This document shows positions 1 through 64,000 of a stretch of DNA of 64,000 nt, in pieces. The stretch is taken from the NCBI GenBank assembly GCA_965112635.1, contig OZ218778.1, positions 437,807 to 501,806 of the forward strand, written 5' to 3'. The stretch is from an uncultured bacterium (GTDB taxonomy: Bacteria > Oederibacteriota > Oederibacteriia > Oederibacteriales > Oederibacteriaceae). A program made the position numbers and the translations under genes. The notes below the pieces were generated by a model. That model made no database searches. It was given only the letters and a program-made list of their open reading frames with translations, and was not told the DNA's origin. Numbering within the stretch: the stretch's first letter is position 1; each line of letters opens with the position of its first letter.

Positions 1-685
1 GACCCGAGGAACAAAAAGTGTCGATGCGGATATCTTGGGGCTGGATATTGACTTCAATCTCCTCAGCTTCAGGCAGAACGGCCACTGTGACTGCCGAGGT
101 ATGGATGCGACCCTGGGTCTCCGTGATGGGAATGCGCTGAACCCGGTGCACACCGCTCTCGTACTTCAGGTATTTATAGGCCTGCCTCCCCTGCACCGCG
201 AAAATAACTTCTTTTAGCCCTCCGAGGTCAGTCGGATTGCTCTCTAAAAGTTCGGTTTTCCAATTCCGGCTTTCACCAAATCTGGAATACATCCTGTAAA
301 GGTCAGAAGCGAACAAGGCGGCTTCCTCGCCCCCTGTTCCAGCTCTGATCTCCATGATCAGGTTCTTATCGTCATCCAGGCCTTTGGGGACCAGCAAAAC
401 CTTTAATTCTTCCTCCAGGACGGCCAACTTGGCCTTAAGAGGCTCCAACTCGTTCTTGGCCAGCTGAGAAAGCTCCTTATCCTTGCTCTCCACTAAGAGC
501 TTGGCTTCTTCGAGGTCTTTCTGGACCTTTTGGTAATCCTGGAACTTTTCCACAACAGACTTAAGCTCTGCGTAGGCTTTGGCGACCCTCTGCAAATCAC
601 CGGGATTAGACAATACCTTTGGATCAGCCAATTGCTTCCCCAGGTCTTGGAATTTTGCTTCCATCGTTTTCAGTTTATCCAGCAT
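1..685 (-). CDS. prfA: Peptide chain release factor 1, partial; the C-terminal end runs off the window. The ORF track does not list it because of the edge.
   Basis: Manual minus-strand translation from the ATG at 685 gives [24 protein letters not shown]...[28 protein letters not shown]..., which matches the RF1 N-terminal and central domains. The GGQ region lies outside the window. An RBS-like AAGGTGAG sits upstream. Confidence 0.85.
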
Positions 686-706
686 AGCTCACCTTGTGTT
701 GTAAAT

Positions 707-741
707 AAAAAAGACAGGCGTATTGAGCCTGTCTTTTTTAT
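707..741. terminator. GC-rich hairpin with flanking A/T runs (aaaaagacaggc-gtattga-gcctgtctttttt); probable intrinsic terminator after rpmE
   Basis: A perfect 12-bp inverted repeat flanked by an A-run and a T-run, read directly from the sequence. It lies between rpmE and prfA. Confidence 0.5.
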
Positions 742-750
742 TGATTGAAT

Positions 751-957
751 TTAGGCTTGTTTTTTGGCGTACTTTTTCCTGTATCTCTCCACCCTGCCGT
801 CCGTATCAATCAGCTTGTGCTGTCCCGTGAAAAGCGGATGGCATTTGGAACAGATTTCAATGTGCATATTTTCCCTGGTCGAGCGCGTATGGATGATTTC
901 CCCGCACGCGCAGGTGATAGTGGTCTCCTTATAAACTGGCTGAATACTTTTGTTCAT
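751..957 (-). CDS. rpmE: 50S ribosomal protein L31
   Basis: The 68-aa product carries two Cys pairs (TCACGE...CSKCHP) and the length and composition typical of L31 type A. Confidence 0.9.
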   Translation of the reverse strand: MNKSIQPVYKETTITCACGEIIHTRSTRENMHIEICSKCHPLFTGQHKLIDTDGRVERYRKKYAKKQA

Positions 958-1030
958 TGTTTTCTCCTTTTCATATTAATCTACCAAAAAACTTTCATTT
1001 TGAGAACAAAATCCTGATTCTATCCGGCTC

Positions 1031-1984
1031 TTATTCACCTCCGACAGCGGCCCTCCTGCTCATAACGGTCACTGACTGAATACCTAGATAGACATAAGGG
1101 CTGACCGGCTTCCCGTTCCTTCTTACTTCAAAGTGCAGGTGAGGCCCTGTGGAAGAACCCGTGCTGCCCACTTGTGCTATCACCTGCCCCTTTTTCACCC
1201 TTTGGCCGGCGTCAACGAACGATTTGGAGGTATGACCGTAATAGGTGGACAAACTTCCTTTATGGTCTAAAATCACCAGCCGTCCATACCCTCCCATCCA
1301 ACCCACGAATTCCACGATTCCGTCCGCAGCGGCATGAATAGGGGTCCCCCAGGCGGCCCTGAGATCGACGCCCCGATGAACCTCCCTTAGGCCTGTGACT
1401 GGGTTTTTGCGCCGGTCCCCGTATCCGCTGCTGATGGACAGATTGCCGTCCAAGGGTCTGGCGAACTTAGCTCGTATACTTCGTTTTAATTTGATTAGCA
1501 GCCGCCCGCTGGCCCGGTCTAGGGGCTTGGCTCCGGGGATAAAAATTTCCTGGCCCATTCGCAGACGCTCGGGCTTGCTGATACCGTTGGCTTTTAAAAT
1601 ATCCTCTATTTTTACTTTAAAGGCATTGCTCAAATCGCTTAGAGTCTGGCCTTCCCGTACGCGGTAAAAGATCCCCTTTTGATCCACGACCTCGATGATC
1701 ATGCCGGGAACCAGCGTGCGGATACCTTTGAAGTTGTTGACCCCCCGGTACTGGTCCACGTTAAGGCCCCGCAAAGTGTCCACATCGATGTAAAAACGGT
1801 CGGCAACGGTGGCCAGAGTGTCTCCGGGACGGACTTGGTAGGTCACCATCTTGATTTCCTGTTGTTCCGTGGACTCGGCCCCAATACAATGGCAGAGCCC
1901 TAAAACAATTAAAAAAAACGCGAGGATTAGGACACGGAATTTAAGATTGGGGAGGCGGGCAAAATCGCTTTCAACAAAACTCAT
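1031..1984 (-). CDS. LysM-domain M23 family metallopeptidase (peptidoglycan hydrolase)
   Basis: An N-terminal signal/TM segment is followed by two LysM-like repeats (YQVRPGDTLATVADRF; YRVREGQTLSDLS) and a C-terminal M23 core with HRGVDL...HLHFEV motifs. Confidence 0.85.
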   Translation of the reverse strand: MSFVESDFARLPNLKFRVLILAFFLIVLGLCHCIGAESTEQQEIKMVTYQVRPGDTLATVADRFYIDVDTLRGLNVDQYRGVNNFKGIRTLVPGMIIEVVDQKGIFYRVREGQTLSDLSNAFKVKIEDILKANGISKPERLRMGQEIFIPGAKPLDRASGRLLIKLKRSIRAKFARPLDGNLSISSGYGDRRKNPVTGLREVHRGVDLRAAWGTPIHAAADGIVEFVGWMGGYGRLVILDHKGSLSTYYGHTSKSFVDAGQRVKKGQVIAQVGSTGSSTGPHLHFEVRRNGKPVSPYVYLGIQSVTVMSRRAAVGGE

Positions 1985-1995
1985 CGATCCTACCT

Positions 1996-3252
1996 TTATC
2001 CTACAGTCATGGATTTCAAAAATTCTTTGTTCGATTTGGTTTTACCCATTTTTTCAATGACCAATTCCATGGCATCCACGGGGTTGGAATTGATTAGGAC
2101 TTTTCGCAGCACCCACATCTTATTGAGCTCTTCCTCAGCTAAGAGGAGTTCTTCTTTACGAGTGCCGGATTTGCAGATATCAATGGCAGGGAAAACCCTC
2201 CGGTCAGCCAGCCGGCGATCCAACCAAAGCTCCATATTACCGGTGCCTTTGAATTCTTCAAAAATAACGTCGTCCATACGGCTGCCGGTCTCGATAAGCG
2301 CCGTGGCCATGATGGTCAGACTGCCTCCCTCTTCGATGTTCCTAGCCGCCCCAAAAAACCTTTTGGGCCTCTGCAAAGCGTTGGAATCAACGCCACCCGA
2401 TAATATTTTGCCGCTGGGAGGAACAATGGTGTTATAAGCGCGGGCCAGACGGGTAATACTGTCCAGAAGGATCACCACGTCCTTCTGGTGTTCGACCAGG
2501 CGTTTGGCTTTTTCTATGACCATCTCCGCCACTTGGACATGCCGTTCCGCGGGTTCGTCAAAAGTGGAACTCACCACCTCGCCTTTGACCGACCTTTGCA
2601 TATCCGTGACTTCCTCGGGTCTTTCATCGATGAGAAGAACGATGAGTACGATTTCAGGATGGTTGGTCGTGATACTGTTGGCGATCTTCTGCAGCAACAC
2701 CGTCTTTCCAGTCCTCGGGGACGCCACGATCAAACCTCTTTGCCCTTTTCCGAGTGGAGTAAAAAGGTTCATAATCCTCATGGATACTTCTTCGGTGCTG
2801 GTTTCCAGATTGACCCTTTCATCAGGATAAAGAGGGGTAAGGTTATCAAAAAGGATCTTATCCTTTGTGGCCTCAGGATTCTCGAAGTTGACCGCCTCGA
2901 CCTTGAGCAGAGCGAAATAGCGTTCTCCCTCTTTAGGCGGACGTACCTGCCCGGAAACAGTATCGCCTGTCCTTAGGTCAAATCGCCGAATCTGTGATGG
3001 CGACACATAGATATCATCAGGCCCGGGCAGGTAGTTATAATTGGTGGACCTTAAAAAACCAAAACCATCCTGCAAAACTTCTAGGACGCCTTCAGCGAAA
3101 ATAAGCCCGTTTTTCTGGGCTTGCCCTTCCAATATCTTGAAGATAAGCTCCTGTTTCTTAATCCCGCTTATTCCCTCCAGCTTGAGTTCTTTGGCGATAG
3201 CAGAAAGGTCGGATATCGTTTTTTTCTTCAATTCAGCTAAATTTAGATTCAT
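1996..3252 (-). CDS. rho: Transcription termination factor Rho
   Basis: The 418-aa product has the Rho N-terminal domain, an RNA-binding OB fold, and RecA-like ATPase motifs ([12 protein letters not shown]; [11 protein letters not shown]). Confidence 0.95.
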
Positions 3253-3501
3253 TAAAACTCCTTTGTCATGAATAATTTATTTCGCAAAATGGATTTTGAT
3301 AGCAGGAACATCAGCAGGATTTTATAAAGTGAATAATGACATGGTTAATAATTTGGGCTCCACGCAGACATGCAAATACTAAAAAAGATTTAACAGCTGA
3401 TTTTTTGCGCTTTCTGGTAAGTGCTATATTTCTATATCTTTTCTTCCCTTCTGTCAAGGGCAATCTCGGAACAACCAATTCTCCCAGCGAAATCCTTTAT
3501 T

Positions 3502-4128
3502 TCAATATCCTTTTTTGTTTCTGGCCCTCGTAAGGGATTGCCATATTCTCAGAGCTTTTGTCCTCAAATTCCCTAGTGTTGAACTGTTATGTATTACAAA
3601 ATCTGCATTCCTCAGCCTCTTTTTAGGGGCCATTTGGCTTCTGATCCTTATCCCTGCGTCCTGCCCAGCGAACCCTCTCTTGCGCAACCAATGGATTTGA
3701 TTGGTCCGCGAGGCCATGACAATGATCACTACATCCACATCAGCAACCAGTCCAGCCTCTAGTAAAAGAGGGGCATCCACGACAATAAACCTAGCTGAAG
3801 AATGACGCAGCCGCTTGATTGTTTTCCGCAGGTCCCTGACTACAGATGGATGAATAATGCGATTTAGTCTTTTTAAGGCCCTGGGGTCCCTAAAAACAAT
3901 GTCACCCAGTTTCTTACGGTCTATCTGCCCACTGTTTTTCAGGATCGTTTGCCCGAAAGTCCTGACCAGTCTGGCGTAACTCTGTTGATTAGGCTGCAGG
4001 TAAGTTCGGGCTAATTGGTCAGCATTGAGGATCCTGGCTCCCCAGCGATGGAATAATCCAGCTACGGTGCTTTTCCCGGAGGCAATCCCGCCAGCGATGC
4101 CAATGACCAGGGGCTTAGGGGCATTCAT
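3502..4128 (-). CDS. coaE: Dephospho-CoA kinase. The start is moved to the internal Met MNAPKP; the longer track ORF looks like a 5' over-extension.
   Basis: P-loop IGIAGGIASGKST and CoaE-family conservation (HPSVVRD, DAPLL). The RBS context favours the ATG at 4128. Confidence 0.8.
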   Translation of the reverse strand: MNAPKPLVIGIAGGIASGKSTVAGLFHRWGARILNADQLARTYLQPNQQSYARLVRTFGQTILKNSGQIDRKKLGDIVFRDPRALKRLNRIIHPSVVRDLRKTIKRLRHSSARFIVVDAPLLLEAGLVADVDVVIIVMASRTNQIHWLRKRGFAGQDAGIRIRSQMAPKKRLRNADFVIHNSSTLGNLRTKALRIWQSLTRARNKKGY

Positions 4129-4147
4129 TAGACAACCTCGATTTTTC

Positions 4148-5580
4148 TCAGGATAATACCAACCGTTTGATGAGCGCTTTGCCGACACCAAGGATTTGCT
4201 GTACCTTTTTCCAGTTCTGACTTTCACAATAAAGTCTTAGCAATGGTTCCGTACCCGATCCTCTGAAAAGCAACCAGCTACCCCCTCGTAGAACATACTT
4301 GACGCCGTCCAAGGTGTCTATTTTTTGAATAGGCAATCCCGCCAAGGAAGACACTGGGTTTTTTACTAAAGATGAAAATATCTTTTCTTTTTATCCATCG
4401 GCACAAAAAGATCGTTCCGATGGTAAAAAGAAGGTCCACATATTTTTTCGATATCTTTTAGGATCTCCTCCGGCCGGCGACGTTCCATGGCGACCAACTC
4501 CAACAATAACAACGCCCCCAAAATTCCGTCTCGCTCAGGAATATGATTTTTGAATCCAATGCCGCCGCTTTCTTCTCCGCCTATCAGCACATCACCGTCG
4601 ATCATATGCCGGGCGATATTTTTAAAACCAACTGGCGTAACATGGCTTTTTAAATTGAACTTTCTAGTTAGGTTTTCTACTATGCTCGTCGTAGAAACCG
4701 TATAGACCACATCACCCCTTATCCCCTTGTTCTTATAAAGGTGCCACAAAAGCAAAGCCAATATCTGTGAGGAATACAAGAATCGCCCTCGCCCATCTAC
4801 CCCGCCCATGCGGTCAGCATCTCCATCGCTGGCAATGCCAAAGTCACAACGATGCTTTTTGACCGTCTTCTCCAAGTCCCCTAGATTTTCCTCGATAGGT
4901 TCTGGAAATATTCCTCCAAACATAGGGTTGGGAGTCCCGTGTATTTGCAATAAGTTGATCCTGGAGCCTACCAGAATATTCTGGACGCAACCGATCCCGG
5001 CCCCATACATCGGGTCAATAGCCACCTTTAATTTGGAATTTCTGATCGTTTTCAAATCCACATATCCAGCGACCTTTTTAAAATAGAGGGGCAGCAGATC
5101 GACCTTAGTGATTAAACGCTCTTTTTGACTGACTGAAGCTACCTTGGCCTGATGCTTATGGACCAACTGCTCCACGGCCTGGGTTGTTTCCGGGAACGCC
5201 GAACCTCCAAAATAAGATTTAATTTTTATGCCGTTATATTCGTAAGGGTTATGACTGGAGGTAACCATCACCCCTCCGCCACAACCTCTTTTGACGATAT
5301 TGAGGGATACCGCAGGAGTAGGGGCAACAGAGCTGCTCAGGAGAACCGGGATGTTATTGGCTGCTAGGACTTGCGCAACAGTTTGCGCGAATTTGGAAGA
5401 CAGGAACCGGGTATCATAGCCGACCACCAGCCCCTTGCGGGTGACACTTTTATCATGAGCCTTGAAATATTCGGCTATGGCCTGGGACACGGACCTGACA
5501 TTATCAAAAGTGAATTCTTCGCCTATTTTGGCACGCCAACCGTCCGTGCCGAATTTTATCGCTTTTTTCTCTTGCGTCAT
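4148..5580 (-). pseudogene. Phosphomannomutase/phosphoglucomutase split by a frameshift near 4355-4366. The 404-aa N-terminal part (4366..5580) and the 68-aa C-terminal part (4148..4354) are in different frames.
   Basis: The N-terminal ORF has the PGM/PMM active-site loop (TSSHNPYEYNGIK) and metal loop (DGDADR). The downstream fragment has the PGM/PMM C-terminal motif (RGSGTEPLLRLYCE). The frame change falls at a T-run (AGATATTTTCATCTT on the coding strand), and a 1-nt indel would restore a single ~470-aa protein. Confidence 0.6.
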
Positions 5581-5593
5581 CCTGAGTTCCTGG

Positions 5594-6640
5594 TTAGATT
5601 TTGCTATGGGGGGCTATAGTGGTACCCTCGCCAAGTACGGTACCTTCTCGCAATTGGGCAAAAGCCCCGATGTGGCATCTGCTTCCGACGATACAGCCGC
5701 GCAAGATCGCTTCTTCGTCGATCCTGACGTTTTCCCACAGAACAGACTCATGCAGCAAAGCCCTCTTTTTGACATGGCTGCTTCTGCCGATCACGCATCG
5801 TTCTACATGGACCCCGCTGTCTATTTTGCATGTTTCCGCGATAGCCAGAGGGCCGACCAGCTTGGCGTCTTTAGCGACAGATGTTTTTTTTCCTATCTTA
5901 ATACCGTTTCTTCCCATCGTGAGCCCGGTGCTCACCCGCTTTTCCAGGATATCCATGTTGGCTTGCAGATAATTTTCCGGCTTGCCGATATCCAGCCAGT
6001 AACCCTTGTAAGGATAGGCATAAAAACGTTCTTTTTGTTTTAAAAGCAAAGGAAATAGTTCCCGCTCCACAGAATAGACAGTTTTTTCCGGCATCAGGGA
6101 AAAAACTTCCGGTTCAAAAAGATAAGTACCCGCGTTGATCCAATTGCTTCTTGCCTCCGCCCAGCTGGGCTTCTCCAAAAACCGCCGTATACGCCTAAAC
6201 GGACTAGTCTCCACCACACCATAACTTGTTGGATCCTCAATTTTATTTAGGACTATGGTAGCCATGGCTTTCTTTTTGTGATGAAATTTGGTCAAAACAG
6301 TCAGATCCAGGTCTGTAAAAACATCGCCGTTAAAAATGATTGTTGGCCCATGGATAAACTTTTCTGCGTTTTTAATAGCACCCCCGGTTCCCAGAGGTTT
6401 GGATTCAATCGCATAGAAAATCTGCATTCCCATTTTGGAGCCATCGCCGAATACTGCTTTGATCAGATCAGGTTTGTATCCTACCGCAAAAATAACCTCC
6501 CTGATTCCGTGTCTTTTTAATAATTCGAGCTGATATTCCAACAAAGGTTTGTTAACCAAGGGAACAATGGGTTTGGGAAGATTTAAAGTAAGTGGCCTCA
6601 ACCGAGTTCCTTCTCCACCAACTAAAATAATAGCTCTCAT
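5594..6640 (-). CDS. Mannose-1-phosphate guanylyltransferase-like NDP-sugar pyrophosphorylase (N-terminal nucleotidyltransferase plus C-terminal left-handed beta-helix)
   Basis: GGEGTRLRPLT...KP nucleotidyltransferase signature. The C-terminal hexapeptide-repeat region resembles GDP-mannose pyrophosphorylases. The gene is adjacent to the PMM gene. Confidence 0.75.
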   Translation of the reverse strand: MRAIILVGGEGTRLRPLTLNLPKPIVPLVNKPLLEYQLELLKRHGIREVIFAVGYKPDLIKAVFGDGSKMGMQIFYAIESKPLGTGGAIKNAEKFIHGPTIIFNGDVFTDLDLTVLTKFHHKKKAMATIVLNKIEDPTSYGVVETSPFRRIRRFLEKPSWAEARSNWINAGTYLFEPEVFSLMPEKTVYSVERELFPLLLKQKERFYAYPYKGYWLDIGKPENYLQANMDILEKRVSTGLTMGRNGIKIGKKTSVAKDAKLVGPLAIAETCKIDSGVHVERCVIGRSSHVKKRALLHESVLWENVRIDEEAILRGCIVGSRCHIGAFAQLREGTVLGEGTTIAPHSKI

Positions 6641-6671
6641 CTTTTCTCCTTAGTCGGTATTTTATCCGTAT

Positions 6672-7607
6672 TTAGCAGACATGCCTTCTGGCTAGACCGG
6701 TAAAATATTTGATAGTTTCTTGGACTCCAATTTCAAGTTTCACCTGAGGACTCCACCCTAACCCATACCTAGCCTTTTGATAACTGAGGGTATTTGCCCT
6801 TAAGTCTCCCTTGCGAGGCGGCCCGCAAAATGGTTCTTCCTGATATCCCATAGCTTTTTTTATCATATTAAACAACTGCTTTACTGTGGCACCCCGGCTG
6901 GTACCAATATTAAAAGCCTGACCCTGTCCCTTGCTCAAAGCTAGCAGGTTCGCCCTAGCGACGTCTTGAACAAAAACATAATCCCGGATACACCCTCCAT
7001 CCCCAAAAATGATAGGTCTTTTACCTTCTAAAATAGCTTTGATAAAAATAGCCACAACCCCTGCTTCACCGTGTGGCTCCTGTCTGGGTCCATATACATT
7101 GCTGTATCGCAAAATCGTATATTTCAGGCCAAACTGCCTTGCATAAAACCTCAGGTAGTATTCTCCGGTTACTTTACTGATGCCGTAAGGATTTAGCGGA
7201 TCCAAAGGATATTTTTCTGTGCAGGGTAGTTTTTTAGGTTCCCCATAAACCGTACCTCCGCTGGAGATAAAAATGAATTTTTTGACCTTAAAACGCTTGC
7301 AGTTTTCCAGCAGATTCAATGTCCCCAGGGTATTGATCCCCGCATCCTCTTCTGGGTGGTCAACGGAATAAGGCACACTGATCTGTGCCGCATGGTGACA
7401 GACCACGTCAAACTCTTCCTTTTGGAACATTTTTTCAATCTTTGACGAGCGAATGTCCATCCGGAAAAACTTGGCTTTGGCAGGAATATTGGTTCTTTTC
7501 CCGCTGGAAAGATTATCCACCACCGAGACCTTGTGCTCTTTGGAAAGGAAAAGTTCGGCCACATGTGAACCGATAAAACCAGCTCCTCCAGTTACCAATA
7601 TTTTCAT
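6672..7607 (-). CDS. NAD-dependent sugar epimerase/dehydratase (UDP-hexose 4-epimerase-like). The start is moved to MKILVTGGAGFIGS.
   Basis: Rossmann motif GGAGFIGS and YxxxK catalytic motif (YGISK). An RBS (GAAAGGA) lies before the ATG at 7607. Confidence 0.8.
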   Translation of the reverse strand: MKILVTGGAGFIGSHVAELFLSKEHKVSVVDNLSSGKRTNIPAKAKFFRMDIRSSKIEKMFQKEEFDVVCHHAAQISVPYSVDHPEEDAGINTLGTLNLLENCKRFKVKKFIFISSGGTVYGEPKKLPCTEKYPLDPLNPYGISKVTGEYYLRFYARQFGLKYTILRYSNVYGPRQEPHGEAGVVAIFIKAILEGKRPIIFGDGGCIRDYVFVQDVARANLLALSKGQGQAFNIGTSRGATVKQLFNMIKKAMGYQEEPFCGPPRKGDLRANTLSYQKARYGLGWSPQVKLEIGVQETIKYFTGLARRHVC

Positions 7608-7680
7608 GGCTATTCCTTTCTCATGAAAATTGAGGACAGTATAGCAGAACAAAAACCTTTAAAATAAAACAAAATACCAT

Positions 7681-9088
7681 CTAATACGCGTGCTTGTGCT
7701 CAAGGATATCCAGGACCGTGCGAAGGATGATGGTGACGTCCAAAAGCAGCGACCAATTCTCGATGTAGTAGATGTCATATTTGACACGTTCCTCAATAGA
7801 TGTATTACCCCTCAAACCGTTGACCTGGGCCCAACCCGTGAGCCCCGCCCTGACTTTATGCCTTTCTAAGTAGCGGGGTATCTTATTTTTGAACTGGTTG
7901 ACAAAATGCGGCCGTTCCGGACGCGGTCCTACCAGGCTCATGTCCCCTTTAAGGATATTCAAGAGCTGTGGCAGCTCATCCAGGCTGGTCTTGCGCAAGA
8001 CTCGGCCCAGCCTGGTGCATCGCTGGTCATCCCGGCTTGCCCATACTGGCCCGCTGTGGGTTTCCGCATCCATCCGCATGGACCGGAATTTATAGGTCCA
8101 GAAAATTTTATTATCCCTCCCCACCCTCTCCTGCTTAAAGAACACCGGCCCCTTGGAATCGAGTTTGATCAGCACCATGATGACCAGCCAAACAGGTGAC
8201 AACACAACGATACCGATAAAGGAAAGGATAATATCCATGGTCCTTTTGATAAAACGGTTATAGGTTTTTTCCAGGGGTTCTTCCAGCAAGCCAAAGATGG
8301 GCATGCCCTGGATGTCATCCACATGAACAGGGCCGGTGATTAAGTGGAATACATCTGGAATGATTTTGACTTCTACTCCCTGTCCAGAGCAAACCTCGAT
8401 AATCTTGATGAGATGCTGGTCATCCGAACCGGAAACCGCCACAAAGATCTCCTCGATTTCGTATCTCCGTATTAACTGTCCCAACTGGGAGACCTGGCCT
8501 ACGACCCTCTGTTTAAAATGCTTGGCCATAAGAGCCTTGCCTGAAGGCCGCACAAAACCCAGCACCCTATAACCATACCTGAGATTGGTCCGCAAGCGTT
8601 CGTAGGTGGACCACGCGGCGTCGCTGGTTCCTACGATGAGGCAGCGGGTCACGCCGAACCCTCTCCTTCTCAGAATGATCTGCAATCGGCGCAAAATACC
8701 TCGGGACACAGCCAAAAAAAGGATATTGAGAGCCCAGTTAAAACTGAGCATGATCCTGGAAAAAGAAACCGTGCGGATGAAAAAAGTCGCGGCAATGAGC
8801 AGAATAAAACTGATGGTCACGGACTTAAAGATGGAACCGAACTCGTCCGCCCCGGAGATGGAATGCCTCTGCCGGTAGAGCCCGGTATATTTAAAAACAA
8901 ATACCTGCACTAACAAGGAAACCAACAGAGCCCAAGCATACCACTTGGGATTGGACAGGAACGCGTGGGGCACCCATCCCGAAAAGAACCTAACCCAGAA
9001 AATGGCCCCAAAGGACATGCTCAGAACCATCAGGTCCGCTAAAAGCAGGAGCAAAAGGAAGAAACGATGGATGTTCCGTTTAGGCATT
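7681..9088 (-). CDS. Undecaprenyl-phosphate hexose-1-phosphate transferase (WbaP/EpsB-type polyprenyl glycosylphosphotransferase); initiating enzyme
   Basis: Multiple TM helices are followed by the bacterial sugar-transferase C-terminal domain (KFRSM...[21 protein letters not shown]). The start is placed at the internal ATG (MPKRNIHRF), which overlaps the upstream gene's stop by 9 nt. Confidence 0.85.
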
Positions 9089-10198
9089 ATGGATGCGGCC
9101 TTCCCTGAATGCTTTATATTTGGTATTGATAAACTCCAAGAAATTGTGCTTAAAATTTTCCCGGTTAAACCGCTGGGCGTTCCTCCTGATCTTCTCAGGG
9201 TCGAACTTGATGCTGGCAAGTGTTTTTAAAGCCTCAACAAGAGAGGTTTCGCTTAGTTCATTGAAAAACAATCCGCTTTCTCCTGGAATGACCGTTTCCA
9301 GACACCCTCCCTTGGCATAGGCCACCACGGGCTTGCCCATGGCCTGCGCCTCGACCGGCACAATACCAAAGTCCTCTTCTCCTGGGAAAACCAAGGCTTT
9401 GCACTTGCTGTAATAATCTCTAAGCTCCTCATTGGACCGCCATCCCAGGAAACGCACTGTGGAACCGGCAGTTTTCTCTAGTCTTTTCCTTTCCACACCT
9501 TCGCCAATGATGACCAAAGGCCAACCCAAAGTGTTAAAAACCTTGATCGCCAGATCTATCCTTTTATAAGGAACCAGGGCCGAAACAATGAGATAAAAAT
9601 CCTCCCCTCTGGATTTCTCGTTCTTAAAAAACTCAACATCGGCTGGAGGATAAATGACCTCGGCTTTCTGGTTGTAATACTTGTCTATCCGTGTGGCAAC
9701 GTGTTTAGAAATGGCCGAAAAATAGTTGACCCTGGCGCTGGAGGCGGCATCCCAAGTTCTAAGGTAGCTTAAAAAATATGAAAGCAACTGGTATTTAAAG
9801 AACGAACTTTTTTCTTTTGGAAAATATTCAAAGGTCTGGTCCCAAGCATAGCGCATGGGTGTGAAGCAGTAGCACAGGTGCAAGGTTTCTGGCCTAGTGA
9901 TCACCCCTTTGGCTACGCAATGACTGGTGCTGATGACCAGGTCATAGGCCCTGAGATCGAACTGTTCGATGGCCATGGGGAACAGAGGCAGGTAATGCTG
10001 GTACTTGGTCTGGGCAAACGGCAGATGCTGGATAAAAGAAGTCTGAATGCGGTGCTGGAGTAAGGCGGCTGAAACATTGGGCCTATTGAGCACAAGGGTA
10101 AAAATATCCGCCTCCGGAAAAAGTTCTCCCAAGCACTCCAGGACTTTTTCTCCCCCGCGCATGCCGGTCAGCCAGTCATGGACTAAAGCGACTTTCAC
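9080..10198 (-). CDS. Family 4 glycosyltransferase (GT-B)
   Basis: C-terminal GT4 signature with E...E motifs (FPGEEDFGIVPVEAQAMGKPVVA). Confidence 0.8.
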   Translation of the reverse strand: MKVALVHDWLTGMRGGEKVLECLGELFPEADIFTLVLNRPNVSAALLQHRIQTSFIQHLPFAQTKYQHYLPLFPMAIEQFDLRAYDLVISTSHCVAKGVITRPETLHLCYCFTPMRYAWDQTFEYFPKEKSSFFKYQLLSYFLSYLRTWDAASSARVNYFSAISKHVATRIDKYYNQKAEVIYPPADVEFFKNEKSRGEDFYLIVSALVPYKRIDLAIKVFNTLGWPLVIIGEGVERKRLEKTAGSTVRFLGWRSNEELRDYYSKCKALVFPGEEDFGIVPVEAQAMGKPVVAYAKGGCLETVIPGESGLFFNELSETSLVEALKTLASIKFDPEKIRRNAQRFNRENFKHNFLEFINTKYKAFREGRIHNA

Positions 10199-10420
10199 GT
10201 CTTAGATTCTCCTCATGAACTTGGATCATTCGTTCTTTTATTTTACCCTAATATTTTAGGACTACCCATAATATCTATGTGCCCTTTTTTCAACTGGTTC
10301 CTGGTGTTTCTCCTACCGTTTTTGTCCTCAAAAACCCCACAGTTTTTCTTGATAATCCTTGAGGTTTCACCTCTATCAAATAATAGGGGATATGACATTG
10401 AGGATAAACTGCGGGAAAAC

Positions 10421-11131
10421 CTAATCAAACAGATTGTATCTTAAGATAGTCCAGATAGCCGACACGCCATCTTTCCAGCTTATTTTTTTGCCTTCCGAAT
10501 AATCCCGGCCGTAGTAGGAGACTGGTACTTCGTACACGCGGCATTTAAGCTTGGCTACTTTAGCGGTTACTTCCGGTTCAATTCCAAACCGATTGGATTT
10601 TAAATTCATCTTTTTTAGGACCTCCATCCGGAAGGCTTTATAGCAGGTTTCCATATCTGTCAGATTGAGGTCCGTCAACATATTGGAAAGCAGGGTCAAA
10701 AAAGTATTGCCCACAAAATGCCAGAAAAATAAAACCCGACGCGGAGCCCCGTCAAAACGGGAACCGTAAACAACATCAGCTTTATTTTCAAGGATTGGGG
10801 CCAGCAATTTACCGTAATCCTTTGGATCGTACTCCAGGTCGGCGTCCTGAATGACGGCGTAGTCTCCGGTGGCTGCTTCCATGGCCCTGCGTATGGCCGA
10901 ACCTTTCCCTTGGTTCTTCTCTTGGTAGTAGACCTTCAAAAATTTCGATCCGCGATATTTTATTTCCATAGCCTGCAGTATTTTTTTGGTACGGTCCGTC
11001 GAATCGTCATCCACGATGATGAGCTCCTTGGTCAATGAGCCCGGAAGCTTGGCCTTCCTGACTTTTAGGACAATCTCTTCAAGGGTCCTTTCTTCGTTAT
11101 AAACCGGCATTAACACGGAAAGTTTTTTCAT
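10421..11131 (-). CDS. Family 2 glycosyltransferase (DPM1-like polyprenyl-phosphate glycosyltransferase)
   Basis: LSVLMPVYNEE...VDDDSTD...DADLEYDP motifs typical of GT2 / Dpm1-like enzymes. Confidence 0.8.
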   Translation of the reverse strand: MKKLSVLMPVYNEERTLEEIVLKVRKAKLPGSLTKELIIVDDDSTDRTKKILQAMEIKYRGSKFLKVYYQEKNQGKGSAIRRAMEAATGDYAVIQDADLEYDPKDYGKLLAPILENKADVVYGSRFDGAPRRVLFFWHFVGNTFLTLLSNMLTDLNLTDMETCYKAFRMEVLKKMNLKSNRFGIEPEVTAKVAKLKCRVYEVPVSYYGRDYSEGKKISWKDGVSAIWTILRYNLFD

Positions 11132-11177
11132 CTTTGTCCTTTTTGGCGGATCCTTCTCCCTAGAACCGCCTGCTTTT

Positions 11178-12188
11178 TTATCTTGAGGGATTCAAGATCC
11201 GCTTGAACCGATTGGCTAAAAGACGTCGGTCCAAGACAGGGGTCAAGATAGATCTCAAATATCTGATGGAAACAACTCTTTTCTGTTGGATACCCTTCCT
11301 TTTTGCCAGTATCAAAGGGAAGTTCCTCAGAAAATCAAGCTTCCCTTTCAAATAGGCGCGCCACTGCCCGCGGATAACGCAAAAATAAAATAACCCACCG
11401 ATCTCTTGGACGACCTTATGGTGCAGATAACGGACCATCAGAGGAAAAGGCATGTTCTTCAGTCCGACATACTCATCGTTCCTGGCTAAAAAATAAATGC
11501 CTCTGTCAAAGGTCTTGGAAAGGGTCGCGTTGACCCTGTGGCGCACCCAGGCCTGGGATACATAAAGGCATTTCCATCCCATAAGCTGGGCCCGAAAATT
11601 AAGGTCCGTATCTTCACAGTTCAAGTAAAAATCTTCATCAAAAAAACCTATCTCATCGATCATCTTTCTGCGGTATAGGGCCGCCCCGGCACAGGCGCCA
11701 AAAACAAACTTCTTTTCCATAAAACCCAGGGCGGGCTCACGGTTCCCCATTTTGATACCATGGCCGGAGGTAAGGCATCCGTCGCCCCCGCTGTCTATGA
11801 TGTCGGGCCGGTCGTAAAAGACCATCCTCGACGCGCATAGTCCTATCCGGTCGTCCTCTGCCATACCCTGGACCAGCGCCGCGAGCCATTTGCTGTCAGG
11901 GCAGGCATCGTTGTTGAGCAGAGCGACCAGTTCCCCTGTAGCGGACTTTAACCCCTCGACGTTCCCGCCGGCAAATCCTTTATTCTCGGACAAGGCCACA
12001 CTCTTGACGGCCGGATAATGGCTTTTGAGGAAGAAAACGGAATCATCTTTGGAACCGTTATCGACGACGACGATCTCGACCGCCGGATAAGTCTGGGCCA
12101 ACAGCGCGTCCATGCACTCCTGCAGCATGGACCGCCCGTTCCAGTTGACAACGATGACCGATACGAGCTTCAGGGACATTGGCTTCAC
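11178..12188 (-). CDS. Family 2 glycosyltransferase
   Basis: VSVIVVNWNG...VDNGSKDDS plus a DxD-type region (NNDACPD); GT-A fold. Confidence 0.8.
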   Translation of the reverse strand: MKPMSLKLVSVIVVNWNGRSMLQECMDALLAQTYPAVEIVVVDNGSKDDSVFFLKSHYPAVKSVALSENKGFAGGNVEGLKSATGELVALLNNDACPDSKWLAALVQGMAEDDRIGLCASRMVFYDRPDIIDSGGDGCLTSGHGIKMGNREPALGFMEKKFVFGACAGAALYRRKMIDEIGFFDEDFYLNCEDTDLNFRAQLMGWKCLYVSQAWVRHRVNATLSKTFDRGIYFLARNDEYVGLKNMPFPLMVRYLHHKVVQEIGGLFYFCVIRGQWRAYLKGKLDFLRNFPLILAKRKGIQQKRVVSIRYLRSILTPVLDRRLLANRFKRILNPSR

Positions 12189-12242
12189 CGACCTGCCCTT
12201 CCCAAGACTGGATAACCGCCAAGCGTCTGTTCCAAGGGCGGC

Positions 12243-13889
12243 CTAGTTTTCCGCTCCGCCCTCATATAATCCGCAGAACCTGAATCTAAGGATCGCCCAC
12301 AACCAGGTCAAAGGGTCCCAGAGCATCTTAACTTTTTTCCCCTCTCTAAAGGACCTCGATCTGTAGTTGACCGGAATCTCCAACGGCTGGTATCCTTTGC
12401 GCAAAAGCTTGATCATGAGCTCGAAATCAAAATCAAAGCGGTTAGCCTTGAAAGTCAAACCATATATGCAGTCTTTCCGAAATACCTTGAACATGGTGAA
12501 GGGGTCTTTTAACTTTGAACCGCAAAAAATGTTCAACAAAAACGTAAAAATAAGGTGACCCAGATTCAAAGAAAACGCCTTGGCTGGCTCATGCGTAAAT
12601 TCCCTTATTTTCCAGCTTTTGGAGTGGCGGGACCCCAGGACAAAAGACTGCTGATGCCGTAAAATAGGTTCTAACAATTGTTCGTAATCATTCAGGTCAT
12701 ATTCTAGGTCCCCGTCTTGGATAATCACGATGCCCCCCGAAGCCTGGGCAAGTCCTGTCCTGACCGCGTGGCCCTTCCCTTTGGGTGACTCCTCCAGAAC
12801 AACCTTAACGCCCTGCCTGTTCTTATATTTCAGCACCGCTTCCCGTGTTCCATCGGTCGAACCGCTTTCCACGACAATAATCTCTCTTTTAATCCCGGAG
12901 ATTTTCTTTTTGAGTAATAATTCCATCAAGTTTTCAAAAGTCTTTATTTCATTAAAAACCGGAATAATGACGGACAGCTTCTCCTCTTCTTTGGTTTCGA
13001 CGCTTCGGCATAATACGTTTATCCCGCTGGCGACTGTTTTAACTTTCAACGTTTTCAAAAACCTAGGGGAAATACGGGTCAATAAAGCCAGTAAACTCGA
13101 AAAAAACGGGACTTTAAAACGGGAAAAATGGTGGTTGATATAATCCAGGGTTAAATACTTATAGGTTGGTGTTATTTGGATATTCTCAAACCCGCTTTTG
13201 ATAAGAAGATTTCTGCTTGTTTGTTTATTAAAATAAAACAAGTGTTCTGCTTTAAATTCCAGCCAATTTTGTTTCAATAGTCTGGCCGACCAATTGTCCA
13301 GACTGGGAGTGGAAAAAAACAGAACACCATCAGGCTTTAAGGATTTTTTTACGTTCTTTAGCAGGGCAATGGGGTCGCGCGAGTGTTCGATAACATCGAA
13401 CATTACGCAAACATCAAAGTATTTATCCGGAAATTTAATCTTTTCAAAACTACCGCACTGGACGCGCCTGCCGCCAAGTTTTTGATTTGAAATTTGGCAG
13501 GCATGGGGTGATATATCGTTGCCCGTAACTGTAAACCCGTACTCTTTGGCTGCGGCAAGAAAATGCCCTTCCCCGCACCCGATCTCCAGTAATCTACCTT
13601 TACTGTGGCCTTTATAGTTGACCAATTGTTGAAGGTATAAATCAACGGTGGCTTTTTTCATTGCCTGAATATTTGCGTTATCTTCTTCCGATTTACTGCC
13701 CAGAAAATAATCACAAGAGTATATTTCCTTTAAGGCTTGATCGGAAGGTTGGGGGTTAAAAAACATTAGGCCGCAGTCGGAGCATTCGCATACAGGATAA
13801 CCTTTAGAAACAAATTCATAAATAAGTCTATCCCCATTGCAAATGGGACAAAAATGCCTAAAAAAGCGACTTAAATTTTTTCTGGCCAT
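12243..13889 (-). CDS. Bifunctional protein: N-terminal class I SAM methyltransferase with a Zn-ribbon, fused to a C-terminal DPM1-like GT2 glycosyltransferase
   Basis: The N-terminal part has Cys pairs (CPICNG...CECSDCG), MTase motif I LLEIGCGEGHF and post-I FDVIEHSRDP. The C-terminal part has LSVIIPVFNE...ESGSTDGT...DGDLEYD. Confidence 0.75.
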   Translation of the reverse strand: MARKNLSRFFRHFCPICNGDRLIYEFVSKGYPVCECSDCGLMFFNPQPSDQALKEIYSCDYFLGSKSEEDNANIQAMKKATVDLYLQQLVNYKGHSKGRLLEIGCGEGHFLAAAKEYGFTVTGNDISPHACQISNQKLGGRRVQCGSFEKIKFPDKYFDVCVMFDVIEHSRDPIALLKNVKKSLKPDGVLFFSTPSLDNWSARLLKQNWLEFKAEHLFYFNKQTSRNLLIKSGFENIQITPTYKYLTLDYINHHFSRFKVPFFSSLLALLTRISPRFLKTLKVKTVASGINVLCRSVETKEEEKLSVIIPVFNEIKTFENLMELLLKKKISGIKREIIVVESGSTDGTREAVLKYKNRQGVKVVLEESPKGKGHAVRTGLAQASGGIVIIQDGDLEYDLNDYEQLLEPILRHQQSFVLGSRHSKSWKIREFTHEPAKAFSLNLGHLIFTFLLNIFCGSKLKDPFTMFKVFRKDCIYGLTFKANRFDFDFELMIKLLRKGYQPLEIPVNYRSRSFREGKKVKMLWDPLTWLWAILRFRFCGLYEGGAEN

Positions 13890-14119
13890 AATGTCGAGGG
13901 TTACTCCTTTTATGAATTAAGAAAGCATCACTGACTCGGCATGAAATGCTTTTATCTCTTTAATTGACCAAGCTTAATCCCAGAACAGCATTATACATTA
14001 ATCAAATGTATCATAACTTACCCTTAAACTTGTTCGAAGTACGGCTTGGCTTTGACATTAACCATAAAATAAAATTTATCTATTTAATCTCCACTGATTC
14101 TTTTTTTAAATTGCTTAAT

Positions 14120-14974
14120 TTAAAAAGGTGATTGTTTCTGAGCTATAACTAAAAATTCACCGATTTTGAAAGCAATGGGACATTGAAAAATAACGGGTAG
14201 GCGTTTTCCTATATTTAAGCCTATCTTGACAGACTTTGGAAAGTAAATAATCAATTGTTTGAGCAGAAAATCTAGGCTCATCACTTTGACGGCGTCCTGG
14301 ACAGCTAAAGTTCTAAGGCCGGCCTGGACTAGCAAAGTATTGAAATAGCGGCGTGAAAAAAGATGGGTGTGTTGGTAAGGTTCTAACATGGGCCAGCGTC
14401 GTCCCATCAAGACCCTTAACCAAGAATCCGTATTCGGGGTGGCCACCATTAGGAACCCGCCCGGCTTGATCAGGCTGGCCCATTGCTTGAGGCTCTCCAG
14501 GGGTTGGCGTGTATGCTCTAGGATATCGAATGCGGTCACCACATCATACTGACCGATATTCATCTGATTGATATCCCCCACCCGAATCCTTTCTTTGATC
14601 CCTGGTGCCGCGGCCCCAACAGCCTCTTCTGAGAGTTCCACTCCCCAGGCATCAAAACCGTCTTTGAGAGCGACCTCTACCATGTACCCGCTTGAGCATC
14701 CTAGATCGAGTAACTTGCCCTTGGAAGCGAAACGATCGAGCAATTTCAAGCGCCTTTCAAAGGTCTTGATCTTGAGGTCACGTCCCTTGAGGTTCTCCTT
14801 GTACAATCCTTCCCGGTAGTGTTCTTCCACGTATTTTTTCATGGCCTCAGGTGTGGGTAAAGGGTCCAGGAACACGGTCCGGCAGTTTGGACAGCGCCAG
14901 TAGGTCCCCTCTGAGAATTTATGGTACAGGGAGGACGGAGTGGCGCAAAGATGACAGGTCACTTTCGTTTCCAT
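14120..14974 (-). CDS. Class I SAM-dependent methyltransferase with an N-terminal Zn-ribbon
   Basis: CHLC...CPNC, then LLDLGCSSGY (motif I) and FDILEHTRQP. The start is placed at METKV, which has the better RBS (GGGGAAAA). Confidence 0.75.
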   Translation of the reverse strand: METKVTCHLCATPSSLYHKFSEGTYWRCPNCRTVFLDPLPTPEAMKKYVEEHYREGLYKENLKGRDLKIKTFERRLKLLDRFASKGKLLDLGCSSGYMVEVALKDGFDAWGVELSEEAVGAAAPGIKERIRVGDINQMNIGQYDVVTAFDILEHTRQPLESLKQWASLIKPGGFLMVATPNTDSWLRVLMGRRWPMLEPYQHTHLFSRRYFNTLLVQAGLRTLAVQDAVKVMSLDFLLKQLIIYFPKSVKIGLNIGKRLPVIFQCPIAFKIGEFLVIAQKQSPF

Positions 14975-15162
14975 ATTTTCCCCTATCCTTTCCATTCAAG
15001 GGATGACCGGGAACGCAGCGCGTAAGGGTCGTCAAATATATTAGTTCGCGACTATAAAATAACTTCCCTGCATCCTATCTCAAACAATTTCCTGGAGTAT
15101 TTTCCCCTGTACCTGCCAGCTCCTGGAAATGCAAATCGCTTGCACCCTTCTTCATCTTGGGG

Positions 15163-18117
15163 TTAATTTTTCAATACTGTCATTATTACAATCCCCAAAA
15201 AAGCAATACAAGTTATTATCAAACCGAGCATGAACAAAAATGGCTTGTAGACAAATTCAACGATGTGCCTGCCTGGATCCAAAAAGACCCCGCGGAATAA
15301 ATAGTTGACACCCAAAAGGCTTGAGGCTTTGCCGTCCACATAGACCTTCCATCCAGGATAGTTCGAATCCGTTAGCATCAAGATCCCCGGTTTCTTGGTT
15401 TCCGCTTCAATTTTGACCCTTTGCGAGCTATAGGACAAAATACTGGCTGGGACAGCTTTACTAGCCAGACCTCTGCTCAAAGTCTTTAGTTGTTCCACTT
15501 TATCTGCTTGTTCCTTTGATAAGACCACGTATCTCCAGGGGTCAAAACGGCCGTCTTTTAACCGGGAAAGCACTTCCCTTTCACTGCCAACAACTTCTAT
15601 AGAATTAAAGATAGCGGCCCTTGGCAAGGGGTCTGAAATTTCGTAGATCTTAACCTCATTGTCGTAGATCTTCTTAAAAAAAGGATCTTGTTTCCGCCTT
15701 TGGTGCTGAACCCCTTGGTCATCGACAAAACTCAGCTTTCCCCATCCTGCCCGAGATGCCGAGATCAAATTACTGACACCAGGGCCCGTTGAAAACAGCA
15801 GATCGATTCTTTTTCCAGAGAACCTTCGCAGATCTAAATTTAGTTCCTGCCATCCTCTGTCCTGGGAGTTGTTCTTAGGATCAAGGATCCTTTCAAATAC
15901 TTTCTCGATGTTTTTCCCGTCCCTGACCTCCAAAATAAACCTGGCCCCGCTGGTCACCGAGTAAACATTGGGCTCAAGGATAATACCCAAATGGAGAAAA
16001 GGGGTTCGCCGATCAATAACGGTTGTATACGGAAGTCTTGAACTGGGCGGATATTGGCACAGGACCGTTTCAAAACCTCCGTTCACTTTGATGGTTTTTT
16101 TCGTAAACCCGCTCTCATCAGCGCGGTCCTGTCCAGCCAGGATCGCTTCAGAAACATCACCCCTGGAGCCATAAGACGAGATGCTCAACAAATATTTGAT
16201 AGAGGACAACTCAAGGAATCTCTTTTCTAGAGGGGTCTTAAACGAGTAATCGTACATTTTATCGTAGCCGGTGAACCTGTCGGCTAGGTCCTCATGGACC
16301 CTCGCCTCATCACCAGGAGCAAGAAGAAAATTCCTGATAAATTCCCTGTAAGGCCGGTACATCATCGCGGTCAAAGAGCGGACGTCATACAAACCGAATG
16401 TCCCTGCCCAATTGGGAAACAGGACCCCTTCCCGCCCGAACACCCTTGAACCATCGCTCGTTTTGGTCTCTAAAAAATCAACATAGGAGGCTCCCTGGTA
16501 GGGGCTGTATCGGGCAGGAGGGATTTTGTTGACGGAATACAGGCAAGGAAAAATATAATTCAGGAACAGTTCAGCGCAAAGAAAGACCAGCAGCAGCAGC
16601 GGCGCCCAGGAATGTTTTTCCTTTCTGAATAGAAACAAGAACAGGGTGACCGCCGCCAAACTAACCGCCGTGACAAGGACACTACCATAAAAGACCAATG
16701 ACCAGGCGGGTAAAACATGTATCTGGGGGAGCCAAGACAGGGCCAGTCCCATAAGCACCGCCAGGCAAATCACTCCAGTAGTCACGCCAAGCCATCGCTC
16801 CTCCCGGTGCTCCATCCAGGCGAACAAACCCGTTCCCGCCAGAAAAGCCATGGAAAAACCCATCAAAGGTTCTTGGTATTTCGTAAAAGTGACCATATTG
16901 GCGACCGGGACCCCTCCGATCCAATTCACCAGGGGAGAACCGAATCGTTTCATGAGCATCAAAATGATACTAAGACCGAAGAAGCAAACGATGATCCGCA
17001 GGGGGTTACGGGTTCTTTCCCAAAAACTCATGGAGGCCAAAACCGCCATAAGAGCGAATAAAAAAACCACGCCCCCCCAATAAGCCACGAGCCCGGTAAA
17101 ACCCGTTAAGCCCGTGAGGATGCAGTTATAGATTGGGCCGAATGCCAGAGGGACCAGATAGGTAAGGGTCATGCGGAGGTCTCCCTCATGGAGCAAGCCC
17201 ACGATATCTCTAACATTCCCCGGTTGGTGAGTATCTGAGGAGAGGCGCATGAACTCAACGAACGGCAGGAGCAGAAAAGCGGCCAGGCAAAAACCCATCG
17301 CGTAGGCCGCAACGATCTCCATGATGGGGACAGACCAATTAGCCCGCAGTTCGCTATCCGTCAGGATGCGAAACAGAGCATATAGACATCCATAAACCAG
17401 GATCAGGAATGTACTTTCCGGCATACCGGCCACGATAACCTGCCATATCATAAGGGATGCCAGCACGATGTTTTTCTTGCCTTTATTCCTAAGGAGCAGT
17501 TCAAAAGCCCAGAACACGGAAGGCAGTAAAACTTCCACGCTCAGATGATCCACCGGGAGGAAAACGATAAAATACCCGGAGAACATGAAAGCAATGGACG
17601 AGAATAGAGAGGGCAGGAACGGGAGGAACAACTTTGCGAAAAGGAACATGAAAACACCCGCGGTCAAAAACCGGAATATAAGGAAAAGATCCCTGGACGC
17701 TATATTAGGGAAAGGAAAGAACAACAGGTTGGACGGATTGAATGCGGCCGCCTGCATACCTGCTGCCAGGGGCATGCCGTAAGCTTCATAGGGGTCCCAC
17801 AAAGGGAGATTTTTCTCCTGGAAATATTGGTGGGAAATGATCTTGAACAAGGGGTCTGCGTGCCAGGCGGAGGCACCAGGATCGGCTGTCCACAGGAATC
17901 TTTTGGGGGGAATATTTTCTCCGTAGGCTCCGGTTGGCAGGATGCTGGGAACGTCCCGGACACTGGTCAACAGGGTCTTTCCACACCAAATAACGGGAAA
18001 AAAGAAAATATTAAGGACCACAATTAAAATAAATAATGCTTTCAGAGCATCGTTCCGTAACAGTTTCAACGCCCTCATCCTCCAGCTTTCGGTAGTCCGC
18101 CATGCTCTTTCCACCAC
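15163..18117 (-). CDS. Large polytopic membrane protein, YfhO-like (putative membrane glycosyltransferase / glycan-modifying enzyme)
   Basis: 984 aa. More than 12 predicted TM helices fill the N-terminal two thirds, followed by a soluble C-terminal domain. The architecture and size resemble the YfhO family; the assignment rests on architecture only. Confidence 0.5.
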   Translation of the reverse strand: MVERAWRTTESWRMRALKLLRNDALKALFILIVVLNIFFFPVIWCGKTLLTSVRDVPSILPTGAYGENIPPKRFLWTADPGASAWHADPLFKIISHQYFQEKNLPLWDPYEAYGMPLAAGMQAAAFNPSNLLFFPFPNIASRDLFLIFRFLTAGVFMFLFAKLFLPFLPSLFSSIAFMFSGYFIVFLPVDHLSVEVLLPSVFWAFELLLRNKGKKNIVLASLMIWQVIVAGMPESTFLILVYGCLYALFRILTDSELRANWSVPIMEIVAAYAMGFCLAAFLLLPFVEFMRLSSDTHQPGNVRDIVGLLHEGDLRMTLTYLVPLAFGPIYNCILTGLTGFTGLVAYWGGVVFLFALMAVLASMSFWERTRNPLRIIVCFFGLSIILMLMKRFGSPLVNWIGGVPVANMVTFTKYQEPLMGFSMAFLAGTGLFAWMEHREERWLGVTTGVICLAVLMGLALSWLPQIHVLPAWSLVFYGSVLVTAVSLAAVTLFLFLFRKEKHSWAPLLLLVFLCAELFLNYIFPCLYSVNKIPPARYSPYQGASYVDFLETKTSDGSRVFGREGVLFPNWAGTFGLYDVRSLTAMMYRPYREFIRNFLLAPGDEARVHEDLADRFTGYDKMYDYSFKTPLEKRFLELSSIKYLLSISSYGSRGDVSEAILAGQDRADESGFTKKTIKVNGGFETVLCQYPPSSRLPYTTVIDRRTPFLHLGIILEPNVYSVTSGARFILEVRDGKNIEKVFERILDPKNNSQDRGWQELNLDLRRFSGKRIDLLFSTGPGVSNLISASRAGWGKLSFVDDQGVQHQRRKQDPFFKKIYDNEVKIYEISDPLPRAAIFNSIEVVGSEREVLSRLKDGRFDPWRYVVLSKEQADKVEQLKTLSRGLASKAVPASILSYSSQRVKIEAETKKPGILMLTDSNYPGWKVYVDGKASSLLGVNYLFRGVFLDPGRHIVEFVYKPFLFMLGLIITCIAFLGIVIMTVLKN

Positions 18118-19004
18118 TCAATGGCTTGGTCCAACCCCTGCTCCAGATCGTACTTGGGGTGGAAACCGACCTCATCTTTTAACCGCCCAACATCTGCCGT
18201 GAGCTGAAAGGGTTCATTTTCAGGAAAAGGGACCGCACCAAAGTCGACCAAGCCCATTCTGCCTAACTTCAAGGCGATCGTTTCAACGACCTGTCGGACG
18301 GGTTGGGCTTGGCCCGAAGCAATATTGACCGGACCTTCCACCCCAGAATCCAAAAGGGCCACAAAAGAGTTCGCGACATCTTCCACGTGCATGAAATCCC
18401 TTTGCTGGCGGCCATGGGTGCATCGGGCGCGTTCTCCTTTTAATAACGCAAGGATTACTGAGGGGACTAACCGGGCAGGGTTTTCATAGGGACCGTAGAG
18501 AAGGAAGATCCTTCCCCAGGCCCCGCTTAGTCCGTTCTGCTGGCAGGTGGCTGTAAAGGTCTGCTGCAGCAAATGCTTGCTTTTTCCATACAAAGTACCG
18601 GGATTCAAGGGTGTTCGCCCCTCTAGGCACGTCCCATAGCTCCAATCGTATTCAGCACAGGTGCCGGCGAACACCAAACGTTTCCCGCCGTTCCTAGAAA
18701 AGTTCTTGAGAAGCTCTTGGCTGGCCTGCACCCAACGGTGGTTTTCCGGGGAGGCCCAGAACTTACCATGTACGGCATACCAGGCGAAATGAAGGAGAAA
18801 GGAAGGTTTGACCTCTGCAAAAAGCTCTGCCTGCGCCCTGGGGTCCAAAAGGTCGCATTCATGCCTTTGGACTTTTTGAGGAAGCCAAGCCATTTCACGG
18901 GTCCGGATATCGGCCAGATGTACCTCGTATCCGCGTCTCAGGAGTTCAGGAAGAGCCTGGCGACCGATGAATCCGCCGCCTCCGGTCAGGATGATCTTTT
19001 TCAT
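18075..19004 (-). CDS. NAD(P)-dependent NDP-sugar epimerase/reductase (SDR family); probable 4-ketoreductase of the CDP-sugar branch
   Basis: GGGGFIGRQ Rossmann motif and YGKSK catalytic motif. Co-operonic with rfbF, rfbG, the C-methyltransferase and the RmlC-like gene. Confidence 0.7.
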   Translation of the reverse strand: MKKIILTGGGGFIGRQALPELLRRGYEVHLADIRTREMAWLPQKVQRHECDLLDPRAQAELFAEVKPSFLLHFAWYAVHGKFWASPENHRWVQASQELLKNFSRNGGKRLVFAGTCAEYDWSYGTCLEGRTPLNPGTLYGKSKHLLQQTFTATCQQNGLSGAWGRIFLLYGPYENPARLVPSVILALLKGERARCTHGRQQRDFMHVEDVANSFVALLDSGVEGPVNIASGQAQPVRQVVETIALKLGRMGLVDFGAVPFPENEPFQLTADVGRLKDEVGFHPKYDLEQGLDQAIEWWKEHGGLPKAGG

Positions 19005-19531
19005 GGTTCAAAATCCGGATAGCTCAAGTCTTTCTCAGAAATGGCGGTGACGGGCAAAGGCCATTTGATCCCAAAGGCCGGATCATCCCAGCGCACCCCT
19101 TGAGCGGACTCCTTGTGGAAATAACTGGACATCTGGTAAAAGACCTCGGTGCGATCCTGTAGGGTCTGAAAACCGTGCGCCAAACCCTTGGGAATATAGA
19201 GCATCCTATGATTGTCGGCCGAAAGTTCCACGGCATAGGTTTTTTTGAAGGTTGGGGAATGAGGGCGGAGGTCAACGACCAGATCCAGGATAGCGCCCCG
19301 GGTGCAGCGGACGACCTTGCATTCTTCATGGGGGGCCGCTTGAAAATGCATCCCCCTGACCGTTCCCTTTTTGTGGTTAAAGGAAATGTTGCACTGGACC
19401 AGCTCCGGCTCCAGGCTGTGATCGACGAACTCTTGATGGCACCAGCTTCTGGCAAAAAACCCCCGTTCGTCGCTCAGGGGATCCAGATCGATGACCCAAA
19501 CGTCTTGGAGGGGAGTTTCCAAAAATTTCAC
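19001..19531 (-). CDS. RmlC-like cupin NDP-4-keto-6-deoxyhexose 3,5-epimerase
   Basis: The 176-aa product has the RmlC family core (RGMHFQ...K...YIPKGLAHGFQTL). Confidence 0.75.
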   Translation of the reverse strand: MKFLETPLQDVWVIDLDPLSDERGFFARSWCHQEFVDHSLEPELVQCNISFNHKKGTVRGMHFQAAPHEECKVVRCTRGAILDLVVDLRPHSPTFKKTYAVELSADNHRMLYIPKGLAHGFQTLQDRTEVFYQMSSYFHKESAQGVRWDDPAFGIKWPLPVTAISEKDLSYPDFEP

Positions 19532-20763
19532 GGGAGGACCTCGGTCTCAGGGATAGGAACGACGAATTGGCCTCCCCACTCTTTGATATAGGACATTTGT
19601 GCCATGACCTCGCTCTTCAAATTCCAGGGGAGGATCAGTAAATAGTCCGGCTTGGTTTTTTTTATCCTATCCGGGGAAAAGATGGGGATATGGGTTCCCG
19701 GCAGGAAATGGTTCTGTTTATAAGGGCTCCTATCTACCACATAGTCGATCAGGTCTGTCCGGACCCCGCAATAGTTCAAAAGGGTATTGCCTTTGGCCGC
19801 CGCCCCATATCCCACCACGACCTTTCCCTTTTCTTTGGTTTTTATCAGGAATTCCAAAAGCTTGCCTTTGGCCCGAACAGCCTTTTGGCCGAACGAGGTA
19901 TAAGTCTCCAGCTGGTCCAGACCGGCTCTGATCTCCTTGTCCTTGAGCGAGGCGACCCTGGGGCTCAGGGCCTGGATGCCGGTATCCTCATGCTGCCCAT
20001 AGATCCGCAAAGACCCGCCGTGAGTGGGCAGCTCTTCCACATCGAACAAAATCAGTCCGTGTTTCTTGAATATGGCTTCCACCACCATGAAAGAGAGGTA
20101 GGAAAAATGTTCGTGGTAAATGGTGTCGAACTGGTTCTTCTCCATCAGCTGTAGGAGATGGGGAAATTCCATGGTGATCACCCCGGCGTCTTGCAGGATC
20201 ACCTTCATGCCGGCCACAAAATCATTGATGTCCGGCACATGGGCCAGCACATTGTTGCCCAGGAGCAGGTCAGCTTGGACGCCTGAGTCTTTCAGCTCTT
20301 TTGCGGTTTGGACGCCGAAAAACTCGACCAAGGTTGGTATGCCTTTTTCTTCCGCTACCTTGGCAACATTTTTTGCCGGCTCGATGCCGAGAATGGGGAT
20401 GTTTTTCTTTTTGAAATACTGGAGCAGGTAACCGTCGTTACTGGCGATCTCGATCACCTGGCTGTCTTCGCCAAGCGCGAATCTTTCCGTCATCGCTTGG
20501 ACATACTGGGCGCAATGGCTTAGCCAGGCGTCGGCATAGGAGGAGAAATAGGCATAATCGCTGAAAATATTCTCAGGGCTTTCAAATTCTTCCAGCTGAA
20601 CCAGGAAACATTTATCGCACACATAGGCATGGAGCGGATAAAAAGGCTCCATTTTCTTGAGGTTTTCGGGTTTAACATAAGCATTGGAAAGCGGGGACAT
20701 GCCCAGGTCGACAAAGGTCTTTGTTAAAGAAGCCCCGCAAAACCTGCATTTTCCGGTGTTCAT
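19528..20763 (-). CDS. NDP-hexose C-methyltransferase (TylCIII/EvaC type), copy 1, in the CDP-sugar branch
   Basis: N-terminal Cys4 Zn-binding CRFCG...CDKC, a central class I MTase fold, and the C-terminal C-methyltransferase domain. Good RBS (GGGAGGG). Confidence 0.75.
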   Translation of the reverse strand: MNTGKCRFCGASLTKTFVDLGMSPLSNAYVKPENLKKMEPFYPLHAYVCDKCFLVQLEEFESPENIFSDYAYFSSYADAWLSHCAQYVQAMTERFALGEDSQVIEIASNDGYLLQYFKKKNIPILGIEPAKNVAKVAEEKGIPTLVEFFGVQTAKELKDSGVQADLLLGNNVLAHVPDINDFVAGMKVILQDAGVITMEFPHLLQLMEKNQFDTIYHEHFSYLSFMVVEAIFKKHGLILFDVEELPTHGGSLRIYGQHEDTGIQALSPRVASLKDKEIRAGLDQLETYTSFGQKAVRAKGKLLEFLIKTKEKGKVVVGYGAAAKGNTLLNYCGVRTDLIDYVVDRSPYKQNHFLPGTHIPIFSPDRIKKTKPDYLLILPWNLKSEVMAQMSYIKEWGGQFVVPIPETEVLP

Positions 20764-21826
20764 TTACCCTCCCTGGCCATATAGTCTTCGATCTGCATAT
20801 CGGTAAATCCGCGCATATCCCGTTTTTCTTGATAAGCCTTATACCAATCAGCGGTCCATTTCAAGGCCGTGGCCAGGTCCAATTTAGGATGCCATCCCAG
20901 TCTTGTATTAGCCTTGGTGGTGTCCAATTTTAAGAGGCGGGCTTCATGGGGATGCATCCGGGCATCTTTTTTCCAGGCAGCTTTACCTCTCCACTCTTGG
21001 GCCAATCTATCAACCACCCAGGAAACAGGTTTACACCCCTCTTTTTTGGGCCGAAATTCCACCCCTCGGCGAATTCGTCCCCTTTCTGCCATAATTTTTC
21101 CACGAGTTCCATATATCCGAAAACAGGTTCCAGGACATGCTGCCAGGGCCGCACCGCGCCGGGATGGCGCAGTACCACAGGCCTCCCAGCCATAAAGGAG
21201 CGCATGACATCGGGGACCAGCCTGTCTTTGGCCCAATCCCCCCCGCCAAAGACATTCCCAGCCCTGGCCGAAGCGACCGCAGCCGATCCTTTTCTCACCG
21301 AAAAAAAGGACCTCCGGTATGAGGCGACTGCAAGCTCCGCGCAACCTTTGCTGCTGGAATAGGGGTCGTGCCCGCCCATGGTATCCTCTTCGCGGTAACC
21401 CCTGGCCCACTCCCTGTTCTCATAGCATTTATCCGTGGTGATGATCAAAACCGCCCTGGTCCCTCTGGTTTGACGGACCGCCTCCAGGACATTGACCGTC
21501 CCCATGAGGTTAGTATCAAAGGTTTCGACGGGGAATCGGTAGGAATGCCGCAGGATAGCTTGAGCCGCCATATGAATAACGATCTCAGGTCTGTATTTTT
21601 TCATGACCCGGACCAGAGGGTTCAGATCTCGGATGTCTCCCTTCCGGGAGACCATCCCTTGATCCACCTGGAGGATCTCGAACAGGCTGGGACGGGTGGG
21701 AGGATCCAGTGAATAGCCAATGAGCCTAGCACCCATCTTTTTCAGGATTACGGAAAGCCATCCACCCTTAAAACCGGTATGACCGGTCAACAGGACCCTT
21801 TTCCCTTTCCAAAACTGCGGGGTCAT
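20760..21826 (-). pseudogene. rfbG: CDP-glucose 4,6-dehydratase (RfbG/DdhB) with a 1-nt frameshift in an A6 run at about 21049-21054
   Basis: The N-terminal 300 aa (frame of ORF 20930..21910 from MTPQFW) match RfbG through ...EGWNFGP. The true RfbG C-terminus (KPVSWVVDRLAQEW...HPHEARLLKLD...LGWHP) continues in the -1 frame, inside ORF 20760..21410. One extra A would give ...NFGPKKEGCKPVSW... as a single 355-aa protein. Confidence 0.7.
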
Positions 21827-22593
21827 CCCCACATCCTCCACGGAGCTTTTCCCGAAGACCACAGGTCGTTGAGATAGTGCTTGTCCCGGAGAGTATCCAT
21901 GGGTTGCCAAAATCCTTCATGCTTGTAGGCGTTAAGCTCTCCCTCTTGGGCCAGCCGCTCTAGTGGCTCCCTTTCCCATACCGTCGAGTCGCTCTGGATA
22001 TAATCGATGACCTTGTGAGAGAGTACGAAAAACCCCCCATTGATCCACCCTCCGTCCCCTTGAGGCTTTTCCTGAAAACCGGTCACGGCTTGACCTTTCA
22101 TTTGTAAAGCTCCAAAACGGCCTGGCTGACGGGTCGCGGTCAGGGTGGCCAACCGTTTTGACCGTTTATGAAAGGAGAGGAGTTCGGCCAGGTGCACATC
22201 GCCCACTCCATCCCCATAGGTCATACAAAAATCTTTGCCCTCCAGATAGTCCCGTATCCGCTTCAACCGCCCGCCGGTCATGGTGCTTTCACCGGTGTCT
22301 ACCAGGGTCACTTTCCAGGGTTCCGCGCTGTTCTGATGGACCTTCATGCGATTGTGCTTCATATCAAAGGTCACATCCGACATATGGAGGAAGTAGTTAG
22401 CAAAATATTCTTTGATCAAATACCCCTTATACCCCAGGCAAATAATGAACTCGTTGAGCCCAAAATGGGAATAGATCTTCATGATATGCCAAAGGATCGG
22501 CTTCCCCCCGATCTCGATCATGGGTTTGGGCTTGAGGTCTGTCTCTTCTGAAAGCCGCGTCCCCATTCCACCCGCTAAAATGACAACCTTCAT
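21823..22593 (-). CDS. rfbF: Glucose-1-phosphate cytidylyltransferase
   Basis: [14 protein letters not shown]...[19 protein letters not shown] and full-length similarity to RfbF/DdhA. The start is placed at MKVVIL. Confidence 0.85.
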
Positions 22594-22650
22594 ATCATTC
22601 CTCGTTTCAATCACTCAGGTTTAAAAGGAGGTCCTCACAGAGCTGATTTA

Positions 22651-25600
22651 CTATATCATTTTAGTCTTAAAATTTGGAGGAGCGTCCTCCAAGTTCGGGT
22701 TATAGTAAGGATCAACCTTGGTTTTCCATCGCCACAGTTTGACGAACAGGTCTATTTCCTTTTGGCTTACGCTCTTTTCGCGATTTTGAGATTCGTAATG
22801 GTAAAACAGGCCGAAGGGCGTATACACGATCCGGTAGCCGGCTTCGTGGACCCGGAGGCAATAATCGATATCATTGTAATTCACCGCGAATTCCTCATTG
22901 AACCCCTTCAATTTTTTGAACAGGTCCCTGCGCGTCATCATGCACGCACCCGTCACCGCCAGATAGTTGCGGTTTCCGCAGAGATTGAAAAAGTGCCCTG
23001 GAAAATCCCCGGGATATCCCCTAAAGACATGGTCCGGCAGGCCGTCAATGAATGACACACCGCCATGCTGGAGCGTGCCGTCCCCGTAAAGGAGTTTGGG
23101 ACCCACAACGCCCACATGGCAGTTTTGCATGATCCCAACCATACCTTCGAGCCAGTCCGGGCTGATCAGCTTCACGTCGTCGTTCATAAAAAAAAGGAAT
23201 TCGCCTTTGGCTACCCTTGCCCCTAGGTTCATTTTTTTAGCTACATTGAAGACCGGCTCCCTATAATGAACGAACTCCTTGGCAAGTCTTCTCACATGCT
23301 TTAGGGTTTTCTCGCGCAGGTCTCCGTTATCCACTACAATGATCTCAAAATTCCGATAGGAACTTTTCTTCACGATGGACTCTATACATTCAGCCAAAAG
23401 ATCGGTTTTATGTCCTTTGACCTCCGCGTCCCTGCCCGCGCTAGGTATTACGATCGACACCAAAGGTTCATCCTTGACCTCATACCGGACATAAAAGCAT
23501 CCGGCAAAAGGGCTGTTGCTGACCTTGGCTTTTCCGTTCTTCCTTTCAACACGGCCGCCCAATGCTTTAATAGCGGCATCGGTAACATAATGTTTTTGCT
23601 CCATGGTCAAAGCTGTGGAACCAGGAATGGCTCGCCAGTGATAGAAAACTTTGGGAATATGTTTGATCTTTCTGGCTTTTTCTGTGAATCTTAGAACAAA
23701 ATCAAAATCCTGCGCACCTTCATACCCAAGCCGCATGCCTCCTAGTTCCTTGACCAGAGAGGACCTATAACAAGCTAAGTGCGCGATATACATGCAGGAT
23801 TCAAGGTATTCCGGAGACCAGTCCGGCTTGAAGAAAGGTTCGTAGCGCTGTCCCCGGATGCTGATTTTATCCTCATCGCTGTATATCAGATCTATTTCCC
23901 GGTCCTGGTTGAGCATCCGGGCAAATTCAAAAAGCGCATCAGGAGAAATTTCGTCGTCATGATCCATAAGACAAATATAATCCCCCGTGGCAAGTTCGAG
24001 GGCGGAATTGGTGGAAGCTGAGATATGACCGTTTTTTTCGCGGAAGACAACTTTGATCCTGGGATCCTTGTCGCGGTATCTCTCCAGGACTCGTCTTACA
24101 TGGGACTGAGTGGAGGCGTCATCGGCCAGGCATATTTCAAAATCCGGATAGATCTGACCTAGGATAGAATCCAAGCAGGCATTCAGCCAATGCTCTTCTA
24201 CATTATAGACCGGGATGGCAAAAGAAAATCGAGGACGCCAGCTGAAAGATTTGATCTCATTAGACATTTGGACGCAATCCTGATCCGTAAAGGTATGTTT
24301 TTTTAGCCAGAACTGGTACCGTTCATAATCCAATCTATCCAAGGACTGGAACTGCCCTCTAAGCCGTTGCTTTAAAGAGGCGTATCCCTCGGTAAGCATT
24401 ATTCTAAGGACCTTCAGAGCAAATGTCTTCAAGGTCCCCTGACTAAAGTGATGTTGAAGCTTTTTAACAATGACCGTGAAGCCGATCTCCAAGCGGGTAA
24501 CTTGATAAAGTTCAAGACCAGCTAAGGCGAACTCTGTCGCGTCCGGGAAAGGAACCACTTTGATTTGCAAAATATCACTATTTAATGGGAGAAAGACCGG
24601 CCTCATTTTGATATCAGAGAATCGGATAATCAAAGGATTGGTCACGATAAATCCTTGACCATAATTGAAATACAAATAAATCATTTCTGGCATCGGAACC
24701 GACCCCTGATAGGATACCTTAACCCAGCCTCGCGGAAGTTCAGCCTCTAAAATGAATTCAGAGCTTGGCCTGGCCATCCTCCATCGATTCTCTTTGTCAA
24801 GGATAGGTTCCACATCAAGAAAAGGTTTAAATTTTATAGGGACCTTTTTTCTTAAAAAAAACATTTTCTGTTTTTTGGGACCAAGAAAGCTCCTAAGATA
24901 ATTCTCACGCTCTTCCGTTGTGGTCGGCTTATACGATCTCGTCGGGTCCAGGCTCAGGAGTCGGGCATAGTAACGGACATCCGGTATATGGTCAGCATAG
25001 GTTCTCGTAAATGTTCCCAGTTCTAGAGAAGGGACCAAATCATCCAGATTTTTGGCGCACAGGCCGGACATGAAAGGCGTAAAGACAATCCTTTTCTTTT
25101 GTCTCATGGCATGGGCCCCTGTCCAGGCACCCAAAAAAATCAGAGAGCCACCTGCCCACCTGCCATTTTCCAAAAGCTCCAACAAAAAGGACGCATCAAT
25201 AACTGAAAGGGCACTGGAAACTGCGCTAACCGAATGCGGCTTCCACATCTGGCCGAAATATCCCGGCTTGTCCTTAGAATACCCTCGATCCGGACAGCCC
25301 ACCGCTCCTCCAAACCCGAAGTAGTCCCCTGCGGCCAAGAGATCTCCCTTTTCATTGAAAATCCTTCCTCCGACCATGACCGTATCAGGAAAAAGCTCGA
25401 AATATTTCAGCGTTTCCCAAGGCCAGGAACTCCCCTCCGTTTTGACCCCCTGATAGAGCGTATGGACATATCCTCCGGCTTGCGCTGTATCTCTTACTAG
25501 ATCGGCTATCTCCTTGGGTGTCGCCACCAATGGGACCGCTCTTACCTGATGAACAGGATAGGCCGCGGAGTTCAAAAGAGCACCGCCATCAAAGGTCTCC

Positions 25601-27414
25601 GGATCGTCGCAAAAAACCAAGGTCAGGAAAGGTTTGGAATTTTTATGACCCGGAAAAATGTGCCAATCCGGTGTTTTCTTGTCAAAAAGCGGGCTCAGAC
25701 CGATAGTATATTGTTCGGATGGCCGACAAGATGTCAGGTACTTCCCTATAACGTGTTTTTGGGAATCATAGACATAAGCTTTGGATTCGATATTCAAGGC
25801 GCAAGAATCCGAATGCATGCGCCAGCTATAGAGGATCTCAGGGACGTGTACCGGAACTTGTCCGGCAAGTGTAAAACGCATGAAAGTGTCCCAGTCGTGA
25901 CATCCTTCGGCCTGGGGATCGGAATAGACACCCAACTTCAAAGCGGTTTCCCTATGAATAGCGCCTAAATGGGCTATATAACAGGAGTGGGTAAAAAGGA
26001 CCGGGTCCCAGTCGGGTTTAAGGTAGGGATCGCTCCGCGTTTCTTTCCATCTTTTTTCCTGTTCAATATAAATGAGCCGGATCTTATCTTCATCGGAATA
26101 AAAAAGGTGTGCATTCGGGTTTTTGCGGATATACCACTCCATGATGCGGAGGCTGTCTGGATAAAGGGTATCGTCCGAATCCATGGGGAGAATGAACCGT
26201 CCCTTGGCCTGTTCCAGGCAATATCGCATGCCACCCATTATCCCCAGGTTGTTCTCCACGCGAAAAAGTCTGACCTGTTTATTTTGACCTAACCTCTTGA
26301 GGAACTGGACCGTATCAGGAGCCGTGGAACCATTGTCCAACACGATCCATTCGAAAGAGGGTCGGCCTTTTTGGGACCGTACGCTTCGAGCTAAAGCTTC
26401 TAAATATCGGACCTGGGTATTCCAGGTGCACGTTAATAGCGACATGGTTTTTGCTTCGTTAGGCGCTTTGAAACCATGCGAAATACGTTCCAACCACCCA
26501 TCCTGGTAGCTGTTTCGGCGGTCCCGGACCCTCTTTCGTATCCATAGTTCGTATTCATTCTCATCTCGCATGCCCAGCAAGAACTTCAGGAGGCGCTTGA
26601 TTGCTCGGCCCGGCACTGTCCCGAGGAATTTACGGACCATGGGGTTCATTTTAAGCTTTTCTTTGAGGGTTGTTGGGGCCGCTTCCTCGCGTTTTTTCTG
26701 TTCTTCGTGGCGCTGGTTTTCCAGCTCTTTCTCATGAGATAAGACCCTGGCCGTGAGTTTCTCCGTAAAGAGGATCAGATCTTCTTCAGAGATGGACGGT
26801 CCTTTTTTGAAGACCATGGCCTGAAGTGTCAGGACATCGGGATTGAGTGTGGCATCAGGGTGAAAGCCGTTCTCTCGGAATATTCTGGCCCAATACAAAA
26901 TGGGACGCACATTGATATGGGTCGGTTCGGTAAAATCCGTGGGGGAAGAGGAAAAAAGCACGGCCCCGGCCTTTTCCGTGAGATGCTTGATGCATGCCCG
27001 GCCATCTTGATCCGTCAGATGCTCCACAACCTCAATGCAGGTGACAAGATCATATTCTCGGTTAAGCGGTTCGGTCGCCAAGCCTACCCGGCAGTAGGGA
27101 CGGATGTCTTCACGAACTTGGCTGATAGCGTACTTGGACACGTCCACGCCGTAAGCCAGGACACCGCGGTCCCGGAGCGCCTCCACCAGGAAACCTTTGG
27201 CGCAGCCCACGTCCATGACGGTTCTAGGCTTAAGGTTCTGAACGATCCAGTCCGCCACTTTCCCAAAAAAGTCTAGAAAATGCGGATGACTCCGGTCGTA
27301 TGGGATTGGGCCACAATTATTTTTATAATACTTTTTGCCGAAAAGGGATTGTGCCTTACCAATATTGATTCCGTCATGTTTTTTCAAGGATCTTCCCCGC
27401 CAAATCAAATCCAA
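22651..27414 (-). CDS. 1587-aa multidomain glycan-assembly enzyme (WbdA/WsaE-like): an N-terminal SAM methyltransferase followed by three GT2 glycosyltransferase domains
   Basis: MTase motif I VMDVGCAKGFL and post-I CIEVVEHL. The three GT2 modules begin about aa 330 (WIVLDNGS...PMDSDDTLYPD), about aa 750 (FAIPVYNVEE...ADDAST...DHDDEISPD) and about aa 1230 (VSIVIPSAG...VVDNGD...FMNDDV). The gene sits directly downstream of wzm-wzt-MTase. Confidence 0.8.
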   Translation of the reverse strand: MDLIWRGRSLKKHDGINIGKAQSLFGKKYYKNNCGPIPYDRSHPHFLDFFGKVADWIVQNLKPRTVMDVGCAKGFLVEALRDRGVLAYGVDVSKYAISQVREDIRPYCRVGLATEPLNREYDLVTCIEVVEHLTDQDGRACIKHLTEKAGAVLFSSSPTDFTEPTHINVRPILYWARIFRENGFHPDATLNPDVLTLQAMVFKKGPSISEEDLILFTEKLTARVLSHEKELENQRHEEQKKREEAAPTTLKEKLKMNPMVRKFLGTVPGRAIKRLLKFLLGMRDENEYELWIRKRVRDRRNSYQDGWLERISHGFKAPNEAKTMSLLTCTWNTQVRYLEALARSVRSQKGRPSFEWIVLDNGSTAPDTVQFLKRLGQNKQVRLFRVENNLGIMGGMRYCLEQAKGRFILPMDSDDTLYPDSLRIMEWYIRKNPNAHLFYSDEDKIRLIYIEQEKRWKETRSDPYLKPDWDPVLFTHSCYIAHLGAIHRETALKLGVYSDPQAEGCHDWDTFMRFTLAGQVPVHVPEILYSWRMHSDSCALNIESKAYVYDSQKHVIGKYLTSCRPSEQYTIGLSPLFDKKTPDWHIFPGHKNSKPFLTLVFCDDPETFDGGALLNSAAYPVHQVRAVPLVATPKEIADLVRDTAQAGGYVHTLYQGVKTEGSSWPWETLKYFELFPDTVMVGGRIFNEKGDLLAAGDYFGFGGAVGCPDRGYSKDKPGYFGQMWKPHSVSAVSSALSVIDASFLLELLENGRWAGGSLIFLGAWTGAHAMRQKKRIVFTPFMSGLCAKNLDDLVPSLELGTFTRTYADHIPDVRYYARLLSLDPTRSYKPTTTEERENYLRSFLGPKKQKMFFLRKKVPIKFKPFLDVEPILDKENRWRMARPSSEFILEAELPRGWVKVSYQGSVPMPEMIYLYFNYGQGFIVTNPLIIRFSDIKMRPVFLPLNSDILQIKVVPFPDATEFALAGLELYQVTRLEIGFTVIVKKLQHHFSQGTLKTFALKVLRIMLTEGYASLKQRLRGQFQSLDRLDYERYQFWLKKHTFTDQDCVQMSNEIKSFSWRPRFSFAIPVYNVEEHWLNACLDSILGQIYPDFEICLADDASTQSHVRRVLERYRDKDPRIKVVFREKNGHISASTNSALELATGDYICLMDHDDEISPDALFEFARMLNQDREIDLIYSDEDKISIRGQRYEPFFKPDWSPEYLESCMYIAHLACYRSSLVKELGGMRLGYEGAQDFDFVLRFTEKARKIKHIPKVFYHWRAIPGSTALTMEQKHYVTDAAIKALGGRVERKNGKAKVSNSPFAGCFYVRYEVKDEPLVSIVIPSAGRDAEVKGHKTDLLAECIESIVKKSSYRNFEIIVVDNGDLREKTLKHVRRLAKEFVHYREPVFNVAKKMNLGARVAKGEFLFFMNDDVKLISPDWLEGMVGIMQNCHVGVVGPKLLYGDGTLQHGGVSFIDGLPDHVFRGYPGDFPGHFFNLCGNRNYLAVTGACMMTRRDLFKKLKGFNEEFAVNYNDIDYCLRVHEAGYRIVYTPFGLFYHYESQNREKSVSQKEIDLFVKLWRWKTKVDPYYNPNLEDAPPNFKTKMI

Positions 27415-27433
27415 AAATATTATTCACAACCAG

Positions 27434-28594
27434 TCACATTCGACGAAAGCTAACAACAAATTCATCAGTATGTGCGTAAGGTTCAAATGTTTCTTCCAAA
27501 GAAAGGGGTAAAAGCTTAAGCCTCCTGATCACTTCCCAGCACTCAATGAATGAATCAAGCGTCCAAACATTGCAGTGGACATCATGATAATGATTATTTG
27601 ATAACAGATCGACAGCTGCCTGAAATGCTGATTTCAATTTTTCATCATTATAGGTGGAAGTTTTTACAGGCTTTGGTTCAATGTATGACATAAATGCTAT
27701 AAAATCAAACACCTGCTTGACCGAAGGGCGTTCCAGATTCCGTATGTAGGCATCCACTAGGTCTGATGGGGTGGACAGAGCGCGAAAATGGTCAAAAGTG
27801 CGTGTTTTCTCGGGAATCGCCAAATTGATCAGACCTCCTGGCTTAATGACCGAAGCGATCTGGGACAGCCATCCTATGGGGTTCGGGACATGCTCTATCA
27901 CATGTGCCGCAACGCAGTAATCAAAAGTTATATCCTGCGGGATCACATTTCGGATAGGCCCGCCGGACCAGATAAAATCAATATCGCAAATCTTGTCTAT
28001 ATCTACGTATATCGTTTGATTTGCCTTGTATTTTTTTATGAGACCGTCCCTGTCCGCATGGTCTACATATTTGACATTGGTTTTTTGTTTGGAGAGAAGC
28101 GGGCGGTCAAGCGGACCCAGCTCTATCCCAACCATGGTATCCAGGGATATTCCCCTCAATAGCCGCCTCAAACGCTCTTGATGCCAGGTGCATGGTGAAT
28201 TCACCAGATGCGCGCCATTGGGGAAACGGACTTCCAGGGTATCCGAGACGGTCAACGGTTCGGGGAAGTTGAAGTTAAAGCCAGCTTCCCGCGGCAATCC
28301 CGCCGCTGCAAGATCATCCCTGGAGTTATTTGGCGGCACCCGAGCCAGCAATTTACCGTTTAAAAAAAGGTCCACGGAGGATGGCTGTTTTTTTGAATCA
28401 ACCGCCCAGCCGGCTATATGGCTTTGGTGGCACATATCTACGTACCCCTGGTAACCGCCCTTATCCTCGGCTCCAAGCGGACGCTTGTTAAAGCTAAACG
28501 CGCTCAGTCCGGATTTGAAAGAAGATAACAATTTGCGTATTGTCCCTTTTTTGTGTTCAGTCATGATCAATCCTTTAACATGCGCCATTGACAT
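27434..28594 (-). CDS. Putative chain-terminating methyltransferase (WbdD-like position; divergent MTase fold with an N-terminal beta-rich domain)
   Basis: The C-terminal half has an MTase-like layout (GIELGPLD...; CVAAHVIEHVPNP...IKPGGLINLAIPE). The gene order wzm-wzt-this gene-polymerase mirrors E. coli O8/O9a wzm-wzt-wbdD-wbdA. The start is uncertain (28594 or 28564). Confidence 0.45.
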   Translation of the reverse strand: MSMAHVKGLIMTEHKKGTIRKLLSSFKSGLSAFSFNKRPLGAEDKGGYQGYVDMCHQSHIAGWAVDSKKQPSSVDLFLNGKLLARVPPNNSRDDLAAAGLPREAGFNFNFPEPLTVSDTLEVRFPNGAHLVNSPCTWHQERLRRLLRGISLDTMVGIELGPLDRPLLSKQKTNVKYVDHADRDGLIKKYKANQTIYVDIDKICDIDFIWSGGPIRNVIPQDITFDYCVAAHVIEHVPNPIGWLSQIASVIKPGGLINLAIPEKTRTFDHFRALSTPSDLVDAYIRNLERPSVKQVFDFIAFMSYIEPKPVKTSTYNDEKLKSAFQAAVDLLSNNHYHDVHCNVWTLDSFIECWEVIRRLKLLPLSLEETFEPYAHTDEFVVSFRRM

Positions 28595-29799
28595 GGAAGA
28601 TACGCAACCCCAAGGTTTCCCTTAACTTTTTCTGATTCTAAAACTATGAATGGAAAATGCTTATCCCAATGGTCATAACATATTGAACCGGTATAATTAT
28701 AAATAGCCGCCGTAAAATTATATCTCCCGGGTAAAAGGGGTAACGAATCGATCGAATATTCAACGGCTCCCTCCCCCTTAACAGTCGAAGTATTAAAATC
28801 ACTTATCTTGGTATTGGTACCATTGACATGGAACCCGTCTTCACGATGAATGGCCACACCGAACATAGGCTTTTCTATTTCTTTATGAGCAATATATTCA
28901 ATATGCACAGCAAAAGGTTCATTGGTTCTAAAAACATTACCCATGGTTCCATCACTTTTCACAAAATTGACGGCTGTAATTTCCATTTCTTTGTTCCCCC
29001 ATCGGTTCGGGACATTTTGATAATGCAGGGTGCGGCGGACAGCTTCGGCGTTGGTGTGCAAGAGTTGGTGATACGTGGCGATCACACTATTCGGCTCCCC
29101 GATCTTAAAGCATGCCCCCTGGTCCAGAAGACACACCTGGTCGCACATCTGCTCCACCGCATTGAGGTCGTGGGATACCAGCAGGATGGTCTTGCCGCTT
29201 TTCCTCAGGTCCCTTACCTTCTCAAGGCACTTGGCCTGGAAACTTTCGTCACCCACGGCAAGGATCTCGTCGATGATCAGGATATCGGGGACCACATGGA
29301 TGGCCACGGAAAAGGCCAGCTTCATGTACATGCCGCTGGAGTAGGTTCGGACCGGGTCGTCGATATACTCCCCCATCTCGGCGAACTCGACGATCTCGTC
29401 GAACTTGGCCTTGATCTGGTTTTTGGAGAGTCCCAGGATGATACCGTTGATGATCACGTTTTCCCGCCCTGATAATTCAGGATGGAATCCGGCTCCCAGC
29501 TCGATCAAAGCGGCGATATTGCCTTGGACCGTGATAGCGCCCTCGTCCGGCTTGAGAATGCCGCTGATCAGTTTGAGAAGGGTGCTTTTACCCGAACCGT
29601 TCCTGCCGATGATCCCAAGCGTGGTCCCTTTTTCGATTTGCAGAGTAACGTCCTTTAGGGCCCAAAGCAGATCCCTGCCAGTATCCTTTCGGGGATGCCA
29701 TAGGTCGTAAAGGATATAGGATTTAAGGGAGGTCATGATGGGCCGCCGTCCATGGCGGGAGAATTTTTTTGACACTCCTTTTATCTCGATACTGTGCAT
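28567..29799 (-). CDS. wzt: O-antigen/glycan ABC transporter ATP-binding protein with a C-terminal carbohydrate-binding domain
   Basis: Walker A GRNGSGKST, signature YSSGM, Walker B ILIIDE. An extra ~150-aa beta-rich C-terminal domain is typical of Wzt proteins that recognise a terminal glycan modification. Confidence 0.85.
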   Translation of the reverse strand: MHSIEIKGVSKKFSRHGRRPIMTSLKSYILYDLWHPRKDTGRDLLWALKDVTLQIEKGTTLGIIGRNGSGKSTLLKLISGILKPDEGAITVQGNIAALIELGAGFHPELSGRENVIINGIILGLSKNQIKAKFDEIVEFAEMGEYIDDPVRTYSSGMYMKLAFSVAIHVVPDILIIDEILAVGDESFQAKCLEKVRDLRKSGKTILLVSHDLNAVEQMCDQVCLLDQGACFKIGEPNSVIATYHQLLHTNAEAVRRTLHYQNVPNRWGNKEMEITAVNFVKSDGTMGNVFRTNEPFAVHIEYIAHKEIEKPMFGVAIHREDGFHVNGTNTKISDFNTSTVKGEGAVEYSIDSLPLLPGRYNFTAAIYNYTGSICYDHWDKHFPFIVLESEKVKGNLGVAYLPCQWRMLKD

Positions 29800-29802
29800 G
29801 GC

Positions 29803-30579
29803 CTACACTTCCTCCGCGAAAACGTCTTTTCGTGAATCAAAGAACATCAAGGCCAATACAAAGAAGACTAAAGTGAAAAGGGTCAGCAGGGCGAGACCCG
29901 TGAGGGAAGGCATCCGGTCATAAAAGAAAATATCATGGTAAGCCCCGATGAACCAAGCCATGGGGTTGTAGTTCAGCAGAAACTGATATTTGGCCGGGAT
30001 CATGCTCTCGGGATAGACCACCGGCGTGGCGAACATCCAGATCATAAGGAGATTGGGAACGATATGTATCAGGTCCCGGAACTGCACCACCAGGGAGGAA
30101 GTGATCAGGGTCAAACTAAAAGCAAAGACGAACTGGACCGCCATAATGAAGGGCAGGAGAAGCAGGATCCATGAAAATTTGATCCCAAAACAAGCCAAAA
30201 AGATCAAAAGAATAGGAAGGCTGAGCAGATAATGGATCATGGTCGAGGCCGTGGTGACCAGGGGAAATATCTCCGCGGGAAGGGACACTTTTTTGATCAG
30301 GCCTCCGTTGACCAGGATAGAGCTGGACCCCTCGGTCAGCGCCGACGAGAACCACGCCCAGGGCAGGATCCCGCACAGAAGATAGGCGGAAAAATGCTCC
30401 ATCTGTACCCGCATATATACGGAGAACACAAGCACATAGATCAGCATCAAAAGTAGAGGGTTGATGAAGGACCACAAAAATCCCAGGGAAGTGCCCCGGT
30501 ACCGCACCTTGAGCTCTTTCGCGATAAGCACCTGGGCCAGGCCGTAATACCTATAAAGCTGAAGGATGCGTTCTATCAC
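29803..30579 (-). CDS. wzm: ABC-2 type polysaccharide export permease
   Basis: 258 aa with six predicted TM helices and ABC-2 family features. Translationally coupled to wzt. Confidence 0.85.
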   Translation of the reverse strand: MIERILQLYRYYGLAQVLIAKELKVRYRGTSLGFLWSFINPLLLMLIYVLVFSVYMRVQMEHFSAYLLCGILPWAWFSSALTEGSSSILVNGGLIKKVSLPAEIFPLVTTASTMIHYLLSLPILLIFLACFGIKFSWILLLLPFIMAVQFVFAFSLTLITSSLVVQFRDLIHIVPNLLMIWMFATPVVYPESMIPAKYQFLLNYNPMAWFIGAYHDIFFYDRMPSLTGLALLTLFTLVFFVLALMFFDSRKDVFAEEV

Positions 30580-30657
30580 TGCACAACTCCTACCCTGTCA
30601 ATTTTTTATCGATTTTTCTAAATCCTGCAGCACTGTGCACGGGAGCAGATAAAAACC

Positions 30658-31659
30658 TTATGCGTTGTTCTTTAGATAGATGATCGTGCTTCCTTCTTCT
30701 TCAAATTTGAAATCAACTTCCAGAAGGCCTTTCAACGCTTTCCTCACCGCGGATTTTTTTGACGGGTCCACGATAAAGGTCAGAAATCCGCCGCCGCCGG
30801 CTCCGGCGATCTTGCCGCCATAGGCTCCGGCTTTGACGGCGCGGCTGTAAGCCTGATCGATGAACTGGTTGGACACTTGTTTTGAAAGCGACTTTTTCAA
30901 CTCCCAGCCTTGTCGCATGAGTTTTCCCAGCGCGGACAGCATATGCTTCTCAGGTTCATCGGAAATGATCTTCACGGCCCTATCCACCATGCGGTACATT
31001 TCCTTAAGATATTCATCGTTCCTTTTAGCCTGGGTCCGCTCTATCTGCTCATGGAGCACCTCATGAGCTAGGCGTGTTTGGCCGGTATAAAAAACCATCA
31101 GAGAGCTTTCCAGGAGCTTGCGTTTCTCCCGGGTAATGATGAGCGGCTGGACTTTATACTCTGAGCCGCTGAACCGGATGATATTGATCCCCCCATAGGC
31201 GGCGAGGATCTGGTCCTGGAAGCCAACGTTTTCCCTGAGCATTTCATGCTCAACATACAGGGCGTCTTTGGCCAGTTGGTCCTTGGAAACGACCTTGCCT
31301 TCTGAAGCATAAAGAGCATGGAGGAAACCAACCGTAAACGCCGAGGAGGACCCCAGGCCCGACCGGGCCGGGAGATCGGCGAAGATATGGATATCAAGAT
31401 TGCCGCCGATCTTCTTGAATTTCAGGCATTCCCTCACGCTGGGATGTTCGATCTCCTGGATCGAATTGACCAACTCAGCTTTGGAATACCCTACTCTTAT
31501 CTTATGGTCAAAAAAATCACTTAAATAATTGAGACTGATATAGATGTACTTATTAATCGTAGTCCCCAGAACGGCCCCTTCGTTCCGGGAGAAATACTGC
31601 TTGTAGTCTGTGCCGCCGCCAAAAAAACTGATGCGGACCGGTGTCCTGGAAATGATCAA
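30658..31659 (-). CDS. GHMP-family sugar kinase (HddA-like D-glycero-D-manno-heptose 7-phosphate kinase / fucokinase-like)
   Basis: GHMP motifs PVRISFFGGGTD and ARSGLGSSSA (ATP-binding). The size and N-terminus resemble HddA. Confidence 0.7.
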   Translation of the reverse strand: MIISRTPVRISFFGGGTDYKQYFSRNEGAVLGTTINKYIYISLNYLSDFFDHKIRVGYSKAELVNSIQEIEHPSVRECLKFKKIGGNLDIHIFADLPARSGLGSSSAFTVGFLHALYASEGKVVSKDQLAKDALYVEHEMLRENVGFQDQILAAYGGINIIRFSGSEYKVQPLIITREKRKLLESSLMVFYTGQTRLAHEVLHEQIERTQAKRNDEYLKEMYRMVDRAVKIISDEPEKHMLSALGKLMRQGWELKKSLSKQVSNQFIDQAYSRAVKAGAYGGKIAGAGGGGFLTFIVDPSKKSAVRKALKGLLEVDFKFEEEGSTIIYLKNNA

Positions 31660-31734
31660 TGTGCCTCCTTGGGCTCTTTGAGCCTCATCGTTCTATCTCG
31701 ACTCATCAATATAACACCAATTTTCATTGCCTGG

Positions 31735-32991
31735 CTACCCCTTAGGGCCTTTGCCCATCCGGTCCACCAATAACTCGGCAAAAACAAAAGAACAGGTAAA
31801 AGCAGGTGAAATGGAGTTCAAGACGTGGGTGGAATCCGGGGTCTGCTCGATGACGTAATCCATTTCCAGGGAGCGGGTGCGGATATTGACAAGCTGGGGC
31901 CTGATTCCGACCTTGGAGGACGGGATAAGGTCATCCACGGCCAGTTCCGGCACTAGCCGTTGGGCTGACCTGAAAAAATTCGATTTCAGGTATTTTTTGA
32001 TCTCCGTATGGACCATCATCCTGAAATGGTGCTCGTTCTTGATATACATTCCGGCCAGCTGCCAGAGTATGCCTACGGATTCCACGGGCCTTATGCCCTC
32101 CAAAATGCCGTAATTTTCGCGCCCAAAAGCCGGGATGGAGGTCGGACCCACGAAGACATCCTCCCCGATCAGCCTGGTCAAATGCACCCCGAGAAAAGGG
32201 AGGAACAGATTGGGCACCGGATAGATATTATTCCTAACCAGGGTGCTTTTCTCCGGACGCAGCTTGTAATAAAGGCCCTTGAACGGAAGCAGGGTATAGT
32301 CCCCGGCCAGGCCGAATCTTTTCGCTATCACATCCGCGTAAGCCCCGGCGCAGTTGAAAAGGTATCCGTATCCGACAGCCCGGGAAGGCGTATAAACCAT
32401 TTTCTCTTTGGGCTTAATTTTGATGACGGTCTGGTTAAAATGGATCTCCACTCCGTTGGCTTTGAGTATCTCTTGCAGTTTATTCAGGACCGCGTGGATA
32501 TCAATGACCGATGTGTCCGGGCAGAAAATACCTTTGCGAAAAGGCCCGGCATGCGGCTCCAGTTCCCTGACTCCCTTCTCATTCAGCTCCACGGCGTTTA
32601 TATGACTTTCTTTGGCGTTGACCAGCAGTTTTTGTATCACCGGCAGGTCCTGCTCGCTGGTCGCGATGATCACCTTACCCGAACGCTTGCAGGGGATCTG
32701 GTATTCCTGGGCGAAGTCGCGCATTCTGGACGCCCCCGCGGCGCATAATTTCGCTTTAAGAGTGCTGCTGGAGTAATAGATACCGGAATGAAGCACCCCG
32801 CTGTTGCGGCCGCTGGCATGGGCCCCCAAATAACTTTCTTTTTCCAGGACGGCGATTTTTGACCCAGGAAACCTTTTTCTTAACTCCAGAGCGGCGGCCA
32901 GGCCGATGATGCCCGCGCCGACGATAAGGTAATCGTAATTTAATGAGCCGGATACAGATATGGGCGCGGGAGCGGCTTGAGGTTTATCCAA
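31735..32991 (-). CDS. FAD-dependent oxidoreductase (LhgO / L-2-hydroxyglutarate oxidase-like family)
   Basis: Dinucleotide-binding GxGxxG (DYLIVGAGIIGLAAA) and overall similarity to the LhgO/DAO family. The substrate is unknown. Confidence 0.65.
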   Translation of the reverse strand: MDKPQAAPAPISVSGSLNYDYLIVGAGIIGLAAALELRKRFPGSKIAVLEKESYLGAHASGRNSGVLHSGIYYSSSTLKAKLCAAGASRMRDFAQEYQIPCKRSGKVIIATSEQDLPVIQKLLVNAKESHINAVELNEKGVRELEPHAGPFRKGIFCPDTSVIDIHAVLNKLQEILKANGVEIHFNQTVIKIKPKEKMVYTPSRAVGYGYLFNCAGAYADVIAKRFGLAGDYTLLPFKGLYYKLRPEKSTLVRNNIYPVPNLFLPFLGVHLTRLIGEDVFVGPTSIPAFGRENYGILEGIRPVESVGILWQLAGMYIKNEHHFRMMVHTEIKKYLKSNFFRSAQRLVPELAVDDLIPSSKVGIRPQLVNIRTRSLEMDYVIEQTPDSTHVLNSISPAFTCSFVFAELLVDRMGKGPKG

Positions 32992-33006
32992 GGAAGTCAG
33001 CCTGTT

Positions 33007-33945
33007 TCAAACGTTGCCGTACTTGGTATTTTTGATCATGGTATAACCTTTGATTAACTCGCCGATGCCGAAATCCAGGGAATGGGTAGTTTTAAAGCCT
33101 ACTTTCTCTATTTTTGCGTTAGAAACGATGTAATTCCGCTGGTCCGGGTCTTTGCCTACCGGAGCCTCCAAAAACACGAAGTCCGGAAGATGTTTTTTGA
33201 TCACCTCGCATAACTCTTTTTTGGAAACATTGGCCTCCGACAAACCCACATTATAGATTTGCCCTTTCATCTTTTCAAAATTAGCCAGGCCGAATTGGAA
33301 AACGCGGGATACATCCCGGATATGGACATAGTTGCGCTTAAAATGGGCTTCGAACAGGACCACGAACCGGTCATAGACCGCCCTGTAGGTGAAGTCATTG
33401 ACCAGCAGATCGATCCTCATTCTCGGAGACATACCGAATACCGTGGCCAGCCTGAAGCTGACGGCGTTGGGGTGTTGCATCAGCGCTTTTTCCACCTCCA
33501 CTTTTTCTATGGCGTACTGCGAGATCGGGTTCAGCGGCGAGGTCTCGTCGCAGTAATTATTCTTATCGCCCGTGCCGTAGGCGCTGTTCGTGGTCGGCAT
33601 CAAGACCCGCTGTTCCCTGCTCAAATTTTTCAGCATCATTAAAACAGCGTCGCGGTTTGTGGTCATAGCGCCGACCGGGTCCTGATTGCACAGGGGAGCC
33701 CCAACCAAAGCCGCGAGAGGAATGACGATATCGGCCTTCTTGATCAGGGGCAAAACCACCCTGTCCATTCTCACGTCGCCCCGGACCACGCTAAAGTTCG
33801 GGTCGACACATAACTGCGCCAGGCTGTTCTGGCCGTACAAAAAACTGTCCAGGACAGTGACTTTATGTCCCAGGGCCAGTAGTTCCGGCACCAGAATGGA
33901 CCCGATATAGCCTGCTCCACCCGTGACAAGGATGTTAGTACCCAC
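33007..33945 (-). CDS. NAD-dependent NDP-sugar epimerase/dehydratase (SDR family)
   Basis: VTGGAGYIGS Rossmann motif and YAIEK catalytic motif. Confidence 0.75.
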   Translation of the reverse strand: MGTNILVTGGAGYIGSILVPELLALGHKVTVLDSFLYGQNSLAQLCVDPNFSVVRGDVRMDRVVLPLIKKADIVIPLAALVGAPLCNQDPVGAMTTNRDAVLMMLKNLSREQRVLMPTTNSAYGTGDKNNYCDETSPLNPISQYAIEKVEVEKALMQHPNAVSFRLATVFGMSPRMRIDLLVNDFTYRAVYDRFVVLFEAHFKRNYVHIRDVSRVFQFGLANFEKMKGQIYNVGLSEANVSKKELCEVIKKHLPDFVFLEAPVGKDPDQRNYIVSNAKIEKVGFKTTHSLDFGIGELIKGYTMIKNTKYGNV

Positions 33946-33978
33946 GATTCTTCCTCCGATCTAAAAAAAGAATGATAA

Positions 33979-34926
33979 CTATTTTCTGGATATTTTAGCA
34001 ACATCCTCTGGCTTCAGGTAAGCCTTTTCTTCGTAAAACCATTTTATTGTGCTTTCCAAACCTTCCCGTAAAGACATGAGTTTATAGGAGGGCAATAAGG
34101 ATTTCGCCTTATCGATAATTAAGCACTTTGACACCACTCCCACATACCGGGTGGTATCATATTGGATTTTATCGGCCGGATAATCAACGATCTCGCAGAT
34201 ATGCCGGGCAAACTCACGGATGGAATATTCTTCACCTGCCCCTATATTAACAAGATCATTATCTCGGGTCGCATTAAGCTGGCAAAGCAGCCGGATAAAG
34301 TCCGACAAATGGACCAACTCCCGCTTTTGGTGCCCGTCTCCCCATAATACAACAGGCTCTTTAAACTCCTTGCCCCGGATGATCTTCCGGATCAGGTCAA
34401 AAATGAAATGCATCTGCCGGCCGTCGTTATGATAGCCAGAACCATACAGGGTGGATGGGATCGCGCAAAGGTAGCGGAGGCCGTATTGTTTGTTCAGGGA
34501 GAGTAAACCCTGATAAAGCATGCGCTTGGTCATGGCATAGGTGTAAAGGCTTGCGATGGGCTCCCCAAGAAGGTAGTTTTGTTCTTTTAATTCCATACCC
34601 GGCGCGTAAGAACAACTTGTCCCCATGCAGATCATTTTAGCTTGTGGCTGGTATTGCTGCCACCAGGCCAGGACATGGGTATTGATCAGTTGGTTGATGA
34701 CCCATTGTTCTCCGGGATGTTTCAGACAAAAATCCCCGGCCTGCGTCCACGCCGCGAGATGGAATATTTGATCAAAAGTTCCCTTGACGGTTTTTTCCAG
34801 GCTGCCCTGTATGGTCAGATCGCAGTTCTTGGAATTAAGCCGGGTGACACTATGCCCTTCTTGGTCTAAATATTTACAGAGGGATTTCCCTAAAAAACCA
34901 GAGGCGCCGGTTACAACGATCTTCAT
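33979..34926 (-). CDS. GDP-L-fucose synthase-like GDP-4-keto-6-deoxyhexose epimerase/reductase
   Basis: VTGASGFLG..., IFHLAAW, MGTSCSYAPG (compare Fcl GSSCIYP) and YAMTK catalytic motif. Adjacent to the second C-methyltransferase, with gmd in the same block. Confidence 0.7.
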   Translation of the reverse strand: MKIVVTGASGFLGKSLCKYLDQEGHSVTRLNSKNCDLTIQGSLEKTVKGTFDQIFHLAAWTQAGDFCLKHPGEQWVINQLINTHVLAWWQQYQPQAKMICMGTSCSYAPGMELKEQNYLLGEPIASLYTYAMTKRMLYQGLLSLNKQYGLRYLCAIPSTLYGSGYHNDGRQMHFIFDLIRKIIRGKEFKEPVVLWGDGHQKRELVHLSDFIRLLCQLNATRDNDLVNIGAGEEYSIREFARHICEIVDYPADKIQYDTTRYVGVVSKCLIIDKAKSLLPSYKLMSLREGLESTIKWFYEEKAYLKPEDVAKISRK

Positions 34927-34928
34927 GA

Positions 34929-36131
34929 TTAGTTCTCTTTCGGATTGACGGGAAAATAGAATTGTATCCCCCGCTCTACGAGGTTCTTATTGTTTTCCAA
35001 TATTTCTTTTTTAAAATTCCACGCCAGGACATAATAGACATCGGGTAGTTCTTTAAGCTCTTTCTCTATGACCACCGGAATATGCATACCTGGTGAATAT
35101 AGGTTGCGCCTCAATTCGTTTTTTTCCACCAGACAGTCGATCATATCTGTCCCCACTCCGAAGTAATTCAGCATGGTATTACCTTTGACGGGAGCGCCAA
35201 AGCCGAATATTTTTTTCCCAGAACGCTTGGCCTGGCTTAAAAACTCCAGATTTTCTTTTTTCATCCTCTGGATGCGGCGGTAAAACTCCTGATAGGTTTC
35301 GATGCGATTGAACTCCGCCTCTTCTTCCAATTGCCGCATTTTTTTAAGATTTTGGCTTATCTCTTTTTTGCCGCGGTGCGTGACATACCCCACGATGGAG
35401 CCGCCATGGATCGGGTGCAGTTGGGCGTCGAACATTTCTAGTCCATGTCGGCTCAACAGGATCTCAATGGTTTTCAGGGTATAGTAAAGCAAGTGTTCAT
35501 GATAGACCTGGTCAAAAGCCAGGTTCTCCACTATATTTTTCATATATAGGAATTGAACAACAAAAACACCGTTTTCTTTAAGACCCTCTCTGATTCCATC
35601 CGTCACGGAATGAAGCTCTTCCAGATGGAAGAAAACCCCGGCAGCATTGATAACATCGAATTTCCTTCCGATCTGTTTCATGGTCTCAAGATTGAAAAAC
35701 TGGTTCAGGGTGGGCACGCCTGCGTCCACTGCTATTTTGGCAGTGGTCTTGGAGGATTCCACCCCCAGAACCTCATAACCTAGCTTCTGGAAATGTTTGA
35801 GCTGGGTACCGTCATTGGAGCCTATATCCAGGACCGACTTGGCCGGGGTCGTCTTAAAAAACTTCTCATCCACTTCCACAGCCGTCCTGCGAAAATGTTC
35901 ACCTAGTGATTTGGTCACTCCGGAAAGATAGGTATGGTCCCCGAACATGATCTCTTTTTTGACCGTGTAATCAAGCTGCACCGTGGAGCACTTATGGCAA
36001 AACAGAAGATGGAGAGGATAAAAAGGCTCCTTGCCTACTTCCTCTTTTTTCAAGAAATGGTTGCACCAGGGTTGAGACCCCAGGTCTACAACAAGCTCTA
36101 GTTTGTCGGAATCACAGACACGGCAGTTCAT
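34929..36131 (-). CDS. NDP-hexose C-methyltransferase (TylCIII/EvaC type), copy 2, in the GDP-sugar branch
   Basis: The architecture matches 19528..20763: Zn-binding CRVCDS...CHKC, MTase motif I VLDIGSNDG, and the C-terminal C-methyltransferase domain. Confidence 0.75.
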   Translation of the reverse strand: MNCRVCDSDKLELVVDLGSQPWCNHFLKKEEVGKEPFYPLHLLFCHKCSTVQLDYTVKKEIMFGDHTYLSGVTKSLGEHFRRTAVEVDEKFFKTTPAKSVLDIGSNDGTQLKHFQKLGYEVLGVESSKTTAKIAVDAGVPTLNQFFNLETMKQIGRKFDVINAAGVFFHLEELHSVTDGIREGLKENGVFVVQFLYMKNIVENLAFDQVYHEHLLYYTLKTIEILLSRHGLEMFDAQLHPIHGGSIVGYVTHRGKKEISQNLKKMRQLEEEAEFNRIETYQEFYRRIQRMKKENLEFLSQAKRSGKKIFGFGAPVKGNTMLNYFGVGTDMIDCLVEKNELRRNLYSPGMHIPVVIEKELKELPDVYYVLAWNFKKEILENNKNLVERGIQFYFPVNPKEN

Positions 36132-36186
36132 GATTTTCTCCCATGAAACAGGATAGTGTGTTTTAGTTCGGATTTTAAAATTGCTT

Positions 36187-37125
36187 TTATCTTGATGACT
36201 TTTTCAGGATCAAATGCATCCCGTAACCATCATCAGGATGCCAGTCCTTTAAGCCTAACCCGTTGCCCCTGACCATATCCTGGGTTTCAAAAGGATGATT
36301 GGTTTCCAGCGTAAATCCCCGGTCCAGAAAGTATTTTTTCCACCATTCGCTGGATTTCAAAGTCCTGTGATAGATACCTCCGATGACAGGATTCTCATCG
36401 GGGAGCAGATCAATGGAACAAACAAAATACCCTCCGGGTTTTAAATGAGTCCTGATATTTCTTACCAATTGCTCCAGATCAGGCTCGGCGATATGTTCGA
36501 CCACTTCCCACGCTGTGATCATGTCAAAGAGCGCTTTTTTATTATGACCTGTATAAACCTGGAAGGGTTTTGATAGGTCACAGGTAAAAAGATGATTGGG
36601 TATGGTATCCCATTCACCGGACCGGAACCTTCGGGAAACATCCGAACCCTCAAGACCTATGGCTGTATAGCCATCCTCCAAAATGGATTTTACGAAACCG
36701 CCTCCCGAACAGCCCAGGTCAAGCAGATGAATATCTTCACGATATCCAAATAACTCATAAAGCTTTAAATTGAATCTATAGTTTTTGGAATTATCATGCA
36801 TCGTACCGCGCGGAAATTTATGGTCATCGCTTGTATAAGCCACGGGGTAATTGGTTTTTATTTTGAAAATTTCTTGTGGATTTAATTTATAGTACAAGAA
36901 ATAGTTGTTTTTCCATAATGTATTGGCCAACTGCTCAAATTTGGTCAAACGCCGCGCCGATATCAGGCGGTCAAGCAGTGATAGGACAAAAAAGAAAAGA
37001 CCCGTCACCACCGGCGGTTTGTGGATCAACAGCCACCCTTTGAGGATCCTGTAATATTTGTTCAATAAACGGATCAAAACCAGTTTCAAGGATGCATCCT
37101 TCCATTCAGAAATCCCTAGCTTCAT
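36187..37125 (-). CDS. Class I SAM-dependent methyltransferase with an N-terminal membrane anchor
   Basis: An N-terminal TM segment, then motif I LLDLGCSGGGF and post-I WEVVEHIAEPD. Confidence 0.7.
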   Translation of the reverse strand: MKLGISEWKDASLKLVLIRLLNKYYRILKGWLLIHKPPVVTGLFFFVLSLLDRLISARRLTKFEQLANTLWKNNYFLYYKLNPQEIFKIKTNYPVAYTSDDHKFPRGTMHDNSKNYRFNLKLYELFGYREDIHLLDLGCSGGGFVKSILEDGYTAIGLEGSDVSRRFRSGEWDTIPNHLFTCDLSKPFQVYTGHNKKALFDMITAWEVVEHIAEPDLEQLVRNIRTHLKPGGYFVCSIDLLPDENPVIGGIYHRTLKSSEWWKKYFLDRGFTLETNHPFETQDMVRGNGLGLKDWHPDDGYGMHLILKKSSR

Positions 37126-37143
37126 TCTAATACCTGACTTGTC

Positions 37144-39660
37144 CTATTCAACCTTTATATTAGCCAGCCAGGACTGGCCCCATGGCGCCCCGGGGTTTCT
37201 GCCCATCGTCGCAATGGATAGAGTACCCGCACCCTGACCTTTGGGTAAAGATATTTTAAATGCCTGGCGCCCCTGGTCTTTTTTGAATTGCACAGGCATG
37301 AGCATGCGCTCAAAAAGTACCTTTGACACCGGACCTTTCTTCATGAACGAGACCTTGAACTTCACACCGTCTGTCTGCCCGCCGTCGGAATAGGCGCTCG
37401 GCAAAAGACCAAAATCCCCGCTCAGGGTCTTTTCCGTACCGTTTAGATGAAATCGGATTTCTCCAGGGGCATGGACCAGGAGCACTTGGTCATCCCCGAT
37501 TTCATGTATATCAACGGGGAACGGGGAATCAATGAGATAAGGAGCGATATTGAAACCGGGATAGAAGTGCAGTAACAGATCACGACCGATTTTCATGTTT
37601 GCTTCACGAGGCCTATCCGCCTCATAAAAAGTCACCTGGAACTTGTCTGTTTTATAAAATCTGGCCATTCTCGGCTCAACTTTCAAATCCAATGACCGCA
37701 CTTCCCGCGGGCTGCGGCCATACAAGATCCTGACCAGATCGGCATTGTCCCTGAGCATCCAGCTCACCATGACCGGCATCCGCATCAGGGTGGGTATGAT
37801 CCGGTAGTTCCACTCAGCATGTTCGCCGTTACACTTCATGGTTAAAGAAAGCATGGGTGGCTTATAAAATACAGACCTCAGTTTGCCAAGCCAGTTCAGG
37901 TCCAGCTGAGCCGTGGCATAAAGGACCTTATCCGGAGCTGTTACGGGCAAAGAAACGGGGTTATCGGGAAGAAGGGCGGCGGAAGATATCATTTTTAGTT
38001 CCCTGCCCGGGTCGGGCCGGGCTTTTTGCCTGAATAATAAAAATCCCTTTTCAGCTAGGACGGGTTCGTAAATATCCAGGATAGCTCTCAGGGCCAGGGC
38101 GTCATCCTGCGCCAAAAGCCGGTAGTCAATGGTCGCCATCTTAAATAAAAAATATTTCGGCCGCTTACCGGGGTCAAGAACATGATCTCGGTTTATCCTT
38201 TCCAAGGTGTCGTTAAAAGTATTAAAAGTCACGGACATGGGGAGGGGACGATAATTAAGCCCGTTGAGCATGACAACACCCTCTTCACAGCCGAAAAAAT
38301 CTATGGTTTCGTTCCCCACTATTTTTCGTACTAGGGGAAGATTGAATTTTTGCCTGTTGATATCCAATCTTTTATCCAGGTCTTTTTTTAGTTCCCTGAT
38401 GCCGATGACATGGGCCACATTATCTTTCAAGGTAATGAAGGGCTGGCTCATGAGATGTCCCAGGTTCATCCTGCCTTCCGTGACCCCGATCAGCGCAAAA
38501 AAGATGCACGCAAGGCAGAGCACTGGCTCAACATAGCTCTTGAAACGCATGCGGCTGCTGCGCCAATCGCTTGGTGGCCCCGCCTGAAGGCCATTGTTTC
38601 CCCTGACAACCAGATCGATGAGGGCGGCAATGACAGCGAACCTGAAAAAAAATTGCACATGCGCATCGGCTCTGACGAATCCATGTTTCCAATCTAGAAA
38701 GGTGCAAAATAACAGCAACAGGCATATCATAACTTTTTGCTTGTTTTGATAGTTGGTTATCCCTGTCCAACATATCAATAGGATCAGAAAAAATAGGGTG
38801 GCTATCCCTGTATTGAAGATATTATTCCCTTCTTGCAAAGACATAGCATCGTTATATCCAGAGGTCATGTATTTGATCCCCATGAAATATTGTGGAATGT
38901 GTAAAAGATTTTGTCCGGCAAAAACCCAGGACACCACAAAAACAGACGCAAAAGCGGCCAAGAGACCTGGTATGAACCGTTTTCGGCCCTGCAAAACATA
39001 AAGTGTGCAGACGAGAGCCAGGGTGAATCCTGCCATGGTAAGGAGAGTCCCCTTACAAAGCGGAAGAAACCCTAAAAAACCGGCTACGAGATAGTTGGGC
39101 CATGGTCTTTCGTTTATTTTTGGGTGCTGAATGAGAAAAATACCGGCAAAAAGGATGCAGGAATCGTAGTAAAGATCAGGCGGCCATCTTAAGGCAATGA
39201 ACGGAAGCAACCATATCCATCTCAAAAATCGAAGCGGGGATTCAAGGATGAACATAATGACCAGAAATGCCAGGGCTCCCTGCACCAAAAGTTCCAAGAT
39301 CATGCGGGTCCAGAATAAATATCCGGCATAGACATATCCGAACATGACAAATCCGTATGGTCCTATGATATGCAAAACATCGGTGCCATATTGAAAATGA
39401 TTGAAAGTAAAGTAGGAGTACGCCGCAGCATTGGAAGAATCAAGAGAATTGTCCAGCACCAGATAGGGAGAGTTGTAAAAGAAGAGAGTCAAAACAAACC
39501 ATAACAATACTACGGCTGAACCGGTAATGACTTTATGACGAAAAAGGTTCACAGGAAACAATCCTGAATATTTTTGTTTCATCTTTCCCTCAAACTCCTC
39601 TTTCATATTGTTATTTGATCCGCATATGAACCCATTAGGACTAATCCAAGCTGGTTTCAC
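37144..39660 (-). CDS. 838-aa polytopic membrane protein with a large C-terminal extracytoplasmic domain (candidate GT-C-like glycosyltransferase / oligosaccharyltransferase)
   Basis: About 13 hydrophobic helices fill the N-terminal 400 aa, followed by a soluble ~430-aa domain. No recognisable family motif such as WWDYG is present. The call rests on architecture and locus context only. Confidence 0.4.
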   Translation of the reverse strand: MKPAWISPNGFICGSNNNMKEEFEGKMKQKYSGLFPVNLFRHKVITGSAVVLLWFVLTLFFYNSPYLVLDNSLDSSNAAAYSYFTFNHFQYGTDVLHIIGPYGFVMFGYVYAGYLFWTRMILELLVQGALAFLVIMFILESPLRFLRWIWLLPFIALRWPPDLYYDSCILFAGIFLIQHPKINERPWPNYLVAGFLGFLPLCKGTLLTMAGFTLALVCTLYVLQGRKRFIPGLLAAFASVFVVSWVFAGQNLLHIPQYFMGIKYMTSGYNDAMSLQEGNNIFNTGIATLFFLILLICWTGITNYQNKQKVMICLLLLFCTFLDWKHGFVRADAHVQFFFRFAVIAALIDLVVRGNNGLQAGPPSDWRSSRMRFKSYVEPVLCLACIFFALIGVTEGRMNLGHLMSQPFITLKDNVAHVIGIRELKKDLDKRLDINRQKFNLPLVRKIVGNETIDFFGCEEGVVMLNGLNYRPLPMSVTFNTFNDTLERINRDHVLDPGKRPKYFLFKMATIDYRLLAQDDALALRAILDIYEPVLAEKGFLLFRQKARPDPGRELKMISSAALLPDNPVSLPVTAPDKVLYATAQLDLNWLGKLRSVFYKPPMLSLTMKCNGEHAEWNYRIIPTLMRMPVMVSWMLRDNADLVRILYGRSPREVRSLDLKVEPRMARFYKTDKFQVTFYEADRPREANMKIGRDLLLHFYPGFNIAPYLIDSPFPVDIHEIGDDQVLLVHAPGEIRFHLNGTEKTLSGDFGLLPSAYSDGGQTDGVKFKVSFMKKGPVSKVLFERMLMPVQFKKDQGRQAFKISLPKGQGAGTLSIATMGRNPGAPWGQSWLANIKVE

Positions 39661-39736
39661 GGGGAATTAAGAACATACGGCACAGGCCCGCATCTACATA
39701 TTGTCATTCAGTTAGTGATCCTAGATGCCTGCTCGA

Positions 39737-40495
39737 TTACTTCCTGTAGCTTTCCAAAACCTTAAAAACACCCAAACAGGCGCGAAAACCTTCAAAAAAA
39801 TATCGGACCGGAGGGAGACCCCGGCTTTTACCGTATTTTCTTTCTCGATGCGTAATATAAATTTGTTTTATGGAATAATTCTCGAATTGGCATCTCAAAA
39901 ATAGTTCGGTGTTCAACAGGGTGGGCATACAATTCACCTGCGGCAGAATTTCTTTAATGACCTCTGCTTTTATCAATCGGAAAGCTGAATTGATATCAAA
40001 ATAATTGACATGAGCGATCATACATGTAATCTGATTAAAAAGTCCTGAAAAAAAACGCCTGAAGAAAGAATCTTTGCGCCCGAACTTGGCCCCATGAACA
40101 ACGTCATAGGCCGGTATATACTTAGCAAGCTTCCAAAAATCAGCCGCCACGTATTGGCCGTCCGAATCGGTAAAAAAAACAAGAGGACACCTGGCCTCGC
40201 TATAAAGTCTTCTAGCCGAAGGGCCGAATCCATCCTTGGTATCGTGATAATTCACTCGGATAAAAGGGTATTTTTTACACAAACGCGCCAGGATCTCCCT
40301 GGTGCCGTCCGTGCTGAGAGCCTCGTCAAAAACAAATTCCGAGCCCTTGGGAAGATATTGAAAAACGTCCCTCACCCATTCCTCAACCACGTCTTCTATG
40401 ATATCCGCCTCGTTGTGCACGGGCATCAGAACCGACACGGGAAGACTTATCCTTGTTTTACTGGTAGCATGGTATTTCTTCAAGTAAAACCTCAT
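39737..40495 (-). CDS. Family 2 glycosyltransferase
   Basis: SVLMPVHNEADII...DEALSTDGT...FFTDSDGQ motifs. Confidence 0.75.
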   Translation of the reverse strand: MRFYLKKYHATSKTRISLPVSVLMPVHNEADIIEDVVEEWVRDVFQYLPKGSEFVFDEALSTDGTREILARLCKKYPFIRVNYHDTKDGFGPSARRLYSEARCPLVFFTDSDGQYVAADFWKLAKYIPAYDVVHGAKFGRKDSFFRRFFSGLFNQITCMIAHVNYFDINSAFRLIKAEVIKEILPQVNCMPTLLNTELFLRCQFENYSIKQIYITHRERKYGKSRGLPPVRYFFEGFRACLGVFKVLESYRK

Positions 40496-40620
40496 CCATT
40501 AATTTTTTATGGATCAATTACATAATTTTAATTGCTTGGTTTAAATATTCAATATTATTCAACTAACAAAAGAACCTTATGGGCAATTACTTACGCCTCC
40601 CCCCGGAGAGAACTTGCTGC

Positions 40621-42066
40621 CTACCTGGTTCTCCCCGAAAAGAAAGATGGAACGATGTACTTGAGACTTTTCAATCCGAAAACGATGGTTTCCCACCAAC
40701 CGCGGTTCTCCACCCTGATATAGACGTAGCCATACATGATGGCGAACCAGAGCCGGAATAGCGGATTGGGCGGCAGATGGATCAATTTTTTTATGATCGG
40801 GAACGACCACGGGATAAGGACCGCGGTCTGAAAAAAATATTGGAGGTTCTCCACTTCCCTGGCATGAGGAAGTTTGAGCGGGGTGCCGGCATGGTAGGTT
40901 CCAATCACATCGTCCGGCCCGTAATTGGGATCAAGAAGTCCCTGTCTTTTGCTCTGCTCAGCCAGCTCAGTCCCCGGGTATGGGATGAAGACCGCGATCT
41001 GCGGGTAATCCGTGCCTATCTTGATATTGATCTCCACGGTCTCCAGGGCTTGTTCCAAAGTCTCATCCGGCAGTCCCACCATGTTGAAAGTCCGGAAGAT
41101 GATATGGTTCTCCTTGAGATAACCCGCTACCCGAATGATCTGTTCATCGGTCACGCCCTTACGCAAGAGACCGTTGCGGAGTTTCTCATTACCGGTCTCC
41201 AGACCGAACAATGCGCTCCTGCATCCAGCCCTGGCGATCATCTTGACAGTTTCCTCGTCCGTCAAATCCGCCCGGATCAGACAGGTGAAAGGGATTTTAA
41301 TTTCTTTTTCGTATATTTCGGTCAGCTCTCTGATCCATTGCTTGTTCATGATGAAAGTGTCGTCAATGAAAAAAACATTTTTAGTCCTTATCCTTGAGGT
41401 GACCTCATGGACCTCGTCCATGAGGTTCCGGGGAGATCGGAAACGGACAGGTTTGCCTTTGCCCCTGTAAAGATCGTTATAGACATGATTGAAACAGAAT
41501 GTGCAGTTGAAAGGACATCCCCTGCCTGCCCTGAAAACCTGTGTCTGCGTGTTCAGGACTTTCGGGTAACGACCGTAAAGTTCTCTCCAGGGAAATGGGA
41601 GCGAATCCATATCCGCTACGAGAGGCCTCACATCGTTCTTTACGATCTCTCCGTTCTTTTTTTTGACCCAAAAATTCGCGATAGCGTCCAGGGGTTTGCC
41701 TTTATCAATGGCTTCAGCCAGCTCCACGATGGCGTTATCGGCTTCGCCCCGGCAGATGATGTCCAAACCCTCCTTTTCGATCACCTCAGGAACGAAGGTT
41801 GGATGAGCTCCACCCATGACAGTCAAGGCATCGGGAAATTCTTTCTTCAATTCCTTGGCCATATTCACAGCCCAGTAATGCCCGCCTGTCATGGCTGAAA
41901 AAGCCAGAACTTGAGGCTTCTCTTTCCTCAATATAGGGATGAAATCTCCTGGTTTCTCGCCGATCAAGGCATCCACCTGGTGCCCGTGCTTTTTCAGCAT
42001 GGCCGCCAAGTACATGGGCCCGAAGAACGGATATCCAATGTCTTGAAGAAAAATGAATTTTGCCAT
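40621..42066 (-). CDS. Cobalamin-binding radical SAM enzyme (class B radical SAM; probable methyltransferase or other radical tailoring enzyme)
   Basis: An N-terminal B12-binding Rossmann-like domain, then the radical SAM CxxxCxxC cluster (GRGCPFNCTFC) and a downstream TIM-barrel region; 481 aa. Confidence 0.85.
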   Translation of the reverse strand: MAKFIFLQDIGYPFFGPMYLAAMLKKHGHQVDALIGEKPGDFIPILRKEKPQVLAFSAMTGGHYWAVNMAKELKKEFPDALTVMGGAHPTFVPEVIEKEGLDIICRGEADNAIVELAEAIDKGKPLDAIANFWVKKKNGEIVKNDVRPLVADMDSLPFPWRELYGRYPKVLNTQTQVFRAGRGCPFNCTFCFNHVYNDLYRGKGKPVRFRSPRNLMDEVHEVTSRIRTKNVFFIDDTFIMNKQWIRELTEIYEKEIKIPFTCLIRADLTDEETVKMIARAGCRSALFGLETGNEKLRNGLLRKGVTDEQIIRVAGYLKENHIIFRTFNMVGLPDETLEQALETVEINIKIGTDYPQIAVFIPYPGTELAEQSKRQGLLDPNYGPDDVIGTYHAGTPLKLPHAREVENLQYFFQTAVLIPWSFPIIKKLIHLPPNPLFRLWFAIMYGYVYIRVENRGWWETIVFGLKSLKYIVPSFFSGRTR

Positions 42067-42140
42067 CTAAACTCCGATCGTTTTTTCTTACCGGGACGCC
42101 CGTGGGGGACCCGCTTTGGGGCACTGACTTAACAGCTTTT

Positions 42141-43118
42141 CTAGCCTTTGCCCTGCACCAGGGCCAGGTCCGCGTCCACCATCATGGTCACCAATTCCTT
42201 CAATTTAACCTTTGGCTTCCAGCCCAGGATCTTCCTGGCCTTGGAATAATCGCCCTGCAACAGGTTGACCTCGGCGGGCCTGTAAAAATCCTTGTCCACC
42301 TTGACGTATTTTTTCCAGTCCAGGCCCGCATGGCCGAAAGCAAGCTGGACAAACTCCCTGACGCTGTGCGTTTCTCCGGTGGCGATCACATAATCATCCG
42401 GCTTGCTCTGGTGCAGCATCAGCCACATGGCCTCGATGTAATCCCTGGAAAAACCCCAGTCCCGTTTCGCTTCCAGGTTGCCCAGCCTCAGCTCACGGGC
42501 CAGCCCGCATTTGATCTGCGCGACCGCGTGGGTGATCTTGCGCGTCACGAACTCAAAACCTCTCCGGGGAGATTCGTGGTTGAACAGGATGCCGCTGCAG
42601 CAGAACATGCCGTAACCTTCCCGGTAATTGCGGGTCAGATCAAAACCAGCGACCTTGGATATGCCGTAGGGAGACCGGGGATGGAACGGGGTATCCTCGT
42701 TCTGGGGAATCTCCCTGGCTTTGCCGAACATTTCACTGGAGGCGGCAAAATAAAACTTGCACTTCGGAGCCGATTCCCTGATGGCGGTAAGAATATGATG
42801 GGTGCCGTTGATGTTCGTATTGAGGGTGGAGAACTCGTCCTCAAAGGAATAGCTCACGAAACTCTGGGCCGCCAGATGGTAGCATTCATCGGGCTTTATC
42901 TTGAGGATGACCTTGAACAGGCTGGGGAAGCTTTCCAGGGACCCGGCATGCAGGGTGATCTTGTTTAAAATATGCCTAATTCTCCACATCTGGTGTTCCG
43001 GGTCTTCCAAAGCGACCCGCCTGACGATCCCATGGACCTGGTAACCTTTTTTAAGCAAGAATTCTGATAAATAAGAGCCGTCCTGGCCGTCAATTCCCGT
43101 GATCAGAGCCTTTTTCAT
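42141..43118 (-). CDS. gmd: GDP-mannose 4,6-dehydratase
   Basis: ITGIDGQDGSYL..., YHLAAQS, SSEMFG and YGISK give near-canonical Gmd conservation over the full length. Confidence 0.9.
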   Translation of the reverse strand: MKKALITGIDGQDGSYLSEFLLKKGYQVHGIVRRVALEDPEHQMWRIRHILNKITLHAGSLESFPSLFKVILKIKPDECYHLAAQSFVSYSFEDEFSTLNTNINGTHHILTAIRESAPKCKFYFAASSEMFGKAREIPQNEDTPFHPRSPYGISKVAGFDLTRNYREGYGMFCCSGILFNHESPRRGFEFVTRKITHAVAQIKCGLARELRLGNLEAKRDWGFSRDYIEAMWLMLHQSKPDDYVIATGETHSVREFVQLAFGHAGLDWKKYVKVDKDFYRPAEVNLLQGDYSKARKILGWKPKVKLKELVTMMVDADLALVQGKG

Positions 43119-43164
43119 ATCTTCTCAGTTCCCCTCCCCGTAAGTTTTGCTGGTCTGTGCGCGA

Positions 43165-43225
43165 TCTTTAAAAACTAGAATTACATTTTAGCCTGTTTTG
43201 AGGGTATAAACTACCCCAAACCTGC
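43165..43225 (+). repeat. Copy 1 of a ~60-bp dispersed repeat with core ttttagcctgttttgRgggNRtaaactaccccaaac
   Basis: Compared directly with 46100-46165; the core contains a conserved hairpin (ttggggg...ccccaa). Confidence 0.5.
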
Positions 43226-43316
43226 ACTTTTGCCACGGTACCCACTAAGATTTTTAGATAGAGATGTGATAAAATTTGTTCAATTGTACTAAAACAAACT
43301 TGGATATTGCTAGGAG

Positions 43317-43628
43317 ATGGGAAAAATGCCTGTTCAAATTACCGTTGACGACAAAAAAATAGCCGATTTCTGCGTGCGGAACCATATCAGGAAACTATCC
43401 TTTTTCGGATCGGTGTTGGAGGAAAAATTCAGGCCGGACAGCGATATTGACGTTTTGTTGGAATTCGATACCCAATATCCTGTTGGTTTCAGGATCATTG
43501 ACATGGAAGAAGAGCTTTCCCGTCTGTTGGACGGCCACAGGGTGGATATTGTAAATGCTAAATACCTTAATCCCCGCATGAGGAACAATGTGTTGGCCGG
43601 GGCGGAAATGCACTATGCCCAGGGATGA
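43317..43628 (+). CDS. Minimal nucleotidyltransferase (MNT) antitoxin of a HepT/MNT module
   Basis: Pol-beta-type NTase motif GS...DSDIDVLLEF. Confidence 0.8.
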   Translation: MGKMPVQITVDDKKIADFCVRNHIRKLSFFGSVLEEKFRPDSDIDVLLEFDTQYPVGFRIIDMEEELSRLLDGHRVDIVNAKYLNPRMRNNVLAGAEMHYAQG

Positions 43629-43953
43629 AATGATTTATCTGGGGCATATGCTGGATATGACCCAAAAGGCGGTTGATTCGCTAAGAGGAAAATCCCGTGC
43701 CGATTATGATGGGGATGAAATTCTAAGACTGGCCTTGGCTCACCTGGTGCAGACCATCGGAGAAGCAGCTTCCCACGTGTCAAAAGATACTCACGCGAAA
43801 TACCCCAATATCCCATGGAAAAAAATTATCGGGATGCGGCACAAAGTCGTTCACGACTATATGTATGTGGATTATGACATCCTGTGGGACGTTGTTTCCA
43901 TTGAGCTTCCCGCCATTATTCCTCAACTCAAAAAAACATTGGGCATTAATTAA
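43615..43953 (+). CDS. HepT-like (DUF86) toxin, HEPN RNase
   Basis: Overlaps the MNT gene by 14 nt. DUF86/HepT conservation includes an Rx4HxY-type motif (RHKVVHDY). Confidence 0.8.
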   Translation: MPRDEMIYLGHMLDMTQKAVDSLRGKSRADYDGDEILRLALAHLVQTIGEAASHVSKDTHAKYPNIPWKKIIGMRHKVVHDYMYVDYDILWDVVSIELPAIIPQLKKTLGIN

Positions 43954-43984
43954 GCGCTGCGGCACTGTGCCGCCTCCGTGTCAT

Positions 43985-44013
43985 GCCGAGGCCAGCTGAA
44001 GGCTGGCCTCGGC
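43985..44013. terminator. Perfect 12-bp stem hairpin (gccgaggccagc-tgaa-gctggcctcggc) between the convergent HepT and GMC genes
   Basis: Inverted repeat read directly from the sequence, lying between two convergent genes. Confidence 0.5.
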
Positions 44014-44025
44014 AATCAACCCCTT

Positions 44026-45633
44026 TTAAATGCCAGATTGCTTCGTCCTCAGCCCTTTGACCGCCTGGTCCGCGATACGCATGGCTATGGCCATGATGGC
44101 GAAAGACAGGTTCTTGGCTGGAAGCACCGGAAATACTCCGGCATCAGCCACATAAACATTTTTGGTGCAAGCCAGTTTGCCATCGGCTTCGGTCCGGTAA
44201 ATGAGGTTCGGGTCATTGCTCATAGCTAAAGTCCCGGCGTAATGGATGCCGTTCCCCGGTGAGGGGTACTGGACCAGGGAACTGTGGGACAAAAACCCCG
44301 CCTTGCGGAAAAGTTTGATGAGATGCTCCTCTACCTTCCCCACTTGGGGCGGCCGGCTATAGAATACCGAGAGCGCCCCATTGGGTTCTAATTTTAAATA
44401 ATTGTCCGGGTTGGGCTCATCCTGGTAAAAAAGCTGCAGCACTGAAATAGCGGGAAGCACATATTTGCTGGCCATCAGGTTGCCCCGCCCAGCCAGGGGC
44501 AGGTCCCGGAATATATCCGAAGCCAGGGGCGAACTGATCCCGAAATAGCTGGCCTGCACATAGCTGTCCCACAGGGGGCCCTCATAAACCGCGTTGAGCT
44601 GGACCAACCCTGTGCTTTGTTCTTCTATCGGGTATCCCAGAAACCGCGGATGCAAAAACGGGATCAGGCTGATCTGGTTTTCCAGCAAAGGCAAATGTGT
44701 TTTAAAGTCGTTGTAGGACTGCAAAACGATCCTGGCGCTGTTGAGCGTGCCTGCGCCCAGGATCAATTTTTTCGCCTCAAATCGTTCCTCGGTCCCTTTC
44801 CTGAGATTTTTGACCGATACTGCGACCCCGTCGTCCGTGTCTTCGAATTTTTCCACCAGGCACTGGTCCGCATATTCTATCTTTTTATCGGCTATCAATT
44901 TTTTCATGGTCATGGCCGGAGAGTATATATATGGTAGGTCTGCCTGCCAAAAAGTAAGATTGTCGTAGTTGCAGGCAGGCCGGTCTGGGAGCGGTTCGCT
45001 GAGCAGACAAACTCTGGAATGGCCCAGAGTAAATCCGTTCCTGCGGAAACAGGATTTTTTAGCCTGGTATTTTTGCAGCAGATGAGCGGACAAGGTATCC
45101 AACCTTAAAGGTTTTTGCAGTCCTGTCCCCGGCCCCAAATGGCCGGCCATGTCATCCACGGCTCCGCTGACCCCTACTTCCCGGGTCAGAATATCGAAGT
45201 AAGGCTCCAGATCTTTGCCTTTAAAAGGGAACTGCTTGAGATCCTTGTCCAGGTAGCGGTAAACTCCCCCGCCCCAGGCATTGGCCAGGCCTCCCAGAGC
45301 AAAACTTTGTACCGGGTCAAACCCCTGTTTGTTGAGTGGAGCCAGCTCTGTGGTCCGGTCTATGACATATCGGAAACGCGGAGCTTTGAGTTTGGAGGTC
45401 ATATAGCTGTGATGCAGGTTATGCAGAGACTCGTACTGCGGCCCGAGCAGGTATTGCCTTTGGTTCTCGTCCTTTTCCCTGAGCTCAAAAATATTTTTGG
45501 ACAGCACCGGTTCTGGCCCGGGTTTTATGCCCACATCCAGGACCAAGGGCTTGAACCCTCTTTGGACCGCCTGGTAAGCTGCCCAGGCTCCGCTGCACCC
45601 TGAACCCACAATGATCAAATCATGAATGGGCAT
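44026..45633 (-). CDS. GMC-family FAD-dependent oxidoreductase
   Basis: N-terminal DLIIVGSGCSGAW (FAD-binding) and a C-terminal GMC active-site region (YVADAGVFP). Confidence 0.8.
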   Translation of the reverse strand: MPIHDLIIVGSGCSGAWAAYQAVQRGFKPLVLDVGIKPGPEPVLSKNIFELREKDENQRQYLLGPQYESLHNLHHSYMTSKLKAPRFRYVIDRTTELAPLNKQGFDPVQSFALGGLANAWGGGVYRYLDKDLKQFPFKGKDLEPYFDILTREVGVSGAVDDMAGHLGPGTGLQKPLRLDTLSAHLLQKYQAKKSCFRRNGFTLGHSRVCLLSEPLPDRPACNYDNLTFWQADLPYIYSPAMTMKKLIADKKIEYADQCLVEKFEDTDDGVAVSVKNLRKGTEERFEAKKLILGAGTLNSARIVLQSYNDFKTHLPLLENQISLIPFLHPRFLGYPIEEQSTGLVQLNAVYEGPLWDSYVQASYFGISSPLASDIFRDLPLAGRGNLMASKYVLPAISVLQLFYQDEPNPDNYLKLEPNGALSVFYSRPPQVGKVEEHLIKLFRKAGFLSHSSLVQYPSPGNGIHYAGTLAMSNDPNLIYRTEADGKLACTKNVYVADAGVFPVLPAKNLSFAIMAIAMRIADQAVKGLRTKQSGI

Positions 45634-46075
45634 GGATTAGCTCCCGGAAAAGCTTGGTCTTTAATAACATAGTTCCCTTGGTCACCTTGTAAGCCGACCG
45701 GACACCCTGATACGCCATCACCAGACAAGCCTTGAACCATGATTTCCTGCGGTTCACGAACAAATGAAAATACCTGCGGTCCGTCTCCACCAAATAGAAC
45801 AGTATTTGCATTTTTTTGGACAAAGGATTATTTTTATCGCGAACGCGCCAAGCGTACTCCACAGCTTCCAAGTCATAATATTTTTCCACTGCCCGGGCCA
45901 GCCGGGTTTGCCACAAGGAAATCTCTGCATCCGTAAAAACAATGCGGTGGGCTTCCTGATAAGCTCGGACTATGCTCGCGTCAGGCTTAAATCCAAAAAC
46001 CTCCTGGCACAGCCATCCACATTCTTTCTCTAAAATAATCCCCATCTCATTTTCCCCGTTTGTCTTATCCGGCAT
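45620..46075 (-). CDS. Hypothetical protein (about 150 aa); overlaps the GMC start codon region
   Basis: ORF only, with no recognisable motifs. The start is uncertain (ATG at 46075 has a good RBS; the track uses TTG at 46120). Confidence 0.4.
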   Translation of the reverse strand: MPDKTNGENEMGIILEKECGWLCQEVFGFKPDASIVRAYQEAHRIVFTDAEISLWQTRLARAVEKYYDLEAVEYAWRVRDKNNPLSKKMQILFYLVETDRRYFHLFVNRRKSWFKACLVMAYQGVRSAYKVTKGTMLLKTKLFRELIHAHS

Positions 46076-46099
46076 ATCTTTCCCTTTTTCCTTGCAGAC

Positions 46100-46165
46100 T
46101 CTTAAAAACATGAAAAACAAAACCTTATTTTAGCCTGTTTTGGGGGCGTAAACTACCCCAAACAC
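46100..46165 (+). repeat. Copy 2 of the ~60-bp dispersed repeat (see 43165-43225)
   Basis: cttaaaaac...ttttagcctgttttgggggcgtaaactaccccaaac, in the same orientation as copy 1. Confidence 0.5.
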
Positions 46166-46359
46166 ACCACTTCCAGGGGCTAATTTATCAAGGGTTCCAG
46201 GGGAGTTTCAATAGGGGATGGGGGGGAGGCGGGATGTCAAATGTCAGACCTGCCCTCCGTAGTGTTTTAAAGGGGGGACGCGACCCCGGGTGTTCTCTCA
46301 GCACCCCCTTGTGGGGTGGTTCTAGAACTACCGAACTAGCGTCTCCGATGCAATGGCCG

Positions 46360-47076
46360 CTACCTAGAGTTTTGTGGTATGCCCTGATTAGCGGGAGCTG
46401 GTGGTCTTAACTGGGGACCATTAAGAACAGCATCCACAAACCGATTCCTTGTTAAAGCGACAATAATTGCATTTCCATCCTTACGGTCAGGATGCAATTG
46501 CCAGAGAACATTTCGCTTTTGATCCTGGTCATACTTTAATACAAACCCCAGAAAATCGAAAAACACCGACACTCGGCTATTGAGCCAGGCGACAGGAAGG
46601 CATTTTTCAGGATTGGGAACTAAGTAATAATCAATCTTGTTTGTGCGTTTAAAACTACCAAAACCCTTTTGAAAACGAGGATAGTCTCTCTTTAGCCGCG
46701 TCCCATCAACAACCCATGCCATTTTTCCATAGAAAGCCTCACGGCTTTGCACCTCACTAGCCTTGATCGCAGAATGCTGAAATTCTATTACGAACCCATT
46801 CTTAGCCTTTATATCTGCAATATGTTTTTCTCCAGTTGTATCTGTATGGATTACCTCCTGCCAATTATCAGGAAAATGTTCTTTCCATTTTCTGTGCCAC
46901 TCTGTTTCATTTTCCCACCAATGATCACAGTCTGCGGTTCTTTTGTGAGCCCAATGCCAGACCTTTACCAGCCCGCACTTGGCGATCATTTCACTTTCGC
47001 AATATCTGCAAGTACCCCGCAGCCCTCGCTGAGCCTCTACCTTGTTTCCATTTACCTTAGCAAATTTCATATTCAT
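46360..47076 (-). CDS. CoiA-like family protein (competence protein CoiA-like; predicted Zn-finger plus nuclease-fold domain)
   Basis: CRYCESEM...C Zn-ribbon, then HWAHKR...H...E...DIKAKNGFVIEFQHSAI, which matches the CoiA-like domain pattern (HFAH...iEfQ.S). First gene of the AT-rich island. Confidence 0.6.
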   Translation of the reverse strand: MNMKFAKVNGNKVEAQRGLRGTCRYCESEMIAKCGLVKVWHWAHKRTADCDHWWENETEWHRKWKEHFPDNWQEVIHTDTTGEKHIADIKAKNGFVIEFQHSAIKASEVQSREAFYGKMAWVVDGTRLKRDYPRFQKGFGSFKRTNKIDYYLVPNPEKCLPVAWLNSRVSVFFDFLGFVLKYDQDQKRNVLWQLHPDRKDGNAIIVALTRNRFVDAVLNGPQLRPPAPANQGIPQNSR

Positions 47077-47105
47077 TTCCTTTTAACACCAAAAATAAGT
47101 CTTAA

Positions 47106-47276
47106 TTACTTTTGCGAACCGTTTTTTTCTAATAATGAACGGATATTTTTTAAATGCTCTTCTATTTTATCTAACTTGAAATACCAAAGGACAATGCTTC
47201 GAAAAATATAAAACAATGAAATCATAATAGCCAAAACTATAATAAAAGCTACTAAGTAGGCCACCGCATCAACCAT
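47106..47276 (-). CDS. Small (56 aa) single-TM peptide with a perfect Shine-Dalgarno sequence; not in the ORF track because it is shorter than 60 aa
   Basis: GGAGGATTTT-ATG, then MVDAVAYLVAFIIVLAIMISLFYIFRSIVLWYFKLDKIEEHLKNIRSLLEKNGSQK, which has one strongly hydrophobic helix. Translated manually. Confidence 0.35.
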   Translation of the reverse strand: MVDAVAYLVAFIIVLAIMISLFYIFRSIVLWYFKLDKIEEHLKNIRSLLEKNGSQK

Positions 47277-47506
47277 AAAATCCTCCTTTAAAATAAAATC
47301 GAAACACCATTAAAACTACATATTGATTTTACGCCCACTGCTATTCCTGTCAAACATTTCACCCAAATATCTATTTCGGCGTTACGGCGATTGCCGAAAC
47401 GCCGAAGGAGATTTGGTAGCGATAAAAGAAGAGGAATTACTGGTTGGGAGTAAAAGGGTGGAAAGAGGCGACTGCTAGACCTTATAACTGAAGACCTGAC
47501 CCCCAT

Positions 47507-48451
47507 TTACAATAATTTTCCTTGGTTTTTATTAGCATATGCTAAATGCCGTAAGTTGTAGAATTGATCCTTTTTAAAATAAATATCCTGACTAATTATT
47601 TGTTTCTTGGATAATTTATTTTTAGGAAAGAAGGATAATCCATATTTTTTATAATACACACTTTTAAAATTAGATGCATTAAACTCCATAATCTGTATTG
47701 GTAATGAGTTTTGCAACATTTTCTCCGCACAGTTACATTTTCCTTGATGTTCCGAGGTATTATCCAATATCTGCCCAAAGGTCCCTGTAATTAAATCTAC
47801 GTACTGAATAATATGACTCTGTTCTTTATATAATGCTTCCTTCTCATGATCCGAATCCACTTCCAATATTTCATGGTTCTCAAATTTGATATGTTCATCA
47901 TTAATAAAAGCTTTAGTGCCAATCTCAAAAATTGGTTTAGTGTGAAAATTGTCCTCAGATTCTCTGGTTTTTGAATCAGAATAAATATTTTTTATTGTTA
48001 CCTTATCAAATCCAGCGGACTTATTTAGAAAAAACCATTTTAAAGCACCATATAATCCTATTTGGAAAAATCTATTATAGATTTTAAAATCCCTGGTTTG
48101 ATTATCATTCCATAAAGATTTATCCACTTTTGTCAAATCTACCCCAAAAAAATAAAAATAACTTGATTTCATATTTTGATTACAAAATAAATTTAACCAT
48201 CTATTTGCCAAATCATTCTGCGTCAGCGTATTGTTCAGCTTATGAAAATGCAATTCTTTGTTCCACGTGCTTTTTTCACGTTGCTGCAAAAGAGAACCAA
48301 CGAATTTGTCTTCTTTATCAAACGGTATAAATAAATAACCGTGATATAACCACGATTTCGATAATATTCTTTCATCATGAAAAACATTGCATTTAATTTC
48401 TTTATTTTGTACAGGAATATTAAAAAGATCCACATTCATTTCAGTAAGCAA
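47507..48451 (-). CDS. Hypothetical 314-aa protein, very AT-rich and Lys/Asn/Phe-rich; no recognisable domain
   Basis: A long uninterrupted ORF in the AT-rich island, immediately downstream of the HerA-like gene in the same orientation. Confidence 0.5.
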   Translation of the reverse strand: MLTEMNVDLFNIPVQNKEIKCNVFHDERILSKSWLYHGYLFIPFDKEDKFVGSLLQQREKSTWNKELHFHKLNNTLTQNDLANRWLNLFCNQNMKSSYFYFFGVDLTKVDKSLWNDNQTRDFKIYNRFFQIGLYGALKWFFLNKSAGFDKVTIKNIYSDSKTRESEDNFHTKPIFEIGTKAFINDEHIKFENHEILEVDSDHEKEALYKEQSHIIQYVDLITGTFGQILDNTSEHQGKCNCAEKMLQNSLPIQIMEFNASNFKSVYYKKYGLSFFPKNKLSKKQIISQDIYFKKDQFYNLRHLAYANKNQGKLL

Positions 48452-48458
48452 CCATGTT

Positions 48459-50153
48459 CTAGTCCTGCTTATAAGCTGGCTTTGGAAAAATAACCTTCAC
48501 TGGCTGACGAAATATTGCATGCTGAACGAGTAGCTCCCCTTTGGTTAATCTTGTCACCGAAGACTTTAATTCCTGTTCTAAAAATCGGTAATCCGGTTGC
48601 ATGATTTCGCTTGATGTACTACGTCCAATTATTTTTGTTGCGGCATTTCCGGTCACGCGTGGATGCACGGCACTCAAAAACTGTTGGGCTGAAAGCAAAA
48701 TAACACCAAGAGACCGGCCACGTTCTGATATATCAAGTATCTGTTCAATAAGTGGAGATTCCTTACCACCGGAAGGTGCGTATTTATTGAGCTCGTCTAC
48801 AAAAATCAATACTTTCTTGGGAAGATTAAGTGTTTCATCAGACTCTGCAAACATTTCATAAATATTTCGTATCACATCTCCGAAAACGAAAGCCTGTTCA
48901 TGATCTAGTAATTTTGCTATATCAATAACATATGTATGTCCGCCTTCTATTTTATGTATTTCATCTGCCAGGTGGTGCTCTAGACGTGTGCGACGGTCCG
49001 TAAAAAGACCCGTAGTACGCGTCTTTACCATTCGGCGAAGGTGTCTCCGAAACTTACCGACAGAACTGGGTTTTATGTCACCTATTCCTTGGGATTTTCC
49101 AGAATCAGCAAGAGGATATCCGTCCAGAAGGCTACTCCAATCCTGAACTTTAGCAAACGGTGATTTCGCTGTCTTATTCATTAAACCGCTCGATATTTCT
49201 CCTATAAGGGAATCAATAGTTTCTGTTGGATCAGGAATGCTGGAAAATAGTAAATCCAGCTTATCCGCAGAGTCATTTAATTCATAAGCATAAACTTTGT
49301 GTTGATTTGGCCTGACAAAACTATTGGCCTCTCCATTTTTAGCTCGAGGCAAATAGTAATGGACATTCTGAAATGGTTTTGGCTCTAACCCAAGACGCAG
49401 CCAAAGACCCTTTTGCTCTTCACTTAAATCTTTTGGCGGCTCATCAATCTTAAGCAAATCTCCATGCTTAACATTTAAAATGATAACAGCGACTTCCGAT
49501 GATTCAATTTTTTGAATAATAGACTGTAGTAAAAACATTGCATAACTTGTTTTAGTAGCCAGCCCACTAATCCCTGAAATATTGACGTGAGCCGATTCGG
49601 GACCGATTACATAATCTTTATCAAGATAAACTACTGCCTCAACATCGTTACTCATTTTAATTAGTCCGGCAGGGATCCGATTCTCTTGTTTCATAGTGTC
49701 TATTCCTAAAGCCGCATGGATGCCTGACTCGTCAGCAAACCGAACATTTCTTTCATTTTCAATGGGCATGTAGATTCCATCTTTAGTTGTTCCATCAGAA
49801 TTTTTGCCACCGCCGTCATTCATCATAACGTTAGCTTTAGCAAGAGTTGCTCCCACCCGTGGCGTATTTGGCTCTTCCGCAACTGATCCAAAATTATTTG
49901 ACACAAAATTCGCGAGATGACTTGCAGCGTCCGTCCTGTGCTCCAGACCAGCGATTAGCCCATATGTTTTACTTCCGTTAAAATGTTCCGATTCAACAAT
50001 GTCAAAAGGATTTACAAGAACATTCGCAGTTATCCAGAAATTAAACTTGTCGGCTGTAGTTGGTTCCTTGTCTGTCGCTGATGTCCTCCCGATTATCGGA
50101 TTTTCTTTCTTATCACTCATATACGCTACCTCCTCAAAGCAGAATTTATACAA
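48459..50153 (-). CDS. HerA/FtsK-superfamily-like P-loop ATPase (tentative)
   Basis: Deviant Walker A region (NISGISGLATKTS), Walker B hhhhDE (VLIFVDELNKY) and a downstream Arg-containing segment (ERGRSLGVILLSAQQ); 564 aa. Overlaps the upstream NurA-like gene by 28 nt. Confidence 0.5.
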   Translation of the reverse strand: MYKFCFEEVAYMSDKKENPIIGRTSATDKEPTTADKFNFWITANVLVNPFDIVESEHFNGSKTYGLIAGLEHRTDAASHLANFVSNNFGSVAEEPNTPRVGATLAKANVMMNDGGGKNSDGTTKDGIYMPIENERNVRFADESGIHAALGIDTMKQENRIPAGLIKMSNDVEAVVYLDKDYVIGPESAHVNISGISGLATKTSYAMFLLQSIIQKIESSEVAVIILNVKHGDLLKIDEPPKDLSEEQKGLWLRLGLEPKPFQNVHYYLPRAKNGEANSFVRPNQHKVYAYELNDSADKLDLLFSSIPDPTETIDSLIGEISSGLMNKTAKSPFAKVQDWSSLLDGYPLADSGKSQGIGDIKPSSVGKFRRHLRRMVKTRTTGLFTDRRTRLEHHLADEIHKIEGGHTYVIDIAKLLDHEQAFVFGDVIRNIYEMFAESDETLNLPKKVLIFVDELNKYAPSGGKESPLIEQILDISERGRSLGVILLSAQQFLSAVHPRVTGNAATKIIGRSTSSEIMQPDYRFLEQELKSSVTRLTKGELLVQHAIFRQPVKVIFPKPAYKQD

Positions 50154-51253
50154 CCTTGGATAACTTCCGTAGAAAAGAACAACTGTTTTGAAGCATGTTC
50201 AGCTTGATAGATAGGGTAAAGATGAGAATGCCAACGATCATCTGATCCATAAGGGGTCACAAATCGCTCTGCGAGTAAGGCTCCTGATATTTGATCCAAA
50301 AGCTCTGTTGTTAAAGGTTGTTCTTCAAGAATAGGAATCTCTACCTTTATTACGCCAAATAAGGGGTATAAAACCTGCTGTGATTTCCTTAATCTTAAAT
50401 ACCAGAATGCAGTTTTGCCCCCATATCCTTCATACGCAGCAGTTCGATTATTTTGTGGCAGATTACCAAGTAAGGAAACTACGCTCTCACTCTGCCTAGC
50501 TTTACCTTGCTGAGAATAAAATTTTTGTACAGTTGTAAAATTTTTTGCTACTCCAATTACCTTGGGGCTTTGCATGCCACCGCCAAAATGACCGAAGGAG
50601 ACAAGACCATCCTTTAAAAGCCATCCATCGGGAACCTTATCACGAAATTCTTTAGCAATTTCAAACTCCATGGTGCTCATCAAATGTCTTGTTTTGCTCC
50701 TTCCCCTTTCTCTTAAATCCTGCGTTTCCAGGAATTCACCGCTAAGGGCATCAAGTTCAATTAAATCTTTAATAATAATATTTACCCCTGCATCTTTAGT
50801 TGAGTCTTGTATTTTTTGCCACGCCAACTCTGATACTCTTGATTTAGCTATCAAAAGAAACCACTGATGTCTCTTGAAAACAGAAGTTAACCTTCCCTCA
50901 CCACTACGTTTTAAAATAGTAACTGATATTTGAGAAAGGAATATCGGGGTTGCGCGGTCATGTTCAAGGCCGGTTGCCAGAAAATAATGCCGGTAGGAGC
51001 CGTCGAGAAAATACCTGAAAAAATGATTTTGTTCTCTAGTTATTGGCTGTAGTTCCTTGTATTTCCATGTTGGTTTGGGAACTTCAAGTAAAGAATCAAT
51101 TTGCAGGTGATCGCCAACGAGTTTAGTGTCATCCCTTTCTTCTTCTCCAACAAAGGTCATTTCCTCAGTAGCTCCCCCACTAGCGGGAAGTAGCTCTAGT
51201 TGATTAGAAACAACAGACATAATTGATTTAAGGGTACTTACAAATTCCCTCAC
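50126..51253 (-). CDS. NurA-like nuclease (tentative)
   Basis: 375 aa with a NurA-like first catalytic motif (FLDGSYRHYF). An overlapping operon arrangement with a HerA-like ATPase is typical of NurA-HerA pairs. Confidence 0.45.
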   Translation of the reverse strand: MREFVSTLKSIMSVVSNQLELLPASGGATEEMTFVGEEERDDTKLVGDHLQIDSLLEVPKPTWKYKELQPITREQNHFFRYFLDGSYRHYFLATGLEHDRATPIFLSQISVTILKRSGEGRLTSVFKRHQWFLLIAKSRVSELAWQKIQDSTKDAGVNIIIKDLIELDALSGEFLETQDLRERGRSKTRHLMSTMEFEIAKEFRDKVPDGWLLKDGLVSFGHFGGGMQSPKVIGVAKNFTTVQKFYSQQGKARQSESVVSLLGNLPQNNRTAAYEGYGGKTAFWYLRLRKSQQVLYPLFGVIKVEIPILEEQPLTTELLDQISGALLAERFVTPYGSDDRWHSHLYPIYQAEHASKQLFFSTEVIQGCINSALRR

Positions 51254-51758
51254 CTATCCTCCAAACTTAAATTTACTTCCTTTAATTCGTCCTTATTTAT
51301 ACCCCATATATCTGACGCAATCTCATTGATCTGGTCCTCATATTCACTTACATTTATTCCAGACATAACCTTGTCATGACATATTTTCGAGAGTCTTGCC
51401 AATTCTTGGTGAGCTTCTAAAATTTTAGTAAATTTAGGTATTTTTATTTTTTCCAAAATGTGAGTACTCTGTGATGTAGATATTGTGTAAGACCGAACAA
51501 TTAGTCTAGTAATAGACGAATTTAATAGCGCACACAAATAATGAGCTTCTATTTCATCTTGAATATCAACCATCATAAGTTTATGATCTGGAATAATTGT
51601 TTTACCATTTAATTCGGAAATAACAGCACATTCAAACTCTGAAGATTGTTCCTTCCAAACAACCTTAAACGGACTAAATGTATACGGTCCAATATTATAA
51701 ATAGCGTATGACCTGCCCCCATTCTTTGTACCACTTGTTAAGTTAGAGTTAAGCAGCA
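51250..51758 (-). pseudogene. C-terminal fragment of an N6-adenine DNA methyltransferase (TaqI_C/Eco57I-type target-recognition region), truncated at its 5' side by the IS3 insertion
   Basis: ...FKVVWKEQSSEFECAVISELNGKTIIPDHKLMMVDIQDEIEAHYLCALLNSSITRLIV... has the hallmark LLNS motif of the TaqI_C domain. The track ORF's first ~45 codons (51759-51897) lie inside the IS end and are spurious. Confidence 0.5.
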
Positions 51759-52465
51759 TGACATAGGGCAATGCAAGGTTGCAGCAACCTTGCTTCCGGA
51801 GCTGGTGGCCGATACCCCAGTGAGCTATGCGGTCTTTTTGTATTGTACTCCTTCCTCCAGTTTTCGATAACATACTTTGCCTCCCACAGATTATCAAATA
51901 TTTCTCCGGCTAAGACCTCGTCCCTGAGTTTCCCATTAAAAGACTCGCAGTATCCGTTCTCCCACGGACTTCCAGGTTCGATAAATAAAGTCTTAACGCC
52001 GATATTACCCAGCCAACCTCTGATCATTTCTGAAGTAAACTCGCTTCCGTTATCCGACCTGATGTACTCAGGAATACCTCTACTGATGAATAGATCCATC
52101 AAACATTCCTGAACATCATCCGCCTTGAGACTTCTTCCCACTACCAGAGCCAGGCACTCCCTGGTGTATTCGTCTATCACGGTCAAGATCCGGAACGCTC
52201 GTCCTTCGCTTGTTCTATCCTTTACAAAATCATAGCTCCAGACATGGTCCTTATGATCTGGCCTTAATCTGACACAGGAGCCGTCGTTGAACCACAGACG
52301 CCTTCTTTTACGCTGCTTCTTCGGTATTTTTAGCGCTTCCTGTCTCCATATTCGCTCAACTTTCTTGTGATTAACCAGCCATCCCTCATCTCTGAGCATT
52401 GCCGTAATCCTACGATATCCGTAACGGCCATACTGGTTGGCCAGATTGATGATAGTTTCTGCCAA
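51749..52465 (-). CDS. IS3-family transposase OrfB (rve integrase core), 5'-truncated/separated from orfA by the IS256 insertion
   Basis: YGYRRITAMLR...HKDHVWSYDFV...IDEYTRECLA...E DDE-type integrase core. Confidence 0.85.
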   Translation of the reverse strand: MAETIINLANQYGRYGYRRITAMLRDEGWLVNHKKVERIWRQEALKIPKKQRKRRRLWFNDGSCVRLRPDHKDHVWSYDFVKDRTSEGRAFRILTVIDEYTRECLALVVGRSLKADDVQECLMDLFISRGIPEYIRSDNGSEFTSEMIRGWLGNIGVKTLFIEPGSPWENGYCESFNGKLRDEVLAGEIFDNLWEAKYVIENWRKEYNTKRPHSSLGYRPPAPEARLLQPCIALCHAA

Positions 52466-52585
52466 CCCCCAATCCCTTCCTTCGCGCTTTTGCTGGTACC
52501 TGGTTGTGTACCATTCCTGGGTGTAACTTCAACGAGGGGAAAGGCAAGGTTAGATTGCAGCAATCTAACCTTGCGGCCCCAAAAA

Positions 52586-53906
52586 TAAGTCCACGGGCGT
52601 AGACTAGGTGATTGCTTAGGTCACCAAACCCAAAATAAAAGGAGGTCTACACCCGTGAAGTCATTATCCCAAAGAATTGAGATTTATACGAATCAGAAAA
52701 TCAGAGAAAAAGTCAGAAAGATCGCACAGCCCGGTGTCGCTCTGGAAGTAATTGGCCAGGAGGTCAATGCCATCATTGCCCAGGCTTTAGATATTCAACT
52801 GGAGGCTGAAAGGGACGAGTTTTTGGGCCGTCAGCCTTATGAACGCCTTGAAAACAGCCCTAAAAGAAACGGTTTTAAATCCACCTCTGTCCCCGGCTTT
52901 TTTGGCAGACTTTTTCTGCACAAACCAGCTCTACGCCAGGGGTCCCTTCACTCGCCCTTGCTTACCGCCCTCAAACAAGCTGGAAAAGGCCTGGCTTCCT
53001 TCCTCGCCATCCGCTTCTGGCTCAAAGGCGCTGCCACTCGCTCTACCGCCGCTGAGATAAATGCCGCTTTGGGCACAAAGCTCTCTCACTCCACCGTCTC
53101 CACTCTCACCAACGCCTTGGAGCCAGCCATCCGTCAGTGGATGAATCGTCCCATTCCTCCCAACATCACCTACCTGCTCCTGGACGCCGCCTACCTGCCT
53201 GTCAGAAGACCTGGTTTTACCTCCAAACAAGCTCTATTGCTCGCCCTAGGCATGGATTCCTTTGGCAATCGCCATGTCCTGGGTTTCCTTCTCGGCGATA
53301 GAGAGTCCTTGGACTCCTGGCAGGCTTTTATCAATGACCTCCTCAAAAGAGGCCTTAACCGCAACACCCTCAGGCTCGTCATCTCCGATGAACACAAGGC
53401 CATTGAGCAGGCCGTCAAAAACCTCCTGGCTGTCCCTCACCAGCTCTGCCTGGTCCACAAGATCCGAAACCTCAGAGCCATTATGCCTCGCCGTGACTGG
53501 GGTGCCTTCCTTAACGATTTCAAAGCTATCTATTGGGCCGATTCCCGCAAACTGGCTCTCCAGGCCTTTGGCCGCCTCCAAGCTCGCTGGATGAAACTCT
53601 ATCCTAGAGCTACGGCTATGGCTCTCGATAGGTTCGACAACCTCACCACCTTCATGAACGAACCCCAGCATGTCTGGCGCACTCTCCGCTCCAGCAATCT
53701 CATCGAACGCTTTATCGCCGAGATCAAACGGCGCACCCGTGCTGCCGGCACCATGCACTCCGAATTGGAGGTCGCTAAGATCGTCTGGTCTGTTTCTACC
53801 ACTCAGGAAGATAATTGGTCTAAAAGAAAACTCTGGAAATCTCAAGGAGGTGATCTGGTTCAGGAAGGCTTGCTAAATGTTGCTTAACCTACTACCCGTG
53901 GACTTA
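52586..53906 (+). mobile_element. IS256-family insertion sequence with imperfect terminal inverted repeats (taagtccacgggCgtagACtagg / cctaCtacccgtggactta)
   Basis: The inverted repeats were found by eye and flank the transposase gene. Confidence 0.65.
52655..53887 (+). CDS. IS256-family (Mutator-like) transposase
   Basis: 410-aa product with the DDE region YLLLDAAYL...VISDEHKAIE...E and IS256-type N-terminal conservation. It starts at GTG. Confidence 0.9.
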   Translation: MKSLSQRIEIYTNQKIREKVRKIAQPGVALEVIGQEVNAIIAQALDIQLEAERDEFLGRQPYERLENSPKRNGFKSTSVPGFFGRLFLHKPALRQGSLHSPLLTALKQAGKGLASFLAIRFWLKGAATRSTAAEINAALGTKLSHSTVSTLTNALEPAIRQWMNRPIPPNITYLLLDAAYLPVRRPGFTSKQALLLALGMDSFGNRHVLGFLLGDRESLDSWQAFINDLLKRGLNRNTLRLVISDEHKAIEQAVKNLLAVPHQLCLVHKIRNLRAIMPRRDWGAFLNDFKAIYWADSRKLALQAFGRLQARWMKLYPRATAMALDRFDNLTTFMNEPQHVWRTLRSSNLIERFIAEIKRRTRAAGTMHSELEVAKIVWSVSTTQEDNWSKRKLWKSQGGDLVQEGLLNVA

Positions 53907-54046
53907 ACAACTTACACCCGAAAACTTGACATAATCCTGGTACCTCTGCGTTGAGCGCCCTTGCTCTACTGCTTTGCATGCCCGGCGCTCAGAAACTCCC
54001 ATATTTACGCAGACTTCTTCTACCGCTGCGCGTCTTTTCACCGGGC

Positions 54047-54337
54047 TTAATATTTTCCCGAACTTATCACCTTGTTGTATTCCTTCAGTATCTGGATATC
54101 CAAAGCTTGATTTGCGATCACTTTCTTTAACTGGTTATTTTCTTGCTCCAGCGACCTTAATCGCTTGGCCTCGTCCACTTTCATCCCGCCGTATTTCTGC
54201 CGCCACTTGTAGTAGGTATTCGCCGATATTCCTTTTGCCCGACAAAGCTCCTCTACCGTCTTGCCTTTGGCTATCTCTACCTCAAACTCCCGTAGCATGG
54301 ATACGACCTGCTCGGGTTTGTTGTATTTCCTTGGCAT
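54047..54337 (-). CDS. IS3-family transposase OrfA (HTH)
   Basis: MPRKYNKPEQVVSMLREFEVEIAKGKTVEELCRAKGISANTYYKWRQKY...LEQENNQLKK gives an HTH plus a leucine zipper, as in IS3 OrfA. Confidence 0.8.
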   Translation of the reverse strand: MPRKYNKPEQVVSMLREFEVEIAKGKTVEELCRAKGISANTYYKWRQKYGGMKVDEAKRLRSLEQENNQLKKVIANQALDIQILKEYNKVISSGKY

Positions 54338-54406
54338 AAAAATCCCCCTTCCTTTGTCCTTCCTTTAGAGTTATTCTAACTCAAAAGGTGGACCAGTTTT
54401 AGGGGG

Positions 54407-55264
54407 TCAGGTCATGGCACCCTCTTTTTTTTGGTCTAAATAGGCCCTGACCCTTTCCTGGTTACTTGAAAAATTCTGTTCTTGCGCATCCTCAGAAGGC
54501 ATAGGCTGTCCGGTTTCCCCGTCAAGTGAGGCCGTTGTTTCAACCACAGAACCTGTCCCGGCCTCCGGCCTGGGAGGTCCTGGAACAGGCCTGTCCTGGG
54601 TCCGTGTTTTGGTCCCCGGCCCTGTCATGGCTGTGGTATCCCTGGTTTTTCCCGGTTTGCTTACGGCCAGGGCCAGCACTTCCAGCCAGGAGAAACGGAA
54701 CATGGAGAGCATGGCCTGCTTGATCTTTTCCACTTCCTTGGGATCGGTCCGGTCCCTCAGGAGCCTCAAGCGCCTGAGGTTCCATTCGCTTATTATTTGC
54801 AGGAGGGAAAGGACCAGGCTAAACCAGATGGACGAGACCAGGAACATGATCCGGTTATCCCCGGCTATGGACAAGTCTGCCCACCCCAATTTCTCCAGGA
54901 TATGCAGCAATATCCAGAGGCTAAACCACATAGCCAGGGTAATTAAGGAGGGTATCCTAAACCAGGGCCTGTCCGGCTCGGTCTGGCCTGCCCGGAAAAA
55001 CGCCCAGGCTTTGAACTCCTGCCAGTAAACATAGAGGCTGAACAGGACCGTATAGCACAGGAAAAACCACCTGGTGCCAGCCAGGGCAGTCAGCGCATTA
55101 GTGTTGCCCCAGAAAATGTTGTAAAAACCCCGATGATAGAATTTCAAGTTTATGTCCAGGGGATCGGCCCAAACCCGAAAAAGGATACAGCCCAGGTTCA
55201 GCCCGGCGCTGAGCCAGGCCAGCATGGAAAACAGGCTTTTGGGGAGGTTTTCAGACCTAGTCAT
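54407..55264 (-). CDS. Integral membrane protein with a Pro/Thr-rich C-terminal tail; function unknown
   Basis: Six or more TM helices, then a low-complexity tail (PGTKTRTQDRPVPGPPRPEAGTG). Confidence 0.5.
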   Translation of the reverse strand: MTRSENLPKSLFSMLAWLSAGLNLGCILFRVWADPLDINLKFYHRGFYNIFWGNTNALTALAGTRWFFLCYTVLFSLYVYWQEFKAWAFFRAGQTEPDRPWFRIPSLITLAMWFSLWILLHILEKLGWADLSIAGDNRIMFLVSSIWFSLVLSLLQIISEWNLRRLRLLRDRTDPKEVEKIKQAMLSMFRFSWLEVLALAVSKPGKTRDTTAMTGPGTKTRTQDRPVPGPPRPEAGTGSVVETTASLDGETGQPMPSEDAQEQNFSSNQERVRAYLDQKKEGAMT

Positions 55265-55311
55265 GGGAGGAATTATATCAGGGGTTTTTCTAGACTCAAT
55301 ATGCCCGGTTC

Positions 55312-55456
55312 AACTAGTGTCACCACTAGTGTCACCAAGGCATGGGTCATGACACTAGCTAGGCTGGCGGGGCAAGATGATTGTTTATAGCCTGTAATAT
55401 ATAAAGAAACACTAGTGTCATGACTAGTGTCACCAGGCTATGGGTCATGACACTAG
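55312..55456. promoter_or_regulatory. Two ~46-bp blocks of operator-like half-sites (actagtgtca x2, then an inverted tgacactag) about 97 bp apart, in the intergenic region upstream of the T9SS-CTD protein gene
   Basis: Block 1 at 55312-55357 is actagtgtcacc-actagtgtcacc-aaggcatggg-tcatgacactag. Block 2 at 55409-55456 is actagtgtcatg-actagtgtcacc-aggctatggg-tcatgacactag. Confidence 0.5.
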
Positions 55457-55519
55457 TTGGACTGGCCGAGGGTGGCATAAGCTGGCCAGGGGATGGCAAG
55501 GGACTGAGCAGGGATTGTT

Positions 55520-57070
55520 TTATCTGACTATCGCCAGCTTTTTGATGACGGTGGTCTCTTTGCCTGAAAGGTCTTTGACCCTGATCCTGTAAAGGTAAGC
55601 CCCGTTAGCCAGACCAGAGACGCCAAAAAAGAACTGATTTGTGCCTGCGTTGGTTGGTGCAGGTTTGGTCCAGATACTTCTACCGTTGGAAGTAAATATT
55701 TCAATAGAGGCGCTCTGCGCCTGCCCGGCCAGGTAGTACTGGATAACCCCTGTATTTCCCTTAATGGGATCAGGAACTGTATGCACATTACTTTCTTGAA
55801 TTAAAGTGGAGGGTATAGGAGTAGGCATATTTGTTGGAGTAGAGGTTGGAGGGTTATAGCATATTTGAAGCTGAGGACAATTGTTAGAAAAACCTCCGAA
55901 ATATAAAGCTGTTAAATTATAGCCAGGTAATAAACACATACCTTCATTACTGGATAACATATTTAAAACCTCTGAATTGCTTAACGGAACCGTAAATTGT
56001 GTATATGAAAAGGAAAGGGGATTGATGATTCCCATATAGGGATAAAAACAATCCCACCCTAAATCCATACATCCACCTCCGCCCCCTACCCATTGCGTTG
56101 TTCCTGTTTGATAGTTCCAACATGCTCCATATTGAGTATATAAATTATTTGCCGGTGCAATTCTAGAAACATAACATGTCGTCATACCGCCCGCATTTGC
56201 AACATACATTGATAAAAAAGCCCAATTTATAGTTGAACCAGGTTGAATAGCGGATAAATTCCATTTTAAAACTGCAGTGGAATTTGTTGAGTTATAATTA
56301 TTACCTACAAAATAATATGATGGACATCCATAATTTTGACTAGGTTGTGATTGAACTAATTCAGCCATAATTATAGGTGTTGCTATAAAATTAGGAGTTG
56401 GAGTGAAAGAAGGTGAGCAAACGCCACTGGTAACTCCGATCATAAAATTACTCCATCTCGCCGCAATATTCATTGAACCAATCTGGGAATCACCGCTTAA
56501 CATACCACATTGAGTGCCTGTATTGGTAAACGTATTATCAGTTATGGTGGTGAGCAAGGCATCATCGACATAAATATTGCAGGTGCACCATTTGCAAACG
56601 ACCTTAATAATATCCCCGTTTGCCGGAGCGGGCCCACCGCTGCCGAGAACTCCCAGGGTGTTGTTCGCGAAATAGCCCCATTTATAATTATGTCCCCCGG
56701 AAGTATCGTCCCAAACAACATAAAAATTATTTTGGTCTTGCGCCCTGAAGATCACTCCCTGGTTGGTTTCATGATTGGATAATACGCATTGAACGGTGTA
56801 GTCAGGGCCGCCTGAATTAATTAATGCTCTTCCGTACTGCGTGGGAGCGTAGGCCTGGCCTGATGATATGCCGAAATTTTGATTATAGGCCAGCCAGGAT
56901 TGCCCTGTGTCAGCCGTTCCCAGGGATGATGAATTATCAGGACGATTGAAACTGTCAGTAACAATAGGACACGCGGTTGGGGTTGGTGTTTGACAAAAAA
57001 CAGACTTTGCCATTGATAATGAAATGATAAAAAAAATCAAATACTCAAACCACAAAAACGACTTTTTCAT
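55520..57070 (-). CDS. Secreted protein with a T9SS-type C-terminal sorting domain
   Basis: Signal peptide (MKKSFLWFEYLIFFIISLSMA) and a C-terminal ~80-aa beta-sandwich tail (...GAYLYRIRVKDLSGKETTVIKKLAIVR) that resembles the Por/T9SS CTD. Confidence 0.55.
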   Translation of the reverse strand: MKKSFLWFEYLIFFIISLSMAKSVFCQTPTPTACPIVTDSFNRPDNSSSLGTADTGQSWLAYNQNFGISSGQAYAPTQYGRALINSGGPDYTVQCVLSNHETNQGVIFRAQDQNNFYVVWDDTSGGHNYKWGYFANNTLGVLGSGGPAPANGDIIKVVCKWCTCNIYVDDALLTTITDNTFTNTGTQCGMLSGDSQIGSMNIAARWSNFMIGVTSGVCSPSFTPTPNFIATPIIMAELVQSQPSQNYGCPSYYFVGNNYNSTNSTAVLKWNLSAIQPGSTINWAFLSMYVANAGGMTTCYVSRIAPANNLYTQYGACWNYQTGTTQWVGGGGGCMDLGWDCFYPYMGIINPLSFSYTQFTVPLSNSEVLNMLSSNEGMCLLPGYNLTALYFGGFSNNCPQLQICYNPPTSTPTNMPTPIPSTLIQESNVHTVPDPIKGNTGVIQYYLAGQAQSASIEIFTSNGRSIWTKPAPTNAGTNQFFFGVSGLANGAYLYRIRVKDLSGKETTVIKKLAIVR

Positions 57071-57090
57071 CTACCCTTCCCTGCCTCTTT

Positions 57091-57939
57091 TTATTTATTG
57101 TATTCTTTGACAAACTCCGCCAGGGACTGTTTCCACGGTCGCATGCTAAACCCGGTTTTTTTGAGCTTGGCTTTGCTGAGCACCGTATAGGCCGGCCTCG
57201 CAGCCGGCTGTTCCAGCTCCTCAAATTTAATAGGCCTGACCTTTTTTGTAAGCCTTGCCAGCTTTAAAACAGCCTTGCCGTATTCCAGCCAGTTGCAGGA
57301 CCCTTGTCCGGACACATGATAGACGCCTTTTGCCTTGATATGGATGAGATGTTTGATGGCCAAAGCCAAATCCTTGGTGTAGGTCGGCGAACCTTTTTTA
57401 TTGTCCACCAGCTTGAGTTCCGGCTTGGTCCTGGCCCACTCCAGCACATTGGTCACGAAATTGGTCCGGCCAAATCCGTACACCCAGGAAGTCCGCACAA
57501 TGGTCCACGCGCCCCCCGCGGCCTGCACAGCCTGCTCTCCCATCAGCTTGGTCTCACCGTAAATATTGATAGGGTGTACCGGGTCGGTTTCTTTATAGGG
57601 CGTTTTTTTCTTGCCGTCAAAAACATAGTCCGTGGAAACATAGATGAGCCGTGCCCCGGCTTTTTTCGCACCCTGTGCCACCAGGGCCGTACCGATCTTA
57701 TTTACCTTTTCTGCTTCTTCCCTGTCCACCTCGCACCCGTCCACATCCGTCAAGGCCGCCCCATGGATGACCACCTCAGGCTTGAAATGACAGATGGTCT
57801 CTATAATTTTGGGAGAGGTGATGTCGTCCGTGACCAGGCGCGCCAAAAAAAGCTTGTGGTCCTTAAAAACCTTTTCCAGGGCCCGGCCCAGCTGGCCCTC
57901 GCTGCCGGTAATGAATATCCTGAGTGATTTAGAGGTCAT
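57091..57939 (-). CDS. rmlD: dTDP-4-dehydrorhamnose reductase
   Basis: ITGSEGQLG..., STDYVFDG and YGETK motifs show RmlD-family conservation. Confidence 0.85.
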   Translation of the reverse strand: MTSKSLRIFITGSEGQLGRALEKVFKDHKLFLARLVTDDITSPKIIETICHFKPEVVIHGAALTDVDGCEVDREEAEKVNKIGTALVAQGAKKAGARLIYVSTDYVFDGKKKTPYKETDPVHPINIYGETKLMGEQAVQAAGGAWTIVRTSWVYGFGRTNFVTNVLEWARTKPELKLVDNKKGSPTYTKDLALAIKHLIHIKAKGVYHVSGQGSCNWLEYGKAVLKLARLTKKVRPIKFEELEQPAARPAYTVLSKAKLKKTGFSMRPWKQSLAEFVKEYNK

Positions 57940-58934
57940 CTTTTGCCGTACATCTTTTCATAATATTTCTTGAATTCGCCTGACTTTATCTTTTTCCACC
58001 AGGCCGTTTCTTGTTTGTACCACTCCACGGTCAGGGCTATGCTCTCGCTGAAACTATACCTGGGTTTAAAACCTATTTTTTTGACCTTGCTGCAGTCCAG
58101 CGAATACCTGCGGTCATGGCCCGGCCTGTCCTTGATGTACTGGATGGTCTTTTCCGGCCTAGCCAGCTGCCTGAGGATCTCCCGGCTGATGTCCAGGTTG
58201 CTCATCTCCTGCCCGCCTCCTAAATTGTAAATCTCACCGGGTTTGCCTTTTTGCAGGATAAAATCCACCCCTGCGCAGTGGTCCTCCACATAGATCCAGT
58301 CGCGGACATTCATCCCGTCTCCGTAAAGGAAAATAGGCTTGCCTTCCAGCACATTGGTGATGGAGAGGCTGATCAGCTTTTCCGGATACTGATAGGACCC
58401 GTAATTGTTGGTGCACCGGGTGATGAGCACAGGCAAGCCAAAAGTCCGGAAGTAGGACAGGACCATGAGGTCAGCGCTCGCCTTGGCCGCGGAATAGGGG
58501 CTGTTGGGATGGAGCTGGGATTTTTCATTGAAGGAGCCTTTATCAATGCTCCCGTAAACCTCATCCGTGCTGATCTGCAGATATTTCTTGTGTTTGAATT
58601 TCCTGGCCGCCTCCAGGAGCACATAAGTGCCGTAAACATTGGTCTGGACAAACCCTCCGGGCTCCTGGATGGAGCGGTCCACGTGGGTCTCCGCCGCGAA
58701 ATTGATGATAACGTCTGTTTTTTGGGCCAGGGATCCCACTATTCTGCGGTCGCAGATATCCCCTTTGACGAATTTATACCTGGGGTTCTTTTCCACATCC
58801 CGCAGGTTGTCCAAGTTGCCCGCGTAGGTGAGCTTATCAAGATTAACAATGGACCAGGCTGGATGTTTGTGGAGCATAAAGCGGATAAAGTTACTGCCGA
58901 TAAATCCCGCCCCGCCGGTTACTAAAAGTCTCAT
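57936..58934 (-). CDS. rmlB: dTDP-glucose 4,6-dehydratase
   Basis: VTGGAGFIGSNF, STDEVYGS and YSAAKA motifs give canonical RmlB. Confidence 0.9.
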   Translation of the reverse strand: MRLLVTGGAGFIGSNFIRFMLHKHPAWSIVNLDKLTYAGNLDNLRDVEKNPRYKFVKGDICDRRIVGSLAQKTDVIINFAAETHVDRSIQEPGGFVQTNVYGTYVLLEAARKFKHKKYLQISTDEVYGSIDKGSFNEKSQLHPNSPYSAAKASADLMVLSYFRTFGLPVLITRCTNNYGSYQYPEKLISLSITNVLEGKPIFLYGDGMNVRDWIYVEDHCAGVDFILQKGKPGEIYNLGGGQEMSNLDISREILRQLARPEKTIQYIKDRPGHDRRYSLDCSKVKKIGFKPRYSFSESIALTVEWYKQETAWWKKIKSGEFKKYYEKMYGKR

Positions 58935-59050
58935 AAACCACCTCTTATTTTCCTGTCACTCCCGCGAAAGCGGGAGTCCAGTTAATTTCCTATCACAAAA
59001 CAATGGATTCCCGCTTAAACACTGCGGGAATGACAGCCGAATTTCGGTTG

Positions 59051-59611
59051 TCACTTTTTATAAACGAACACATCCTTCAGGTCTTTTAATCTGAGAAGAA
59101 CCGCGTCTTTTTTGGAAATAATGGGGTCTTTGACCGGCCACTTTACGCCGATGTCCGGGTCGTTCCAGATGATGCCTGCGTCATCCTGGGGCGAATATTC
59201 CGCCGTGGTCTTGTACAGCACTTCGGCCGTGTCGCTCAACATGCACATCCCATGGGCGAACCCGACCGGGATATAGATCATCTTTTTGTTTTCCGCCGAC
59301 AGATCGGCTCCTACCCACCTGCCAAAGGTCGGCGAACCCTGGCGGAGGTCCACAGCCACGTCAAAAATTTCACCCGCGACCACCCGGAGCAGTTTGCCCT
59401 GCGCATGGGGATTTTTTTGGAAATGCAGGCCCCGCAAGACATTCCTGGAGGACACAGAATGGTTGTCCTGCACAAAGTCCTCGGCAATGCCAAAAGCCCT
59501 GAACTCGGAGGATTTATAGGTTTCCATGAAAAAACCGCGCTCATCCTTGAATACTTTGGGTTCGATAAGGATAACTTCGGGGATCTCCAGGCGTTTAAAA
59601 CTGAAAGGCAT
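59051..59611 (-). CDS. rmlC: dTDP-4-dehydrorhamnose 3,5-epimerase
   Basis: RGLHFQ...K...YIPVGFAHGMCMLS RmlC core. Confidence 0.9.
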   Translation of the reverse strand: MPFSFKRLEIPEVILIEPKVFKDERGFFMETYKSSEFRAFGIAEDFVQDNHSVSSRNVLRGLHFQKNPHAQGKLLRVVAGEIFDVAVDLRQGSPTFGRWVGADLSAENKKMIYIPVGFAHGMCMLSDTAEVLYKTTAEYSPQDDAGIIWNDPDIGVKWPVKDPIISKKDAVLLRLKDLKDVFVYKK

Positions 59612-59768
59612 AATCTCCTCTTATGTTCCCAAACTAAAGTTAAAACAATATCCCCTCCCTTTTTCGACGCCCTCATGGGCTCATGCCCACGCACCTTGAG
59701 GGCGAGGTGCGCACGCATGAGCGTGTGGGAGGGGACTGAGGGGGAGGGTGGTACATTCACTACCCTTC

Positions 59769-60494
59769 TCACCTCTTATTTGCCCCAGTTTTGGCCACCA
59801 GGTTATTGACCGAAACAAGGGACTCAAAAGTCCCCGCGTCCGACCACCAGCCATTGAGAACGCTCCAGGTCAGGGTTCCCTGCCGGATATAGCTGTTGTT
59901 CACATCCGTGATCTCCAGCTCTCCCCGGAGTGAGGGTTTTAAGGTCCTGGTGACCTCAAATACCGAGTGGTCGTACATATAAATCCCGGTCACGGCATAA
60001 TCAGACTTTGGGTTTTTAGGTTTTTCTTCGATCCCTATTATTTTTTTCCCTTTAAAAACCGGCACTCCGAACCTCTGCGGGTCTTTTACTTTTTTGAGGA
60101 GGATCTTGGCTCCCTGAGCCTGCTGTTCGAACTCTTTGACCGCGCTGATAATGTTTTTCTCTATGATATTGTCTCCCAGAACCACGCAGACCTTGTCATC
60201 ATCCACAAAAAACTCGGCCAGCTTCAGAGCCGCGGCAATACCACCCTCTCCCTCCTGATAGGTATAGTTCAAATGCCTCAGGCCGAACTCTTTGCCGTTG
60301 CCCAATAGCTTGAGGAATCCCTCGTTGTTGCCGCCGGTCACGACCATGATGTCGCGGATGCCCGCCTGGACCAAAGTTTGGATGGGATAATAGATCATAG
60401 GTTTGTTGTAAACCGGCAGGAGATGCTTGTTGATGATGCGGGTCAGCGGAAAAAGCCTTGTCCCCAGCCCTCCAGCCAATATGACGCCCTTCAA
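59769..60494 (-). CDS. rmlA: Glucose-1-phosphate thymidylyltransferase-like sugar nucleotidyltransferase (short form)
   Basis: MKGVILAGGLGTRLFPLT...K nucleotidyltransferase signature; 241 aa. The rmlBCD context supports the call. Confidence 0.7.
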   Translation of the reverse strand: MKGVILAGGLGTRLFPLTRIINKHLLPVYNKPMIYYPIQTLVQAGIRDIMVVTGGNNEGFLKLLGNGKEFGLRHLNYTYQEGEGGIAAALKLAEFFVDDDKVCVVLGDNIIEKNIISAVKEFEQQAQGAKILLKKVKDPQRFGVPVFKGKKIIGIEEKPKNPKSDYAVTGIYMYDHSVFEVTRTLKPSLRGELEITDVNNSYIRQGTLTWSVLNGWWSDAGTFESLVSVNNLVAKTGANKR

Positions 60495-60597
60495 TGGTTC
60501 CTCCTGAACTGCAAAAATGACGAGATTTGAATATGTTAGGTTATTTATCCTTAAGTTTCAACCAAAACGGTAGGGGTAAAAAATAGAGCTTTTTGCA

Positions 60598-61704
60598 TCA
60601 TTGTTGTTCAGATTTATTTTTGTAATATTCCTTGGTCAACTTCCCTAACTGCCTTTGTTTCTTATTATTATTCTGCTGCCTGCCTATGGAATCTTTTTTT
60701 GCGTTAAATTCCATTTCCCGGTGCAGTTTCATATAGCTGTCGTAGCGCGCCTGTTTGAGACTACCCTTGGCCAAGGCGGCCAGGACAGCGCACCCAGGTT
60801 CCACCAGGTGCGAGCAATTGGAAAATTTGCATTTCCTCCCCAGGTCCTCAATATCAGTAAAGGTGGCGCTGGGTTCGCTTTCTTCCATCAGGCCCATTTC
60901 GCGCAGGCCGGGTGAATCAATGATCATGCCGCCTTCAGGAAGGAACAACAGAGTGCGGCTGGTCGTGGCATGCCGGCCCTGGTCGTCGTTCTCCCGGATG
61001 GCCAGAGTTTTACGCTCTGTCCCGCACAAAGCGTTGATCAGCGTGGTTTTGCCTGAGCCGGATGAACCGATCAAACAACCGGTGACTCCGGGCTGGAAAT
61101 AACTCCGAACCACCGCTAGACCCTGCTCTTTCACGTTGCTGATCGTATGAACCTGGGCCCCGCTGGCAATGGCTCGTATTTTTTTGGTGATGGCCTCAAT
61201 ATCCGAGCTCAGGTCCGCTTTGCTCAATAGCACCACCGGCGTTGCCCCGCTGCCCCCTATGACAGCAAGGGCCCTTTCCAGGCGGGCGGGATTGAGGTCC
61301 TTATTCAGGCTCATGACGATAAATACATAATCCAGGTTGCTGGCCAAAACCTGTCGCCCGCTGGAAGTATTACGCGAATTGCGGGCCAAAGGCTGGCGGC
61401 GGGACAGTTCGGTGCGGCGCTCCAGGCGGCGGACAATGACTGTAGTGCCGTCTGCCGGCGGCCGGGCCAGAACCCAGTCTCCCACCACAGGCAAGTCCAG
61501 ACCGCTTTTGATCTTATGCAGGATATTTCCGGTCACTGTTGCCGCAAACGGCCCTGAATCATCAATGAGCGTAAAAGAATATTTGTGCACCCCAGTGATG
61601 CGCGCAGCGATGCAGCTATTCCATTCTTCTTCGGTGACCTGTTTTTCAAAAAACGGTCCCCAGCCCAGGGCCGACAAACTAGCTTTTGTTTGCATGACTC
61701 CCAT
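60598..61704 (-). CDS. rsgA: Ribosome small-subunit-dependent GTPase A
   Basis: Circularly permuted GTPase motifs (LLSKADL; GSSGSGKTTLIN; DSPG) and a C-terminal Zn-finger (C..C.H...C). Confidence 0.85.
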   Translation of the reverse strand: MGVMQTKASLSALGWGPFFEKQVTEEEWNSCIAARITGVHKYSFTLIDDSGPFAATVTGNILHKIKSGLDLPVVGDWVLARPPADGTTVIVRRLERRTELSRRQPLARNSRNTSSGRQVLASNLDYVFIVMSLNKDLNPARLERALAVIGGSGATPVVLLSKADLSSDIEAITKKIRAIASGAQVHTISNVKEQGLAVVRSYFQPGVTGCLIGSSGSGKTTLINALCGTERKTLAIRENDDQGRHATTSRTLLFLPEGGMIIDSPGLREMGLMEESEPSATFTDIEDLGRKCKFSNCSHLVEPGCAVLAALAKGSLKQARYDSYMKLHREMEFNAKKDSIGRQQNNNKKQRQLGKLTKEYYKNKSEQQ

Positions 61705-61749
61705 CCTGCTTTCTACACAAAAACCCCGCGGCTCTGCTGCGGGGGATGT

Positions 61750-62223
61750 TTATCGGATTATCTTTGGATTTAAATTACCCCGTTTCAGCCGTTCATTCAA
61801 TTCCCAAAGCGCTGTCTTGTCACTGTCCCACTTCAATAACGCCACGGCTTCCTTGTAGCGCACCCACCTATACTCGGTATGTTCTCCCGAAAGCTTTATC
61901 TCAAGCTCCTCCATTTTAGCAGCGTAATAGTAACAAGGTATTATACACAGCTCTTTAGGCCAATCTTTTTTGGCCTCAAGAGAGATATGCGAGGTTGCGA
62001 TGGAAGCAGTGGTATCCAATTTAATATAGGATGCGGTTAAAAGTATGCCGCCCTCTTCTAAAGCCTCTCTGCGAGCAGCTTGTTCGGGAGTTTCCTTATC
62101 TTCTCCCCCGCCCGCAATAAATTGCCAATAACCCTCGTCGCTCCGCTGGAATACAGCAAATAGAGTGTTTGACTCGGTGTCTTTAAAAGGTATGACACAA
62201 ACTTGATACATTGCTCTTGGCAA
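61750..62223 (-). CDS. NUDIX hydrolase
   Basis: Nudix box GGGEDKETPEQAARREALEEGGI. Confidence 0.75.
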   Translation of the reverse strand: MPRAMYQVCVIPFKDTESNTLFAVFQRSDEGYWQFIAGGGEDKETPEQAARREALEEGGILLTASYIKLDTTASIATSHISLEAKKDWPKELCIIPCYYYAAKMEELEIKLSGEHTEYRWVRYKEAVALLKWDSDKTALWELNERLKRGNLNPKIIR

Positions 62224-62233
62224 CCCTAGCTCC

Positions 62234-63874
62234 TTAGTGAGATCCTTTCAATTTCCTATATCTCCTGATCAGGGCATTGGTGGAAGAGTCATGCTTGAGA
62301 GGCGGCTCGGTTTTGCTTTCCAGCTCCGGCACAATGCGTTCAGCTAAAACCTTGCCCAGTTGGACTCCCCACTGGTCAAACGAGTTTACCTGCCAGATGA
62401 TGCCCTGAGTAAACACGCAGTGTTCATAGAGCGCCACGAGTTTTCCCAGCGCTTCCGGGGTCAGCTTTTCCAAAAGGAGCGTGCTGGAGGGCCGGTTACC
62501 GGGAAAGGTTTTGTGGCTGACCAGCTCGGGAGGTGTTTCTTCCGCTTTCACTTCCTCCGCGGTCTTGCCAAAGGCTAAAGCCTCGGCCTGGGCAAAAACA
62601 TTGGCCATCAAAAGGTCATGGTGCCGTCCCAAAGGCTGGAGCGGCTGGGCAAAGGCGATAAAGTCGCAGGGAATGAGCTTGGTGCCCTGGTGGATCATCT
62701 GGTAAAAAGAATGCTGTCCGTTGGTGCCTGGCTCGCCCCAGTAAACCTGCCCGGTCTGGTAATCGATCTTGGTCCCGTCCAAAGTCACACCCTTGCCGTT
62801 GCTCTCCATAGTCAACTGTTGGAGATACGCCGGAAAGCGCTTCAAATACTGCTCATAAGGCAGGACAGCCATAGTTTCTACTTTAAAAAAGTTGTTATAC
62901 CAGATACCCAGCAGGGCCATCAGCACCGGCAGATTGTGCTCCAAAGGGGCTGTGCGGAAATGTTCATCCATCTGGTGAAAACCATCCAGCATAGCGCGGA
63001 AATGCTCCGGGCCCAGGGCGATCATGGAGGACAGCCCAATGGCCGAATCCATAGAGTAACGGCCGCCCACCCAGTCCCAAAACCCGAACATATTAGCCGT
63101 ATCAATCCCAAATTTAGCCACTTCCCCGGCATTGGTGGACACAGCCACAAAATGTTTAGCCACTGCTTTGGGGTCTTTCAAAATCTGGAGCACCCACTCG
63201 CGAGCCGTATGCGCGTTGGTCATGGTTTCTAATGTTGTGAAAGTCTTGGAGGAAATGATGAACAGGGTTTCTTCGGCATTTAAATCCTGAGTAGCTTCGG
63301 CAAAGTCCGTACCGTCAATATTGGAAACAAAGCGGAAGCACAGGTTGCGCTGGCTATAGCTTTTCAAGGCCTCATAGGCCATGACCGGTCCCAAATCAGA
63401 CCCGCCGATACCTACATTGACGATATTGCGGATGGGCTTGCCTGTAAAACCTTTCCACTGTCCCTGGCGGACCTGGTTGGAAAATCCTTCCATCTTTTTA
63501 AGGACCACATGGACTTGAGGCACCACATCTTCCCCATCCACAATGATGCTCTTGCCTTGGGGAGCACGCAGGGCCGTATGCAGGACCGCCCGTTTTTCCG
63601 TGACATTGATCTTGTCTCCCCGGAACATGGCCTCCCTGCGCTCCTTGAGGCCGGACTCCTCTGCCAGCCGGACAAGCAGCTTGATGGTCTCCTCGGTCAC
63701 GCGGTGCTTGGAGTAGTCGAAATAAATCCCCAGGTCCTCCACCGCCATCTTTTCTCCGCGTTTCGGGTCATCCCTAAACATCTGCCGCAAATGCAGGTCT
63801 TTAATCTTGTGGTAATGTTCCCCCAGCGCCTTCCACGCCGGGAGTTGGGTAAGAGGTGTCGTTGCAGGTGTCAA
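62234..63874 (-). CDS. pgi: Glucose-6-phosphate isomerase
   Basis: 546 aa with PGI family conservation throughout (DYSKHRV...; SNIDG; GGRYS...; [11 protein letters not shown]). Confidence 0.9.
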
Positions 63875-64000
63875 ATGATTCTCCTTATAAAATTATTACT
63901 TCTACAATTCCAAATGTGTCTTTAAAGACTCTAAAATACTCTCCCTTGTTTCAGAAGAAACAATATCCCCGATCTTTTTTATTAACCGTTGTTTGGAAAT

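Follow-up and report, generated by a model that had tools for sequence, protein, structure and literature searches.

Gene X, the AT-rich gene at the 3' end of a degraded methyltransferase/NurA-like/HerA-like operon, is, as judged from transitive homology and a predicted fold and with no curated model matching it directly, a divergent member of the DUF3800 superfamily. Its product is probably a stand-alone, Mg2+/Mn2+-dependent nuclease with an RNase H2-like fold, as its sequence motifs and structural model suggest. We lean towards the reading that gene X is a modular nuclease with an accessory or backup role in methylation-based defence, which in this genome has been added 3' to the methyltransferase/NurA/HerA operon. 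It is unlikely to be a core part of the NurA/HerA machine beside it.

Gene X lies at the 3' end of a decayed defence operon

Within the 64,000-nucleotide stretch of DNA analysed here (the window), gene X is present in a single copy and is read from the minus strand (Table 1), which the preliminary description of this DNA had left unstated. That description had rightly presented gene X as a long and clean open reading frame with an extreme AT bias, rich in K, N, F and Y, that directly follows a HerA-like gene in the same orientation. Indeed, the GC content of gene X is 0.286 (0.273 at third codon positions, GC3), compared with 0.477 for the window and 0.36-0.41 for the three genes upstream, and the four residues account for 34% of the encoded protein (K 11.3%, N 9.4%, F 8.7% and Y 4.8%). 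The distance from the stop of the HerA-like gene (48459) to the start of gene X is 7-19 nt. Since 34 aligned homologues begin with M..DLFG, matching the ATG at 48439, this codon is the likelier start; public gene calls contain both a 310-aa and a 314-aa version. A GC content below that of the neighbours recurs in nearly all loci compared, for example in L001, where GC3 is 0.40 for gene X versus 0.64 and 0.66 for the adjoining genes, and could reflect a separate evolutionary history.

On its other side, about 90 nt 3' of gene X, the transcript is predicted to form a GC-rich hairpin that is a possible terminator of the operon. No known RNA family matched this hairpin in Rfam at the gathering score, and the folding of the 430-nt region 3' of gene X was not significantly different from that of shuffled sequences (z = -1.89). 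The window also encodes a protein with a T9SS sorting domain, which, like the taxa in which HerA homologues occur (see below), points to a bacterium of the FCB group.

The three genes upstream of gene X resemble a methyltransferase, a NurA-like nuclease and a HerA-like ATPase. NCBIfam models of HerA and CedB match the 553-aa ATPase weakly, and some of its homologues carry the name 'HerA-like ATPase' in their source records. It has more than 6755 homologues, the best listed of which are 59-86% identical and include metagenome-assembled genomes (MAGs) of several FCB-group lineages. The 375-aa protein was assigned by structure: its AlphaFold2 model (pLDDT 83.6) was matched by Foldseek to NurA of the D. 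radiodurans HerA-NurA complex (7f6d_G, E 3.7e-11, TM 0.53/0.59) and to TM1739 (1zup, E 2.6e-8). The ATPase/nuclease pair that had been suspected from the sequence is borne out. By contrast with this pair, only a remnant of the methyltransferase gene is left. It lies within a 215-aa open reading frame and comprises the C-terminal ~163 residues of the enzyme, equivalent to residues 923-1085 of ~1087, and when the methyltransferase of locus L071 was used as a tblastn query against the whole window, the remnant was the only piece recovered. The methyltransferase gene of the window is truncated by IS elements, with an IS3-type rve fragment and an IS256-like transposase gene in place of the missing part, and the defence operon is decayed. 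Elsewhere the same three genes form a widespread and tight operon that encodes a ~1087-aa methyltransferase, a 376-380-aa NurA-like protein and a 553-aa HerA-like protein (L070, L071 and L072-L076), in which the NurA-like gene always lies between the other two.

Table 1. Features of the window around gene X
Feature	Position	Strand	Basis or remark
Possible terminator: GC-rich hairpin, ~90 nt 3' of gene X	47362..47419	minus	stem seen in fold
Gene X, open reading frame	47507..48451	minus	TTG start, 314 aa
Gene X, preferred start	47507..48439	minus	ATG at 48439, 310 aa (MNVDLF...)
HerA/FtsK-like P-loop ATPase, 553 aa	48459..50120	minus	PADLOC mad8 2.4e-9, HerA 2.3e-5 (weak)
NurA-like nuclease, 375 aa	50126..51253	minus	structure; no Pfam match
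Eco57I/MmeI-like (Type IIG-like) methyltransferase remnant	51256..51720	minus	PADLOC REase_MTase_IIG 1.7e-47, Pfam TaqI_C 2.3e-5
IS3-type transposase fragment (rve integrase core), directly adjoining the methyltransferase remnant	51749..52465	minus	Pfam rve_3 9e-28, rve 3.3e-20, HTH_21
IS256-like (Mutator family) transposase	52655..53887	plus	Pfam Transposase_mut 1.5e-70

Gene X belongs to a rare and patchy cellular family

A word-indexed search with gene X returned 60 homologues at E<=1e-3. None has an informative name, and the majority are ~310 aa long and ~50% identical over the full length. We then built a profile from 35 of the homologues and ran it against 1.84 billion representatives, which gave 553 clusters at E<=1e-3 and 155 at E<=1e-30. 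Because gene X has 60 homologues and 553 profile clusters, we conclude that it is a real gene and not a chance open reading frame.

When one genome per species was considered, six loci were found among 185,579 species, all in MAGs, and they were scattered over Nitrospiraceae, Thermodesulfobacteriota, Scalinduaceae, Brocadiia, Dehalococcoidia and Anaerolineales. No relative of gene X was present in 2.9 million viral contigs, so the family is rare, patchy and cellular, and we rejected a phage origin. The same viral search speaks against gene X being a common phage or plasmid structural gene, the outcome that had been named as fatal to a role in defence.

Relatives and a structural model place gene X in the DUF3800 superfamily

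Searches with gene X itself against Pfam, NCBIfam, PADLOC and PHROG models and against PDB sequences returned no match, in Pfam none even at E<=1. To this extent the earlier remark that the protein has no recognisable motif was correct, but the hallmark motifs of DUF3800, D22-E23 and Q212-x-x-D215, are present in gene X. The superfamily came into view through distant relatives, defined as 124 of the matches that a profile of the gene X clade retrieved at E<=1e-31. The Pfam model DUF3800 (PF12686) is matched by 42 of the 124, with a best value of 1.4e-9, and P0060, which is related to gene X at E 1.9e-9, carries PF12686. A PADLOC model, PDC-M04A, is matched by 65 of the 124 (best E 8.3e-10), whereas gene X itself does not match it. 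Part of the superfamily has thus already been flagged as enriched in defence islands, through PDC-M04A (PDLC04353/04354), which is a candidate system in PADLOC and was without mention in our literature search; the model for its partner (PDC-M04B) was absent among the 10 neighbours scanned. A profile of the 124 relatives found nothing meaningful among PDB sequences.

The fold points in the same direction. AlphaFold2 modelled gene X with a pLDDT of 91.4 and a pTM of 0.90, and the top Foldseek matches in the PDB were all RNase HII, H2 or H3: 1eke (E 1.6e-4, probability 1.0), 3vn5, 3p83 and 3puf. The agreement with RNase H structures is modest, with TM scores of 0.26-0.48 overall and 0.37-0.48 to RNase H2, and 9-15% identity. 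Among viral models (BFVD), Foldseek returned a phage DUF3800 protein (E 8.1e-6, TM 0.47/0.58) and an uncharacterised phage protein. Across the 124 relatives, the motif residues are almost invariant (D22 in 124, E23 in 123, Q212 in 121 and D215 in 124), and two further acidic positions are largely kept: D155 is D in 105 and E in 12, while D197 is D in 92 and N in 21. All six residues are present in gene X, and since all conserved DUF3800 positions are retained, the protein looks catalytically competent. A putative active site would consist of D22-E23 in the first strand, D155 just past strand 4, D197, and the helical residues Q212 and D215. We infer both a nuclease activity and the substrates considered below. 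The model comprises a single domain of 310 aa, and no sensor domain is evident in it.

Gene X shares with RNase HII, H2A and HIII an adjacent Asp-Glu pair on strand 1, which corresponds to the DE motif of RNase HII, besides having these enzymes as its best structural matches. It differs from them in showing no sequence-level match and in being ~90 residues longer. Moreover, housekeeping RNase HII/H2 is near-universal, whereas gene X is sporadic and found in defence islands. We therefore rejected the idea that gene X is itself a housekeeping RNase HII/H2, since no Pfam, NCBIfam or PDB sequence matched it and its family has only the six loci among species-level genomes.

DUF3800 has been described as having an N-terminal DE and a C-terminal QxxD motif and structural similarity to RNase H2 (PMC7736814), and as an RNase H-fold domain 'with a catalytic rearrangement' (PMC10910872). 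DUF3800 proteins serve as accessory or effector components of type VII retrons and of Cas12a2, V-A2 and VI-F loci (PMC7736814, PMC10910872, PMC12669027). With the proteins of these loci, gene X has in common the DE and QxxD motifs, the predicted RNase H2-like fold, a size in the range of ~250-350 aa, a stand-alone architecture and an accessory place in immune loci. Gene X and its ~50%-identical clade differ from known DUF3800 proteins in that the Pfam DUF3800 model does not reach them, their partners are of the restriction-modification type and not retrons or CRISPR systems, no TPR or RT fusion occurs, and no associated structured noncoding RNA was found. The literature that mentions the family yielded no biochemical or genetic test of DUF3800; the literature on PDC-M04, PF12686, type VII retrons and MADS, as far as our searches covered it, likewise offered no functional results, and no solved DUF3800 structure emerged from sequence searches. 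The domain family is thus known but uncharacterised, and the gene X clade lies beyond the Pfam model.

Homologues of gene X adjoin restriction and methyltransferase genes

To describe the neighbourhoods, we defined the close family as proteins with at least 45% identity to gene X. A restriction or methyltransferase gene adjoins gene X in about 11 of 17 independent informative close-family loci, the window included. In four of these (L001, L009, L018 and L020), gene X lies between the mod and res genes of a Type III system, with overlapping or abutting reading frames (Mod-X-Res), and in two more (L012 and L027) Mod-X stands at a contig end. Other members follow a Type IIG enzyme with a 4-nt overlap (L013), an EcoRII-C nuclease gene (L017) or a BREX-related system of DUF1156 methyltransferase and DUF499 ATPase (L010), and the locus of the closest relative, P0004 (56% identity), has an N6_N4 methyltransferase gene that overlaps gene X by 8 nt (L077). 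The window differs from the Mod-X-Res arrangement, having the operon of Type IIG-like methyltransferase, NurA and HerA instead.

Several distant relatives have similar company. A Type IIG gene accompanies them in L062, where the enzyme is homologous to the remnant in the window and precedes gene X, and in L037 and L044, where the orientation is divergent; in L057 a Type III pair lies on the opposite strand. Lamassu-like SMC ATPases are found near distant relatives in L040 and L049, and a PDC-M30A-like gene in L029, while housekeeping genes adjoin many others. An all-against-all comparison of 298 neighbouring open reading frames identified as recurrent the Type III Mod, the Type III Res, the Type IIG enzyme, a LAGLIDADG/HTH protein and a few small unannotated groups; among these 298, no conserved partner outside restriction-modification was found apart from the LAGLIDADG/HTH protein and the small groups.

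In the Type III loci, Mod, X and Res show pairwise identities that vary in parallel: they are 73/93/86% between L018 and L020 and 51/50/65% between L009 and L018. These parallel values indicate that the three genes have been passed on together, as one unit, through a long divergence. We also considered whether gene X replaces a lost nuclease domain of Res and rejected this, as Res keeps weak C-terminal matches to RE_endonuc and TnsA-like PD-(D/E)xK domains. The Mod-X-Res unit therefore does not depend on gene X for its nuclease.

Gene X can exist alone

About one third of the informative close-family loci, and many loci of distant relatives, have no restriction-modification neighbour, so gene X can exist alone. 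In the close family these contexts are RadC-X-YhcG (L004), MutS-X (L014), NOV_C-X-DUF2130 (L079) and LAGLIDADG/HTH-X (L006, L022 and L052), and in L019 the neighbours are unannotated. The alternative that takes these solo loci beside unrelated genes at face value is that gene X is an autonomous single-gene defence nuclease, or a toxin-like nuclease acting in abortive infection, that lodges in defence islands for co-transcription and co-transfer. The heterogeneity of its partners (Type III, IIG, IIE, BREX-related and NurA-HerA) and its GC3 below that of neighbours fit such independence, and the related PADLOC model is likewise only a candidate system. Against it stands the placement of gene X strictly inside the mod-res operon, where stop and start codons overlap. 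This placement persists while Mod, X and Res diverge from more than 90% to ~50% identity; such persistence, together with the parallel divergence, argues for a selected unit and not for repeated chance lodging. A single-domain protein without an evident sensor domain also counts against autonomy. We regard an autonomous gene X as an alternative, but a rather unlikely one.

The linkage of gene X to HerA is peculiar to this genome

The preliminary description had proposed that gene X might be a sensor or effector of the HerA system and had suggested looking for conserved linkage with the HerA-like gene. In its favour, gene X is on the same strand, follows the HerA stop at close range and belongs to the same low-GC island, and HerA-based defence systems often carry extra effectors (PMC12839542). 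The neighbourhoods tell otherwise. The three-gene module occurs without gene X in L071, where an nSTAND NTPase gene follows HerA, and in L072-L076, where a convergent gene does. Conversely, no HerA-like or NurA-like protein was detected by BLASTP or profiles among the 298 open reading frames within 6 kb of gene X homologues (~60 loci). Because the module is found elsewhere without gene X and no HerA or NurA lies near its homologues, the linkage is peculiar to this genome. The numbers are also disparate, with thousands of HerA-like homologues as opposed to 60 close homologues of gene X, and so is the base composition of gene X and the module. That the NurA-like/HerA-like system has gene X as its dedicated sensor or effector is thus largely refuted, and we consider it improbable. 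What survives of the original proposal is the association with defence and the effector-like character of a predicted RNase H-fold nuclease; what does not is its membership of the HerA system.

A protective role or a mobile cassette explains the data less well

We also weighed whether gene X is a host-protective or regulatory nuclease, antitoxin-like in that it would limit self-damage by the restriction machinery or control expression of the operon, by removing RNA:DNA hybrids or processing transcripts. A strain-specific DUF3800 gene was found essential by Tn-seq in Legionella, alongside antitoxin genes (bioRxiv 10.1101/2020.10.01.323287), and canonical DUF3800 genes associate, frequently but not obligatorily, with 11 structured noncoding RNA motifs (DUF3800-I to -XI, drum and skipping-rope; PMC5737381). 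The position of gene X between mod and res would suit such a role too. However, no Rfam family matched the window at the gathering score, with chance-level matches only around gene X, and 12 related loci contained tRNAs only, so that neither a DUF3800-associated RNA nor any other Rfam RNA lies beside gene X or in these loci. In L001, where Mod and Res are intact, gene X carries a frameshift, and its loss is therefore tolerated there. Finally, gene X persists in the window although the methyltransferase is gone. With these observations, a protective function seems to us improbable as well.

It is very improbable that gene X encodes the nuclease of a selfish, mobile cassette (a homing-type element or small transposon) targeting restriction operons: DDE transposases do share the RNase H fold, the GC content of gene X is consistently under that of its surroundings and LAGLIDADG/HTH genes adjoin it in three loci, but gene X has no notable flanking direct or inverted repeats and no terminal repeats, occurs once in the window, diverges in step with Mod and Res, finds its best fold matches in RNase H2/H3 and not in transposases or integrases, and was found at only six loci in the 185,579 species genomes.

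Discussion

In the reading we favour, a modular accessory nuclease of methylation-based defence, gene X would have been recruited repeatedly to operons of the restriction-modification type. In the window, it would have joined the 3' end of an Eco57I-like methyltransferase/NurA-like/HerA-like operon whose methyltransferase gene was truncated later by IS elements. Its product may serve as an auxiliary effector that adds cleavage of RNA:DNA hybrids, or of nicked or structured nucleic acid of the invader, beside primary restriction. Alternatively, it may be a fail-safe that comes into play once the primary system is inhibited, as PrrC does within the EcoprrI operon. Both a functional coupling of gene X with the restriction enzyme and this backup logic are what we infer from the arrangement of the genes. 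Since the partner methyltransferase has been destroyed, the coupled function may be defunct in the window.

The parallel with PrrC deserves attention. PrrC combines an ABC-ATPase-like domain with a HEPN-type nuclease and is a model of a backup effector guarded by a restriction-modification complex. This anticodon nuclease is encoded inside the Type Ic EcoprrI operon, flanked by the modification and restriction genes, and is inherited with it. Gene X in Mod-X-Res is likewise an extra nuclease gene embedded between modification and restriction genes. The folds are unrelated, however, and the host system of PrrC is Type I whereas those of gene X are Type III or Type IIG; a guard role of gene X would be a functional analogy.

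A second parallel comes from BREX. That BREX and BREX-related loci harbour auxiliary 'backup' nucleases has been described before, and the nuclease superfamilies named in that connection include PD-(D/E)XK, HEPN, HNH, TOPRIM, HKD, PIN and Schlafen (PMC12839542); nowhere does that paper use the terms 'RNase H', 'RNaseH', 'RNH' or 'ribonuclease H'. The shared idea is that of nucleases added to methylation-based loci, here BREX and BREX-related (DUF499) ones, and the gene X homologue that follows DUF1156/DUF499 provides a direct point of contact. Neither the papers that mention DUF3800 nor our other literature searches yielded an account of the gene X clade being inserted in operons of Type III, Type IIG or NurA-HerA methyltransferase systems.

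A broader proposal, which we put forward tentatively and hold to be rather unlikely, is that DUF3800-type nucleases serve retrons, RNA-targeting Cas12/Cas13 systems and restriction-modification systems alike as a general, plug-in second effector, and that the gene X clade is a third subunit of a Type III-like Mod-X-Res enzyme. Such a subunit could add cleavage that classical Type III enzymes lack, perhaps on RNA:DNA hybrids or R-loops of invading DNA, or else could trigger abortive infection when restriction is blocked.

For the window itself, our reading makes gene X an add-on to a decayed defence operon and not the missing sensor of a HerA system. For the family, it would extend the idea of a backup effector in a methylation-based locus to classical restriction-modification and to an RNase H-fold nuclease. 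The gene X clade would also offer a simple setting, of two or three genes, in which the function of the DUF3800 domain can be tested.

A methyltransferase-NurA-HerA module upstream of the DUF3800-superfamily gene X

The genes upstream of X are part of a three-gene module encoding an Eco57I/MmeI-like methyltransferase (~1087 aa), a NurA-like protein (~376-380 aa) and a HerA-like protein (553 aa), which recurs at loci L070-L076 of other genomes. Neither the NurA-like nor the HerA-like protein had a significant Pfam match. Among the matches listed, HerA-like homologues share 59-86% identity, and those that are named represent several lineages of the FCB group (Zhuqueibacterota, KSB1, Zixibacteria, Ignavibacteria and Bacteroidia). 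The module looks like a restriction-modification-type system with NurA-HerA as its restriction module, and no published description of such a system was found in the literature searched.

In region 51256-53887 of the window, the methyltransferase gene is cut down to its last ~163 codons; an IS3-type rve fragment adjoins the break and an IS256-like transposase gene lies near it. No further pieces of the truncated gene were found across the 64-kb window.

Features of the window and of loci carrying X homologues (L handles)
Feature	Location	Positions	Strand
Methyltransferase-NurA-HerA module	window	48459-51897	-
IS3-type rve fragment	window	51749-52465	-
IS256-like transposase	window	52655-53887	+
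56-aa ORF, between X and the CoiA-like gene	window	47106-47276	-
CoiA-like protein, downstream of X	window	46360-47076	-
Frameshifted X homologue in Type III operon (also L002, L003)	L001	9820-10756	
MNT-HepT type pair or fusion	window	43317-43953	+
MNT-HepT type pair or fusion	L001	13447-14176	
MNT-HepT type pair or fusion	L009	6541-7187	
MNT-HepT type pair or fusion	L014	9211-9897	
LAGLIDADG/HTH gene	L006	576-1447	
LAGLIDADG/HTH gene	L022	6077-6949	
LAGLIDADG/HTH gene	L052	559-1323	

Genes downstream of X

The 56-aa ORF begins with an N-terminal hydrophobic helix (MVDAVAYLVAFIIVLAIMISLFYIF...), is preceded by the Shine-Dalgarno sequence AAAGGAGG and has upstream the region's best sigma-70-like match (TTGACA-16-TAAAAT, 11/12; promoter-like site 47353-47326). 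The ORF, whose product weakly matches DUF4083 (E 4e-4), may encode a small membrane peptide or be a toxin-like gene. The CoiA-like protein (CoiA_N, 4.7e-8; CoiA nuclease-like domain, 4e-4) has no counterpart among the neighbours of X homologues.

Frameshift, composition and recurrent neighbours of X homologues

In the frameshifted homologue, the DE motif and the rest of the N-terminal ~60 codons sit in a different frame and overlap the stop codon of Mod, the Type III modification gene. Since an identical 251-aa call was made in three samples, the shift is probably genuine and not an artefact of assembly, the gene being either a pseudogene or subject to programmed frameshifting.

Comparison across L001, L004, L009, L013, L014, L018, L020 and the window revealed that X homologues have a lower GC than the genes on both sides in almost every locus, and usually a lower GC3 as well (0.40 versus 0.64/0.66 for the flanking genes in L001; 0.29 versus 0.56 in L014), even where X co-diverges with Mod and the restriction gene Res. 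Selection for low expression, xenogeneic silencing and a separate origin are possible causes.

The sole recurrent neighbour of assignable function outside restriction-modification is a LAGLIDADG/HTH (homing-endonuclease-like) gene, which in three loci precedes X at a distance of 37 nt. Several unrelated loci, among them the genome copy of the window itself (L069), carry toxin-antitoxin pairs or fusions of the nucleotidyltransferase/HEPN (MNT-HepT) type no more than a few kb from X, which fits a location in a defence island.

What the first reader, a model, noticed from the sequence alone, without database searches (positions are those of the whole stretch)
48459..51253. Overlapping NurA-like nuclease / HerA-like ATPase pair with a deviant Walker A
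The upstream 375-aa gene has a NurA-type first catalytic motif (FLDGS). The downstream 564-aa gene has Walker B VLIFVDELNKY, but its Walker A region is non-canonical: GISGLATKTS rather than GxxxxGK[ST]. The two genes overlap by 28 nt, which suggests translational coupling. NurA-HerA pairs are best known from archaeal end resection. A diverged bacterial pair in a mobile, AT-rich context with an MTase remnant suggests repurposing for immunity.
Basis: inference. Interest (0 to 1): 0.7.

Follow-up and report, generated by a model that had tools for sequence, protein, structure and literature searches.

The report
NurA–HerA pair orphaned from restriction enzyme
This is a genuine bacterial NurA nuclease / HerA DNA-motor pair of a known type that nearly always travels with a large type IIG restriction–methylation enzyme, but here an insertion sequence has destroyed that enzyme, leaving an ordinary, partly decayed copy.

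Summary
Both ORFs and the quoted motifs are real. The 28-nt overlap is not: HerA almost certainly starts at ATG 50120 (553 aa, GAGGAGG 8 nt upstream), 5 nt after the NurA stop. HerA matches Deinococcus radiodurans HerA (PDB 7F6D, E 2.3e-40). The "deviant" Walker A GISGLATKTS is that family's functional P-loop and is invariant in all 63 homologues with a motif match. The 375-aa protein has the NurA fold and keeps the catalytic Asp, Lys and Arg. By sequence the pair belongs to the TdtA-type clade, not the Deinococcus repair clade. It is 55.6% (HerA) and 37.9% (NurA) identical to the Thermus scotoductus tdtA-like cluster, against 36–38% and 24.6% for the Deinococcus type. In 61 of 64 informative loci from many phyla, this pair sits next to a co-evolving ~1,090-aa type IIG restriction–methylation enzyme. 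In the window only the last ~159 codons of that gene survive, cut by a nested IS. The only genetics on this clade (Thermus ICETh1) ties all three genes to DNA donation. A defence role is plausible but untested. Verdict: new member of a known kind, moderate interest.

The parts
50126..51253 (-). NurA-like RNase H-fold nuclease, 375 aa, GTG start overlapping the stop of the upstream type IIG remnant (GTGA)
   Evidence: ORF. phmmer gives DrNurA 7f6d_H at E 0.0075. The AlphaFold2 model (pLDDT 75.9, pTM 0.80) best matches 7f6d_G (E 1.8e-10) and 1zup_A (E 6.6e-08). D84, D215/G216, K237 and R340 are invariant in 19 homologues. D84, K237 and R340 correspond to drNurA D53, K201 and R309. No Pfam NurA hit.
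50996..51010 (-). NurA motif I (FLDGS, residues 82-86) with the catalytic Asp84
   Evidence: The motif is F[LIMQVA]DG[ST] in 71 of 78 homologues.
48459..50120 (-). HerA-clade (TdtA-type) ATPase/translocase, 553 aa from ATG 50120
   Evidence: Matches PDB 7f6d_B drHerA at E 2.3e-40. P0121 is 100% identical and 553 aa. It is 55.6% identical over full length to the T. scotoductus tdtA-like cluster gene, against 36-38% to the Deinococcus-type gene. No hydrophobic segment typical of a membrane span.
50129..50135 (-). Shine-Dalgarno GAGGAGG for HerA, 8 nt before ATG 50120, inside the 3' end of NurA
   Evidence: Sequence read.
49545..49574 (-). Walker A / P-loop GISGLATKTS (residues 183-192; Lys190, Thr191)
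   Evidence: Identical in 63 of 63 homologues with a motif match. Equivalent to drHerA K175/T176, which contact the beta-phosphate and Mg2+ (PMC9960219).
48780..48812 (-). Walker B VLIFVDELNKY (residues 437-447; Asp442, Glu443)
   Evidence: Equivalent to drHerA D487/E488.
51254..51708 (-). Pseudogene remnant: the last ~159 codons (target-recognition domain) of a Tth111II-family type IIG restriction-methylation enzyme
   Evidence: TaqI_C and PDLC03630 at 1.7e-47. tblastn with the intact 1088-aa homologue finds only residues 928-1086, and nothing else in the 64-kb window. Intact genes occupy the same position in L003, L004, L010, L013, L015 and L020.
51709..54400 (-). Nested insertion sequences that truncate the type IIG gene. 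An IS3-family element (orfB 51749..52465, orfA 54047..54337) is itself interrupted by an IS256/Mutator-family transposase gene (52655..53887, + strand). Outer ends are approximate.
   Evidence: Pfam rve/rve_3/HTH_21, HTH_Tnp_1 and Transposase_mut. Junction sequence.
47507..48451 (-). Probable fourth gene of the cassette in this genome: a divergent DUF3800 protein with an RNase HII-like fold (314 aa), 7 nt after the HerA stop, 28.7% GC
   Evidence: It is 23% identical (E 2.6e-16) to L024:9101-10000, which hits PF12686. Of 46 family members, 11 hit DUF3800. The AlphaFold2 model has pLDDT 93.9 and its best solved-structure matches are RNase HII/HIII.

Best explanation
The two genes encode a bacterial NurA-HerA machine of the TdtA type.

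Mechanism, transferred from the solved D. radiodurans complex: a hexameric HerA ring translocates double-stranded DNA using ATP. It feeds the DNA into a NurA dimer, which separates and cuts the strands.

In this clade the pair is not a stand-alone repair system. It is the conserved, co-inherited partner of a ~1,090-aa type IIG restriction-methylation enzyme of the Tth111II/TthHB27I family. That enzyme keeps its nuclease, SAM-binding and NPPW motifs.

The most likely working order is as follows. The type IIG enzyme marks host DNA by methylation and nicks or cuts unmethylated sites. NurA-HerA then loads on the resulting ends and processes them. The result is either destruction of foreign DNA, which I favour (about 0.5), or production and export of DNA fragments as in Thermus 'transjugation' (about 0.25).

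In this window the cassette arrived by horizontal transfer and has decayed. A nested IS insertion with an associated deletion removed about 85% of the type IIG gene. What remains is an intact NurA-HerA pair, plus a DUF3800-like gene, without the enzyme that would supply DNA ends.

Shown here: homology, fold, conserved catalytic residues, gene linkage, co-evolution and the truncation. Inferred: the hand-off from the restriction enzyme to NurA-HerA, and the biological role.
For: Identity:
- HerA matches 7f6d_B at E 2.3e-40, including NISGISG-ATKTSYA and VDELNKYAP.
- The NurA-like model best matches DrNurA and TM1739.
- Catalytic equivalents D84, K237 and R340 are invariant.

Clade:
- HerA is 55.6% and NurA 37.9% identical to the T. 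scotoductus DSM 8553 cluster (L065). Blesa et al. name a tdtA-like cluster with a type IIG homologue in that strain.
- Against the Deinococcus-type locus L090 the figures are 36-38% and 24.6%. L090 has no type IIG gene and sits among housekeeping genes.

Linkage:
- Of 80 species-level loci, 61 carry a type IIG homologue on the same strand next to the pair: 39 upstream and 22 downstream.
- Only 3 of the 64 loci with at least 3.5 kb on both sides lack it.
- Stop and start codons overlap by 4 nt in the window's clade.

Co-evolution:
- Pairwise-identity matrices of NurA, HerA and the type IIG enzyme correlate at r = 0.84-0.90, Mantel p <= 0.001. Gene order follows the HerA clade.

Active restriction enzyme:
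- Invariant E56, D65, E74-x-K/E and QVK (PD-(D/E)XK-like), DPxCGSGxF and NPPW.
- Full-length match to PADLOC REase_MTase_IIG.

Autonomy and mobility:
- The 148 nearest neighbours fall into 112 Pfam families with no dominant one. They include integrases, HEC-01-like ATPases and DUF3800.
- L004 lies beside a serine recombinase, an nSTAND NTPase and an AAA_5/PRTase-CE gene.

Foreign origin and decay in the window:
- GC3 is 0.27-0.33 against 0.62-0.73.
- Only type IIG residues 928-1086 remain.
- IS3 and IS256 genes abut the remnant.

Genetics in Thermus:
- All three genes are needed for one shared process (PMC5365140).
Against: - No experiment links this clade to phage defence.
- The only phenotype known is DNA donation in T. 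thermophilus.
- PADLOC v2 has no model that hits the NurA-like protein. It hits only the C-terminal third of HerA (mad8 at 2.4e-09, HerA at 2.3e-05).
- Many neighbours are housekeeping genes.
- The window copy lacks the type IIG enzyme, and I found no convincing promoter upstream of NurA. This copy may therefore do nothing.
- I did not have the TdtA (TTC1879) sequence itself. The link to TdtA runs through the T. scotoductus cluster named in the paper.
- The hand-off from restriction enzyme to NurA-HerA is inference.
Confidence: 0.6

Rival explanations
1. DNA-donation module. As in Thermus thermophilus ICETh1, the type IIG enzyme cuts the host's own chromosome at many sites. NurA-HerA (TdtA) then processes and pushes the fragments out to a competent neighbour ('transjugation'). 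The window would hold a decayed copy of such a DNA secretion system.
For: This is the only genetically tested cluster of the clade. Deleting tdtA abolishes DNA donation. Deleting the NurA-like gene or Tth111II lowers it by 3-5 orders of magnitude (PMC5365140; PMC7767461). The window pair is closest to the Thermus tdtA-like cluster. Integrases flank some loci.
Against: The triad occurs in at least 166 species-level genomes across many phyla where transjugation is unknown. The window HerA and NurA show no hydrophobic segment typical of a membrane span. No transfer, relaxase or secretion genes recur among 148 neighbours. The window has no tRNA gene, and no integrase family was found among the nine ORFs scanned between 45.6 and 54.3 kb. 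Gene turnover and repeated decay of the type IIG gene resemble restriction-modification systems.
Confidence: 0.25
2. Housekeeping double-strand-break repair. The pair resects broken chromosome ends for recombination, as proposed for archaeal and Deinococcus NurA-HerA. The methyltransferase remnant would be a chance neighbour.
For: The closest solved structure is the D. radiodurans end-resection complex, and all catalytic residues are kept. Deinococcus-type and actinobacterial-type loci sit in housekeeping or SbcCD-like contexts.
Against: The window pair lies in a foreign, AT-rich block. It belongs to a different clade from the Deinococcus pair. In that clade it is linked to a type IIG enzyme in 61 of 64 informative loci and co-evolves with it. 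The NurA-like family was confirmed in only 166 of 185,579 species genomes, so it is not a core repair function.
Confidence: 0.07
3. Non-functional relic. After the IS destroyed the type IIG gene and probably the operon promoter, NurA-HerA are silent genes awaiting decay.
For: About 85% of the type IIG gene is missing. Only weak promoter-like sites lie upstream of NurA, no more than chance gives. Similar decayed cassettes exist elsewhere: L007-9 with a 125-aa N-terminal remnant, and L019, L029 and L061 with C-terminal remnants.
Against: Both ORFs are full length with every catalytic motif intact. Loci without any type IIG gene but with an intact pair exist (L018, L076, L085), so the pair may persist alone. 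Outward transcription from the IS cannot be excluded.
Confidence: 0.3

Closest known systems
Thermus thermophilus HB27 ICETh1 tdtA operon: Tth111II/TthHB27I (type IIG) - NurA-like TTC1878 - TdtA TTC1879 - N4/N6 methylase (Blesa et al. 2017, PMC5365140)
   Same: Same gene order and sizes: about 1,100 aa type IIG enzyme, about 377 aa NurA-like protein, then a HerA/FtsK-clade ATPase. The window pair is 55.6% and 37.9% identical to the T. scotoductus cluster that the authors call tdtA-like. Both lie in regions of lower G+C than the host.
   Different: The window's type IIG gene is truncated to 159 codons. The fourth gene is a DUF3800-like protein, not a PF01555 methylase. No integrase or tRNA attachment site is present. 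The host lineage is different: relatives are Ignavibacteria, Zhuqueibacterota and Anaerolineae. The TdtA sequence itself was not available for direct comparison.
Deinococcus radiodurans NurA-HerA end-resection complex (PDB 7F6D; PMC9960219)
   Same: Homologous proteins with the same unusual P-loop (GISG-ATKTS), the same Walker B and the same NurA catalytic Asp/Lys/Arg. The mechanism is presumably the same: a hexameric translocase feeds a NurA dimer.
   Different: A different clade, at 36-38% and 24.6% identity. The Deinococcus-type NurA is recognised by Pfam PF09376, while the window protein is not. The Deinococcus-type locus has no type IIG gene and sits among housekeeping genes.
Archaeal HerA-NurA (Sulfolobus, Pyrococcus), encoded with Mre11-Rad50
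   Same: Same two folds and the same adjacency of nuclease and ATPase genes.
   Different: Only marginal sequence similarity: NCBIfam helicase_HerA scores 17 bits against a cut-off of 970. Archaeal HerA has a canonical Walker A (from general knowledge of the family, not tested here). There is no Mre11/Rad50 in the window.
HerA-containing anti-phage systems (Sir2-HerA, DUF4297-HerA, MADS mad8)
   Same: A HerA-clade ATPase paired with an effector enzyme in mobile islands. MADS also includes a methyltransferase. PADLOC mad8 and HerA models hit the C-terminal third of the window protein.
   Different: The partner here is NurA, not SIR2 or DUF4297. The hits are partial and weak (2.4e-09 and 2.3e-05). 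No PADLOC model matches the NurA-like protein.

Membership tests
Bacterial NurA nuclease (DrNurA / TM1739 type) | RNase H-like NurA fold | tested here: met
   The AlphaFold2 model (pLDDT 75.9, pTM 0.80) has 7f6d_G (E 1.8e-10, prob 1.00) and 1zup_A (E 6.6e-08) as its only two significant matches among solved structures.
Bacterial NurA nuclease (DrNurA / TM1739 type) | Catalytic residues equivalent to drNurA D53, K201 and R309 | tested here: met
   D84 (FLDGS), K237 (GVAKNF) and R340 (DDRWH) are invariant in 19 homologues. K237 and R340 align to the drNurA positions, allowing a 20-residue numbering offset of the PDB chain. Their roles come from PMC9960219. D84 is placed as the equivalent of D53 by motif position only, because that stretch was not in the alignment.
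Bacterial NurA nuclease (DrNurA / TM1739 type) | Match to Pfam NurA (PF09376) above its gathering score | tested here: not met
   No Pfam hit at E <= 0.1. The T. scotoductus homologue also has none. The Deinococcus-type NurA in L090 does hit PF09376.
Bacterial NurA nuclease (DrNurA / TM1739 type) | Dimer that docks on a HerA hexamer; Mn2+-dependent nuclease activity | not testable with these tools
   Only single-chain prediction is available, and there is no biochemistry.
HerA/FtsK-clade ATPase, bacterial HerA type | Full-length sequence homology to a solved HerA | tested here: met
   7f6d_B at E 2.3e-40, in two stretches covering residues 130-280 and 362-561 of the 564-aa ORF.
HerA/FtsK-clade ATPase, bacterial HerA type | Functional P-loop Lys/Thr and Walker B Asp/Glu | tested here: met
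   K190/T191 in GISGLATKTS and D442/E443 in VDELNKY align with drHerA K175/T176 and D487/E488. The motif is invariant in 63 homologues.
HerA/FtsK-clade ATPase, bacterial HerA type | Curated profile match (Pfam HerA-type domains; NCBIfam helicase_HerA) | tested here: not met
   No Pfam family. NCBIfam helicase_HerA scores 17.3 bits against a cut-off of 970, and CedB 18.2 against 700. Those models describe archaeal proteins.
ICETh1-type tdtA operon (type IIG enzyme - NurA - TdtA) | Intact Tth111II-family type IIG enzyme gene in the same operon | tested here: not met
   Only residues equivalent to 928-1086 remain (51254..51708), and nothing else in the window. The gene is intact in 6 close relatives and present in 61 of 64 informative loci.
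ICETh1-type tdtA operon (type IIG enzyme - NurA - TdtA) | NurA-like gene directly upstream of a TdtA-like ATPase gene, closest to the Thermus tdtA-like cluster | tested here: met
   A 5-nt spacer separates the genes. Identity to L065 (T. scotoductus DSM 8553) is 55.6% and 37.9%. The cluster is named in PMC5365140.
ICETh1-type tdtA operon (type IIG enzyme - NurA - TdtA) | Integrative element context: integrase, insertion at a tRNA gene, flanking direct repeats | tested here: not met
   No tRNA gene in the 64 kb. No integrase family among the nine ORFs scanned between 45.6 and 54.3 kb. No flanking direct repeats. The IS-associated deletion may have removed one end.
ICETh1-type tdtA operon (type IIG enzyme - NurA - TdtA) | Requirement for DNA donation (transjugation) | not testable with these tools
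   A genetic phenotype; it needs mating assays.
Known HerA-based anti-phage systems (Sir2-HerA, DUF4297-HerA, MADS) | Cognate effector partner and model-level match of the components | tested here: not met
   PADLOC gives only partial C-terminal hits for HerA (mad8 2.4e-09, HerA 2.3e-05) and none for the NurA-like protein or w314. No SIR2 or DUF4297 gene lies nearby.

The most novel reading that the evidence does not exclude
The type IIG enzyme - NurA - HerA triad may be a widespread, self-contained and horizontally mobile restriction system. In it, a weakly cutting type IIG enzyme hands DNA ends to its own dedicated degradation motor, so that restriction and RecBCD-like destruction come in one cassette. 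Such a class has no matching system in PADLOC v2, where no model hits the NurA-like protein. I found no description of it in the held literature beyond three examples. Thermus 'transjugation' would then be a by-product of this machinery acting on a polyploid host genome. The recurrent DUF3800 / RNase HII-like gene inside restriction operons would be an accessory or a counter-measure.
Probability: 0.4. Interest if true: 0.7.

Novelty: new member of a known kind. Interest (0 to 1): 0.45.

Why it matters
For this locus, little: it is a decayed copy of a family whose structure and chemistry are already known.

The survey behind the verdict is more useful. The NurA-HerA pair studied in Thermus as a 'DNA secretion system' belongs to a three-gene cassette. 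That cassette is conserved and co-evolving, and it moves between at least a dozen phyla together with an apparently active type IIG restriction-methylation enzyme.

This poses a clear, testable question. Is the cassette a restriction system with a built-in degradation motor, or a general DNA-donation device? The mutants that would decide it are NurA D84, HerA K190/E443, and the type IIG residues equivalent to D65/E74 and NPPW (positions in the intact L003 enzyme).

The survey also shows that the odd P-loop GISGLATKTS is a strict family hallmark, not a sign of lost activity.

Tried and rejected
- **Curated libraries.** Pfam, NCBIfam and PHROGs scans of the two proteins gave nothing usable. Identification came from solved-structure sequences and fold comparison.
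- **w314 versus classical DUF3800.** Direct BLAST of w314 against the DUF3800 of L007 showed no similarity. The link to DUF3800 came through L024 and a family-wide scan.
- **Radical SAM neighbour.** A B12-binding radical SAM gene recurs downstream of the triad in 10 Chloroflexi loci, and one lies 6 kb away in the window. They share only superfamily-level similarity (about 21% identity), so I dropped it as part of the system.
- **Plasmids.** There is no NurA-like match and only distant HerA-like hits, so the cassette is not a common plasmid passenger in PLSDB.
- **Promoters and terminators.** The counts do not exceed shuffled expectation, so they say nothing about expression.
- **Island ends.** The repeat search found no attachment-site-like repeats.
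- **Deinococcus search.** The search with a reconstructed 194-aa drHerA fragment returned mostly short fragments. Two long-contig loci were still informative.
- **Literature.** Ten searches found no paper that describes the triad as a general system or as phage defence. The library holds open-access papers only, so this is not proof of novelty.
- **Rejected readings.** I rejected a VirB4/TraG-type conjugation ATPase, since the best matches are HerA. I also rejected a degenerate ATPase, since the P-loop is conserved and functional in drHerA.
Full report
**Observation**

Both ORFs exist on the minus strand. The 375-aa ORF is at 50126..51253 (GTG start). The second ORF is at 48459..50153 and is 564 aa if read from the first TTG. 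The quoted motifs are present:
- FLDGS at residues 82-86 of the first protein.
- GISGLATKTS and VLIFVDELNKY in the second.

The 28-nt overlap depends entirely on the TTG at 50153. Three lines point to an ATG at 50120 instead:
- It lies 8 nt after a GAGGAGG and 5 nt after the NurA stop codon.
- The database holds an identical 553-aa protein, and homologues of 550-553 aa align from residue 1.
- An independent gene call on the same sequence gives a 5-nt gap.

The true overlap in this operon is the GTGA junction between the upstream remnant and NurA. Intact relatives have the same junction.

**What the proteins are**

The curated profile libraries are almost silent on both proteins. Comparison with solved structures is decisive.

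- *HerA.* The ATPase matches D. radiodurans HerA (7f6d_B) at E 2.3e-40. The alignment includes NISGISG(L/V)ATKTSYA and VDELNKYAP.
- *Walker A.* The BMC Biology 2023 paper on that structure places the Walker A lysine K175 on the beta-phosphate and T176 on Mg2+. It reports that K175 and D487/E488 mutants lose ATPase and resection activity (PMC9960219). The window equivalents are K190/T191 and D442/E443.
- *Conservation.* Among the HerA homologues next to NurA-like genes in 80 species-level genomes, GISGLATKTS is identical in all 63 that have a motif match. The 'deviant' Walker A is therefore the normal, functional P-loop of bacterial HerA.
- *NurA.* The 375-aa protein matches DrNurA only weakly by sequence (E 0.0075). 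An AlphaFold2 model (pLDDT 75.9, pTM 0.80) has DrNurA (E 1.8e-10) and Thermotoga TM1739 (E 6.6e-08) as its only significant solved-structure matches.
- *Catalytic residues.* D84, K237 and R340 are invariant in the family. They correspond to drNurA D53, K201 and R309, which are needed for nuclease activity.

**Which NurA-HerA**

The NurA-like family is small. It has 196 database clusters and was confirmed in 166 of 185,579 species genomes. It spans Ignavibacteria, Zhuqueibacterota, Chloroflexota, Thermus, Armatimonadota, Omnitrophota, Patescibacteria, Clostridia, Thermodesulfovibrionales, Verrucomicrobia and Terriglobia.

A tblastn survey of 80 loci gave these results:
- HerA always follows NurA.
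- A homologous ~1,090-aa Eco57I-like protein lies on the same strand next to the pair in 61 loci: 39 upstream and 22 downstream.
- Of the 64 loci with at least 3.5 kb on both sides, only three lack it.

That large protein is a full-length match to the PADLOC type IIG REase-MTase model. It keeps an N-terminal PD-(D/E)XK-like motif set (E56, D65, E74-x-K/E, QVK), the SAM motif DPxCGSGxF, and NPPW.

The pairwise identities of the three proteins are strongly correlated (r = 0.84-0.90, Mantel p <= 0.001). Gene order follows the HerA clade, and clades cut across phyla. The three genes are therefore inherited and transferred as one unit.

**The window copy**

Only the last ~159 codons of the type IIG gene remain (51254..51708). 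No other piece is found anywhere in the 64 kb.

The break abuts an IS3-family element (orfB 51749..52465, orfA 54047..54337). That element is itself split by an IS256-family transposase gene.

The block from the remnant to the 314-aa gene has GC3 of 0.27-0.33, against 0.62-0.73 in the flanking host genes. It is therefore foreign DNA. NurA and HerA are full length with every motif intact.

**Literature**

Blesa et al. 2017 described this arrangement in T. thermophilus HB27. The operon is Tth111II (type IIG, 1,106 aa), a NurA-like protein (377 aa), TdtA (a hexameric HerA/FtsK ATPase) and a methylase, carried on the mobile element ICETh1.
- All three of the first genes are needed for DNA donation in 'transjugation'.
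- The authors noted similar clusters in T. scotoductus DSM 8553 and Chloracidobacterium (PMC5365140; PMC7767461).

My locus L065 is from T. scotoductus DSM 8553. The window proteins are 55.6% (HerA) and 37.9% (NurA) identical to it. Against a Deinococcus-type locus the figures are 36-38% and 24.6%. That locus has a Pfam-recognisable NurA, no type IIG gene and housekeeping neighbours.

The window pair is thus a TdtA-type pair, not a repair-type pair. I found no paper that treats the triad as a general system or as phage defence. The library is open-access only.

**How it most likely works**

- *Shown in the Deinococcus homologue:* a HerA hexamer translocates duplex DNA into a NurA dimer, which splits and cuts the strands.
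- *Shown in Thermus:* the type IIG enzyme, NurA and TdtA act in one pathway.
- *Shown here:* strict linkage and co-evolution with an apparently active restriction-methylation enzyme.
- *Inferred:* the type IIG enzyme supplies nicks or ends, and NurA-HerA processes them.

Tth111II is reported to cut poorly and mainly to nick.

The cassette's neighbours argue for an autonomous mobile module. The 148 nearest genes fall into 112 Pfam families. They include integrases, HEC-01-like defence ATPases (sometimes inserted between the type IIG gene and NurA) and DUF3800 genes. One locus lies beside a serine recombinase and nSTAND and PRTase-CE genes. No transfer or secretion genes recur, and the window HerA and NurA show no hydrophobic segment typical of a membrane span.

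I therefore favour restriction with built-in degradation (about 0.5) over DNA donation (about 0.25) and repair (below 0.1). The only phenotype on record favours donation. In this genome the partner enzyme is gone, so this copy may be inactive whichever role the cassette has.

**Verdict**

This is a new, decayed member of a known kind. The wider pattern, a cross-phylum triad of type IIG enzyme, NurA and HerA, is the part worth following up.

Noticed in passing
window 47507..48451 (-); L092:2601-3539; L024:9101-10000: The 314-aa gene 7 nt downstream of HerA is a divergent DUF3800 protein. Its confident model (pLDDT 93.9) resembles RNase HII/HIII, and D26-E27 and D219 are invariant. Its closest homologue (56% identity) lies inside a type III restriction operon, between the Mod and Res genes. 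Another homologue lies between the type IIG gene and NurA. DUF3800-like genes seem to embed repeatedly in restriction operons.
   Followed up: partly
window 51709..54400: Nested insertion sequences. An IS256/Mutator-family transposase gene (52655..53887, +) sits inside an IS3-family element (orfA 54047..54337, orfB 51749..52465, -). The missing 5' 85% of the type IIG gene is not on the far side, so a deletion accompanied the insertion.
   Followed up: partly
window 46360..47076 (-): A CoiA-like protein (CoiA_N 4.7e-08, CoiA nuclease-like domain 4e-04) with intermediate GC3 (0.40) lies at the edge of the AT-rich block. A 56-aa gene called in L001 lies between it and the DUF3800-like gene.
   Followed up: no
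window about 43326..43953 (-), from L001:8840-9467: A HepT-like / nucleotidyltransferase (MNT) toxin-antitoxin pair lies between the epimerase and the GMC oxidoreductase genes. A similar pair also sits beside the type III restriction operon in L092.
   Followed up: no
window 55313..55368 and 55411..55466: Two 56-nt direct repeats (86% identical), rich in ACTAGTGTCA-type palindromic units, lie in the intergenic region between the 285-aa and 516-aa ORFs. No explanation yet.
   Followed up: no
L049:3539-4711, L060:8045-9292, L066:1791-3116, L003:2770-4547: An AAA_15/AAA_21 ATPase matching PADLOC HEC-01A/mad3 lies beside the triad in L003, where a DUF4276 (HEC-01B) gene follows it. In three other loci it is inserted between the type IIG gene and NurA. 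One defence-type module thus nests inside another.
   Followed up: partly
L007:7540-8703 (also L008, L009): Another decayed cassette. A 125-aa remnant of the N-terminus of the type IIG enzyme is followed by a classical DUF3800 gene and an intact NurA-HerA pair. This parallels the window, but with the opposite end of the restriction gene surviving.
   Followed up: partly
L091:6994-10808: A Deinococcus-type HerA (fragmented calls in a long-read assembly) is followed by SbcD_C-like and SMC_N/AAA_23 (SbcC-like) genes. This bacterial arrangement recalls the archaeal HerA-NurA-Mre11-Rad50 cluster.
   Followed up: no
L025, L033, L035, L037, L048, L054, L057, L074, L075, L077 (downstream of the triad): A ~520-aa B12-binding radical SAM gene recurs on the same strand downstream of the NurA-HerA-type IIG arrangement in ten Chloroflexi-type loci. 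It could reflect shared ancestry of the insertion site or a real association; this was not resolved.
   Followed up: partly
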